Source of the DNA: Vermamoeba vermiformis
Taxonomy: Eukaryota
Assembly (NCBI GenBank): GCA_045837725.1
Contig: JBEWZL010000003.1
Location: forward strand, 372,001-436,000
Direction: 5' to 3'
DNA length: 64,000 nucleotides
How positions within the stretch are numbered: the stretch's first letter is position 1; the number at the start of each line of letters is the position of its first letter. Below are positions 1 to 64,000 of the stretch, piece by piece. Both the position numbers and the translations under genes were made by a program. The notes beneath the pieces were generated by a model, which worked only from the letters and a program-made list of their open reading frames with translations, made no database searches and was not told where the DNA came from.

Positions 1-1276
1 CCGCCGTAAATGCCTTTCCAATCAGTTGCAAATTTGAACAAAATTCCATTGTAAATGTATTTCTCACCTACAATAAAATATTAATATAACTCCATAGTAA
101 CATATCTCTATTGTTAATCTAATAATATGACACGTGTCATACCGCCGGCGTTTCCTCCGAGATTAGTGAATGGTTTAATCGTTCTATATTTAGCAGGCAC
201 GAACACTTCTGATATGATAATGCGACCGTATGTTTGGGCTGCGAATAAATAATTAATTAATTATTTTCCAAATAAGGAAAAAAATTAAAAATAAAATCAT
301 AATTTTCTAATTATGGCTCATACCAGCGTGTTCAAAGTTCTGCGCGACAGTTGCAATGGCTTTAAATCTTTTGGCGCGCAGTTCAGCGTTATCTTGCGGC
401 AATCTCAAACATTGCTGATATTCTTCGTTCCAATCACGAGGTTCTCCGAGCTCGGGTCCAATCTCATCGCTCATTCTTTGCAAAGTTTCCAATTCTTTTG
501 TCTAAAAAAGGTAATCGTTCAGTGAATACAAAGCCTTGTATAACTTTGCAAAAATTTTCTTACCGAATCATTCAATGAGGCCTTCAACAAATCCAACTGT
601 TCCTTATATAATATCACTTGTCCATTATCACTATTACTCTGTTCACTCGTATTCAATATGTACGACAAAGTTTTGAAAAAGTCAGTGCTGATCTTCATCG
701 TAGTATTAATGATTTCTTTTTGTTTTTCCGCGTTGATGACACTCGTCTCAAATGTCGTGCTGCTAGTCAATGTTGTCGCTGGTCTCGGTGATATCGGCAA
801 TGATTTAGTGCGACTCAATTGATGCGAAGATCTGAGCACGTGAGGGGTCGTCGGAGAACCTCCGTGACTGCTCGTTGAAGTCGTGTTGGTGCCACTGACT
901 GATTGCGATCGACTCGGGGAAAATTCCGAGAAATCAGCGGACAACTCATTGCTCTCCTGGTACATGTATCCTATTGATAATTATATTATTAGATTTATTC
1001 GAAAAAATTAAATTAAATTTTGTATGATATTATACCTTTATACTGCGAGGCTCTTTGTGCTTTAGCCAAACATTCGCGCAATATTTCAATATTTTCATTG
1101 CTCATTAATCGTCTATTGCGCACTTGGATCTCATTGTTGCTGTTAATTGAAGAGACAGATCCAGGACTTGGCGTGACTGGAAAAGTAGCTTCTTCATTGT
1201 AATTATATGAACCAATCGATGAAGAACTCGATGTTAATCCACTGGTCGAATAACGAGAGCTGTGATCGTCTGCCAT
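1..1276 (-). CDS. Clu-domain-like protein, multi-exon, 3' part runs off the left edge of the window
   Basis: ATG at 1276 (MADDHSS). A Ser-rich N-terminus is followed by exons reading PRDWNEEYQ..RFKAIATVAQNFEHA..TYGRIIISEVFVPAKYRTIKP..LGGNAGG, which resembles protist Clu-domain proteins. Confidence 0.65.
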
Positions 1277-1292
1277 GTCAGGTGCGGGATAT

Positions 1293-1335
1293 CCCTTAGA
1301 CGCTTGCCCGAAAAAAAAATTTACAAAAAATCTAA
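1293..1335 (+). repeat. Left end of transposon: TIR CCCTTAGACG (1293-1302) plus internal IR ACAAAAAATCTAA (1323-1335)
   Basis: Exact reverse complements lie at 9068-9077 and 8987-8999. Confidence 0.9.
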
Positions 1336-1602
1336 AACATTGGTAAGTGGCCCGTTTGACCAATAATATACTAAATATATAGTGATTTACCACGAGCAAT
1401 CCGGCAACTAATTATTACTGCACACAGGTAAGAGATCCCAACGAGAACGAAGTTGATCTCGCTATGTTTCGAACGGGATTTGCCAGATTTACGTCCGATT
1501 ATTAATACAAGTATACTTAATGCAAATAAATAATTAATAGTTGTTACATGCGTGTTAGTCATGCGATAATGAGCCGAAATTTTTTTCTTCATTTTTTGAC
1601 CG

Positions 1603-4600
1603 ATGTCGCAGAGAATACCACCGGTGGTTGTGTTGCGGAAGAGAGAAGGACTAGTTGGTTGCAAGACCTCCCTGTCCCGTATTCCACTAACGCGCACAAA
1701 CTCAAACTCGAACGCGCATCGGACCAAAGTTGGCAAAACATTTTGGCAGCTATTCGCCCCAAACAAAAATAATATTAGAAATGTCCACGTAGAGTAAGTC
1801 ACACGGTCACAGCTCAATTAATAATTATTTTTGTAATTTTAAAATAATAATTTGTTAATGGAAATCAAAATTATTTCTCCGGTACGGAAGCAATTGTTAT
1901 CATTGATTTAATAATAATAATTGTCGTATTATATTCATTATTATTAAAAAAACGGCTAGTTTTTTGCGGTTCTCGTGGTCGCAGTTTTGTTCGCAATTCT
2001 AACGGCTAGTTTTTCAGTGAAATTGCTCGGCAAATTCTACATCAGTGCCCTGACATTGAATTACCGCTTAATCATGCTATTGCATTTGTCAAGCAAATAG
2101 TTGCGAGTAGCAAAGAGTTTACCGAGCCCAACCTGCTGTACTCGCAAAAAACTTGGAAGGTCAGTGCTGTTCGACGTAAGCAATTATTTATTTGAATAAT
2201 TGAATTTGCTAATAGTGAATTTAGGCGAGGATTACAGCACAATTGTGCAAATGGATTGGGACACCGACCCTCTTAATAGCAACGAGCCCGAGCCCGAGCC
2301 TGAGCCAGATCTAATCCCTGATTGCCTCTCTATTGCGCAATTTTCTGACCTAAAGCAGCACATTGATGGGTGTAACAGGCTTGTAGCCAGGTATGTTCTC
2401 TAATTTCATGCTATTTATCTGATGTCGCCGCCGACAGTGGATCTCGCGTTGAGCTACATGACTTTGCTGGGCTACAAATTCGAGTGCTTAATAGCTTCTT
2501 TGAAGAAACAATTTACCAGATATTCAAGCAATCCCTTTTTGACGACATCCAGTTTGTGCCCGAAAAACGGAAAGAAAATCGTGGAGCACTATCATCAACC
2601 AAACGTATCTATGCTGCATATGGCGGCAAAGGTACTGGCATCGAATACAGGTACAGAGTTAAATTTTGTTACGCGCAATCGTATTCACTAAAATGATTTA
2701 GCAATTTGCATCGCTTATCAGTGGATCTATCGCCTCCGTGTATCAGTATACTCTTTCACGCCCTGCAAAGCGTTGGTTATAAGATGGCCGACAACTCTTG
2801 TGTAATGATTGCCTGCTACCCTCCGAGTAATGCGCAGGACATCGAGCTTGCACAAAAGGAGGACCGAGCCAATTTCACTGCTATGTCATTCCATGCTGAT
2901 GGTTAGTGTAATAAGTTTGTGTAAATATATTCAATATTCCTGACGTAGTTTGTAGACGACAAGTACTTGGGGCCAGTCTCTTCCGTGGAAGTGCTCACAA
3001 TTTCCGGTTTCCTGGATCCAAACGATGTTAGCGCAGCAGTTGAACCTGAAGGATGGCATTTTATAGCGCGCTCAAATATTAAGGAGTTTCGTATGTTCCA
3101 TATCCAATATTGTAACCAGAGCTAACACAAGTTAACAGAAGAAAAGAAATACATTTCGTTGCGCGACAACATGCTGCTAGTTCAACCCAAAGGGATGCAA
3201 GAAATTAGTAAACACGGAGTCTTGGGAATGATGTCACCGTTTATTCGTTGGGTAATTACTGTCAGGCAAATAGATCAAGTTCTGTTTGATGAACGGAAGG
3301 CGAAAACAGGTACGTCTACCACAAATAGTTTCGTGCTTTGAATTAACATTACGGCAGGTTGCAACAATCTACCTTCACATTGTTTGCGCGAGTGGACAAA
3401 GGCAGAAGGTCTTCAAAAGTGGTGTAGAAATTTGCGGCCACTTACCAACAGTTTAATGCAACGGCATCGGTCGCAGCTAAGCAATTGTGCTGTCGCTTAT
3501 CCTACCAACAAATTGAAGTCGGTGGCCGCTGCTCTGCTATTCAATTCAGGCCTGCTGTATTGTGCAAGTTGCGATCTCCTTTTTGTTGATGCTCACGAGT
3601 GTCCAGCGAGCAATTCAGCAATATTCGGAACTCGACACCGTTTGACCGTATGTTTACTATTCAATGACCCAAAGCACTAATTAAATAACAGATTGGCGAA
3701 CTGTATACTGATTTGCAATTATCGGAATCAGAATTCACTGGCTCTTCAGTAATTGACGCGGCATTTACTGGGTCAGCTACTGTTGGTACGGATTTTTAAT
3801 CAGAGTACTTGGTGTCGTATTTACATTACATTCATTTTAGGCTGTCATTCGATGATTGTCAATCCAGCCTTTACGGGCAACAAGCTTGAGATGTGGCAAT
3901 CAGGTACTATCCAAGTAGCGGCTGCGAGTAATTCGGAATCAACTAAGTTGTCATTCCGCGATGAAATGGTTATTCATAGCAGTATCAATAAGCTTCCAAT
4001 TGAAGTGGTCATCAAACAGGGCCATTCGCAGTTTATGTACATAGGTATGAGGGTATTGCGCGTGCTATCCAATTTTCTTTTCTAAATTTACAAAGGAACA
4101 TGGTACGCTATGAGCTCAGTATTCTACACGCACACAGATGATTCAGATGGCAAATTTGTTTACGTGCATCAGTTGGTCAATAAGCAAGCGTTCATGGGAT
4201 CAAAACATTGTTTAGATCCGCGAAAGCATTTTGGTAAGTGCTCAAATACGCAAACACGATTTGTGGCTGACTTGAATGTAGCACGCCCGTTGCTAGAGTT
4301 TTTGGTCATCTACACCAACGTTAACTTTAATGACAATGTTTTGCACGATATCTTGCTAGAAGAGCAAGGTATTGTTGTTTTGAAGCAGCTAATGGGTAAC
4401 GTAGATGCGGATGCCGAACTGGCAGTTGACTTCCTTGTACATAATGGCCCTCTGTTTAGTCGTATACTCGACTTAAATGCTTGTATATTCTCTAGACACC
4501 AAGTGGTTTGGCTATTAAATAATTACAATTAACCGCAAACAACAGATTTGGATCGTGTTGTCGGAATTTCCAGAACTCAGTTGTGGTTTTCGGTTAATGT

Positions 4601-7600
4601 TAATATTGCTTATTTGTCGTAACCTATTACAAAGCACACCATACTGACCAAGCTTTACTCGAGTGCGATCTCAATTATTTCCGATGTTGGCTTGTCTCAA
4701 TGGTAAGCAAACATACATTAAATAACGCTTATAAATTTGCTAAACTATTTAATTGAAGAGATCGATATAGAAACTCTTGGCTCTTTTGCTGTTCTGCGAG
4801 ATCTGAGAATTTCAACCGAAACCAACGAACGTTGGCTAACTCTGAACCAAATATTTTCTGTGTGTCACATCTACCACGGAGCTAAAGATAAAGACCATTT
4901 TGTTAAGAATATCAGCAGAATATTTAGGTAAATTTTGATTAATTTATTTGGAATGGGCTCGGACATTGATGTAACTTTTTTTTAGTATCAAAGGCTTGCA
5001 ATACCGCACACGCCATTCTGCTACACTATACGCTGTGCAATTTTCAACTCCGAGGTTTTTATTTGGCATGCACAACCCAAACGTTCGATGCTACTTGAAC
5101 GTCGCACTTGTGGCTTGTTGGAAGACTCCTTTACTGCGCAACGCATTGAACAAGCAATCCGGTGCCGTAGCAACAGAAATACAGAAAGTGTTTCTTCAAT
5201 TAGACACACAAAATCAGCCACCGAAAACGGATGATTTAAAAGTTGCTTTGAAAAAAGCAGGAAAGTGGCAGAAAGGACATCAAGATGCCGCAGAGATGCT
5301 ACAATATTTTGTGGAACTATCAAATTTACCAACCAATGCTCTCGGAATAGCTTATTCGTCCGTGTATTGCTTTGGAGGAAGACAAATTCGGTCGACAAAG
5401 GATTTCGAAAAAGGTAATGATCGGTTGCTGCAAATAAATTGAACTAAGCAATATTTATTTATTTCTTTAGGATTTAATATCAGTGCCAACAATAATACTT
5501 CGGTTCAGAACGAGATTGATAATTGGCTGCTGCCCACTAAAGTAAAGTATTCGCTGAACGGATCAACCGTGGTAAGTGACTTACCGGCGACTACGCCCCC
5601 ACTAACTAATTTAAAGGAAGCGGAAAAAATATGTCAATTGACCGGGGCAAGCGATGTAGTGTTTGTTAATATTAATCGCTTCGCCGACGACTTCGCCCAG
5701 AAAAAACCGTTTACAATCACTCTTAACGAGTGCATCACCATCAACAATCAAGCTTATGTCTTACATTTAGTAATCTCGCATCAAGGCAGTGCTAATTGCG
5801 GGCACTATCGAATTTTAGTAAACGAAAATATCAAAATGGTTTGGAACGAGTACGATGATAGTCGTGTGATTCGCGTAAGTTTGCCTCTTACTCCACTAGC
5901 TCTTCTAATGTCGCATTAGCAAACGTCAAATCGATTACATGAGCTTCGAGGAGGAAGGTTATGTGCCAGTGCATCTTTCCTTGTGTACATCAAACAATCG
6001 GCAGTGAAAGATCTGTTTTCAATTGCTACTTCAAACTCTGTTCTGCCTGCTCGTACTCGTGGCAGGACGGTGTCTGTTGCTTTTGAAATCAGTGATGAAG
6101 AAGACATCGCTCCACGACCAAAGAGGCAGAAACAAAAAAAAAGCACAAACGATGAAGTTGATAGTTTCGAACAAATTCAAATAGAAGAAGATAGCGATTG
6201 CAGTGAAAATTACCAGTCCAAAACGAAGGGCAATAGCCAAAAATCTTCTCCTCTGCCCTCAAAGATCCATGAAAAGACAAGCGACAAGGCGCAAAATATT
6301 GTTGCTATTGGAAATTTAACTGATTTGAAGGCAGAAACTTACACAATTGCAACTGAGAGGGTTACCAAGAGCAATGTTGTTTGTGTTTACAAAGTTCGCC
6401 AGCACGAAGTATAGTTTTGTTGCAAATTGCAAAACCGCATTACTAATACGTACTTTACTAAAGGGAGAAAGACAATGGTTGACGCAGTGGGCAAAGCCAA
6501 AGTCGAGACCATCTGTCAACTGGATTTCTTCAGCAAACGCCTCAAAAGATTTGAGAAATTGGCTGAATACTTTTTTCAAATCTCCGCACGCGCAAGCAAT
6601 TCAAGGTTGGCACGAACCAATCGCATTGCCAGTTTATCGTCCTGATAGGATATTTAATTACTCCAACGTTGGACCAACAACACGCGAACAGGATAAAATC
6701 AGAATCTTTAACAAATTTATTGATGGTACGTTACTTCTTGCCTTGTAGCAGAACTAACTATAATCGCAGACGAACTGGTAGCTAAAATGGTTGTTGAAAT
6801 CAATCGAGCTGCACATCGCTCATTCGACGAAGCAAATTTAGAGAGGCAACTATGGCGCTCGACAAAGTGCCAGTCTTTGACGGAGTGGGCTCAACAAATG
6901 GAAGCGAAGTATCCAAGTAAGCTTGGTCGTAAATTTACCTATCGACAAATTACTTAATAAATCAAAGCTTTGCGTAGCAATGACACTTGGGTTGAGAAAA
7001 CAAGAACACTACAAGATTACTTTAAATCAAAGCACAACACATCACTGAAGGATCGTATCAACTACTATAAAGAACAATCAAAATGGAAAGACACCAACGT
7101 CGAAGAGCTAAAGACCTTTATTGGATTAATGCTAGCAATACGATGTGTTCGCGGACGGAGAGCACGCGACTACTTCTGCACTAGCAATCCTTTGTATGGC
7201 AACGAGTTCATTTCAAGCAAGATGTCGCAAAATCGATATGAAGTGTTGTGGAACCATTTTCATATCGATTTGGATTTCTTAATTAGTGATATTCTGTCAA
7301 AGTGCGAACGAAACTGGATTCCTTCGCAAAAAGTTACCTTCGATGAGACAATAATACATTTTCTTGGACGATTTTATGCTTTGGTACGATTCGCGCTAGT
7401 ACAGTATATTCAAGCAAGCTAATACAACATTGTAGCAACACATCCCTTCGAAGCCTCATCCAAACGGAGTGTTGCTTTACTTACTTGCCGACACGTTCAA
7501 GTACGTTTGGAGCTTTGATTTCTTTCTAGGGCTTTGCCTACCGCCACAGTACCAGCTTCTCGAAATGGCAGATAAGCTATCAAAACTGCAAAGTGGGTAC

Positions 7601-8537
7601 ACGATCATCACAGATAGCCATTGGGGATCGGAAGAAGTGGCCACGACGCTAGGTAATTGACTTTGTTTGAATTGTACAATGTTTTCTAAAATACTGCTAG
7701 ACCTAAAGAATACCAAGTTCTTATTGTCATGCAAGCGCGATCATCCTTCGTACTTATTTGGCAAGTTTGCCGATTCGATGAAGAATTCTCCAGTTGGCTC
7801 TTATAGGCAACTAATTAAGAAGGGTTCCACTGTCCCAATAACAGCAATGACGTACAAAGATCATAATGCGTGTATTAATTTAATATCAAATTACATCAAT
7901 GGTACGTACAAAGTTTCTGTAATTTTGCTAATCCGTGCCAGATTTGTCCTTTCAATTGATGCCCTGCAATGGCGTTCCTCAATCAAAAGTAAGTCTTTGT
8001 CTAATATAGGAGATTGTAGTAGTAGTAGCTAATGAATTCGCACTCAAGGAAGGGAAACCACTCATTGTTCGCGAGTACACCTACGCTAAAGGCTACGTTG
8101 ATGAGGTTGCTCGCCAGTTGCATACCTTTGATTGGCCCCACAAGGTTAAGAAATGGCCCATTATTGTTTGGAATACTCTTCTTAACATTTGCACGTGGAA
8201 TTCGTTCATTTATTACCAAACTAACAGTCAAACTGAAACAACCTACCGAGAATTTCTCGCCGATCTTGCCTTTGAGCTGGCAAAGCAGCAGCGTTCCAGC
8301 ACATCAAAGCTGGTGCGTCCCAGAGATGCAACAGGAAAGCTTCTTAAACATACACTAGGTCGCCGACACATACGTGTGAGTATTACAGAGCTTGGCAAAA
8401 GAAGATCACCACAAAAGTGCTGTTTTTGCAAATTGAATAAGAGAAGACCCAAGCTAACTTCGCATGTTTGTTTGGGCTGCTCTCGCTCTACATGGAAATT
8501 TCAATGCCACTCTTGTACCTGTGTACACAAAAAATAA
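1603..8537 (+). CDS. Multi-exon transposon gene: AlkB-like 2OG-Fe(II) dioxygenase - unknown region - USP (C19) deubiquitinase - chromo-like domain - piggyBac DDD transposase with C-terminal Cys-rich domain
   Basis: Phase-compatible GT-AG joins were traced from 1603 to ~4440 and from ~4760 to the stop at 8537. The 4440-4760 junction is ambiguous, so this could be two genes. Confidence 0.7.
2438..3309 (+). other. AlkB-like 2OG-Fe(II) oxygenase domain (spliced) within the transposon gene
   Basis: KRIYAAYGG..Y, NSCVMIACYPP, MSF-HAD-DDKYLGPVSS, LRDNMLLVQPKGMQEISK-H-GV, RWVITVR. This gives an HxD...H iron triad and an RxxxTxR 2OG-binding strand. Confidence 0.75.
5065..5995 (+). other. Ubiquitin-specific protease (peptidase C19) domain within the transposon gene
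   Basis: Cys box GMHNPNVRCYLN, QDAAEML, His box VISHQGSANCGHY, WNEYDDSRV and ASFLVY. The catalytic C/H/D residues are all present. Confidence 0.85.
6606..8537 (+). other. piggyBac (DDE_Tnp_1_7-type) transposase domain
   Basis: EELKTFIGLML, MSQNRYE, TF-D-ET, HIPSKPHPNG, IT-D-SHW, YAKGYV-D, NSFIYY, YREFLADLA, and a C-terminal CCFC..CLGC..CHSC.C.H. Confidence 0.9.
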
Positions 8538-8986
8538 ATTACATTAAAGTAGGGGTTAGGTTGGTTACCTATCTCCCTTGTCACTCCAGGAGTGGTTGAG
8601 TGTCGCGGTGGAAAAGTGCCACTTGTTCGTGAACGACGTGTGTCACACTTCAGTGTGACAACCGATTGTTCCCGCTGGTGGACCTATTTCTCTCCGGGCC
8701 TTAATAACACCACCTCTGACAACACAAGGTCCCTTAAATGGGGGGCGTGGACGCCTCAATAACCAAAATAAGCAAATAAACAAATGGATCGGGTCACGTC
8801 TATGAAGTTTTTGTTAACGAGAGCGTAGACGTCGGCTTGGGGTCTGGCCCGATTCCTCCCCATTGATTATTACGTACTAATGAAATAAAGCTGGTTTGGG
8901 GGGTGGATCTGCTGGATCTGCACGGGGCACATCCAGATCTGCACAGCACTGTCGAAATTTATGGCCCGCTGCTAACGCGAGCATCC

Positions 8987-9077
8987 TTAGATTTTTTGTC
9001 ACCTAGCCTAAGTAAAATCCAAGTCAAATTAAGTAATTTACCTATAAATCGCGAAAGCAGTGTTGAACGTCTAAGGG
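8987..9077 (-). repeat. Right end of transposon: internal IR TTAGATTTTTTGT (8987-8999) plus TIR CGTCTAAGGG (9068-9077)
   Basis: Reverse complements of the left-end motifs, followed by ATAT. Confidence 0.9.
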
Positions 9078-9675
9078 ATATCAAAAATCTGAAAAATAAT
9101 TTAATAAATATCTAGACATCTAAAAATACCAAAATAATATCTGATATAATATTTATACTATTATGACTGCATTTATCATTAATTTTTATTGCTATAGATA
9201 CGATGACATTTTAATTACTAAACTTCAAATTCTGTTGCAGCTTATTTTGCTAATTATCCGATTATCATATCTCACATAACAAATTATCCGTTGTTATATT
9301 ATCAAAATGATTATTACCTATTCTTTCTAGAAGGATCTGAATGATCTGATCCTGAACACACCTGAATGAGAGCACAATCAACACAAATAAGTCAATAACA
9401 GCGTGTCTATATGTGCTACTGTTGTACGTTATTGTAACGATGCAATTTCGAAATTAACTTCGGAATTGGTGAAAACACTTTCGAACAGAAAAGTTCCCCT
9501 ATGAAAATTCATAATCAAAGGTTCTATCGTGATTCTAGAACATTGAACTGCTTAAAATAACCGAACATAGTCTTCCGTCGGACTCGGAACCCTGAGATTT
9601 CTTAGCCCGAAGACTTGAAAAGAAAATTTTTTTACACCCGTATTTCATTTACTCGTATTTGAACATTGAACCACA

Positions 9676-10985
9676 ATGGAGACACTAACACATACAATTG
9701 ATGTATTTAACGGCGTTCAAGTCGATTCGGACGCTCTGTCACCAGATGTAATCGAATTCGGCGAGAAACTTCAAGGTAAATTTAAAAAATCCAGGATAAA
9801 CAGACGCCCAAGCACAAAAATTAACATTAAAATATAATTGCAATGAACTTAAATTATTTTAAAATTATTTTTGCCGATTTTTCTGACCAGATCCGCGGAA
9901 CTAACTCTCCGTTCCGTTTCTTTATTATAGCATCGCTGAAATTATGGATGGAAGAGCACCGTAAAGGCGTGTGGTTGAAAATTCCAATCAACAGATCACA
10001 ACTGATCGCTGTAGCTGTTGAGGTAAGACCAGATTCTTAATCCACCAGATCTCGCTTACCTAACGCGTTAAAATAACAGCTTGGCTTTGTATTTCATCAC
10101 GCAGAAGCAGATTATGTTATGATGACACGATGGCTACCTAATACAACGAACAAACTGCCTCGTTATTCCTCTTTTTATGTTGGTACGAGATCTGTTTGCT
10201 CTATTGTCATATAATACACCAAAAATGCATTTATTGGCCCAAGAATTAATATTGGTTCTATTTAGGTGTTGGAGGCTTCGTTGTCAATGATAAGAAAGAA
10301 GTTTTAGTGATTAAGGAAAAGAATGGCAGTTACACTAATTTCTGGAAGATGCCTGGAGGTAATTTAAATAGCAGTGTTATATTTATATCATATAGCGAGT
10401 ATTAGGCGAGAATACTGACCTTGATTGCTGCAGGAAGTGTGGATCCAGGCGAGGACGTTCATCTGGCAGCAGTGCGCGAAGTTGAAGAAGAAACAGGCAT
10501 CAAGACTGAATTCAAACAAATGTTGTGCTTCAGACAACACAACACTGCGCCGTTTGGAAAGTAAGTTCGAACGAAGCAAGATCTCAGTTTGAACGCTGGT
10601 TCCTAACCCTTTTATGCATAGATCGGATCTGTACTTCGTGTGTCTATTAAAGCCATTAACGTATGAAATTAAGAAGCAAGAAGACGAAATTGCCGAAGCA
10701 ATGTGGATGCCAGTACGTTTTAAATGGAACCAAGCTTGATTTCCCTTATTAACCTCCTATTTAAGCTCGATGAGTTCGTATCGCAGCCCTTCTATAAGGG
10801 ACTCTATAAGAAGGTATTGGAGATCGGCAAGGCTTCTGCTGAAGGTACGCAACAAGATCTGGTCGCGACAAACGAATCTAACGTTGTTTCTTGCAGGAAA
10901 TTACGAGGGATGGACGGCTGTTGAACTGCCTCTAGTATTTAGAAAAGGAAGCAATACTTTATATTACATGGACGCTAAACTGTAG
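9676..10985 (+). CDS. Nudix hydrolase, NUDT6/plant NUDT2-8-like
   Basis: ASLKLW..KGVWLKIPI, GFVFHHAE.DYVMMTRWLP, VGVGGFVVND, and the Nudix box PGGSVDPGEDVHLAAVREVEEETGI. Confidence 0.9.
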
Positions 10986-11141
10986 TTTTTGAGATTCGTT
11001 CTTGATCGCGAAAATGCATTGAGATGTACATAGATAAATAAGCTATATTAATTATGTTTGAAGGTACCTTTGTAACAGTGGTTCGTTAAATTGCCATTTT
11101 ATTGCGCTGGATCGCGCTCTTTACATCTTGATTCGATCTGT

Positions 11142-11489
11142 TTACTGATCGGACATTTCTACATCTTTAGCGGTACCAGTGGCAGGCTTGTTAGTGTTAG
11201 TGGCGGCCTTAGCGTCCTTAGGAGCACGATTGACGCTGTGGATCATTAAATTAGAAATTATTATTATCAAACACGATAAAATTATTAATTAATTCCAATG
11301 TCAATTTTATTGCTAGCACGACGTATAATAATTTTAATATGCGCGTATATATTTTTATTAATTATTTATTCGCTGAAAATAAATCGGCGCGAAGGTTATC
11401 GATCTGGATCGAATCTTTCTGAAAACTTACGCAATACCAGTGGCTCTCAAAAAGCTGCGGTAGTAAGGAGATGAAACAGAGTAGATCAT
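11142..11489 (-). CDS. Two-exon 50-aa microprotein of unknown function
   Basis: Exons 11489-11431 and 11235-11142 join in frame (GTAAGT..CTAAT..CAG) to give MIYSVSSPYYRSFLRATGIAVNRAPKDAKAATNTNKPATGTAKDVEMSDQ. The start context is ACAACAATG. Confidence 0.6.
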
Positions 11490-11622
11490 TGTTGTATTGT
11501 TGTTGTGTTGTAAGGTGAATAAAAAAGACCGCACGACCTGATCAAAAAATTTGTTGCCCTGGTGGAAACACTCCCAAAAACAGGTCAGCATTACAGTTCA
11601 TATATGCATTATACGCCATACC

Positions 11623-13098
11623 ATGAGTAAAGACGCCACTGGCTATTATACAGTGCCAACTACAGAGGAGTACGAATTGGATTAGCTAGTTTTTTTCTTC
11701 AGCAGCTTATCTTTACGTGTGAAATCACCCATGCATTAGTACAACGTATTGTAATATTAATTAAAATGATTTAGGCAAGTAGGTGATATTGTAGACGCCT
11801 ACACAACTGAGGACGGCAATATCTCAGGCAATTACGTACGTAGATCGTGCGATTTTATCACTTTGTTCGTATAATATTCTCCTTGTACCTCTATATTATA
11901 ATTAATATTTAAGCAACGATATTTTAATCGATTACAACTAGATCTAAGAACAGAATTATAAATTCAGATCAATTTGCAGCTTTGTAGCGCTTGCTGGAGA
12001 AAAATTAATTCGTTTTCTGAAATCAAACTATTTATGCACGACATTTTATGATACTAAGGAGTCATAAAGCAGCTGTCAATCAGATTTTATTTTCCTTAGC
12101 CATCAAAACTCTAATTTTAAAGCTGATTTCATTAAAACTACAGCGTAAAGTATGGGCCATATCACCGTGGACACGCGTGCACATTCAATTCAACATTGCC
12201 AATCACGTGGCGCAATGTAAAGGTGATTGCAAAAGTCGCAGCGAATCACAGTTCTCACCGTGGAATTGCATTATTAAATGTCGCTACAGTACAGACCACT
12301 GGATGCTATCGTGTCATAAAGAGCTCCACGAAAATGCTTGTCGCCTCGTAAGATCCGAACAACAATTTTAGTTTTAGATTTTCTAATTATTTCTTTCAGA
12401 ATTACAACATAGAATTGCCTCCGTTGCCTACAAATGAGGGAGGTCTATTGTTTATTAAAGAACAGGCACAAAAAATGAAACAAAAGTACTACGAGATGAC
12501 AGATCCCGACAACTGCGGCGACATCTCGGACAAATTGGATCCAATCGTCGTGTACTGCAGACATTGTCGACACTTAGTATTGATAACTGAATATATATGT
12601 CCTGGATGTTACATGCTCAATCCACAGCAATTGTTTCAGTACTTTTCAAAGCTGCGTAAGTAGTCATCTTACGTACATTACAGATCTGTAACTTTTATTA
12701 TTAATACAGCCAATTTACTTGTCAACACTATGAGGGGCCCAGCAGATCAACAATATGCGGACTATTTGAACAAAATCATCAAAGAGAACTCACCCGAGTT
12801 GTTCAAACCACCCGCCCTGCCAGTGACCAAGATGAACCAGCCAATCAAAATCAAGCCTGAATTCGCACCAGAGACTAAACCACCTCCAATCCTAACTATG
12901 AATAATAACAATACTCTACCGAATGAGACTGTTGTTGGTGACGATGATTGCAAAATTGTGGATGCTCCGAAGAGGAAAATCGAGGACGACAACAGAAGCA
13001 GCGAGAGGTATTTTGTCATTCCCGACGAGGATGATAAGCCCGGTGAAGACGACAGCTTCTACTTTCAGAAGCGAAAGAAACAGAAGACAACGCAATGA
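11623..13098 (+). CDS. CHHC (U11-48K/GTSF1-type) zinc-finger protein with a CxxC..CxxC ribbon and a basic C-terminal NLS
   Basis: CRYSTDHWMLSCHKELHENAC fits C-x5-H-x9-H-x3-C and is preceded by a degenerate copy SPWTRVHIQFNIANHVAQC. Also CRHC..CPGC and KRKKQK. Exon joins are in frame. Confidence 0.6.
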
Positions 13099-13170
13099 AT
13101 GTATTATTAGTGTTTAAAGATAGAATTATAAAGTATACGTATTTACACGTGACCAATCGTTGCAGATTGT

Positions 13171-16100
13171 TTACTGGTCCTTCTTAGTCTGCGGGTCAGT
13201 TTCAGTGGGAGTATCGGTGGTGTTGTTGTTCGTGGGAGGAGTGGCGCCGTTCTTGTTGGCCAAGTACTTGTCGAGGGCAGTCTTGCTCACGGTGGCAGCG
13301 CTGCTCAACAACTAAAGCAAAGTATTGTTATTGACACGTGTCGCAAGGAGATGATAAAGAAGTGCACTTACAACATCGGCGATGGGACGAACAACAGGCA
13401 ACAAGAAGGGCGTCAAATTGAACTTGTAGATGATGTAGCCAGTACCTCCGAGAATGATGGCGAGAATCAAGTAGATCGGGTTGGAAATGACGGCCATGAA
13501 CTCATCGAAGCCCAAAATGAGCAACAAGATGATAAAATACAAGGGCACGGAGCTGTTGGTCTTAGCGTTCTCTTGTTCGCGCAGAGCTTGCAAGTAAGGC
13601 ACTTGAGATTGGTCGCGGAATCGCTCCAATTGCACCACAGCTTGATCGAGCGGCAAGACAACGAGTGTATCGGGCACATCAGGAGGTGTTTCGAGGGGCT
13701 CAACACCAGTCTCAGTCTCTTTGAATTGAGTCAACTTGTCGTCATCAACGTGCAATCGGACAATAGAGAACAAATCAATGAGCTTCTCAGCCTGTCAAAC
13801 ACAAACATTAGACCGTGACCTATCGTTCTTAGCTCTATCAAGCAAGCTTACGTCACGCTTAGCCTCAACGTAGATAGCCTTAATGTTGTCAGCAGGCTTC
13901 CACACGCGAGGCACACCTTGTGCATCGAGCTTGAACTTGTTGTTGAACTTGCGTTCCATGTACCAAACGATAGTTCCAGCCTTCTCGCGCATAATCTTGT
14001 TCACCATCTCAATTGCAGAATTGCGCAATTGAACTTTCTTGGCACTGATTTCTTCAGAGCTGGACTTGAAGTCTATAACCCGCATTAGTAACGTACAATA
14101 AACTTAAATAAGCACGCGTCAGGGTACCTTTCAAGTAGGACTCGAGCTTCTCTTGAGCAGAATCGACTGCAGTTTCAAAGACAGTTCTGATTTGAGACCA
14201 CATATCAGCTTCAGCACGGTCCAAGATCTTGTTCAATTGCATGCTGAGACCTTTCTCGGAGATTTTCTGCACAATTGTTAGGATTCATCTTAGCCTCGTC
14301 ACTATTGACTTACGTTGACCTCCTGCAAGATGAGAGTCATTTGGTTCTGACGCTCTTCGTTGATGCGAGTGGCGAGGAACTTCTCAAAGTCGCCCTTCAA
14401 CTCAGAAATGTCCCAGTTGAAGTGGCTGACCAAAGAGTCTGCAGCACGGGTCAGTATTTGAACTGAGTTATTTTTGAATTTGTACCTTTAACGCTCTCAT
14501 CGAACACAGTAGCAATCTCAGCACGAACGCGTTCGATGATTTCTAAGAAGTTTCTGGTAGGTTCTTTTTCCTTCAACTCCTTCTTGACGTTCTTGTTGAA
14601 CTTCTTTTGCACTTGAGCAACGCTCATCTTCATTTGATTGTTGAAAATGCCCAACAAATCAGCGCTCATTCTCTCCAACAACATGGCACGCTTCTTCTTG
14701 TTGGTCTCTTCGTGGTAACGTTGAGCTTGGTTGTCATAGCGCTCGAGAGCAACGTCAACGATCTTAGCGGCATTAGCGCCGAAGTGTTCAATCAATTGTG
14801 ATTGATTGTGAGGGGTCTTAAGAGCAGCCAACTCGTTGACGAAATAGGCGTACGATTCGTTCATAATTTCCTCGCAACGAACCATAGCAAGCATCTCCTT
14901 TTGCGTGGGCAAATCGAGATCCTTGTTCTCTTGAATGGTGTGCTGCAAGCGTATGAGTAAAATGATTAAGTAAATAGTCCGAAGTACGTACCCAGATCTC
15001 CTTAGCATAGCTGCTGAAACCGTCAGCGGGAACAGCCTTTCTGTAGCGCTTTTGCAAGATGTTCTCGGGATCAGAAGGATTCAAGAATCTCTCCTTCAAA
15101 GCAGCGGCCTTAGTTTCAAATCTTTCAGGCACGAGCACCTTGTGCGGCAAAGAAAGGAAACCAAAGTCAAAGAAGTCACTGATCTTTGAGTTCTTGTACT
15201 TCTCGGGCTTGGCAATACCTTCCCAAATAGTGTTCATATCATCGTGAATGACAGCTGTCAATCGTTCGATGGGTGTTTCTTGCTCAATGTGATCTCTGAA
15301 CATGAACAACAACAAAGTCTTGCCAGCGCTGTAAACCAGTTAGAAACTATCAATCCGACATTACAAGCACCTACTTGGCACTCTGGAACAACTGCAAGTT
15401 CAATTCGAAGACAATCTTCAACAGACCATAGTTGGCACCTTCGAAACGACCGACATCGTGCACCCACATGTTGATCATCAACACTTCAGCCAAGGCCAAA
15501 GAGAACAATGAAGTCTTGCGCTCAAAGGACTAATAGCCGACGTTAGTTATTGTGCACCACCATTGAATCATCAATACGTACTCCATGCTCTTCACCACGT
15601 TCACGTGAATCGGTACCTTCAACATCGAGTACGAGTAACTTGTACTGGTCAGTGCCAGCGTAACCGACCCACACACCCTGTGTGGTTTGTGAACGGCCGC
15701 GCTTAGCATTCATTTCTTCGAAGGAAGTCGAGAACAATCTGTTCAAGAGAGTACCTTGACATTTCGACAAAAGTTATTACGGAGACTTTGTGACAAGCGC
15801 AATAAAGGTCGTAATTGCGCATTATAATATTATGAATATGTATATTAGTACAATACTTACTTTTACCGCTGCTTTGGCAACCCAAAATAGCCACAACATA
15901 GTAATTGAAACCTTGGTCAGCAAAGCCCCATTTGTTGATTTCGGCTTGAATTGCGTCACTAAAAACTTATTATTAATATTTACACAATAAACATGAAGGA
16001 GAATAATGGCTGTAGTATTAAATTTCCCGCCATTTACCGGTCATCTACCGATCAATTGATTAAAGATTTTGTGGCGATAAATTGTATTTGCAAAATGTAA

Positions 16101-16465
16101 TACTAAATGTATTATGCAATATCAATGTTAAATAAGAAATATTTCATACAAAAAAACGAAGTTTAACGGAAAATACAATTGATCCCTTTCAAATTAAAAT
16201 AAAAATATTTGCATGAATGAGTATTGCGCAACTATAACCCCCAAAGTCAAATGGTGACATGATTTCATTGAAATAATTATTGTCCTGAAATTACGTACAT
16301 GTAATTGCCATCCTTGTCGATCATCTGACTAATAGGAGAGCCCTTCTTCTCTACAATGGCCTCTGTCTGAGAAACATTTGTTGTTTGTTGCTGTGTAGCG
16401 TCCGATTGAACAGGCGACGCTTCAGCGTGTACTTCTACGGGATTACTGGAAGGTTGATCAGCCAT
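13171..16465 (-). CDS. SEY1: SEY1/RHD3 atlastin-like ER fusion GTPase
   Basis: [59 protein letters not shown] and a C-terminal TM hairpin [16 protein letters not shown]. Confidence 0.95.
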
Positions 16466-16730
16466 GAAGATCTTCTCTTACGAATTTCCTCGTGGTTAAT
16501 TGTATTTGAAATAGAAATAAAGAACAAACTTTTGCACGTTGACCGGTCAAACAGGCCCACGTAGCAATGACACACCGAAAATTGAAAATTTTGCGCAACA
16601 TTCTCTCGCAAAAAAGTGCTAAAGCAGACCGAAAAAATTTGTTGGCTGCACGCCTGGTGATTTTACTGTGTAATGTAGAGAATGAGGACCATGCTAATCA
16701 ACCGATAATATACAAAATATACGTATTCAA

Positions 16731-18344
16731 ATGTCTCTGCCGATACAGTACCGAGACTGGAACAAATTTTCGAAGATAAGAAGGCGGCATCCCTTTGCCG
16801 TTACAAAGCCTAATGTGGATCCTCGGAAGCAGCATTGTATTAAACTCGCTGTGCTTAAGAAAATGAAGACTGAACGAGAACTGCGCGAAGAAGAGGAACG
16901 GAAGAAGCAACTGGAAGAGGAAGAGAAAAATAAAATGATAATAGAATCTTCTGACAATAATAAACCAAATAATAATGATGTAAATAATACCCAAATCAAA
17001 GAAAATAAGGAGGATAAGCCTGGCGACTCAGCACAAGCCGGCAATAATACTTCGTCGAAGATGGAGATCGAGCCGAGTGAAGCAGGAGAGCCAAAAACTG
17101 AAGACAAAAATAAAATGGACGTCGACAATAAAAGTCCTGCAAAAAATAGGCTGCTAAAGAAAGATGAGCTTCCCATCATCCAACCTCCACCCCAACCAAA
17201 AGCGATCAAGATCGACGCAATGCCCAATCTCCGAAAGCTTCAAAAAGACAGAGAAGCAAGAGAGGCTCGCGAGGCTCGAGAAAGAGGTAATAAACTCATT
17301 TATTGAATTACTGAAAACGATGAATTAATTCTTATTTAACTCGATAGAAATCCAAGAGCAGACCCAAGAACTTGAATCGATTGAAAATAAAATGAAGGAG
17401 CTCGAGATGAGGATAAATACCATGACCGATGAAAAACACAGCCTATTCAATTCCCTACGCCAATTATTAGCCGAAGATCCTCCCGAAAAGAAGAAAGAGG
17501 ACGAAGTACCACCCAACAGTAGCAATAATAATACGAGTGTTATTCTCCCCGCACAAACACCCTCGCCCTCAATATCACCCGCACCCTCACAAACTCCACC
17601 ACCCTCCCTGCATAACCTGCCTCGCAATGACTCCCGAAAGTAAGTATCGTGATACTAGGTCCCGGCTATATAATCATAATAGTAATATGAATATTAATGT
17701 TTTTATTCTTGCGTGCAGCGATGACTCAAGATCTGACGATCCGAGCGGACCACCCCACGGCTCATTACATAAGCATAATTCATACCCGAGCAATCATCCG
17801 CACTCAAGATACGGCGGTTATAATTCGTACAGTGATAGCTTCTATAGGAGGAGTAATTACAACAATTATAACTCGTACGGAGATCGAGGTTACAACAGGC
17901 CCTACAACTCTGGCGGACGAGGCTTTCATAATGTATATGCTCCTCCAATGTATATGGGCCCGGTAATTTATCTATCCCCTTATCATTATATAATGCACAC
18001 CATTTTTTTTTTGTTATTACCTAAGACGACATTTGTTCCATTTTGGGGATGATAATTACAGCTCAATATTATTTTTTATCTATATTTACTGATGCAAGTA
18101 CGTGTTCTGACGTTATATTTTAACAGCAAGGAATGTTCAATAAGCCACCGATGAACGGATCGAATGGCCCGCCAATGACAGGCAACAGTAAGTACACCAG
18201 TAGATCATATAGCAAGCACCACTTAGACGTTACATTTGCTGTGTTATCGAGCACTGAGCTGACCATTTGGTGTTGACAGGACTTCAAGGCATGTCACGAG
18301 GGCGAGGTCAAATGTATAACCATAACAACTATCCCAGAAACTAA
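16731..18344 (+). CDS. GPS2-like coiled-coil protein with a low-complexity Pro/Tyr/Gly/Asn tail
   Basis: LESIENKMKELEMRINTMTDEKHSLFNSLRQLLAED resembles the GPS2 motif EEKHQLFLQLKKVLHEE. Exons join in frame to the stop at 18344. Confidence 0.55.
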
Positions 18345-18641
18345 TGCCCAGCGCTGCATACCCCTGCACAGTGAGTGTATCTCGCGTGTCAGGTATTCAG
18401 TGCGATTTTGTGTAAAATAAATATTTTTGCGTAAGACATCTGGCTTGCAACAATATTTCCTAATGAACTGTGTTGATATAAGGGATAGCCAGACGTAAAC
18501 ATTAAGTTTGAGGCGAATATTCCGTTCATGAATAGCGTACACACAATAATTTTAATCGACGTCAGCTTTTTCGTTTCTTTCAAACTCTTCAGGTGTCAGA
18601 TTGACAACAGCTGTATATATTTATAATAATAACAAATAGAG

Positions 18642-21002
18642 ATGCGGGGGCTGTATTTGAGCCTCCTGATTGGGATTACTGTCGTGCAATTATCACTTTG
18701 TGGATTTAATGCAGGTAAACATTATGCCGATTCAGTAAAGATTTCAGTGCCTTAAATCGGTTCCTATAATTTAAATATGTATATTTGGAGTTATATTGAG
18801 GTGTAATTTTGATTTGTAAAATTATAAGGATTTTTTCTAATTTTCAAATTCTTTTAGTTTCCTCAAACAACTTACAAATAAGCGATTTGGAGCAACTATC
18901 CAAGATAGCCACTACACTCGATGAAGGTGTTGATATTGTTGGAGTTTTGCACGGGACGGCTCACTCTAATATTATGGCCGGAAACTTCGCGAAGAAAGTG
19001 AAGTTTGTCGATTCACAAGAGCTCAACGGGAGTAAGGATAGCACATCCTCATTATTATACTAATTAGTCGTTAAGTTGGGGCACACAATGGGTTTATTGT
19101 CGCATACAACGACGGCACGGATGAAGTCCTTCAGTCTTTAGTCATCAATGACGTGGCAATTTCAGAATTAAGCAAAAGGGGCACATCGTATGCTATAACC
19201 GGAAAGGCCTTGAAAGAAGGCTCTTGGTGTGGTACACCAAAAATTAACAATCATTTCTCGGCTGAATTTGAACTCAAAGACGGAAAAATCAACTGTATTC
19301 CTGAATCAGTAAGCTAACGTAATCGTTGGATGATGTCTAATATCGAGTAGGTTACTCAATCGGAATGTCCGGCTGTATTTGCCAATGAAGCTCACGTCTA
19401 CTCAAGTAAGCTTTCTTTGTTACAAGTTGCGATAACACCACGCTAACACTGATGAAAGGCATTTGTTTGGGAGCTGACCCGAAGAACAGAGACGTGAATA
19501 TAAACATCGACAGCACAACAATCACCTTGAAGTATACGAGGATCGAGGACTCGTCAATCGACTCTCTTCATTTGGTTAAAAGCGGGGCCAACTACATCTT
19601 GATTGGTTCATACCAAGGTGAAGGAGACATTTTTTTGCCGCCAACCACAAAGAAGACAGAAGGAGATCCGTAAGATAGAGTCACAATTCACTTTTAAGCC
19701 CCGATTAACGAACTTGCAGTTTGTTGCACTTGTCATCGGGCCAACACGGTCTCTTTGCGCTCCTTATCCAAGAGGGCCAAGCTGTGCACGGACTAGACAT
19801 TGTCCTTGAGCGACAGTTAATTAGACGAAGCTTCGTGCGAGTAACAGGAGAGCGCGTCATTTTCGCTAGTGTTATCGAGGGCGATGGCACCGAAATTGAA
19901 GTAGACAGTCACAAGGTCAAAGTGACAGGTAACGGCGTGTTACTGTTCGACCTCGTACCTCAACAGCATCAATTAACATCCACGGTACGTCTAATCTCGG
20001 TGATACGACCATATCCATTCTGACGCGATACAGTGGGTCGCCGCATATCCGTTCAACGCTGAACTAAGAGATTTACTAGTGCTCAATAATTACATCTTTT
20101 TATCGCATGATCAGCCTGTGTCATCTGGTATGTAAATACTACTAACAATAGCTATCTCTAAGTTTTTATTCAGTGCCGTTATTAAACATTCGAAATGTCG
20201 CCGTGTCTGTCCTGGACTTGTCCAGTGGTACGTTACTATGAACGTTAATGTGTGAACTAATCTACATGTGTTATAGACAACAAGTTCACTTTCGTACACG
20301 GTGTTACTGAGAACAATTTGACAGCTGGAGCGATCGCTGTTGATGGCACGGCATTGTTATTAACAGCCGTGAATAACGATCGCAGTTCACTGGACTTGAT
20401 GTTCAGCGAGACTTCCTTGCCAGGCACGTGATTGTCCCGGTTATAGGTTCATTAGATCGTATTCTAACCTGCCCTCATTAGAGTTCATGACGCGAAAGCC
20501 AATTGTCGAGCCACCCAAATCAACGCCCCCGCCACCTACTCCTCCACCTAATGACAAACAACCGACGTCATCGAGCACACCACCGCCACCAAAGCCACCA
20601 GTTGACCCTCCCAAGCCAGAGACCAAACCGCCAGTACCGGAGAATAAACCACCTACACCGGAGAACAAGCCACCCCCTCCACCCGAGGCCACGGAGGCCC
20701 CCAAAGAGCCTGAAAAGGTCCCAAAGGCTGAAGCTGAACCGAGTAAGTCCGGCCACACGTATCTATCGCTAGGAATGACTTGCTAACCTTCTCGTCTTAA
20801 CCCAGAGCCAGAGGTCATTAAGGACAATACAGCCACGTTCTCAACCTCGTACGTGGTGATTGCAGTTGTGGTGCTCGTAGTGTTCTTAGGCTACGTCGGC
20901 TTCAGATTTTGGAAGCAGCAGAGAGCCGATCGACAACGTCAGTATGGCCGTGTGCGCATGGAAGATCGAATTCGCGAGGAGAATGAGTTCTATAATCCTT
21001 AA
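18642..21002 (+). CDS. Type I membrane protein: signal peptide, beta-rich ectodomain, Pro-rich stalk, TM helix, short tail
   Basis: MRGLYLSLLIGITVVQLSLCG, a PPPP/ENKPP stalk at 20487-20760, TM YVVIAVVVLVVFLGYVGF and tail ..YGRV..EFYNP*. Confidence 0.75.
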
Positions 21003-21219
21003 TTACTGTAGTTAGAGGACAGTAAATCATTTTTTTATTTTCGTTTCGTGCCCACGTCGTCCCGGAGAATTTATTTGTGCAATGTTTGCTTCCATTTTTC
21101 GCTGTTGTTAAATTTTATTCAATTTGTATACTAACCAGCACAAGCGACTAAATTAATAGTATCATAGTCCCAACAGACTATCGTTAATTAAAATTGTTAA
21201 TTAGGGAACTTGTGCACGA

Positions 21220-22663
<1,444 letters not shown>

Positions 22664-23271
22664 TGTCGATTCAATCGAGCGTGTTCATCGACGAATAGAT
22701 ATTTGTGAATAATAAGATAATTATATTAATATGTAGGTAATTACGTCTGTTGTTCTCGATTGACATTCGCAAACTTCCAGAATTCCGGATTTACGGCGTT
22801 CGTAGTCATTTGCAAGGTAATATTCGAGTCTTGTTTATATCAACATTACTGCAGCCACAAATAGTAGGTTTTCATTTCTTTAATCCTTGGTTCGGTCATT
22901 TTTAACCGGCCACCGATTGGAAGGCTTGGGCTTTTGCCGTAGAGTTATTGATTCCCAATCCTTTTGTGGTACTAGTCTAATTTGTGGGCTTGGGCTATTT
23001 ATAACGCACGGGTAAAAACCAAAAATTGCAAAAAAATCGCATTGTGCCAACCCGAATCAACGGTCAAACAACACTAAGACTTTAAAAATAAAAGAGTAAG
23101 TCCTTTTGCTATTATAAGGTGTCTAACAGTTCACCATATGTTGTGGCTGTCATAAATTGGCTATTGATTTATTTGCATCATTGGTTTAAGTTCTCCAGTA
23201 AGTAGCCAAAAAAGCACGAATTGGTATCGAAGTGAAGAAGCACGGGCTGGATCCGTCGGATTTACCAAAAG

Positions 23272-25497
23272 TTAAAAGTCGTCATCATCGTCAGGAAGGA
23301 TGAATCCTTCTTCGGTTAAAAAAGGTGGCGGAATAACAGTGAGCGGTGGTGGTGGTTCGGCGTAAGCACCCATGAAGTGACTGCTCATTTGTGGCAGCTC
23401 TAAACTGACGCAACGGCCCATTTGCACGTACTCCTTGAGATCTTGGAAATTGTCCACTGCAAACGTATTAGCTAAAGCAAAATCTATCATTAAGTCAGTC
23501 ACTTACCTTTGTACACTGTTTTGTGACACTTGTCGCAATTACGTTGTAAATGCGAATCAGGGCTGGCCTTCAGATTATCCCAAAATAACGGGCACTCAAA
23601 CTCCATGGCACAATTTTCAATGCCACCCTCAGAAGAACTACTCCAACGACCTTGCACGTTATTGTACGATGAGGATTGGAATCGTCGCTTGAACATTGTG
23701 TGCCACGACTTGACTTTCAGTTTTTGGTTTTGAAAGGGGAAGTAGAGCAAGTAAAGAGACTTCCAAATGAGATTTTCCAGCGCTAACTTCGAAAATTGTT
23801 TGTTGACCTATAGAATTACAAATTATTAAGCATGAATTGACAAGTTGAGTTGCACTTACCAAGCGCAGTTCTACAGTTTGACGATGTGATTGTGAGGCTA
23901 AGAACAAACACTGCAGAGCGACTTCTGGTGGCAGCATCGAGAAATAAGCTGTTTGGTCCCTTCTGTAATCGGGAATGGTGCTGACATCGAACTTGAACGG
24001 TCCTGTCATTTTGACCACGAACTCGACCTCTGAATTTTTCGTGAACGACACTCCTGGGAAACAATCCATGCCTTTATGGATGCGCTGGGCATAGGTGCCG
24101 CAAAGCTGACCGTTGAGCGTGAAATATATCTTTCGTTGATTGTAGCTGTCGAGCAAAATACCAGCACCAACTGTGTCGCCTTCAGAGTACTTGGGGAATT
24201 TTTGCACGTTTCTTTTTGTGTTCTGCGACACCAAGCCATCGCAGCAATAGCCGAAGCTGTTCTGTTGATAGCCGAGCAGTTGATTCTGAACGAAGATCTG
24301 ATTGCCAACACCCACACTCACTTTGCCTTCTTTGTCGTTGAGCTTGGTGAAAGTCACTTCAAAGTAGGCAAATGAAGCTGGTATAATGTCGATAGTTGAC
24401 AGGTCCCAAGGTCTGTTTGAGATCAAACTTGCAGCTCTTGGACACTTGTGCAATCTTTCTTTGTTAAGTGCGAATGTAGTCTTGTAAACCAGCAGCACAG
24501 GGGCTAACAACTTCGGCTGCAGGTGAATATCTAATGACGTGTCATTTGTCACTGGCTTTGTGTGTGACGCAGCACACGTGCGACATTCAGCGTAGTCATC
24601 GCATTCGACACAACGGAGTGGATTTTCGGTACAGTCCTTACTGCAGATATTGCAGATGTAGGGGACTGTGCCGTGGTCTTTGAATCTATAACGTGCTTTG
24701 ACTGGATCGACCAGTGGGAATGGATGGTGCGGTGTTTCCTCGAAGGGCGATTCTAGCATCTCGAAGCCTCTGTGACAAGCCGAGCACAGCGTATAATCAC
24801 CGCAGAACTCGCACAGGAATGCTGTTTGAATGCGTTAGAACTCGGACTAATTTTCACGAAAATAAATTCCCCTTCAGCTTACCTTCTTGCTCTGCAGGGG
24901 TCTGGCAATTGGCGCATACTATAGTACCGTGCTCAAAAGGCAGCACTGAGGATTTGAGTATCTTTTGCAAATAAGTACGCCGATCGAAGATGACCGCTGT
25001 CAGTGGATGTGGGTGCTTTAATTGGAGTGCGTTGCGTAATGTAATGAAGTTGATCATTTCAATCCACCGACGACGTTCCTGAAATTCCAAATGAGCATCT
25101 CATATTAAGAATTGACGAGTAAGTACCTTTGACTTTTCAACAGCAAAGAGCTCAGGCTTGTTTTTCGAGCCAGGAATTATCTTAATGGCAAATACTTGGT
25201 CGACTCCTCCCCACAACATTAATGAAGTACTTGATTCAGCGGTGGTCGCTATCGATAAAGGTCCCAAATGGAAGGATTTACAGGCTACTGTTTTGGGCTG
25301 AAAATAATTAGATCTGAGCAAATGGTTTCGACGTTTTAAATTCAGTATAATGAGGAAATTACAAAACCTCCATCTGTATAGCTACTTACCAAGAGAGTCA
25401 CGAGTTCAAGCTTGCCGCTGGAATGGAGTTTGACGAGCAAGTCCTCCCACGATCCATTGATGTAATGGCGCAGATAGCCTTCTTTAACTACAGACAT
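23272..25497 (-). CDS. PH - Cys-rich/ZZ-like - SPRY - F-box - C-terminal Cys domain protein (paralog A)
   Basis: MSVVKEGYL..W (PH-like), CNIC..CVECDDYAEC, SPRY AYFEVT..SFGY..GDTVGAG..IYFTLNG, F-box LPPEVALQCL..LRLV and ENCAMEFECPLFW..CDKCHKTVY..GRCV. Confidence 0.8.
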
Positions 25498-25890
25498 GTA
25501 AAGTCGCTCGTGTTGCAATGAGCTAGATAAAGTAAAACTACTTTGACACGGTGCATTTTGTCTGCCGACGAGAGGAAAGGTTTAAGAATGTTCCTGAACT
25601 AGTCCCTATAATTTCTAAAATTTTCTAAAAATATCGCGCCGTTCGTGATCATAGAGTGATTAATTAATAAGGTAGAATTTGTTTTTTAAATTTACCAGGT
25701 TGGGAACCAATTTCGATAGATAGAAAACGAAAAAAAAATGTCCAGCGATTAGTGCCTGAACTGTTGCACTCTTACGCAAATAAGAAATCTTTTTGATTTT
25801 TGGTCAAATTTCGATTGAATTTGAGCTGTGACCGTTTGTTTCGTCGCGCGAAATAATACAGTAATTTTACTCCGTTAGCGTGTTGACAAC

Positions 25891-27157
25891 ATGAAGCACG
25901 CAATTTTTATTATCATATTGAGCCTATATTTTACTGCTGCCTTTGGGCATACCGGCATCTGTACTACCCAAAATCCGCACAGGATGCCTCAAGCTCGCGC
26001 TGGGGCCAAAGTAGCAGCGAGTTCTAATTGTATTCAAACAGATTGTGACATCGCGGCTAATAGGTAAGCACTTTAAATTTTTAGTTGTTTTTCGGAATTC
26101 AAATCCAAGAAGCAAAATTAATTAAATTTCTATTAACACTACCATCCTGAAGGGACATGTTCGTGTTAAACCCCGATTCTACTGTGTACAATGTAAGGCT
26201 TAATGTGATTTACTTTGGAAATCCAACCTCGCAAGATCTGTCTAACTACGAGCAACAAGTACGTATATTAATTGTAATATATGTTTGGTTCTAATATTTT
26301 TTAGCTGGATTACTTCCGCAGAACTTACACCAGCCTCGTCCACGTGAATTTCACCGTTAACACGCGCTTTGTAAACGACGGACCTTATCTGTCAACGGAC
26401 TCTAACGACGACACGACTCACGAACAAATGGCCAAGTCTTATTATGTCAAGGATCAGCTCACTATTCTGATCACCACATTCTCTGATAATACTGGCGATA
26501 TAATTACAGCTGGCTACTCGTTGTTGCCGCAGTCGCAGTTCACAGACTTCACGCGCTACTACATGATCTTGGACTACAGATACGCCATCAGTCCCACTGG
26601 CAACACCATCTTGCACGAGATGGGTCACGTGTTTGGTAAGACCCAGTGTTACACTGCCTGAAAGAGGTGACCTGACTCGTGTTAAACAGGTCTGCTGCAC
26701 ACCTTCACGAACACCAAATCGTGCGACAGTTGCTCTGAAAATGTCAACAGTCCTGATCTCAATGTCGTGGGCGATATGTGCAGTGATACTAAACCCGTCT
26801 CGCTCTCATTCGATTGCAACACTTTGTCACAGAGTAAGTCCTCTCCAATGCCACTCAAATCACTCGTGTTCTCATCTTCATCTCATCACAGCCACTGACT
26901 GCCAGGGCACTCAATATGGACCCATCAACACCTTGCCTCAAGACAACTACATGGCCTACACTCCCGACACCTGCCAGAACAAATTTACCAAGCAGCAAGT
27001 GTCCAGAATGCGATGCTATTTGACTACTATGAGTCACTTGAGCAACGCGGTGATTGACTTTGTTGCACCTCCTTTCTCGCTCAAGAAAGTTTCTTCCGCT
27101 ACACAGATCGGCGTTGGTGTTTCGGCTGTTGCTGCCGCAGCTATGCTTTTATTTTAA
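25891..27157 (+). CDS. Secreted M43 (pappalysin/ulilysin-like) zinc metalloprotease, possibly GPI-anchored
   Basis: Signal peptide, spliced TILHEMGHVFGLLHTF, GDMCSDT, Met-turn NYMAY..C.NKFT.QQ..RM and a hydrophobic C-terminus. Confidence 0.88.
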
Positions 27158-27328
27158 AAATAAATGTACATATCTGTTTACCTACGTTACGCAAGTGTTT
27201 TACGACCAAGACCTGTGGAATGGGAGACTAGGGCGGAAAACTTGACTATCCGTTGACCGAAGAGGCAAAATCGGTCGTTTTGTAAAGTAGTTGCAAGTAC
27301 TTCGTGGTTCGAACAACATATCACAATA

Positions 27329-29602
27329 ATGGCAACTGGTGTTATTAAACAAGGCAAATTATTGTTCTACGACGGAAAGCAGTCGGATTGGGCCGAAGCG
27401 GAAGTTAAGCTTTTCAAAAACTCTGTCATTGAGTATATAGTTAAAGGAGTAAGTGACTATTGATATATTGCAGCTTGTGCGGATGTTCCCTGTTTGTAAC
27501 CCAAAACAAATCTGAACCGAAGAAATTTAAATTTATTCTTTACATGTGAATTTAATCTTTGGCTTTAGAAAGTCAACAAAATTGTAATGACCCCTCAAAT
27601 CAATGCTTCCCCTACGACGAAGGCTAATTACAGCGGACTTTTTGTGATCAACACGGTCGCCGAAACGTACTTCAATCATGGACCTATGTTCTGCGCCACA
27701 GACCCCCAGGTAATATAGAGCTTAAATATTTAATCGATGGGTTGATTATCTAACTTTTGCGCCTTAAGGAAGGTGAACGTTGGATGCAGCTCATTAACTA
27801 CACTCGCTTAAAGAACAACCTTGAGCTCATGCACAAGCATCCACTAACATTGTGCACGAATATTGTGGACGAGAATAATAAGGATTCAGTTTGTCCTTCG
27901 GTTATTCGTAACGTCAGCTTGAATTGCGCCGGATGCAGCAAGACCGCCGATCCAAAAGAGGGTTATCGCTGCGAGTTCTGCAACTTTGATTTGTGTGCAG
28001 CGTGCAAGCATGCTTTGGAAAAGATAGACACTCTATTGTACACCTCTGAGCACCATCCGCATCCGCTCCTCAAATTTCCGAAGGCCAAGAATCCCTTGTG
28101 GTTCTCTAGCAATTACAACGGTAGCTTCAAATGTGATCGATGCAACAAGAATCAAACGCGTGCCGTGTACCACTGTGTCGAGTGCGGTGACTACGACGAG
28201 TGTCAGTACTGCGGCATTGAAGCGACGAAGAACAAACCTGTCAATCAGCCGCAAGACATGACAATGGACTTGGGCTTCTTGCCTGCCAATATCTTGAAGA
28301 AAGAAGGCAACAAGTTCAGCTTGAGTGCCATCAATGCCAGAAAGGCGCCGCAAGCAACAGCTGTGATGGCCAACAAACACTGGGACCTGTCAACGATCGA
28401 CGACGCACCTGCAGCCAATGCATACTTTGAAGTGACTTTCACCAAGCTCAACGACAAAGAAGGCAAAGTGAGTGTGGGCCTTGGCAATCAGATCTTCGTT
28501 CAGAATCAACTGCTCGGCTATCAACAGAACAGCTTCGGGTACATGAACACTGGTGTAGTCTCGCAGAATGTAGGCGCTAATCCTCAACAATATCCCGCTT
28601 ACACGATTGGTACGCCCTCATATTACAACACACATGACGTGCTAACTTTACATACAGGGGACACCATTGGTGTGGGCATACTTATTGATAGCTACAATCA
28701 GCGCAGACTGTACTTCACTAAGAACGGTCAGTTGCTCGATTTCTACGCTCAACGCGTGCATATCGGCATGGATTGTTTCCCTGCAGTGTCCTTCACTCGT
28801 GGCTCGGGAGTTGAATTCGAAGTCAAGCTGACTGGTCCTTTCAAGTTCGATCTCAACGGCTTGCCGAACTACAGACCCGACAGAGTGAATCGATTTGAAT
28901 CTATTCCCAGCGAAATTATGGGAATTTGTTTTGCTTACGTGGCGACAAAACCTTCACAAGCCGCCTTGCTCCGCAGAGTACGCATTGAAAGTAATGTCTT
29001 TGACTTGATGTTCTAACGTTAGCGCAGGTTTCAAAGAAATGTTCCGAAGTTGCTGGCGGCAATATCGTGTGGAAGAGTTTGTACTTGAGCCGATGGCCCA
29101 AACAAAACGCCAAGCTGAATGTCAAGTCGTGGATCAAGTTCTACAAGCGCCGCAAAGACGTTGAACGATCACCTATATCTGTCACTGGTAACAACGCTAT
29201 CGAGAACTGCGACTTTGAGTTTGAATGCCCGCTCATCTGGGAGACCCTGAAGACAACGAACAAAGAAGGTGAACGATATTGCGACAAGTGCAAAAAGACT
29301 GTGTACGAGGGTAAGTCACACTGAGATAGACACATGAGCTGCGTATCTCATTCTTGTAATTAGTGAATGATGACAACACCATGCAAAACTACATCGAGCT
29401 CGGACGTTGTGTCACATTCTTGCCCAAGATTGACCCTCTCAGACCTCCCATGATGCCGGAACCTCGTCTCATGGGATTGCCACCCCAAATGCCGAAGCCA
29501 GTGCCCAAGCCCTATCAGAACGCGACTGTCAGAAATCAGTCGAAAGCTGCTAACCTTCTTGCACCTCCTGTAGCTGATTTGGGCGATATTGAGTTTGACT
29601 AA
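27329..29602 (+). CDS. PH - Cys-rich/ZZ-like - SPRY - F-box - C-terminal Cys domain protein (paralog B)
   Basis: Same domain order as 23272-25497: YRCEFCNFDLC, CVECGDYDEC, SPRY, IPSEIMGICF and ENCDFEFECPLIW..CDKCKKTVY..GRCV. Confidence 0.82.
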
Positions 29603-29669
29603 AACTGTCCTGGATTAGTTGAAAATTTCTACGAGTAGTGATTATTAATAAAAATATGATCATAGTAAT

Positions 29670-30861
29670 TTATTGCTTCTCCATATTAATATACGCCTCC
29701 ACATAATCATCACCACTGAATTCAGCCTCAGTGGGTTTGATAATTTGTTCGACGACATATTCGTACGCTTGATCCAACACCTGTGGGTCTTTAAATGCGC
29801 CAGTTAATATGGGCTTCGACCACGCCTTGCACGATGAGACATAATCGCGCGCAAACTTGTCTTTGCTGACATGTCCCAGCTTGAATTGCTCGTAGTACGG
29901 ACACGGCATGACACGTACATCCACATCCAACACTTTCAATTGCGCTAGTTGCTGTGCTACTTGCGGACTGCTCGGCTCAGTGAATGCGCGCATGACATCG
30001 TGCTTGGTGCGGAACCACATGGGCAGATTGGCGGCGTTGTATTCTTCTGTGGTGATCACACCCGTGTCACGCATTTGTTGCAACTTGCGATTGAAATTGT
30101 CCAAGAAGAACATCGTGTTCATGCGTCCTTGATCATTCACGGCCAGCACGACGAGCACTAATCGTCCTCCGGAGCTCAGTTCGTTGGCCTAAGACTGTTA
30201 GTCACGTGCTTAATAACAACTTTGCTGCCGTACTCTGAGGCACAAGATCTGTTCCCAGTCACGACGTGCTTGTTCGCGCCACACCTCAACTTCTTTGGCG
30301 GTGGATTTGTTCGGGGCAACATGATCGGTCAGTCCACAAGGTGTGCAACTCATCCAATGAAGAGCAGTAGAGGAAAAACCAATGTCGAGTGTGTGTGAGG
30401 GAAATATTTGCTCGTAGTACGAGGTCGCTGAGGCCATGGAGTAGATCTTGTTCGGCAGCACACCTGCACTCGTCAATCTGGTGGTTCAGTGAATTGAAAT
30501 TGTCGCAATGCTTACCTTTGAGATATGAACTGGTATGCACATGCTTAAATAATTCATTGTAGTCGTTCGTTGGTACATCCGTGTGCGTGACACTAAGTTC
30601 GATTGCTGCATCCAGGTTGTCCTTGATACGAGTGAATGTATCAACGAATACAGCGATAGAATTCTTGCCTTCTGATGATCCAAAGTCTGCCATATTTATA
30701 ATAATTTTATCTGCAATATTTTTAGATTTTTTGAATTTTGCAACAGCAAGGACCGCATCTGCTAGATCTGGAACAGCTTGCAGCGCAGCACGCAATTGAC
30801 CGCTGCTGAATTGATTGTAAAATCCTCCACCAACCATTGAAGCATATTCTTGCGAAGCCAT
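29670..30861 (-). CDS. SAM-dependent carboxyl methyltransferase (SABATH / Methyltransf_7 family)
   Basis: MVGGGFYNQFS..Q, MADFGSSEGKNS, HTDVPTNDYNELF, SYYEQIFP..LDIGFSSTALHWMS and ELSSGGRLV. Confidence 0.9.
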
Positions 30862-31736
30862 TGCAATGGTTTGTGTTTGTTCTCCCGATCTGAAGTTTAA
30901 GGCTAAATAATTGAGCACCTTTCTATTGAATTATAAACTGACTAATTATAGTCGCTCCTGGATGCAATATTGCTCGACTATTTGATTGGCTTATCGGAGT
31001 CAAAGGCGTTTGACTGATCTTGAATAACTTTCTTTGTTTCCTCCATAGTGCTCGTAATGTCATTGTTCGCTCTGTTAACGACATCTATTTGAGCTCCATT
31101 TACTATTCCCTTGACCATTATCTCTTGTTCTAACCAGCTAAAGGCGGATGTGAGAAATGAGCCATGCAACTCTATTGCTATGTAATACGTACGGATCATC
31201 AAATCCAACCACGAGCTGCTTAGGCAAGAATTCTTTTGTGAGAATAACGCCGTTCTGACCAGCATGGATCTCAGCAACTTGTCGCTGTGTAGTCCATGAG
31301 GTTAATCGGCTCGATTTAGTAAATCCTGCATTATGTAGCGAAGGGTCGATGTGTCCAAAGAGTTTTTGTGGTAGTACTATTCCTCTGAAATTGATGGTAA
31401 GCTAGATCCAGAGTTTTTTTTCCTTTTACCTTTTGGCAAGCTCAAAATCAACATGATCGACTGGGACTCCTCTATACAATTTGACTATATTTTTTTCATA
31501 ATTTTTTGTTGCTTGCGTTGTCGGATTTGTCTTGGCAAGTGAGTTCAGAGTGAGCAACACTATTATTACTTTGTTTTTGTAAGTAGTTTAGGCATTAACA
31601 ACTTACCCTTATGTAATATTGATCTCATTTCAGCGCTAATGTTCAATATAGAGAGTTGCAATGTAAATTGACTTCGAGAATTATTTATTTACATGAAGTC
31701 ACGTGTCATTGCAATATACAATCCGAGCACTATTAT

Positions 31737-33200
31737 TTACAAAATCGCGGCGAATCGTTCGTGTGCTTGTTGCCAATCAATCCACACTCGTGTAGGCAGG
31801 CCGCTAGCCTTATACCTGATGTATTCGTTGTACTCGGCAGACCCAAAATATTTCTTCATTCGCATTGACGTGGGACATATTTGTTCTTCTGGCTTCCATC
31901 TACAGCAAGCGATTAATATAACTTCGGATCAACCTTAGCCTTCACTTACTTGATCACATCGCCATTCTCGTCTTTCACAAACTCCAAGTGAAAAGCCCAT
32001 GACACTGACGCTAATGAGTGTGATTCTATCTCTGGCTTCAAGTGGTCTAGTTTCATGAACAAAATAGGTCAGTACATTTGTGAAATAAAATGACACGTGT
32101 CATCGTGTGAAGACAAAGCCGATTACTCACCTAATACGCGCACGAAGAAGGCCTCATGCTGTGGACTAACAAAGTGAAATCCAACTTCGTGATACATGAC
32201 CGCGTTGTGAAAGTGTTCGGGCACATCCATCAACCCGTCGCGACCAGCTTCTTCAGCCAACGTAATCAACATCTTTTGGAATTCGTGGCCAACGCCAAGC
32301 CCGGGGTACTTCTGTCCCGGCAGCTGCTTCTTGTATTTACCAGAGGTGGTGTAATACTGCGATAAGTGTGGGCTGTGATCGTGTGGGACATCTTGGTGGA
32401 ACCCGAGCAGTGGATCCTGCATGCAAACCCATTCTACCACGGTGAGCTTCATTGAGAACGGCAGATTTGTTTGCAGAAACTTGTGCAACTATTTAGCGGT
32501 ATTTTGTTAGTGACCAGAAGCACGCGGGGGATTATTCCTTTTTAAGTAATTTGGAAAAGTCTAAAATTTCAAAGCGACAATTCGAATTAATTAATTAATT
32601 TGTTGCTAGCAAAATTAATAAGCCAATCTGAATAATTGCATAAGGCCATTGTATTAGCTTGTTAATTACCTTGATATTTTTGTCTGAATAAAATGTAAAT
32701 TCTCTGATTGTGTAGTCCCGACGTCGTGTAAATAAACTAATAATGAAATTGCTATCCCCTGGAAAGTCATCTAGTTTTGTATCAGATACTAGCAGATGAT
32801 GAACAAACGGATCGGTTGTATCTGTTTTGATTTTTAGATCGTGATAACCACGGGCATGTACCCGTTCTAAAATGCCAAATTTTTGTAGTGCCTTGTGTAT
32901 ATCATCGTGAGTGTATGTGTTTAAGTATTTTTGGTCGTGAAGCTTGCTCTGCACCCCGAGTAAATCCGCATCTTCTTCGCTAAGGATTGGATCTTCAATT
33001 AAGTGGCTCAGATTGTCTGTTGTTCCACTTTTCCATGAAAATGGCTTTAGTGCTGTCATAATGAGGTCTAGAATGGACAATAAATTATTCAGCAAACGAG
33101 CCAAAACACGACCAAATTTTTCTGACGCAAAATCCACGTTTTGTTTGGTGAAACGTCGAACAAATGCTAACAACCTGAAAAGTTCGCGTGTGTTTGTCAT
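31737..33200 (-). CDS. Uncharacterised protein with an EW..QDP / LPGQxYPGLG / VPEHFHNA motif set (start may be 33059)
   Basis: Four exons join to the stop at 31737. Motifs: VEWVCMQDP, LPGQKYPGLG, RDGLMDVPEHFHNAVMY, VSWA, WKPEEQICP.S.RMKKYF.S.EY. Confidence 0.75.
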
Positions 33201-33552
33201 GAATCCAGCTAATTAAATGACTAGGAAGCTTCGCTTGTCCAAAAAATATGGTGTTATGAAATCTTCTTCAGAACGCCTGACTCTAAGACCAGGACAGTGT
33301 ACTTGTATGTTTGAAGGGACATAAAATCATCAGGTATAACCTATTTTCCCACGCGGCGCGGAACGGACAACTGGTCCGAACGGAATCTCGTTCCTATCCT
33401 ATTTTTAGTAATATTGCCGTCATGTACTGGTAAGTTTCGCTACAAATACTACACATAATCGTAGTTGTAACAAATAACATTTATTTGTTTCTTTTGCTGT
33501 TTGTTACTCAAAATTGTTTCGAAAAATAAATATTATTTACATGCTTTGTACA

Positions 33553-36500
33553 TTACTGCTCTTGCAGTGCTTCGAAGACACGAGCTACAAAACTTAAAGC
33601 CAAGCCAGGCTTCACTTCTTCAAGTCGTTCGAAACATTCTTGCAAGTGCTCGAGGTGAGGAATGGTCTCTTGACGCAGATTAGGATGTGTTTGCACCAAT
33701 TGCGTTAAGGCAGGATAAATCACCTTATCCAAGCCATCGTAGTCAACAGGCTTCTTCTCGTATTGAGGTGGTAACTCCTCTTTCTTTTGCAAAGGGAAAG
33801 CACGAGGAATCAATTTGCCGCCAAACTTGACGTACTGTTGATTGTTCTGCACGACAAATCGACCTTCAGCGGGCTTGTTAGTGTTTTGAGCTGGAGGTAC
33901 GCGACTTTGAGGCTGTTTGACAGGAGGTCTAATGTGATGAACATTGTTAGGCACGGCATTCTGCATCACATTGTTATTAACCATGTATTGGGGTGCTGCC
34001 CCAGGAACGTGTACTTGGCTCGGTGAAGCAGTGCGAGGTCTCTTCGGTCGAATAGGGATTGGAGGCATCACAATGCCGTTGTTCGCTGCAGCAGGTCGTT
34101 GGTTGACTTGTTGAGCAGAGGGACGAGGAGCCATTTGCGGCTTGAGTCCGTGTTGAAGTCCGTGAATCATTTTCTGGATCTGATCGTTGCTGACTTGAAT
34201 GCTCGCAGGACGGCCATTTGACTTGACAACGGGCTGGGGACGAACAGGAGGCTTGTCGAAGTAGACTTTGGGCGCTTCTTTCTTCTTCTCCTCTTCTTCT
34301 TGCAACATTCGCTCGAGTTCTTGACGCTGCGAAGTCGTCAAGCGTTCGCTGATGTAGCGTGACTTGTAGCCTTGAGGCAATGGTTGTTTGGGCACATTGT
34401 TGCGAAGGGTCTTGGAGTCTTCGCGCTCCAAAGTGCGAGGTGACTTAGGACGCTCTTGTCGACCGCGCTGAACTTCCTCTTCAGAGGACTCAGTGTCACT
34501 GGGCTCTTCTTCTTCAATGATGATTCGCTTGTGTGCTTGTTCCCGTTGTTTCTCAACAGCCTTCTTGAGCGAGGATTGTTGACGAGCTTGATGTTGGTAC
34601 AACTGGAGAATGGCCGGGTTGGGTTTCTTCTGCTTCATCGCCTCTGTAATGTATTGGTTAGTAACGGGTACGCAATAGTCAATATGGTTCATACCATATT
34701 CTTGTCGTGCCTTCATCAAGTTGTCAAACTGTGATTGCAATGCATCCAACTTGGAATCAAAATTTGTCGTGTTCATCGCGTCAGTTTGCGAATTAGGACC
34801 CCCAGCAGTTGGTCTCTGGGCGTTGCTGCTAGTTGACTTGGGCTGCGAAGATGGAGCTGTCTTAGTGGGAGGCTGGGGCAACTGCTTAGCAGGAGAGGTA
34901 GGTCTGCTCTTAGGCTTCGGGGGAGGCAATGGCTTGGCCTTCTTTCCGCTGGATGACGATGAGGCTGATGACTTTGTAGGTGATGAAGTCGAACGAGGGC
35001 GATAGCGGTTAGGACTGTCTGAATCCGATGAAGACACATCACTCGGGGACGAGCCTCGTACTGGTGAAGCACTGCGTGAACTTGAGCGGGACTTAGGCTT
35101 GGGGAGAGGTCTGGGAGGAGGAGATCTACTGGTCTGTTAGCGCCGTACAAATAAGTTTAAGACGATGACTTACTTGACCACGAGGTCAGGAGTGTGCTCA
35201 ATCATGTCCTCGAATATGCCGATAAAGTTGTTGATCAGCACGGGGTTCTTGACATGAGCCAAATAAGGGCCAAAGACTTTGGCGACGTGCTTGGGAAACA
35301 ACTTGGTTCTGGCTCTATTCTCGATGGACAGCAAGTAGCACCACCTGAGCAAGCGCAACAACACCTCTTTGTGGGCTGTGGGCAACTTGGACAACATCTT
35401 GTAGTACTTTTCAAGACGTCGTTCACGTGAGGGCAGGCGCTTGATTTTGTTCCACTCCTCGGTCAGTGTGCTGGACAAGAGGGGATTGGGCAATTCAGAC
35501 AAGTACAACTTGAGCAGGGCAATCAAGTCCTCCGTCTCCATCTTGCTAATGTCATATGACAAGCCCTTGTCAATGCTATCTCGTGTTGAATTCACTAACT
35601 TGACATTGCCTGGAACCTTCAAAATATTTTGATCCACGTCTATCGGGTATTAGTATCTCTATGGTATAGACAGTTATCGCACGTACGTCTATTCTCCAAC
35701 AAGCTGAAAAGTTTCTCCAAGAACGAAGGAATCCAATTCTCAGTCTTGGCCGCTAACTTGTGCAAATATTCGCCGAAAACTCTGTCGCCTATGTTCGAGA
35801 CCGAGTTAGTTCAGTTGTTTCGGAAAGTACCATGATACTTACGTCCGAGGGCCATGCAGCCAGTCGCTGTACATGAGACGTGAGCTACGAACTGACCTTC
35901 CATTTGTTCAACTCTCTTGGGCACTGTTTGCACATTATTAGGAGGTACTGCCGAGGCGAATCCGTTCTCGAGGAATGTGTCCAGCTTCTTGGATGAGCGA
36001 CGCAATGAGCGGCGTTTCTTCTTGACAGCACTCTTATCGCTCTTGCAGCTAATTGAAGCAATGCTGCCGCTGCCGCTGTCTTGACTCATTGACGACTCGT
36101 CTTGCGAGTACTGCAAGGGAAAGTAGCCAAGACGACCTCCTTCGCATCGACCCCACGTCCATACCCGGCCAGTATCTGTCACCACATGTCAATCAAGATT
36201 CATTTCCAAATATAGATACGCAGAAATTATTACCATCAATTGCGACAAAATGCTCGCCACCAGATCTGATGGAGACCACTTTGTAGGTCTTGTCATTGTG
36301 TGTAAAGTTGAGCTTCATTGGCAGCTCGGCGTAGATAGCATTATCACCAATACCCATCAGTCTTGATGTGTTGTCGCCAAATCCGAAGACATTTCCATTG
36401 TCTGTATTTTAGTTAGATAATTTCTGATTTTGAACGTGTTAGTGACATTATACCTGTCAGAATGAGAAGGAAATTCGCGTGACAAATAAACTCTTGAATG

Positions 36501-37992
36501 GCATCGTTTCTGTATCCTTCAAGCTCAAACACGTCTTCTTTGCACTTTGCGCCATTGAATCGGCCCCAAATTACAAAATGATTACCTAATTTGGGTATTA
36601 GACGTTGAATTTTACAAAATTGCTGTATTTACGTACCATATCCCATGACAGTATAATTCGGACCACAGCCGACTGCACTGATTTTGACGTTGTGCAAGTA
36701 ATCTTTTCTGAAGTACATTGGTCGCATTTGCACGCCAAATCGTCCGCTCGACTTTTTGTGAACCAATTCTTTGTACAAATTGCTGCCCATTGTGTACACC
36801 ATGTTGTTCGCGGCTAGCACTGCTAAGTGTGTTGGACCAATGCTCATGTGTTTAATGCCGGCAATGTAATATCGCTCGTCGTTGTGGTCGTAGAATAATA
36901 TTTGACCGGGCTTCGAATACTTGCAATAATAACGTTCAGTACATTTGCCAAATATGGAAAAATATCGAAATAAATATTAACCGTTGCGGTGTGACATTCG
37001 GTGATATTTGCGTAATTCGATCTTTGAAGCGTAAAAACCGACCGGTCTCAAAGTGCGTGTTTTGAACTTACATCTAACTTGCCGAAGCTAGTCTCGATCG
37101 TTCCCCACAACCAGAGCTTGCCTATTTGATGATTAGCTTCAATACTAAACTTTACCATCTAAAACAGTACCTTTCTTTACTGCAGCCATCATAGTCGGGC
37201 CGGAGTATAATCTCTCGATCCCGTTCTCCAAAGAGTTTCGCTCATTATTCGCTGTCTCACCTAATACACAATCAATACTCGTAATATCAACAGTAATTGA
37301 TGCGAAAGTTAAATCAAAATTCTAAAACGCGATTTGATTTTCGAGAATTCACCGAAAATAAAGAAAAAACTTAATACAGAGAAATATCAGACTATAATAA
37401 CACCTAATATTAATCAGTGCTATATTGAAACTATATTATACCTGAGAATGAGCCCCAAGTCATTACTTCGCCCATATCAGTCAAGCCAATGTTGTGATCG
37501 ACAGCGCACTCGATTTGCTTCAAGCCAAGGCGATCCATAGGCAATACTTCTATATTATCATTGCCTCGACCCCACGTATATACTGTGTATTCCGGTACTA
37601 TTGTGTTAACAGGGTTAATTGCGATCCAGAATTCAAAATGGCTGCTATTCCAAACAGTTACCTGCGTCGTAATATTCGTCATCGCTGTCACTTTCAGACT
37701 TAACACCCGGTAATTCGGGTCTCTTATTATCTACTAACTCTATTTTGTGTGTCATGATCTCGATCCGCTCCTCTGGCTTGCTCAATTTGAACTCTTGTTT
37801 CAGTAAGTATTGTAAGTGCTTCTTCTCCATTTCAGGTTTTACGCGTCGTCTGCGAGGCTGATAAATCTCTACTGATGCTCGGTGGGATGGCGCTGCCTCA
37901 GGCACTACGCTCTCTTGAGGCTCGTCTGCTTGCGCATCCATCCGCTGAGGATCAGATTTCGGGAGCATCGACCAAATGCTTAATCCTTCCAT
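33553..37992 (-). CDS. RCC1-repeat + RhoGAP-like + Pro/Gln-rich protein
   Basis: RCC1 motifs (VYTWGRG, LTDMGEVMTWG, VYTMGSN, TDTGRVWTWGRCEGGRLG) and RhoGAP motifs (LIALLKLYLSELPNPLL, LAxVFGP-like VAKVFGP). Confidence 0.8.
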
Positions 37993-38316
37993 CTTCTCTG
38001 GTAAACTGTTAAAATTTCAAACGGAGAGTGGTTCAAAAGTTTCGTTTCTTTTATAATTTGGCTTCGTTGCATCTTTTTGACCAGATTTCGACAAACTTTC
38101 CACCGATTTTTGTCTGCTTTCAAACCTCTTTTTGGTGAAAGCAATTTACTTCGAATAACGAATCATGCCGACAATCTTCGAAAGCGTTCCAACAATGCCA
38201 AAAATAGTGTGCGCTGTAACGACATTTCTCGTCTTGTTTTACATTGTCGATCCGTTGATTAATTCACAGTAATTTATATATTGTGTTATCAAACTTACAA
38301 TAATAGTTCAACCTTG

Positions 38317-40082
38317 TTACGCGCTATACTTATCGATGATGGATTTAAGTGGTTGAACGCCCAGATTTGCTCCGCAGATCACCAGCACAACTGATTTGCC
38401 AGCCAATTTGTCAGCTTCCTAATAAGATGTATTAATATGGATGTATTGTCCGTGATGTAAGTACCTTGAACAACGCTGCGACGCTGCAGCCAGCAGAACC
38501 CTCGATAACCTTGTTGTGTTTTTCGAGCATCAAGTAGATCCCCTTCGCAATGTCATCTTCTTCGACTAGCGAGATGTACTCGACGTATCTGCCCACTGAT
38601 TAGTCGCGAATGGTTTAATAATGTCACTAGCACCTACCGCTTGGTCAGTTCGAATGTGATGTTGTCCTCGCGTTCAATGCCTCCAGCAGTGGCGTCAGAG
38701 AGTGTTGGTCTGCCCTCAATGTCCACGATGTGTCTTGCTTCAATGCTCGCCCACATCGCTGCGTCGTTCACTGGCTGCACACCAATCACATTCGTCTTGC
38801 TCTGCGTCAATGGGTTTTGCTTGAAGTACGCAGCAATGCCTGCAATCAGTCCTCCACCACCAATGGGCACAATCACTGCATCGGGCGAGACTAAAGAACA
38901 ATGACAGGTCAGTACTTGTCAAGGGGACAGATATTTTTGTTAATTTTCACGGAACAGGTCATCTGTCCCATAAATATCACTCGATCAATAGCAACAATAG
39001 TTATATATCTATATTAAGGGCATCGATATTTGCGGATGCATGTGCTTTGTGTTACATCGTATGTAACTCATTGGAGAGTATTTGGTGAGTGCGCTGATCT
39101 TGACGCGTCCAATTCGGTTCTAACACTCTTTACAGACTGAAGATCAAAAGGTACTTGGTTCGATTCCAAGCTTACGGGCCAGGCCTCTCTCAGTAGAGGT
39201 CTGGTTCATTAAACACGAGCTGCGATCATCCGGCTTTTTTTTTGCGTGTCTTACCTTGATCAGGCTCGAACTTTTTAAACTGTTCGACAATCTCAACGCC
39301 AATGGTGCCTTGACCAGCAACGATCTCAAAGTCATTGTACGGCGAGATGAACGGCAGATTTTTCAGCTTGCCTTGACGACGTGCCTCCATTTCAGTCTGT
39401 TCAACGTGTCAGAGCTAAGTTCGAACTTCAATGCTTCATTACCTCCACGCAGTCCTCAGCATGAAATTTGAGCTCAATGTCCTTGTTATCGCCAATCATT
39501 GCACGCAGTTTGTCAATCTTTGTTTGCGCGGCATTTGTTGGCAAGTACACCTCACCCTAGTGGCATTGTTAACAATCTGACAGATCTCAATCGAAGGTAC
39601 ATACTCCGAGCCCAAAGTGCTTCAGCGCATTGACCGTTGCTAGGGCATGATTTCCTTAATATAATTAATGAATACTTGGCTGTACCAAGCCAGTATTAAT
39701 TTATTTTACCTGTGGATGCTGTTGTAAACTTGGTATACCCTAAAATAATTTTGTTATCAATCAATGGCTATTAGTAAGTTATGTGGTATTGGATAAATTA
39801 TTTTTCGGAATATTACAAAGTATTTTATGGTCAGATCCGCCGTGGATCTTATTTACCTTTTGTTCTGTTGACATCTAATTTGTTATACGCGCCTCTAACT
39901 TTAAATGAACCAGTTAAATTCTCGGATTCCAACTTCAAATAGACTCTGATCGGCTTCTTGTCGGAGCTTAATGTTGCATTGACAGCTTTGGTTAAAAATT
40001 CTGAGTAGATCAGAGGCGTAGGACTTAAGTACTGTCTAATACGCTTCTCAGCTAATTCAATCTCTTGATGTAACTGCTCCAT
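38317..40082 (-). CDS. PLP-dependent threonine/serine dehydratase (fold type II, no ACT domain)
   Basis: TPL..YLKLESENLTGSFKVRGAYN, ASTGNHA, ISPYND..VAGQGTIGVEI, VPIGGGGLIAG, IEGSAG and VICGAN. Confidence 0.92.
39057..39181 (+). tRNA. tRNA-Phe(GAA)-like gene interrupted by a 51-nt GT-AG intron (39085-39135), antisense inside a dehydratase intron
   Basis: Spliced sequence: TCGTATG TA ACTC ATTGGA GAGT A TTTG^A CTGAAGA TCAAA AGGTA CTTGG TTCGATT CCAAG CTTACGG G CCA. The D, anticodon and T stems pair perfectly; the acceptor stem has one U-U and one U-G. Confidence 0.75.
39235..39243 (+). terminator. Possible Pol III terminator (T9) downstream of the tRNA-like gene
   Basis: A run of 9 T lies ~55 nt after the cloverleaf. 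Confidence 0.4.
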
Positions 40083-40174
40083 GGCTTAACTGTGGTTGTG
40101 GTGTTTGCTCGTGGAAAACAGTGAGTAATAAACACAATCTTTTTTTAAATTTGCCGCGCGCTTGAGGCCACAAC

Positions 40175-42383
40175 ATGTTGAAAAGGTAATTACTGATATT
40201 AAATAATAGCAGGCTGAACAAGGACTAATGCTCTTTTAGGTCACGATCCGGTTCAACAAAAGAACGTGAGCCGAAAAGGCGGGGTTCCTCGCTTAGTCAG
40301 TCATTAGAACTAGGCCCGATATATATATTGCCGTATGAACTATTAATGACAATATTTGAATGGGTAGGATCCGAAGTTTCTAATTTTCATCGCGAAATTG
40401 AATTTAAATTTGGCAAACTAATTGTGCCGCAATTTAATGATAATTAAAATAATGAATATTGCATAGTTAAGATCACGTATAACACGCATTGTTTTGAAGG
40501 TCAAGCTTCCGCCCATGTTAGCCCACTGTGCGATGGTGTGTCGATTATGGCACTCGTTGGTATGTGATGCGACAGTTTATAGATCAATATTTAATATGAT
40601 ATTGCTACTTTACAAGGTATGGAGTCGATTGTCAGAGCTGGATGTGAGTCCTCATCAACAAGGACGCAGAGCACTGATACCACTCGATGACCGACGATTA
40701 TTGTTGCTTGTAACACATTGTCCGCGACTGAACAAGTTGAATTTAACACGCGTAAGTGTACCAGAGACACTGTGCCTTATAACTAACTAGATCTAGTGTT
40801 CTGAAGTGACCGATCACGGCCTGTCGTACCTCTCATTCATCAACAGTCTCAGAAAATTGTCATTAAGGTACGCAATAGTATTATAGTACGCTGCTACTAG
40901 TGAACTGACTCGTGGCAGATCATGTCGAAAGATAACAGACCAAGGACTTGCCATATTAAGACACTTGCCTAAATTGGAATACTTAGATCTGAGTGACAGC
41001 GTGACATTCACCGATGAGGCTCTGACGTGTCTCAGAGTACTCACACAGCTCGAAGTGTTGAACCTGAACAACGTGGAGAAGTTGACCAATCAGGGCCTAG
41101 ACCACGTGTCCACTCTGATTTATCTGCGCGAACTTGATCTCGGTGGCTGCAGGTCACTCAATGACACTGCGATGACGTCACTGCAGCACTTGACAGCACT
41201 GACCAGGCTGAGTCTCGCTGGCATCAACAGGTACATTCGAACACTCTCTTTGACACGTGTCTAGTGTTTGACACGTTGACAGGATTCAAAACAGAGGCTG
41301 GGAGTGTTTGCATAAATTAACCAACATCAAAAAGCTGAATCTCGAGGGCACTGTGATTACATTGACCACGCTCAGGAACTATGTCACGCCATTCCTCACG
41401 AGGTACATTTAATCTCGGGTGTTGTTCGCAATTAACCCTCAAAATCAGATTGCACAAGTTAGAGTCCCTTAAATTAGGCTTCTGTGACCCTCTGAACGAT
41501 GACTTTTGCAAAATATTCTCGTGCCACCTGACCAATGTGACGTCACTGGCTGTGGACAATTCCACCAATCTCAGCAGCGAGGGCCTCAACCACTTGTCAC
41601 AGCTGCAGAAATTTGAGTTCAAGCGATCACACATCCCTTATTTCGCATTCAAAGCAATGACCAGACTGCAAAAGGTATTGTCAATGTGCAGTTAGAATAG
41701 AAGTGCTAACGAATGACAGCTCAACATCGAGAACTGTTCGCTCAAAGTCGACGAACAAGGCCGAGACCACGCCATTCGAGACATCGCTAAGCTGACACAA
41801 CTCACGCACCTCAACGTGTCACTCGAAGGGCTGCGTGACCGTCACATAGCTTACATTGCACGTTGTAAACAGCTAGAAACACTGCACATGTTGTGGCTGC
41901 ACAATGTCACCGAAGAAGGGCTTGAAAAGTTGACGCGTTTGACCCAACTCAAGTGGTACGTTATTCACTGTAGCGCGAACGATTCTCATAGTCTCTTCCA
42001 GGCTTAATTTGACGAACTGTGAGGCAGTGACTGACAACACACTCGAACAACTAGCCACTCACTGTTCAGCACTTGAAGCACTCGTGTTGACACGTTGTGT
42101 GAATGTCAGTGATCAAGGCATAGTGGCATTGACAGCGCTGCAACAGCTCAAGTATCTCATCTTGTTTCACACTGAAAAGATCACCGACAAAGCGCTGCTG
42201 GCACTGTCCTCGTTGGAGAACTTGGAGCTCGTTGAAGTCAGTGGCTGCAAGAAAATTACCGAAAAAGGAATTGATGAGCTGTACGAAGAACACGCGACAG
42301 TGCACGTGAACAGTGACTACTCAGCACTGCCTGTTGAACCTCCCAAGAGCGGCAGCTCCTCGTACAGTTGCGTGGTATCCTAG
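40175..42383 (+). CDS. F-box/leucine-rich repeat protein (FBXL-type) with C-terminal CaaX
   Basis: LPYELLMTIFEW..CAMVCRLW, many LxxLxLxxCxxITDxGL repeats, and a CVVS* ending. Confidence 0.88.
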
Positions 42384-42479
42384 TAACACCTGTTTGATGT
42401 AAATAGTTGTAAATTGTTAGTTTCGCAACAGTGATTTTTTATTTACAATTCTCAATGTACAAGATCAGTGGCACTGTGC

Positions 42480-44163
42480 TTATTCGAGCCACTTCAAGTT
42501 GCCGAGCACCAAGTATTTGCCGGGCAATGCTCCTGCAGTGGGTGAGAGTGCTGTGATCTTTCGTCGCTCCATGCTGACGTCAGTGCTGCTCCGCTGATTA
42601 GTCGCGTGACACTACTAAATAGAGCACTTACATGTAAATGAAGCCCAGCACATTGCTCTCCAATATCTGCTGTGAGGTATTAGCAGTCGAGACAGCCACA
42701 ATCGAGTGCACAAAGTCGGGACTGGGAAAGACTTCGACGAGTCTTAGTGGATCTACATAGGACTCAGCTCCGACAGGCAGTGCTGCTGAGGGCAAAGCAG
42801 TGCCACCACTCACTTTGTAGATCAACACGTCGTTGAAGTCAAACACAATCGAGTGCGGAGAGAGGTCGTTGTGACGGCCGTAAAAGTACTCGCGAATTCG
42901 ATTCATGCGCGTCTTGCTGCGGAACTGTGCATTGCGCGGCACTACGCCACCAGACTTGGTCAGCTTGACAATCTCGACATTGGTGTGTTTGATCAGGCCC
43001 TTGCTCAAGATGTCAACTTTGAGGTCGTTGAACAGTCGCTCGTGATCAATGACGAGCACCAAGTCCGCAGCAAAGGTCTCAATGCTGTTCAACAACAGCT
43101 CGTAGCCCAGTGCCTCGACCCAGCCACACGTGTTGATGATCAAGCCTGACGCAGCATCTGTTGCAGTGGTTAGTAGTGTGTACATTGGTGTGTGGCACGT
43201 GGCACGTACTGGACTTGTCAATCTCGAGCTTGCGATCAATCACCTTGACGAGGTGTTGTTGCTGTGTCTTGTACAGCTTGGCATTCTCACCGGGCGACAA
43301 GTGGCCGTAGAAGTACGACAGCGAGCCACTGCTGCCCAACAGATCCTGAATTAAATCTGGCGTTAATATCGCTGGTGGCACCTGACACGTGACGTACATG
43401 AATCTCCACAGGTGTCTCAATGGGCACAGCAGCCAACATGCCCGGCACGACGATGTTGCCCTGTCCGACGTCCAAGTCGACGTAAATCACGTGCTCGTCT
43501 TGTCGTGCCGCCCAGTTGCACAACATGGAACACAGCGAGCTCTTGCCACTGTCCACGGCACCCACGATCATCACGCGCGGTCCATTTCTGCCCTCTCTGC
43601 GCGCCTGTTCGCGCATGTCCTATTGTATATATATGTGTGAGTATTGGCATCGATAGGACAGTCGTGTAACGCACTTGAATGATGGCGTGCGTGTTGATGT
43701 AGGTCTGCACTGGCGTCTCTTCAGCGACATAGGCGTGACAGGGCCCATCGAGCTCAATGGTGCAGCCGTGCCACGAGTAGATTGCACTGGCAGCGAGGTG
43801 AGTGAGGAATATACATGTATGTGTAATGGTTCGATCTACTGACCTGTTAACACCTGCATAGACATAGGGATAGTCCTTTGCGAGCTCGATACCAAATGAT
43901 TCGGCAGTGCCATCAAGCAGCTAATTACAAAACAATTTAACTTGCGGTCTGACGGCGCAGAAAAATTCCAAAAAATTCCAAAAAATCAGTTGAGTAATTA
44001 GCGATACTTGTATTGATTAATAAAGCACACTAAATTATTTATTTACCTTCAATGTAATTTTGGAGTTGAAATCAACTTCGAACCGTAACTCATTGTCTTT
44101 CTTGAGGGTGAATTTCTTGACTTGAGCAGCAGATCCAATACCAGAGCTCGTATTATCTGACAT
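42480..44163 (-). CDS. CLP1: Polyribonucleotide 5'-hydroxyl kinase / cleavage factor Clp1
   Basis: ELRFEV, DGTAESFGIEL, YSWHGC, GPRVMIVGAVDSGKSSL, VDLDVGQG, GLIINTCGW and IREYFYG. Confidence 0.95.
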
Positions 44164-44294
44164 AATCGACAATCAATTCAATGAAATTCGGTACTTGATC
44201 TGTTTTGGTGCTGACGTCGACAAGAATTAGACAAACAAATTCACGGGCCAGTTTCAACACCACTACCACTGCACCAGACACAGACCACTGAAGA

Positions 44295-45337
44295 ATGCAC
44301 GCATTAACCACCGCATTATTAATTGTTACGCTGCTATTGATCGCGGTGCTTGGTGTCAGATCCATCGCTAAGTGGCGCGTCAAAAGACAGAAAATCAAGC
44401 GCCAACAGCGCGCAGAATTAGAAGCCACTAACAAAATTTTAAAATACGTGTGTGACTATGACCCTCAATCGTGCAGCACTCTCGACGAGTTTCAAACCAT
44501 CGTGCAAAATACGCACTGTTTATTCGCGAAAAAAGCCAAGATCTGGGCCTCGCGACCATGGGACGACAAACTTAGCTTGGAAGAGAACATTCAACGCTCC
44601 GTACCTACATTTATCAAGTGGGTCACTGTTGGTGAGTCCTTTTACACTCTAAGAATTCAGATCTGATTTAGTGATAGGTGAGGAGCTCGATCTGGATGGA
44701 TTTGTGTTTCAAATTAAAGGTCTACAATATGGCAGTACAATAGATCAACTATGCCGCACTATTAAACGAGTATTTAAGTACTTGTGCGATCAAGATCCAG
44801 CCAGTACGTTCCTTTCCCCCTTGCAATTCGCTTAATAACCCTCGCCTATGCGCACCAGACTCTCGCTGCATGTACAAGTCATACATCTCCAAGCTGGGCT
44901 GGAGATTTCAGTTCTGCGACGAGCCGTTCTTCATCACCTCCTTCGCACCCTGTTACCCCGCTCAGCACTCGCGCTATTCATACGGCGATCAATCGACTTG
45001 GATCTTGTTTCAGCCTGGTAAGATGCGTGCTTGTGGTGCAGCACGGTGATTGACACGTGTCACTAGGCTGGTCGTTCGAACACAAAGATGCGGAGATTGG
45101 CCCTGACTCCCCCGACACGAACTGGACGCACCCCCGCAACATGCGCGAGAAGATTCGCGTCAACTTCAAGCGACGCGGCCAGCCGTATTATATACCCAAG
45201 GTAGGAGGAATGTACTGTGTCAAGTAGTAGTGCTGATGTGGTGCTAGGAATTCATGTACCCTGCTGCAATATTGGTCGTGCGGCCTGAAGATGATTTTCA
45301 GCTTGACACCGTGCAGTGGTGGAATGCGGAGATATGA
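44295..45337 (+). CDS. N-terminally membrane-anchored protein resembling the YqcI/YcgG family
   Basis: TM helix, then HCLFAKKA, LDGFVF, WRFQFCDEPFFITSFAPCYPAQHSRY, FQP..SF and REKIR..F. Confidence 0.6.
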
Positions 45338-45435
45338 TCGGGGATATATAGCGTGATTTGATGGAATAGCGCATCGTAAGAGTGAAACATCATGGTGACA
45401 TGTGTCTTTATGTGACATCCGCTACACAGCTGTCA

Positions 45436-47252
45436 TTACCAGTCCAAGTTGAGCACTTGTTGTCTGTGACGCGACTTTTCAGCTTCAAACACGATCAGAT
45501 GACTCTCCAGTGTCTAAATACAGCCGTTAGATACCGATTTGGTTATAAATAGCACTGACCTCTTGTGGCCCCGAGAGAATGAAGGACGGATCGTTGTGAC
45601 TGACAGCTTGAATGAAGCCCTTCATGAGATAGTAATCACCGCACTCGTGGCCCGTCAGCTTGGTCTGCACGTCAGGCTTGGGATGATAGTGCTCTTTGTG
45701 GCCAGTTCTGAAGTCCGTCACTGTGATCGCGTGCCCATCGCCCTCGAGCTGACCGTGCGTGCCGAAGATACGTGTCTTGCGCACACAGACCTCTTCACTG
45801 AACGCAATCATCGTGAAGGACACTGTCACGCCGTTCTCGAACTCCATGTTGACCACTTGATTGTCTGTTCAGTGAACCAGTGCTGTCAGCTGCTGACACC
45901 TGTCAAACAACAATAAATTGACACTTACCAACCACGTCATTGTCGCACGAATAGACGCAGCGGCCATAGGGACCAGTGGTGATCTCGTGCACCACATCGT
46001 CGAGCGTGAATTCCACGGGGTTGGGCATGATGTTCTTGATGGGAAATCTCTGCCGAATAGTCAGTTAGTTGTGGAGTGGCTATTGTACTGCGCGCGTGTC
46101 GTACTCTGTTGCCATTCATGTACGACTCTTTGTAGATCTTGACAGCGCTGTACGGACACTGGCGTTCAATCTCTTGCGGACACGTGACACAGCGGTCACT
46201 GGCACCACTCGGCTTGGACTTTTCAGTGAAATGGGCGAGGGAACCAAAGGACGAGACGCGCGTGCACTTAGCGCCCACCATCCAGCGCAACCAATCAATG
46301 TCGTGACAGGACTGTTGACATGTTTAGACAGGTGTCAATGTCATTATTTCACATGTCATACCTTGGCCATGAGCGAGAATGTTGCCACTTGTTCATTACG
46401 CCAATTGCCGCGCACGTAACTACCGAATACATTAACTGACACGTGTCAAAGTGAGGTCTGCGTACCTGTGTGCGAAGTGAAAGTAGCCCACAGGCTCGAG
46501 GTGTTGAATGTTGAGCACGCGACCCAACACGCCCGAGTCAATCACTTTCTTGATTTGCGTGCTGTACGGCGTGTAGCGCATCACGTGACCGACTGCAAAG
46601 ATGCACCGATTGGCCTCAACGGCTGCAGTGATGGCTTTGCACTCCTCTTCGTTGACTGACATGGGCTTCTCGAGCAGAATGTGATAGCCCTTGTTCGCTG
46701 TGGTAAATGTGAGTGCTGCAATATCATGCACTGCAGTAGCGTACCAAAGGCAATAGCTGGCTCGGCATGCATGCGATCCTGCGTCGTAATGACAACCGCA
46801 TCCGCGACACGATCCAGCTTGGCGAGCTGTGCAAATAATCAATCCATTGATATATAGTTGTAATGCGTCACATGTTGCGTACATCTTTCCAATCGGGGAA
46901 TACTAAGCCCTCATCCACCTCAAAATACTGTTTGTAATGTTCACGCATTGCTTGTCTGGGTTCAGCAATCGCCACTACTTTGCATAAATCAGGGTGCTCC
47001 TATTGAATATTACACGTTGATTAGAAAATTGCAATTAACGCTCGTAATAATTATAATGGCGCAGTAATAATAATAAGGCGCTAATACAACAATTAATGCG
47101 GCCACTAACCTTAGCGAACTCTGAATAAACAGATCCTCGATTGCCGAGACCGAGTACTGCGATGGTGACTGGACTTCTGCTGGGAACAATGAATTAATAT
47201 TCCGACAAATAGTTTGCTTGCTCCAGTTGTGTACTTGCCTTGAAGCTGCCAT
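45436..47252 (-). CDS. Gfo/Idh/MocA-family oxidoreductase
   Basis: TIAVLGLGNRG, HILLEKPM, VGHVMRYTPY, IQHLEPVG.FHFAHSYVRGNW, CHDIDW and GH.CGDY. Confidence 0.92.
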
Positions 47253-47689
47253 GCCTGTGTTGTATTCACTTCTGAGGTGAGAAAAATCAAAATGTGCGGT
47301 AGTTAACATTTCAACCAATGTGTGCACGAATCACTGACTCAACGGCGCACAATACCGCAACGTACTAGATGAATTTATACTATGATTTTGATAAACAAGC
47401 GATTGACTATCAAAAGACGAAGAAAGATTATCGCCTGCTCAACTTCAGATAAATCGCATCAGACTCCAGTTCGGCCAGAAGGATTTGTGAACCATCCGTT
47501 CTTAAGATTATTGCCGTGGCCAATACGTGCTAAATTTAAAAGAGAATTGCTGTAAATTGATTTGCTCCAAGCTTTTACTATGGAACCAACACGGATCGTG
47601 ATCTGCCGATCTTTAACCGAAGCGCTCTTCTAGTAAACGCTCCGGAGATGCCTTCTCAACAATTCCAATCGCGCAGGCCAACAGTGGGA

Positions 47690-49815
47690 TTATTTAGGTG
47701 CTTCGCGCAGTGTTTGCAACAATTTCTGCTGTTCGTCGAGTCGGTGCTGTTGTTCCGCAATCAATTCTTTTTGCGCGGCACTTTCTTTGCGCAACTGCTC
47801 CACGAGCTGCTGCACGGTCTCGAACTGTTCACTGAATCGCAGTCACGTGTCAGTGCACTGCAATGCGAGTCACGTGATCACTTACGCATTGGCAGCGAGC
47901 AGGTGTTTGAGCGCATTCAACTCGTCGCGCTGTCGATCGAGTTCAGTCTTCTGCTGTTCCAAGAGTCGCTTGTGCTGCTCCATCATCTGCGTGCGCTGCT
48001 GTTGTTCGAGTTGTTGCATAATCTCCACGCGCTTCTCTGTGCAGGGGCGTGAGTTAGGTGAGTGCTGCTGAGGCGTGACTTACTGAAGATGATCTTCGTC
48101 TCTTTGTCCTTGGCCACATCGAGCGGTGTCTTGCCCTCTTTCTAAACGCGGATGTGAGCCAGTGCTGCTATTAATAGCTCCGTGCTTACATCGATCGGAT
48201 TCAACAGCGCACCATTGTTCAGCAACAACTCCACCACCTCTGTGTGGCCGTTCTCACTCGCGTAGTGCAGCGGTGTCCACTGTGTGCTATTATTAGCTGC
48301 ACTCTGGCGACAGTAGTCATACGTACCTCTTGTAACTACAGAGACCGTGGATGAGTGCAATTCGATTAATGAATGCCATTCATGAATTATTAACGACAGT
48401 ACTCACCCACTGCAGTGCCGATTAGTATTGAATATGACACTCAGATGCGCACTTACATTCTTCTCATTCACATCAGCACCGTATTGAATCAGCAGCTTGA
48501 CTACTTCGGTGTGTCCGCCCCACGCTGCGTGGTGCAGTGGTGTCTCTTCCTAATTAGGCAACCGTGTTAGACTACGAATTACCGCTGCATGTGGCATACT
48601 TACTCTCTATATCCATCGAGTGTCAGTTGAATCGAGTCGCATGATCAGTACTGATTGCTGTGGAATGAAGTCTGACTTACGCTCTGCACACACACGCAGC
48701 ATTAGTCGCGAGTAGACACAGCACGCAGCACTTACATCTCGCTTGTTCACTGCCGCACCGTGCTCGAGCAGCAGTCGCACGACATTGCTGTGACCATTCT
48801 CGGCAGCGTGATGCAGCGCTGTTTGCTGCGAGCTGTGAGTCTATTTATAGCACAGCATTGATCACTTACCTCCTATGTTAGTGTGTCAGTGAGCGGTGAA
48901 AGAGGTGTTAATGAACTGCTTTCATGAACGAGATGTCATACCTCCTAAAACAAGACATTAGCCGTCAACGTCACTACACGCCACTACGTACGTCAGGGGT
49001 GTCCACGGCAGCACCGTGCTCCAACAACAATTGCACCACTGCTTCGCGGCCCTGATTGCATGCATTGTGCAGCGGTGTCTGAGCGCTGTTAATCTTTGCA
49101 CTTGTGTTGCGCATTGCCTAATTTAGCAACTCACCCGTGACTCGCGCTACAAAAGGTGTCAGTAACAATAGACCTCGTACAAACAGCTCACGTACATCCT
49201 GTGCATTGACATCAGCACCGTGTTCGAGCAGCACTTTGACCACTGCCAAGTGTCCCTTCCAGCTCGCGTGATGCAGCGCAGTCTAATTATAGCACGCATT
49301 AATTAGTAGCACGTGACGGAGAATAGGACAGACTTACTCTGGACTGTTGATTGTACGCGACGGAGCAAACTGTTAGTGTACTGACATTGCCCTGGTACCT
49401 AGTATGGACTTACCCACTGCACACATAGTGCCAATAGGTTAGTAGTGTAAAGGACATGCAACGAGTGCGGTACTTACCCACTGGTTCAAATGAGACATTA
49501 GTGATGATCGCAACGAGCATTATGTGCACATAAATACATTAGAACTATTACTGTAATACAAATAACAATTACTTGCTCATAATATGTGGCAATGAGTCAA
49601 TTTCGAAAATAATTAATTAAAAAATTAATTTAAAAACCTGGTCACTTACTCCTCGCTCATTCGCGTCGTGCCCCTTCTTCAATAATTCTAATACTAATTG
49701 TACATCACCATTTTTAGCTGCCAAATGCAATGGAAATGCTGTATCATCGTTGCTCTAATCAGATCGCGTTATTATTTATCTTCATGCTGTAATAATAAGG
49801 CGATTAGCATACCAT
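47690..49815 (-). CDS. Ankyrin-repeat protein (6-7 repeats) with a C-terminal coiled coil, built with many microexons
   Basis: One exon per repeat ([70 protein letters not shown]), separated by 3-12-nt exons with canonical splice signals. Confidence 0.85.
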
Positions 49816-50193
49816 TCTATTGTCTTGTAGCTAACATTGAGTTCGAATGCCTATTTGTCGGAGGGTTAGCTAGTGATATTTCTCGGGAGTTCCCGACATT
49901 TGATTCATGAAAACACTAAGTAGCCTTCTGAGGATGGATCTGGCTAAGTTGAAAAACGGAGTTGTCCCTCGAAGATAAAACCGAACTATCTACAATTTAT
50001 TTACATCGTAATGTATGTATATTATGTACATGAATACAACTATGATTGCTGAACTAAAGCTTCTCTTAAGGCACTACTAGTATACACTGGTGGTCAATTC
50101 AAGTCAGATCTGACCTCTCAGATCCGCTCCTATGCCTGCCACGCTATGGTTGTTGCGAGTGATCAATACCGTGCATAGATATATCCGCGGTCT

Positions 50194-52258
50194 CTAGTCC
50201 TCGTCATCTGAACTGCTCTCAGAGCTGCTCTCACTGCGGTGTCCCGAAGTGCGCAGATTGAAGTGCAGGTGTCCGTGGTGCGCGTGATGATGGCCAGTCA
50301 CGTGATCAGGTTCATCGACCTCGTCATTGCTCTCTGAGTCACTCAATGAGCCGCTGAACTCGTCAGTCATCGACTCGTCACTCGACACTGAAGACGACAC
50401 GCTGTCATCGAGTGAACTGTCGTCGCTCATGATGATGTTGTGTTGCGGGGCCAGCGTCACTTGCGAGCCAATGTGGTCACCTGCGTGCGGATAACTGTGC
50501 GCAATGGGCTGATGTTGCACGTGATGGGCCGTGTGATGGACTGGATGTGGGACGTGAAGTTGTGGTGCGAAGGGCTGCATGACATGCTGCTGCAACACGT
50601 GATGGGGCACGTGATGATGTGCGTGGTGGTGGCCGTGATGATGGTGCACGGGATGATGAGTCACGTGATGATGGCCGTGACCGTGGTGATGGCCGTGGTG
50701 GTGGCCGTGCACGTGAGGGCCTGGATTGCCCGCAGCAGCAGGGGCGAGTTGTTGGTGCTGCGGATTTCTGAAGGGCGCACGACACGTGGGACAGAGGTGG
50801 CTGTGTTGATAGGTGCGCTCGAAACACGCGCTGTGCATGGCGTGACCACAGGGCAAGAGCGCAATGGGCTCGCGACTGTAGAACATCCACTCCTCCGAGG
50901 GACAGCCAGGACACTTGGTCTTGAGGCGTATGTTCACCTTGCACTGGTGCGTGTGCTTCACTTTGATCGACAAGCACACGCCGCACTTGTTGCAGTGCCA
51001 GTAGTCAATGTCCAGTCCCTTGCCCACGCGACAAATGCCGCAGTGGTGACAGTGGTAGATGCTCTTGCCCTCTTGATTGTCCCACAGCTTGCACACCTCG
51101 CAGTAGTAGTGCGCTATTTGCCAGCCACAGTCTTTGTTGCCGCACACTTGACTCACGGGCTGGATCGTGTTGCACTTCATGCACATCATCTCCTTGGTCG
51201 CGTAGCTGCATGTAATGGGTCAGTCGCGTGCGGACACGAGCAGTGTTCTGAGTGACTCACCGATCAATCTTGTGCGTGGAGCTCTCGTCGTGACACAAGC
51301 GGCACGGAAACAGCTTGTTGCAACAGTCCGCTAAGATCTTGCAGCCTCTGCGATCATTGGGGTATGAGTACCGCACGAGGTATATATGAAGACTAGGAAC
51401 ACTTACCTTTTGTAATGCTTGCAGCCAAGATGAAGTTTCTCTTTGTCCTGCATCCAGTAACAAGGTTAGTACGCAGTGGCTAGAAGGGAACAGACAAGTT
51501 ACCTGATAGGACGGAGAGAGGTCTTGCATAGACAAGGCAATAAAGGTCTGTTTCCAGTGTGCGCGGTTGATAATCGACGAGTGTTTGAAGTTGATCAGCA
51601 CATTCACTCCGAGCTCGAGGCGTGTTAGGCGGCGCCATATGACATTCTCCTTAGCAGCCGCGTACCATTGCTTGCATACCTGTTCGATAACGTAAGTTAA
51701 CGGTTTGGCGAAGATATTTTTTCTAATATTCGTGAGTTTTACGATCAATTCAGTAAACTCAGATCTGGTCAAGATCGAAGGAAATTTCGCCGCTTAAATA
51801 TTATCAAACCAGCTCGTCAATTTACATCGATAAATCAATTATCTGTTGTTTGAATTTCATAATTTCGATATTTAAAAGGTTTTGAATGGGTTCTTGTTGT
51901 CCTCAGAATCTAAATCAAAAACTGTTGTCCAATTAAATAGCCATTCAATCCATAGTCTGCTGTATTAAACGAAAATATCGATCATATATGTGTATTTACC
52001 GATGAGGCGAAGAGCGCTACGTCCTTGGCACGTAAGAAAGTAAACGCATGCACGAGGATTTCGAGGGGAAGCTCGTTTATGTGAATAGAGGGACGCGTGT
52101 TCTTCGATCGCTTGCCCTTGGACACTCTCGCGTCAAGGTCGCTATCCTTGCTATATTACGATGGTTCTGTTAGCGTCATGCTGCCCGCACAAAACTGATT
52201 GAGATCGGACTCACCTTTCACTTCGCTTTCGTTTCTTGCGATAAAGGCGAGTTTCCAT
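50194..52258 (-). CDS. F-box + CHY zinc finger/CTCHY/RING (Pirh2/RCHY1-like) protein with a His-rich tail
   Basis: [76 protein letters not shown] and LPCGHAMHSAC..CPTC. Confidence 0.88.
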
Positions 52259-52991
52259 CGATACTGCCTATGAGAATGCGCACTAAAGAAGTCCAGTTGA
52301 TACTTGTAGTGCGTTCTGTTGTCTCTGTTATTAATAAAAATAAGAATACAAAAATGCACCGCAAAACAACTTTTTTCCTTCGCGGGGAATCGGCTAATTT
52401 TAACTCCCGTCATCGGTTCAGTGCACAATTATTAGCCTATTCTGTTATTACGACGTCGCTCGGACCCATTTTCGCAAAATGCCTATTATGAAGCTTGGCA
52501 AAAATTACCCGATCGGATGAGTATCTTGAGACAACAAACATGCACAATTCGACAGCAATACTCTGATACCGTAATATATTTGATGGCACGATTATTGGCA
52601 GGTAAATCACCAATTTCTGGACTTATTCTATGCGGTCCTTCGGGTATTTAAAATTAAATGAACGGCAGTTTTAATCCGGCATTAACAACAACGAGGATTG
52701 TTTTAAATATGTACTTGCAGTGCGGATAATTATACAAACATGAATAATACAAAGAGATGATAATACCCGAGTATTTCGGGGCTCGGAAAAATAATGCACC
52801 GCAAACACCCGATCTAGATCGTTCTGGTGCTTGATGTCGGAGAATAAGGCAACTTTTGAGACTAAGAACAGCTTCAAAGTGCAGCGGTGTTTACAATCGG
52901 GTTTCATGACTATTTACAAAGCATCAGGGTTCAGCGCGGGATTACGTATTTGTACAGCTATAATTACAAGTGCCTAACGGATCGGATGTGC

Positions 52992-54846
52992 CTAGAACAT
53001 GGACGAGTCGCCGAGACTCTTCAAGTGACTGAGCGCATCTTTCTTGCCGTTCTCATTCACATTGATCACTTCAGGCGCGTGATAACTGGTGCCATATGCC
53101 ACCGTCCTGCGTCTGTCCTGCATCTCCGCGCGAGATATGGTGCGCGCACTGACCGAGCGATTGAGTGCGCGGTCATCCGTGGCCACGTGACTGAGGGGGT
53201 GTTCAGTGACTGCAGTCACACTGCTCATGCGCGGCACGGTGCTGGTGACACTGCGGCGCAGTTGATTGCGGGCACGTGCTTTGACACGCGTGCGCTCGTA
53301 GTCTTGAAAGGCGCGCTGCAACTCATCGCTCTTCAAGTACTCCACGGCTGCTTTGAAGTTGACGATGGTGAAGCCAATCTCGGTGGTGGAGATCTTGGTG
53401 AAGAAGAAGTGTTCGAGCATGAACACGGTGGTGTGCAGGTGTTGCAGATCTGCTTTGATGATCATGCACACCAGCAGGGGGATCCAGTCGTCTGTCGTGA
53501 TCGCTGCTTTTTCTGCAATGTGCAAAGGGTCAGTACTCTCGCCGTTCAGTGAAACAGAGCAGTCACGTGACACGTACCAGCCTGTTGCGAGTGATCAGAG
53601 TCGAAGGAGTGCGTGTAGAGGCCCTGATAGCTGTGCGTGTGACTCTTGGCCTTGAGTCCCTCGCGCACACTCTTGTCCACGTGCTCGAGACAGCTGCGAA
53701 TCAGCGAGTACTTCTCGAGCGGCGTCACGGCCTCGTGATCGATCTTGGCCAGCATGGCAGCCACGTGCTCCATGTCAATCACCTGCTGGAACTCGCGCTT
53801 GACCCCCAAGTGTTCGAGTGAGAGGCCATTGGTCGCGTAGTGCAGGATGATGGCGTGCAGGAACTGATCTTCGCTCTCGAACACTGCCGTCAGTCCTAAA
53901 AATAGCTTGGCGTACATGCCTCCCAGCACAAAACTGTCGCAACGATTAGTCAGCACGTGCCCGACACACATCGACGCACACCTACCTCTCAATCACGAGA
54001 CTGAGATCGCGCAGGACCAGACTGTTGTGCTGCACGGCGCGGAACTCTTTGTTGGCGCACAAGAGTTGTTCCACCGCGAACTCGACCAGCTGTCGCACGC
54101 GCGCGATCAACTGACTCTCAAAGCCGCGCACAATCACGTAGCTGTGTGCGAAGGACTGCACCTGACTCTGCACCTTCTTGAGCACCAGATCGTTCTCGGG
54201 CCACGACTCCAACAGCTGCCGACACTCGTCCAGCGTGCGGATCCGACTCAGCTGCGCGACACTGAGCGGACCCAAGCGCGCTGTCGAACTGGTGCGCGTG
54301 AGAGGGGCAGCAGTGCTAGAGTGTGGTGCTGGCGAGGGGCAGGAGGGGCCGTTGAATGCACAGCACACGATAGGACCGCTCAGTGCGACCGTAGAACAGC
54401 TCTTCGAAGCGGATCTGCACGGGTGTGTCGGAGGGATAGCCCGTGAGTGGTGTGAGCTGGTGGCCTGTGATGCGCACTGTGTACTGCGGACTGTTGTGCA
54501 CTGCGTAGTCATCTTCGTCGAGCGGGGACTGCTTCAGGATGTGCTTGTCTGACACCGCCAGTGAGTAACACATTGTATTTATAAATCATTGCGCGGGCAT
54601 ATTCAGTGGCAAATAAGGGATGATTTAAGGGGGTGCAGGGAATGGGCGCAGATCTGGAAATTAAATAGCAGACTTACCGACAAATGCTTGGTCGACACTA
54701 GAGAGGTCTGATAATGAGGCCTGTTGCGGCACACATAATAAATAGCCGTTATTCTCGATTTGTTCAAAAGTGGATGGGAATTTGAGTTTGACTAATTTAA
54801 AAAATTCGTTCTCGAGCAGATCTTCTTGCTGGTCGTCTGTCTCCAT
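52992..54846 (-). CDS. VPS9-domain Rab GEF with an ANKRD27/VARP-like N-terminal region and no ankyrin repeats
   Basis: EDLLENEFF..LLCVPQ, RFEELFY..SYRVLCI.RPL, TPLEK and ITTDDWIPLLVCMIIKA..EIGFTIVNFKAAVEYL. Confidence 0.85.
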
Positions 54847-55048
54847 TGATGTCTGTTATATAAATATATTTGTAGCACCAGTCTATCTATTTACAACTGC
54901 TGACTTGTGGTGCACAGATCAACACGATAAATTTGACTGGCCACAATTTTATTTCAGCACCTTAAGAGCCGATCCAACACCACTGTGCGGCCTCGTTTCT
55001 ATTATATAACACTATAGTTGATATTATAACAGTCATTCAGCCACAAAT

Positions 55049-56240
55049 ATGGTAAGCCGCGTCAGATCTGCAGCCAAGCACCGCAGCGCTGTAAATTCAC
55101 ATACATTAACGCGTTCCCCTGCAGTTTGAAGTGCTGCGCAAGGTCGACAAGGCACACGACGAGGGTATTTGGTCTGTAGCTTGGCGACGCAACAGCATCA
55201 TCACTGGATCAGCTGATGGCAAAATTAAGTGTTGGAACGAGCAATTGGAAAAACGATTTGAACACGATGCATCACCTCTCGGCGTAGTGTCTGTAGATAT
55301 GGAGACCTTTGGTGCCTGTAAGTCATATTAATTTGTGGTGAATTATTATTATTTATTTTCATTCATTCTTGTGGGCTATCAGTGCTTTGATAATAGCACA
55401 AATAACTGCTACAATACCGTCAATAATAATAATAATATTGCTCTGCGCACCGATAATAACACCCATTGCCGCACAGTGGCAGTGTCGTGCACCATGGACA
55501 GTCACCTCAAAGTCTACGATCTCGACGACCAGTCCACGACATTCGGTCACGTGATCGGAGATTTCTCCGCGGGGGCACTCGAGTCCTGGGCCACACGATT
55601 CAGTTCCAATTATGGACGCGAAGGCAAAATTCCACAAATCGCCACGACCACGCAATCAGGAGCAGTCCATATTTGGCAAGTGGAAGAGAGCGGCGACCAA
55701 TCAGCGAGCAGCAAATTGAAAGCAGCACGTGACAAGTCGCAAACACTGCAAAACACCAGTCACAAATTCGCAATGAGTCTCGATTGGTCGCGATCACGTG
55801 ATTTGATTGCCACGGGTGGCGTGGATGGCGTGGTGAGCATCTATTCACTGAAAGGTGCCAAGCCCCACGCAGTCCCCGCACACATGATGCCCGTGCGCAG
55901 CGTGTCATTCGCGAGTGACGACAAGACGGTGCTGAGTGCCTCGGACGACATGACGGTGAATGTGCTCGACACGGAGACGGGCAAGTCGATTGGCCTCTTG
56001 ACGGGCCACAGCAGTGCCGTGCTCGCCGTGCACCACCACCCCTCCAAGCCACTCGTCGCGACTGGTGGCAACGACAACAAAGTGAAGATCTGGGACCTGA
56101 CCTCGCTGGAGTGCATCACCACGCTGTCCAAGCACGAGGACGCGGTGTGGGACGTCAAGTGGCACGACAAGGGCCAGCAACTGGTCTCGGTCAGCGAGGA
56201 CCGCGCACTGATCATTTACAACGCACTCGGGGACAAATAA
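55049..56240 (+). CDS. WDR61: WD40 protein WDR61/Ski8-like
   Basis: AHDEGIWSVAW, LGVVSVD, MDSHLKVYDL, ESWATRFS, HMMPVRSVSF..SASDD, HEDAVWDVKW and LVSVSEDRAL. Confidence 0.85.
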
Positions 56241-56294
56241 AACCTGTTGTTCGAGGCGCTATTTATAGACACACTCTCTTCTACATGCGATCGT

Positions 56295-59200
56295 TCACAC
56301 CAAGTTGCGCGTGCTGTCAGGTACCTCGTCAATCTCCAGCGCGAGATCGATCATCTCCGCGATGTGCTGCAGACGAGTGACCGCGCGACACACCTCCGCC
56401 GCCTGTCGGAAGGCAAAGTACAGCTGATCGTGGTACGGCGAGTGCTGGTCGTGCAGCTCACTGATCTCGCGCACGTGGTCTGCACTCATCTCGCGCACAC
56501 TGTGTGACACTACGAAATTTCTGGGAAACAAGTTTGAGAACTGCTGTTGACAGGTGTCATTCGCTGACTTACACCGAGTCTTCGCGATCATCGCCCAAAA
56601 AGTACACGAGGTGATAGCCGCGCTTGTGCACCAGGGCTGGCACGTGTTCTTGCACGCGTGCATGGGCCTGACGACGCAACACCACCACTGGCCACCAGGG
56701 AAATCCCTCCACAAGTCACGTGTCAGTTCGTGCATGTCAGTGTGACACTTATTTGTATGTATTACCTCGACAGTGCGCACCAGGGCCACGCGCTCCACGT
56801 CCTTGCACGTGACGGGCAGTTGACGGAAGATGTGTTCCAAGTGATTGCTCTCGTTCACTGAACCACTCTCCGACGAGGACTCCACTGCTGGTTCGGCCAC
56901 ACGACTCCGAGATCGCGATCGAGATCTGGACCGTGATCTGGCGCGCGTGTTCGATCGCGATCTCCGCTCAATCTCCGGTGACTCCGTGCCGTCCATGCCC
57001 AAGTCACGTGCTTTGCGCAAGAGATCGGCATCTTGTTGCTCTTGCTCGTCGAGTTCCAGGGCATCAATCTCCTCGTGTATCTCCTCCACGGACACCAGGT
57101 ACTGCTGGCACTTGTCGAGCACGTGACGCATCACGGGATCGCGGGAAATCTCCTCGCTCACGTGACTGGTGAATTCTTCTGGTTCAGATTTGTAGCTGAG
57201 ATATTCCGCAAGTGGATAACTTCCCACGAACTTAGCTTTGCGCTTTTTCAAATCCAGCGTCAAACTGTGGTCAGATGAGTACGGAACAATATACCTAATT
57301 AGGCAAGAAGTACGTACTCCGAGATGAGTTTCTTGCTCTCTTGCTTCTTGTAACAGAGCTGATCCACCCCGCTGTACGAGATCAAGTAGTACACGTGCAC
57401 TGGCAGTGTCTGCAAGGATGTTAGCGCAGCACTACTACATTACATATATATATATATATTGGTGCATTATAGTGCTGTACTCACTTGGCCCAGTCTGTGA
57501 ATGCGACACGTGGCTTGTTTGTCGTCCGCGGGATTCCTGCCTAATTTAGTAATGTACGTGCTGGCACAGTGCCACTTACCAGGACAAGTTCATCATCACA
57601 CAGCGCCGAGCAGTCACTGAAATGAGACGTGTCAGTGGAGTCCAGAGCTAAATATAGCGCACGTACCGAGATTGATGCCGAGGCCCCCAGCACGTGTCGT
57701 GAGTACCATGCACATGAAGCCCGTGCACTCGCGGAACTGTTTGATCGTCTGTTCGCGCACATCGCGGTGATCTCTGCCGCAGAACCCGACATTGGGGAGG
57801 TGGCACTCTGCCAGCAATCTCCGCACCAGCACTGCGCAGTGTTAGACTCGACTAGCGGTGTCTAAATATAGCACTTACAGTAGGTCGGCACATCGAAGCT
57901 GAACACCACCAACTTCTCGCGTGCCAGTTGACACTGCCGCACTATTTCCAGCAACACTGCCAGCTTGGGCCCGTGCGCGAGATCAATGTCCTTCTTTGGT
58001 GCGGTGTCGCTGTCAGGCCACGCGTCGAGGTGCGTGGACAGCGATCTGGCCCGAGCGAGTGCGGCCTCAGTGGAGACGAGATTGTTGCGATAGCGGTCTA
58101 GTTGTTGCTTTTGTGCATCGGACAAGCGACACCACAGCACCGTGCTGTGCTTTGGTGGCAATTTGTCAGCCAGCGAGGACTCGTCAAAGCGTTGCAGAAA
58201 TGTGCGCAATTCTTCGTTGAGCAGGTAGGACTTGATTCGCGCGTAGTACTGCTCGTCCACTGAGGCCTGCTCTTTGTGGCCGTTCAGAATGGCACGACTG
58301 AATTTTCGTGCGAATTCGCTGGCACTGCCCCAGAAGCTCGGTACGGCGAAGTCAACCTAATAAGGCAAGTGAGTCACGTGACAGGTGTACTGCAGCACGC
58401 ACCATGGTGTGCAGTTCAGCGAGACAGTTCTGCACGGGCGAGCCAGTCAGCAAGAGGCGCTTGTTGGTCTTGATCTTTTTGAGGGTCTGGTGCACGTGAT
58501 TAGTGCCGTACAGCGATTGACACGTGTTATCCACTCACCTTGGTCATCTTCGAGTTGGGATTCTGAATGCGATGTGCCTCGTCGATGACGATGATGAACG
58601 GGTCCAGCAACAGTTGCTCGCACAGTGCTTGGGCCTCCACGGACAGGCGCGAGGGGGCCTTCTTTTTGACCTCGCTGGCACCCTGCTTGCGTGCCTTGAT
58701 CACGTGCTCGTCCTCGTCGGGCCCCTCATCAGCCGTGTCCTCATCGCACTCCTCGTCCTCGTCCAGCTCGTGGTCCAGCAGGCGCTTGAAAATGGTCTCG
58801 CTCACCAGCAACAGTCCGTCGTGTGCGGCCCAGTGCTCAATCTTGTACAGCTCGGACTCGGAGGCCGAGGACAGCAATTGACCTGTCAGCGACCTGTCAG
58901 CATCGGAGTGACGCGCAATGACACCTGTCACTCACACTTGTAGCCAGCGCGCGAGGCTCGGAACCACTTGTCCCACTCCATGTACCAGTGCATCAGCGCA
59001 TTGGCGGGCACGATCACCAGCACGTTGTAGTGATCACGTGACTGCAGCGCATCAATTTTGCGCGCGTAACGGAACACTGTGTCGAGAAAACTCAGTGACG
59101 TGAGTGTCTTGCCAAGGCCCTGGTAGATTTGTACCGTTCAGTGAATGCATCGACTAAAGAGGGGATCGATGTACCATGTAGTGAGCGAGTATACAGCCCG

Positions 59201-61371
59201 CATCTTCCTCGATCAGTCGGTGCCACGCCTTCTCCACGCCCTGACAAGTTGACAGGTGTCATTCACTGCACTGCACCACCGCCGCAACGTACCTGTATCT
59301 GATGGGGCTTGAGAATGGCGGAGAGCTCCAATGTGAGTGACACGTGAGCACTGGGCAGATTAGCGTTGAGGACGTATGGCACAGTGCCACTCGTGTCCAC
59401 CACGGGCATGGCGCGGTGTTCGCTGTGCAATTGCGCGGCTAGTGTCTTCTCGCGCTGTCGTGCGGTGTACTGGCCGAGCATTGCAGCCACGTCACTCACT
59501 GACCGCGCGTGCTCATCTGTCACGTGCTGACCGCTCTTGTGACGCTTGGCGGGCACTGCTGGCACCTCGCTGTCACTGGACGCGTCACGTGCGCGCTTCT
59601 GAGGCACGTGCGGTACAGCCCCGCGATGGTGTTCCGTCATGTTCAGCAGCACCGTGCTCAGCGTGGGGGTCTCGGGGCTGTGGATCTGCTCTAAATATAG
59701 CAACTCACCTTCCAAATAAGGATTGGCTGCCAGGGCGCGTACGAACGCAATCGCTCGCGCAGGGCCAGACAGCTTTTTCATGCGTTGATGCAACTCATGC
59801 TCCTAATAATAGAACGTCCATAAGAGGTCAGTGCTTGACACGTGTCACTGACGTACCTTAGTTGCCCAGAGATGCAGCTCTTTGTTCCGCTCTTGTTCGA
59901 CTGCTGGCTCTAGCGGCGGAGGATTGTGATTGACAGGTGCCGGATCTGACACTTCGAGATTGATCACCTCGTCGTGTTCTGGCGCAATGAATTCATCGCC
60001 CTGATCGACTTGCATGTCCTCACTGGTGTCAGTCCGCTCTTGCACCACGGTGTCTGCTGATTCCGTGCGCTCTGGTGCATTTAGCTGTCAACCTGTCAGT
60101 CGTGCAGTGACACGTGTCAATCACTTACTTTGCGACTGACAGCCAGTTCGGGATCACTGTCTATATGGGGAGGGGCCTCTTCCAGCGCTGCAAGTCGCAA
60201 CCAGTTCTCGAGTTGACAGGTGTCAAACACTGACTCCCGCAAGTACGTGTCACAGGCCTGCAACAAACTCTCCGTGCTGGTGTACGAGCCTGCCAACTTG
60301 TCTGTGAGAGCGGCCACTTGCTGTCACACAGATGTCACGTGTCAAATATTGCATGGCAGGGCAATGGACACTTACCATTTCGACTCTCGCCAGGTGCAGC
60401 TTAATCTTCTCCACAAACTTGCTGTCCTGAAGTTCGCACCACGTGTCGTAGTCATCGAGCGGCTTCTTTTCAGAGAACCACTGCTCTTTGTACTGTGCCA
60501 CTCTCGCTTTGACGTGTGTCAAATTCTCGCGATAATTCGGATGAGGTCCGTTGTATGTCCCCACAGGCATGTGCACTGCTGTCGTGGCACGTGACTTCAT
60601 GTCTGCAAAGATTGCATCGAATTTAGCACGAGCACGTGACTTGTTGGCACCCTGGTCGAAGGATACTACTGAATCACGTGATTTCTCGTCACCCCGGTCA
60701 CTAGAGTATGAATCACGTGACTGCTCCTCCTCGTCTGGGACTGCTGCTGGTTCTGTTGCAACACGTGCTTTTGCTTTCTCTTTCACTGAACGCGGTGGTG
60801 GAGGTCTTGGCTCGTCCTCGCTGACCTCTTCAGTGTATCTGGTGATCAGGGCCATGACTCCACGCGTGAATGAAATTTCCAACGTGCCCTCATCGAGCAA
60901 CTGACGCAACAGTGGCACGTGTGCATAGAGGTGCTGGATCACGTTCTTGCGCACCAACCACGTCGCAACCACTGTGGGGGGCACTGCGATGTGCAGGATG
61001 TGGTGGTGCGAGTCATAGCTCAGCGTGCAGTAGTAGCCCGTGAGGGGCGGAATGAGCTCGTTAATGCGACGCAGCACTGGCTCAGATAAGAGCGGCATGG
61101 CTGGCTCCTCCTCAGCCTCTTGCGCATCACCCTCATGGTACGACTCCTCGCTGTCCTCCTCCTCGCTCTCTTCGTCCTCTAGGGGCTCATTGAAGGCGAT
61201 GACACTCTCTTCAGACTCGGCACTCGACTCACTCGAGCCATCGCTTTTGTCTGCTGCAACGTAGAATGCGCTGCGTACCATTAGAGAGTTGCCTAGTATT
61301 GAAGCGAACTGGTAGTGCACTTACCTGAGATCTTCAGCTTGTTCGTTTAGTGTACGCGATTTAGCACTCAT
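56295..61371 (-). CDS. SNF2-family ATPase (ATRX/RAD54-like), multi-exon
   Basis: LKPHQ, GCILAHYMGLGKTL, IVPAN..W..EW.KW, IDEAHRIQN, LLTGSPVQN, TRAGGLGINL and WNPADDKQATCRIHRLGQ. The N-terminal exon joins are less certain. Confidence 0.82.
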
Positions 61372-61685
61372 AATAGTCGTGTAAAATAAGCATCATATTG
61401 TTAATTATATTGTATTTGTTGGTAAGCGAGAGAGCTGGTTTTCCGTACAGAATTAATAATTCTGTTGAGCAGATCCAGCTGTAAATGTCTAGAGGCAAGA
61501 GACGTGTGGGCGATTGCTCCTAGTGATTGACTGGCTTGAGATCGTCTTAAAATCAGCTGTTCGGATCGAGCAGTGTGTGCGAGAATGAGAAATCAAACAG
61601 AAGTGCTATTTGTTCCTGTCGGTACTAGTGACCAACCACAAGTCCTGTAGTTCACAGTAGTAGTAGTAGTTCAGAAGACGCAGAC

Positions 61686-63750
61686 ATGAGCAGCACCGAC
61701 GACACGCAATCCTCAGTGCCCTTGCAGCTGACTTGTAAGTTGGATTTAGATGGGATCTGAAAACAGTCTACACCCAGCGGTTAAATTGCATTCACAATTA
61801 TTGGCCGCAATATACTACTCACTATTGGTTTACATTCTTTTCAACATTTAATTTTTTTTTTGAAATATTATGAATTATTTTTCTCCTTGATCAGTGCAGT
61901 CAAACCTTCAACACTTGCTAACAATATGTACTATAAGACCACGAAGCTACGCAAGGAGTAGTGAGCAAGCTTCTGTCTTCTTGGAACGAGGAAAAGAAGC
62001 AACAACAGCTGGAAGCAGATCCCGTGTTGACGTACGAGTACAGCCCGAACGGTCAATTGTTAGCGCTGATTGGTGCAGAGAAAGTGCTATTAATAGAACC
62101 GTTGAGCGGTGATGTGAAGCACGTGTTGAATGTGAAAGGTGTGAAAGAAGTGCACTGGAGTCCGCGCGGCAAGTACGTGATCACGTGGGAGAATGCGAGT
62201 CACGAGGACAATTTGAAGATTTGGAGTGCCACCACCGGAGAACTGCTCCGACAGTTTGGACAGCGCTCAGTCGAGAACTTGACTTGGCCGCCCTTGCAGT
62301 GGTCGCGCGACGAGTTGATTGCAGCGCGACACATTCAGCGCGGTGAGGTGTCGTGGCTCAAATTCGACGAACAGCTGCATCTGCCGCAACCTCTGCACGT
62401 GCCTGGTCTGACGATGATTGAACTCTCGGGGGGCGAGGGCTCACCGCTCAAAGTAGCCACATTTGGTAGGTGACTGAGGCCTTGTAGCGCGCGTGTACTG
62501 ATCTGTTTGCAGTGCCTGAACACGGCAGCAACCCTGCAGTGATCAAAGTGTTTCAGTGGCCCAACTTCCAAGTGCCGCTCGTGACCAAGACCTTCTTCAA
62601 GTGTCAAGAGGTCGTGCTCAAGTGGAATGTCCAAGGCACGGCACTGCTGATCGAGACGATCAACCGACTCACCGATGCCTCGCGACAGAGCTACTACGGC
62701 AACAATGGACTCTACTACCTCGCATTCAACGCGCAGACCTCCAAGCTCACCATTGACTGCCACGTGCCACTCTCCAAAGAAGGGTCGATTCACAGCGCCA
62801 AGTGGAATCCTACTGGCAAGACCTTTGCAGTGGTGCACGGAGCTATGCCCAGCCAGACTACTATCTACGACTTGCACTGCCAACCTCTCGTGGATCTCGG
62901 CATTGCACATCGCAACACACTCTGCTACAATCAGCAAGGCACGGTGCTCGTGGTCGGTGGATTTCAAGGACTCAATGGTGACATGGACTTCTGGGACGTG
63001 TCGCGTGTGCAGCCCAACAGCTCCTCCAAGCCCACCAAGTTCACCACCTCGAACTCGTACTGCGCGCACAGTCTCGAGTGGAGCAGTTGTGGCCAGTACC
63101 TGTTGACAGCTGTGTTGCACAAGAAGCTCAAAGTGGACAACGGTCTCAAAGTCTTCAAGCTCGATGGCTCGCTCTTGCATCACATCAAATTCTCGATGCT
63201 GTTCAAAGCACACTGGCGACCACTCGACTCGGCGCAGTTCCCAGCCCCCGTCATTCCCAAGCTCAATGCGGCAGCTGCTAACTCGCCGACCACCACTGCT
63301 CCGCGCGCAGGTGCCTACAAGCACCCGAACTTCAAAGGTGGACCAACGGCCTCTACGCCAGCCCCGCGCGATGAGGGTCCCAAGCTGTACCACGCCAGCA
63401 CGGGCAACAACACGCGTCGCACACCAGCACCGCGCAGCAATGATCCTCCTGGCTGGGAACCAGCTGAAAACAAAGCTCCTCAAGGCAAGAAGCAGCAACA
63501 AGCGCGCAACACCACCCCCACCAATAATAATAATGGCACTCCTCAGCGACGCGAGAGCAACGGCGCGAAACTTGAGAACAGCCCGCAAAGTGAAGCATTG
63601 AAGAAGAAGAAGGCCTTGGTGAAGAAGTTGAAGCAGATCCAAGAGTTGAAAGAGAAGCGAGCAGCAGGGCAAGCACTGAACGCAGATCAGGTAAAGAAAA
63701 TCGAAAGCGAAGAGAGCATCCGATCTGAAATTGAACAACTTAAACTGTAA
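61686..63750 (+). CDS. EIF2A: Translation initiation factor eIF2A
   Basis: WSPRGKYVITWE, WPPLQWS.DE, KTFFK..LKWN..GTALL, SYYGNNGLY, KEGSIH..WNP, GFQGLNGDMDFWD and KLKVDNG. Confidence 0.93.
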
Positions 63751-63921
63751 TTCTTGTTATATTGCGAACAACCCTACCCAATTACTGTGAATAAAACACC
63801 CTCCATTCCCACATTGACAACAACAGCTATCACTATTGCATCACGTGCTCGAATCACCCACCGACTTTTCGCTGGCCAAAAATTTTGCTTTTATCTCGCA
63901 ATTTGAATACAAACAACAACA

Positions 63922-64000
63922 ATGAGTCAATTCGCTGCCGTGCCTAAAGCCCCTGAAGATCCTATTTTGGGTCTTAACGTTTTGTACAAAGCTGATCCGA
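63922..64000 (+). CDS. Aspartate aminotransferase, N-terminus only (runs off the window)
   Basis: MSQFAAVPKAPEDPILGLNVLYKADP matches the AAT motif AP.DPILG...F..D. Confidence 0.85.
   Translation, partial: MSQFAAVPKAPEDPILGLNVLYKADP

Follow-up and report, generated by a model that had tools for sequence, protein, structure and literature searches.

Can a tRNA-shaped gene carry an intron of the kind that the spliceosome removes from mRNA, and acquire its fold only once that intron is gone? This question is raised by a plus-strand element in the window, i.e., the whole 64-kb stretch of DNA that was analysed. Here, two tRNA-like halves are separated by a 51-nt insert with the borders of a spliceosomal intron. 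To our knowledge, eukaryotic intron classes are taught as strictly separate: spliceosomal introns are assigned to Pol II transcripts and to a few snRNA genes, and tRNA introns, as far as we know, are taught to be of the endonuclease-ligase type, located at 37/38 or at bulge-helix-bulge motifs. A preliminary description of the locus knew of no account of a tRNA matured by the spliceosome; no spliceosomal intron in a tRNA gene was found in the literature searched, including the accessible portions of PMC12530127, PMC11282704 and PMC3978253.

The element is nested antisense within a 364-nt intron of a gene on the opposite strand (Table 1). The host gene encodes a PLP-dependent threonine/serine dehydratase, with a PF00291 match on the exons on both sides of this intron. 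A transcript-derived homologue, P0001, joins amino acids 187/188 across the interval from 39256 to 38891. Verified host introns are 44-46 nt long. A box C/D snoRNA-like sequence also lies inside the 364-nt intron, on the host strand.

Table 1. Features of the locus, in window coordinates.
Feature	Position	Strand	Basis or description
Host intron	38891..39254	-	364 nt, GTAAGA...CTGAC...TTTAG; splice sites by reading
Conserved 5' leader block	39026..39056	+	RNA reads of diverged strain, metagenome contig, trailer complementarity
5' half of tRNA-like gene	39057..39084	+	Sequence reading, ARAGORN cloverleaf
Spliceosomal-type intron, 51 nt	39085..39135	+	Signals, length and spacing typical for genome
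3' half of tRNA-like gene	39136..39178	+	Rfam RF00005, ARAGORN
Encoded CCA, foot of a 10-bp hairpin	39179..39204	+	Reading, folding
3' trailer complementary to leader	39205..39234	+	Duplex energy; diverged-strain RNA reads align at 90% or more
T9 run, candidate RNA polymerase III terminator	39235..39243	+	Sequence scan

The tRNA-like body and its cloverleaf

The 5' half of the gene consists of the 5' strand of the acceptor stem, U8, A9, a D arm that reads ACTC/GAGT around a 6-nt loop, and the 4 nt that open the 5' strand of the anticodon stem. The 3' half continues with A31, the loop CTGAAGA with its GAA anticodon, TCAAA, an AGGTA variable loop, the T arm (CTTGG/TTCGATT/CCAAG), the 3' strand of the acceptor stem and G73, with an encoded CCA coming next. 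A four-arm cloverleaf, with stems of 7/4/5/5 bp and a 7-nt anticodon loop, is obtained only after in-silico removal of 39085-39135. On the sequence spliced in this way, ARAGORN calls a 74-nt tRNA-Phe(gaa), whose acceptor stem includes one U.U and one U.G; the cloverleaf has an energy of -14.2 kcal/mol and accounts for 30% of the ensemble. Watson-Crick pairs make up 19 of the 21 stem pairs, the other two being one G.U and one U.U. That the stems are mostly Watson-Crick despite a GC content of 42% fits selection on the fold. Both reading and ARAGORN bear out the earlier statements that the D arm and the T arm are perfect and that U15:A48 is present.

The result of a scan for this gene depends on the program and its settings. 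With default settings, ARAGORN reports 0 genes in the 64-kb window. Rfam at its gathering score (29 bits for tRNA) gives 0 matches on the unspliced genomic window, and its tRNA model has none at E<=10 on the unspliced segment 38700-39500. With the intron option (-i), ARAGORN reports one gene in the window, namely the split tRNA-like gene, and no second copy. That is, the expectation that tRNA scanners would overlook the gene is correct for default ARAGORN and for Rfam on the genomic sequence, but not for ARAGORN -i. In dinucleotide-shuffled windows, ARAGORN made 0 calls in 20 of 20 shuffles without introns, and a single call in 20 shuffles with introns. The Rfam tRNA model RF00005 matches the 3' half alone with 22.5 bits (E = 0.0029, model positions 30-71, 5'-truncated), in an alignment that begins at exactly 39136; the 5' half alone has no Rfam tRNA match.

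The conserved tertiary set of tRNAs comprises U8, A14, G18-G19, A21, U33, G53-T54-T55-C56, A58 and C61, together with R15:Y48 and G10. By reading, all of the first series, from U8 to C61, are present in the spliced form, which departs from the set in having A10:U25 for G10 and U15:A48 for R15:Y48. Its D loop has only 6 nt. The U6.U67 mismatch, G73, the GC content and the encoded CCA, which is unusual for nuclear tRNA genes, are further atypical traits of the body. Phenylalanyl-tRNA synthetase recognizes G20 and A73 as identity elements in yeast and human. The spliced form has the GAA anticodon and G37, but also G73 and a short D loop that lacks G20, and does not conform to a cytosolic tRNA-Phe decoder, in line with the doubt voiced earlier on the grounds of G73, the D loop and U6.U67. 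The product is probably a specialised tRNA or tRNA-like RNA instead of a standard Phe decoder, and the gene seems to belong to a small and unusual tRNA-like family of low GC content, not to the housekeeping tRNA-Phe genes. A mitochondrial or bacterial origin of the tRNA is not favoured, in view of the G37 in the loop, which is the eukaryotic/archaeal Phe type, and of the nuclear-like depth of the paralogue contig (5.4 versus 2.9-4.5).

The 51-nt insert and its removal signals

The insert interrupts the anticodon stem between positions 30 and 31. It begins with GTGAGT (39085-39090), carries CTAAC at 39120-39124, with the branch A at 39123, and ends in CAG (39133-39135). All the hallmarks of a U2-type GT-AG intron are therefore found in it, i.e., a 5' GTRAGT, a CTRAY branch site about 10-20 nt from the 3' end, a final YAG and a genome-typical length. 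Motifs of the form GTRAGT..CTRAY..YAG occur 39 times in the 64-kb window; the mean over 20 shuffles is 7.4. The 39 motifs have a median length of 54 nt, and their branch A lies most often 11-12 nt from the 3' end; the insert, with 51 nt and a distance of 12, falls inside this distribution, in agreement with the earlier claim that its signals are those of the mRNA introns of this genome. When each of the 39 motifs was removed in turn, a tRNA call resulted for only one, the 39085-39135 insert. By every sequence criterion, then, 39085-39135 is an ordinary spliceosomal intron of this genome.

Two other assignments of the insert were considered and rejected. An all-versus-all comparison of the 39 motifs produced only 12-17-nt matches, none of them with 39085-39135, which speaks against an introner family. 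A coding intron is not indicated either: joining 39084 to 39136 leads to a stop at 39138-39140, and no open reading frame is made.

It had been proposed that only exact removal of the insert restores the anticodon stem. This holds in part. A Phe call is also obtained for every 51-nt excision at offsets between -3 and +3, and the intron in ARAGORN's own model lies 2 nt further 3', at 32/33, leaving a stem closed by a G.U pair. Five Watson-Crick pairs along with a canonical C-U-GAA-G-A loop, however, are produced only by the GT-AG excision or by the equivalent cut 1 nt upstream.

No bulge-helix-bulge was found for 39085-39135 in a scan over 11 offsets, 2 arrangements and 4 bulge registers; the best candidate, an asymmetric helix of 4 bp, lacks an outer helix. 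By reading, excision at 37/38 would yield G33 and an AGU anticodon. Because the insert is not at 37/38 and has no bulge-helix-bulge, the spliceosomal signals are the only recognisable signals for its removal, and the endonuclease alternative finds no support in these two respects. In the minimum-energy fold of the unspliced sequence, 39095-39101 forms 7 bp with 39140-39146, in the anticodon loop and stem, and the 5' splice site is paired with a strand of the D arm, i.e., it is sequestered.

Flanks, RNA reads and related sequences

By reading, the B box, at 39157-39167, is a full match to the consensus, and an A-box-like sequence at 39064-39074 has 2 mismatches. The T9 run sits 54 nt past the end of the acceptor stem, and is among only 8 runs of eight or more T on both strands of the 64-kb window; TTTT does not occur inside 39026-39234. 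At the level of sequence, this is the type-2 layout of RNA polymerase III genes, with internal A and B boxes, a downstream T run and no internal T4, from which we infer transcription by Pol III. The leader and the trailer form a predicted duplex of -19.8 kcal/mol, compared with -11.0 +/- 3.1 kcal/mol in 300 shuffles (z = -2.8).

Sequences from two other strains cover parts of the element. A strain from a water metagenome, at least 99% identical elsewhere, keeps the insert, and its 3' tRNA half is identical. Its contig ends 36 nt before 39125, short of the 5' splice site; within the insert, the segment complementary to the anticodon, CTAAC and the 3' end are intact, and 13 interior nucleotides have diverged. 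This 13-nt divergence could come from one complex mutation. The same strain has T11 for T9; its single substitution in the CCA-hairpin segment, C>T at 39201, turns a G-C pair into G.U (pairing by reading). In a second strain, with an exon divergence of 5-10%, the leader and the 5' half match with 1 difference and the 3' half and trailer match at 90% or more, while the neighbouring host-intron sequence is unalignable. Conservation of the leader begins at 39026 in the RNA reads of the diverged strain (1 difference) and at 39029 in a metagenome contig (3 differences); upstream of these points the sequences are unlike.

Three RNA runs bear the species label of the source run, and derive from the strain diverged by 5-10%. 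They contribute 5, 9 and 23 reads, with no joints and with depth 0 over 39090-39141, too little for the lack of joints to speak against splicing; the reads at the locus are mostly 90-95% alike to the window sequence. Six reads over 39026-39078 split 3/3 by first-mate strand, which is too few for a claim of plus-strand transcription. Three reads of the diverged strain reach back beyond 39026 by 28 nt or more, and hence 58 nt or more ahead of the tRNA start.

An intron-less version, whose loop is of the Lys(UUU) type, is present on a related contig; it has the leader, the 5' strand of the acceptor stem and the anticodon stem in common with the gene studied here. This relative implies that the family does not need the intron, and that the 39057-39181 copy could be a damaged member. 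The block 39029-39072 is also found at one other locus at least, with unlike flanks. As for the traits of a SINE or retro-copy, there is one paralogue-like contig beyond the window and the shared block begins 30 nt upstream of +1; by reading, the element has no A-rich tail or target-site duplication.

Exact patterns of the 3' half and of the leader gave 0 matches in viral contigs and 0 in prokaryotic genome contigs. A metagenome scan with a degenerate D-arm/anticodon-stem pattern returned a single locus, L001, which was rejected as a chance tRNA match on an unrelated bacterial or phage-like contig. L001 carries a tRNA-His (Rfam, 43.2 bits). The ORF beside it resembles a Ro/TROVE protein, by reading alone.

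Candidate explanations and comparison with known systems

The explanation that we prefer, with a probability of about 0.35, is that of a Pol III-type tRNA-shaped gene whose 51-nt insert is removed by the spliceosome. In this scheme, Pol III would transcribe a conserved gene that encodes a small RNA of the Phe(GAA) type, carries its A and B boxes internally and is followed by a T9 terminator. The primary transcript would be unable to form the anticodon arm, and in its unspliced fold the intron would pair with the anticodon loop. The spliceosome would then excise the exact GT...AG unit, giving rise to the 5-bp Watson-Crick anticodon stem and the canonical C-U-GAA-G-A loop, after which RNase P and RNase Z may trim the leader and the CCA-hairpin trailer. 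The scheme builds on four observations: the gene is split, its intron is typical of the genome, endonuclease motifs are lacking, and the element is conserved. At somewhat less than even odds, we consider that the spliceosome-licensed cloverleaf is the first tRNA-type gene with a functional mRNA-type intron, perhaps as part of a lineage-specific family of low GC content with paired leader and trailer, in which folding and end-processing are gated by splicing. On the other side of the balance are the lack of joints in the few RNA reads, the single locus, the atypical body, the encoded CCA, the lack of an Rfam match for the genomic sequence, the sequestered 5' splice site, the intron-less relative, and the chance that one complex mutation produced the diverged interior of the insert. 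Pol III transcripts are also said, after work attributed to Sisodia et al. in 1987, to be classically poor substrates for splicing.

Instead, the locus might be a disabled copy, in which a full-length intron was inserted into one member of the tRNA-like family and is never removed. We regard this as only slightly less likely than the preferred explanation. The insertion could have occurred by reverse splicing and reverse transcription, or at the DNA level, and the outcome would be a young pseudogene, or else a conserved leader, trailer and halves with some other use, e.g., as a host-intron element. Such a history would account for the absence of joints in the 5, 9 and 23 reads of the diverged strain, with depth 0 over 39090-39141, as well as for the atypical tRNA features and a score below the Rfam gathering threshold. 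It is also consistent with the intron-less Lys(UUU)-type relative, which has the same leader, acceptor 5' strand and anticodon stem, and with the encoded CCA and low GC, unlike functional nuclear tRNA genes; moreover, a fresh intron insertion would show perfect signals without selection. Nevertheless, all four stems are intact, and so are the T9 terminator and the B box. The interior of the insert has changed between two strains with the branch site and 3' end kept, and in the diverged strain the host intron around the element is far less conserved than the two flanks of the element itself. A copy of a SINE-like unit or a retro-copied tRNA, devoid of tRNA function, is a still more doubtful origin, to which we attach very little weight. 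The presence of block 39029-39072 at one or more other loci with unlike flanks, the encoded CCA and the intronic location are in line with it. The 64-kb window, though, has no second copy, neither an A-rich tail nor a target-site duplication is seen by reading, SINE heads do not begin 30 nt ahead of the tRNA start as the shared block does, and the compensated stems imply structural constraint.

Two further proposals accept that the insert is removed, and differ from the preferred reading in the polymerase or the enzyme. The 51 nt could be an intron of an antisense non-coding Pol II transcript, in which splicing creates a tRNA-like module that RNase P and RNase Z release, as they do mascRNA from MALAT1. 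The spliceosome normally acts on Pol II transcripts, and splicing opens no reading frame here, given the stop at 39138-39140. In addition, three diverged-strain reads reach at least 58 nt upstream of the tRNA start, and the pairing of the conserved 31-nt leader with the trailer (z = -2.8) is reminiscent of the leader-trailer interaction described for MALAT1 in PMC8457004. Even so, we judge this route improbable: the A and B boxes, the T9 run and the lack of an internal TTTT suit Pol III, the read strands are mixed and the reads far too few for an antisense transcript, and there is no promoter or poly(A) evidence. Least probable of all, in our estimate, is a non-canonical tRNA intron that the tRNA splicing endonuclease would cut at 32/33 or close by, and whose likeness to a GT-AG intron with a branch site would be coincidental. 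For a given 51-mer, the joint chance of having GTRAGT and YAG at its edges and a CTRAY at the right spacing is estimated at about 1e-6 to 1e-5; none of the 11 excision offsets shows a bulge-helix-bulge, and the insert lies away from 37/38, where a cut would produce G33 and an AGU anticodon. These findings are set against the ARAGORN -i model, which has a tRNA intron in the anticodon loop, and against the 7 bp that the intron can form with the anticodon loop and the 3' side of its stem. Complementarity of this kind is a hallmark of tRNA introns, and the complementary segment is retained in the near-identical strain.

If the spliceosomal reading is correct, a spliceosome-dependent tRNA-shaped gene breaks the partition of eukaryotic intron classes, and a non-spliceosomal small RNA of the Pol III type can gain and retain an mRNA-type intron. 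The locus would then be a natural test case for intron gain via reverse splicing or intron transposition. Genes of this kind escape Infernal/Rfam and default tRNA scanners, and their number in protist and fungal genomes may be underestimated. Even a disabled copy, should the locus be one, would provide a clean example of a complete intron inserted in non-mRNA DNA.

The layout has partial counterparts in known systems. Some tRNA and snoRNA genes lie inside the introns of protein-coding genes, and this too is a small RNA gene within a host intron; nested tRNA genes elsewhere, however, are normally standard tRNAs without mRNA-type introns, whereas the tRNA-like gene described here has one. RNase P and RNase Z release the mascRNA and MEN-beta modules from long non-coding RNAs made by Pol II. 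These RNAs likewise use a tRNA-like fold as a processing module, adjoined by leader-trailer pairing. Yet mascRNA is a vertebrate RNA with no intron and a poor anticodon arm, and the gene studied here has a perfect Phe anticodon loop; Rfam finds no mascRNA match on the window.

The non-canonical tRNA introns of Archaea, Cyanidioschyzon merolae and nucleomorphs depend on a bulge-helix-bulge and the tRNA splicing endonuclease (PMC3978253). These introns too lie outside 37/38, including in the anticodon stem, their removal restores the cloverleaf, and intron-anticodon pairing is seen. They need the bulge-helix-bulge and lack GTRAGT and CTRAY; the present insert is the opposite on both counts. A precedent is offered by snRNA genes: in Schizosaccharomyces pombe, an mRNA-type intron interrupts the U6 gene, which Pol III transcribes, and introns are also known in the U1, U2 and U5 snRNA genes of Rhodotorula hasegawae (works cited in PMC5855946). 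In these cases, as here, a short GT-AG intron with a branch site resides in a gene for a small structured RNA. The U6 gene of S. pombe has internal Pol III promoter elements and reaches its mature fold only after spliceosomal removal of the intron, and the same layout is proposed for the tRNA-like gene. Aberrant reverse splicing, at the catalytic centre of the spliceosome, is the explanation given for the introns of U6 and other snRNA genes. Those snRNAs are themselves components of the spliceosome; the gene described here, by contrast, is tRNA-shaped.

Anatomy of the split gene and its detection

The preliminary description had proposed a tRNA-Phe-like gene interrupted in its anticodon stem by an intron-like insert. 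Direct reading, together with ARAGORN on the sequence freed of the insert, bears out this split cloverleaf; the anatomy is strange, and it is confirmed. When the insert was excised by script, ARAGORN reported a 74-nt tRNA-Phe(gaa); 19 of the 21 stem pairs of its cloverleaf are Watson-Crick, the exceptions being a U.G and a U.U, both in the acceptor stem. The cloverleaf is also the best predicted structure of the spliced form (-14.2 kcal/mol, 30% of the ensemble). The T arm of the 3' half is perfect, with TTCGATT, and CCA is encoded in the DNA, as the three bases directly after G73.

Features of the tRNA-like gene and its surroundings (window coordinates)
Feature	Position	Strand	Description
5' half	39057-39084	+	acceptor 5' strand, U8, A9, D arm (ACTC / 6-nt loop / GAGT), A26, anticodon-stem bases 1-4
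Insert	39085-39135	+	51 nt; 5' end GTGAGT, CTAAC at 39120-39124, 3' end CAG
3' half	from 39136	+	A31, loop CTGAAGA, TCAAA, 5-nt variable loop, T arm, acceptor 3' strand, G73
B box	39157-39167		
T9 run	39235-39243		
Host intron	38891-39254	-	364 nt, GTAAGA...CTGAC...TTTAG; fixed by the P0001 alignment
Host dehydratase gene	38320-40082	-	at least four spliceosomal introns
Box C/D snoRNA-like sequence	38904-38970	-	
Long open frame	23659-24834	-	SPRY and ZZ-type zinc-finger domains
Long open frame	27754-29016	+	SPRY and ZZ-type zinc-finger domains

Default ARAGORN found no tRNA gene across the 64-kb window, and Rfam gave no match in the window at gathering score and none to its tRNA model at E<=10 on 38700-39500. 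Run on the raw window with its intron option, however, ARAGORN did detect the gene, which was its sole call in 64 kb. The expectation that tRNA scanners would miss the gene thus holds for default ARAGORN and for Rfam, but not for ARAGORN with the intron option. Taken alone, the 3' half matched positions 30-71 of the Rfam tRNA model (22.5 bits, E = 0.0029), with the alignment beginning precisely at 39136, and the 28-nt 5' half had no tRNA match in Rfam.

In dinucleotide-shuffled windows, ARAGORN made no call in any of 20 shuffles without the intron option, and one call across 20 shuffles with it. In the window there are 39 motifs with the pattern GTRAGT..CTRAY..YAG and lengths of 44-99 nt, whereas 20 shuffles averaged 7.4, which indicates that short introns of this kind are abundant in the genome. 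The motifs have a median length of 54 nt, and their branch A lies most often 11-12 nt from the 3' end. The insert, with 51 and 12 nt, is typical in both respects, in agreement with its reported resemblance to the mRNA introns of this genome. When the 39 motifs were excised one by one, a tRNA call resulted only for the insert. We put the combined probability of a GTRAGT start, a YAG end and CTRAY at the right spacing in a given 51-mer at about 1e-6 to 1e-5. The shuffle, motif and excision tests thus indicate that both are genuine features, the tRNA body as well as the resemblance to an intron.

Excision boundaries and transcription signals

It had also been held that only exact removal of the insert yields the cloverleaf. 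This was too strict: 51-nt excisions displaced by -3 to +3 gave a Phe call every time, and ARAGORN itself favours a cut displaced by 2 nt in the 3' direction, in which a G.U pair closes the stem and the loop is TTGAAGA. What stands is that five Watson-Crick pairs and a canonical loop are obtained only with the GT-AG excision or its equivalent shifted 1 nt upstream. In the minimum-energy fold of the unspliced RNA, the 7-nt intron segment 39095-39101 is paired with its complement at 39140-39146, in the anticodon loop and the 3' strand of the stem, and the 5' splice site is paired with the 5' strand of the D arm; from these pairings, the anticodon arm is predicted to be unable to form before splicing.

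The B box is in full agreement with the consensus, and the A box region has two mismatches. Counting both strands, the window has just 8 runs of T>=8, of which the T9 run is one; TTTT is absent from 39026-39234, as it is from 48% of random 210-mers. This layout of A and B boxes and T9 fits a Pol III gene with a 54-nt trailer. The trailer opens with a 10-bp hairpin that contains the encoded CCA, and the 31-nt leader is complementary to the distal part of the trailer (-19.8 kcal/mol, compared with -11.0 +/- 3.1 in shuffles, z = -2.8).

Relatives, RNA reads and the host gene

The loop C-U-GAA-G-A, with G37, is of the eukaryotic cytosolic Phe type. The body has 42% GC, A10:U25, U15:A48, a 6-nt D loop without G20, G73, and U6.U67. 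A 638-nt contig from a water metagenome (run X5, record 4) matches 39029-39072 only, with 3 differences; beyond the match it carries a tRNA that lacks the intron and has an identical anticodon stem but a loop of Lys(UUU) type, and upstream of the match the contig does not resemble the window. We read this contig as a paralogue or a more distant orthologue. The Phe-type element and the Lys-type relative have the leader, acceptor 5' strand, D arm and anticodon stem in common, unlike housekeeping tRNAs of different identity. We read the element as a member of a small lineage-specific tRNA-like gene family, and the intron-less relative points to a family of low-GC genes with different anticodons.

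Public runs were located using 38600-39600, and three RNA runs, with the species label of the source run, and one water metagenome were mapped on 38700-39450. The RNA runs contributed 5, 9 and 23 reads, with no splice joint of any kind and zero depth over 39090-39141; their likeness to the window, mostly 90-95%, points to a different strain or species. Five reads of this diverged strain (run X23) match approximately 39026-39073 with one difference (39061 A>T); by hand count, the 28 letters upstream of this match are identical to the window at 15 positions, suggesting that they come from the orthologous locus. Single reads cover 39142-39297 at >=90% identity. By these matches, conservation is much higher in the leader, the two halves and the trailer than in the adjoining host-intron sequence.

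A 288-nt metagenome contig from the same locus is near-identical over 39125-39374 (3 substitutions, T9 changed to T11), with the 3' tRNA half unchanged; the sole substitution in the hairpin, at 39201, retains a G.U pair. Its 36 unaligned upstream letters hold the same intron, with about 13 interior bases changed, one additional base after the branch site, and both the anticodon-complementary segment and CTAAC retained; the contig ends short of the 5' splice site. Pattern scans of metagenome, viral and prokaryotic collections returned nothing beyond an unrelated tRNA-His on metagenome contig L001, which we rejected as a chance match. This tRNA-His-like gene (1953-2043, minus strand; Rfam 43.2 bits, model positions 7-64, acceptor stem outside the match) adjoins a downstream ORF from about 1883 that by reading alone resembles a Ro/TROVE protein, an arrangement that recalls bacterial Y-RNA-like tRNA mimics.

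The host of the element, which lies antisense within one of its introns, is a minus-strand gene for an enzyme of the PLP-dependent family, a threonine/serine dehydratase, with PF00291 on two exons. P0001, a homologue from a eukaryotic transcriptome set, is the protein closest to the gene product (91% identity over the exon); it aligns to the window in six pieces, and its residues 187/188 join 39256 to 38891. The remaining verified introns of this gene are 44-46 nt, so the host intron is exceptional. Splicing out the 51 nt creates no open reading frame, with a stop at 39138-39140. After P0001, the matches to the host gene have about 54-60% identity, and all named ones in that group are bacterial, several from Legionella; the host gene may be a bacterial gene taken up by a eukaryote, with introns gained later. 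Inside the host intron, on the host sense strand, there is also a box C/D snoRNA-like sequence in which reading shows a GATGA C-box-like motif, a 5-bp terminal stem and a CTGA D box, the last overlapping the branch-site region of the host intron; its similarity to Rfam SNORD20 is weak (17.5 bits, E = 5.5; gathering score 43). Elsewhere in the window, the two frames encoding SPRY and ZZ-type domains, separated by a few kb, may be paralogues.

Competing explanations and precedents

In the best explanation, to which we assign a probability of roughly 35%, this is a tRNA-like gene of Pol III type from which a bona fide mRNA-type intron must be removed by the spliceosome. That is, Pol III would transcribe the gene together with its trailer, and the spliceosome would remove the insert from the transcript. 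One study reportedly found that Pol III transcripts are not splicing substrates, which counts against such removal. It is improbable, in our assessment, that the same splicing acts on a Pol II antisense transcript, in a mascRNA-like manner. The main rival, which we rate only slightly lower than the best explanation, is a single family member that received a copy of the intron and never has it removed; the conservation of leader, halves and trailer argues for a functional element over a decaying pseudogene.

Less likely than this never-removed copy are two further readings. To a SINE-like repeat we give little credence, and to processing of the insert by an endonuclease about as little. The insert is not at 37/38, where cutting would leave G33 and an AGU anticodon, and no bulge-helix-bulge emerged when 11 offsets were scanned in two mirror arrangements and four bulge registers; the nearest candidate is an asymmetric 4-bp TTTG/CAGA helix that lacks outer helices. 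As far as the sequence can be read, spliceosomal signals are the only recognisable excision signals of the insert.

The literature searched, which covers few subscription journals, yielded no tRNA gene with a spliceosomal intron. There are precedents for an mRNA-type intron in a small RNA gene, namely in the U6 gene of fission yeast and in the U1, U2 and U5 genes of Rhodotorula (cited in PMC5855946).
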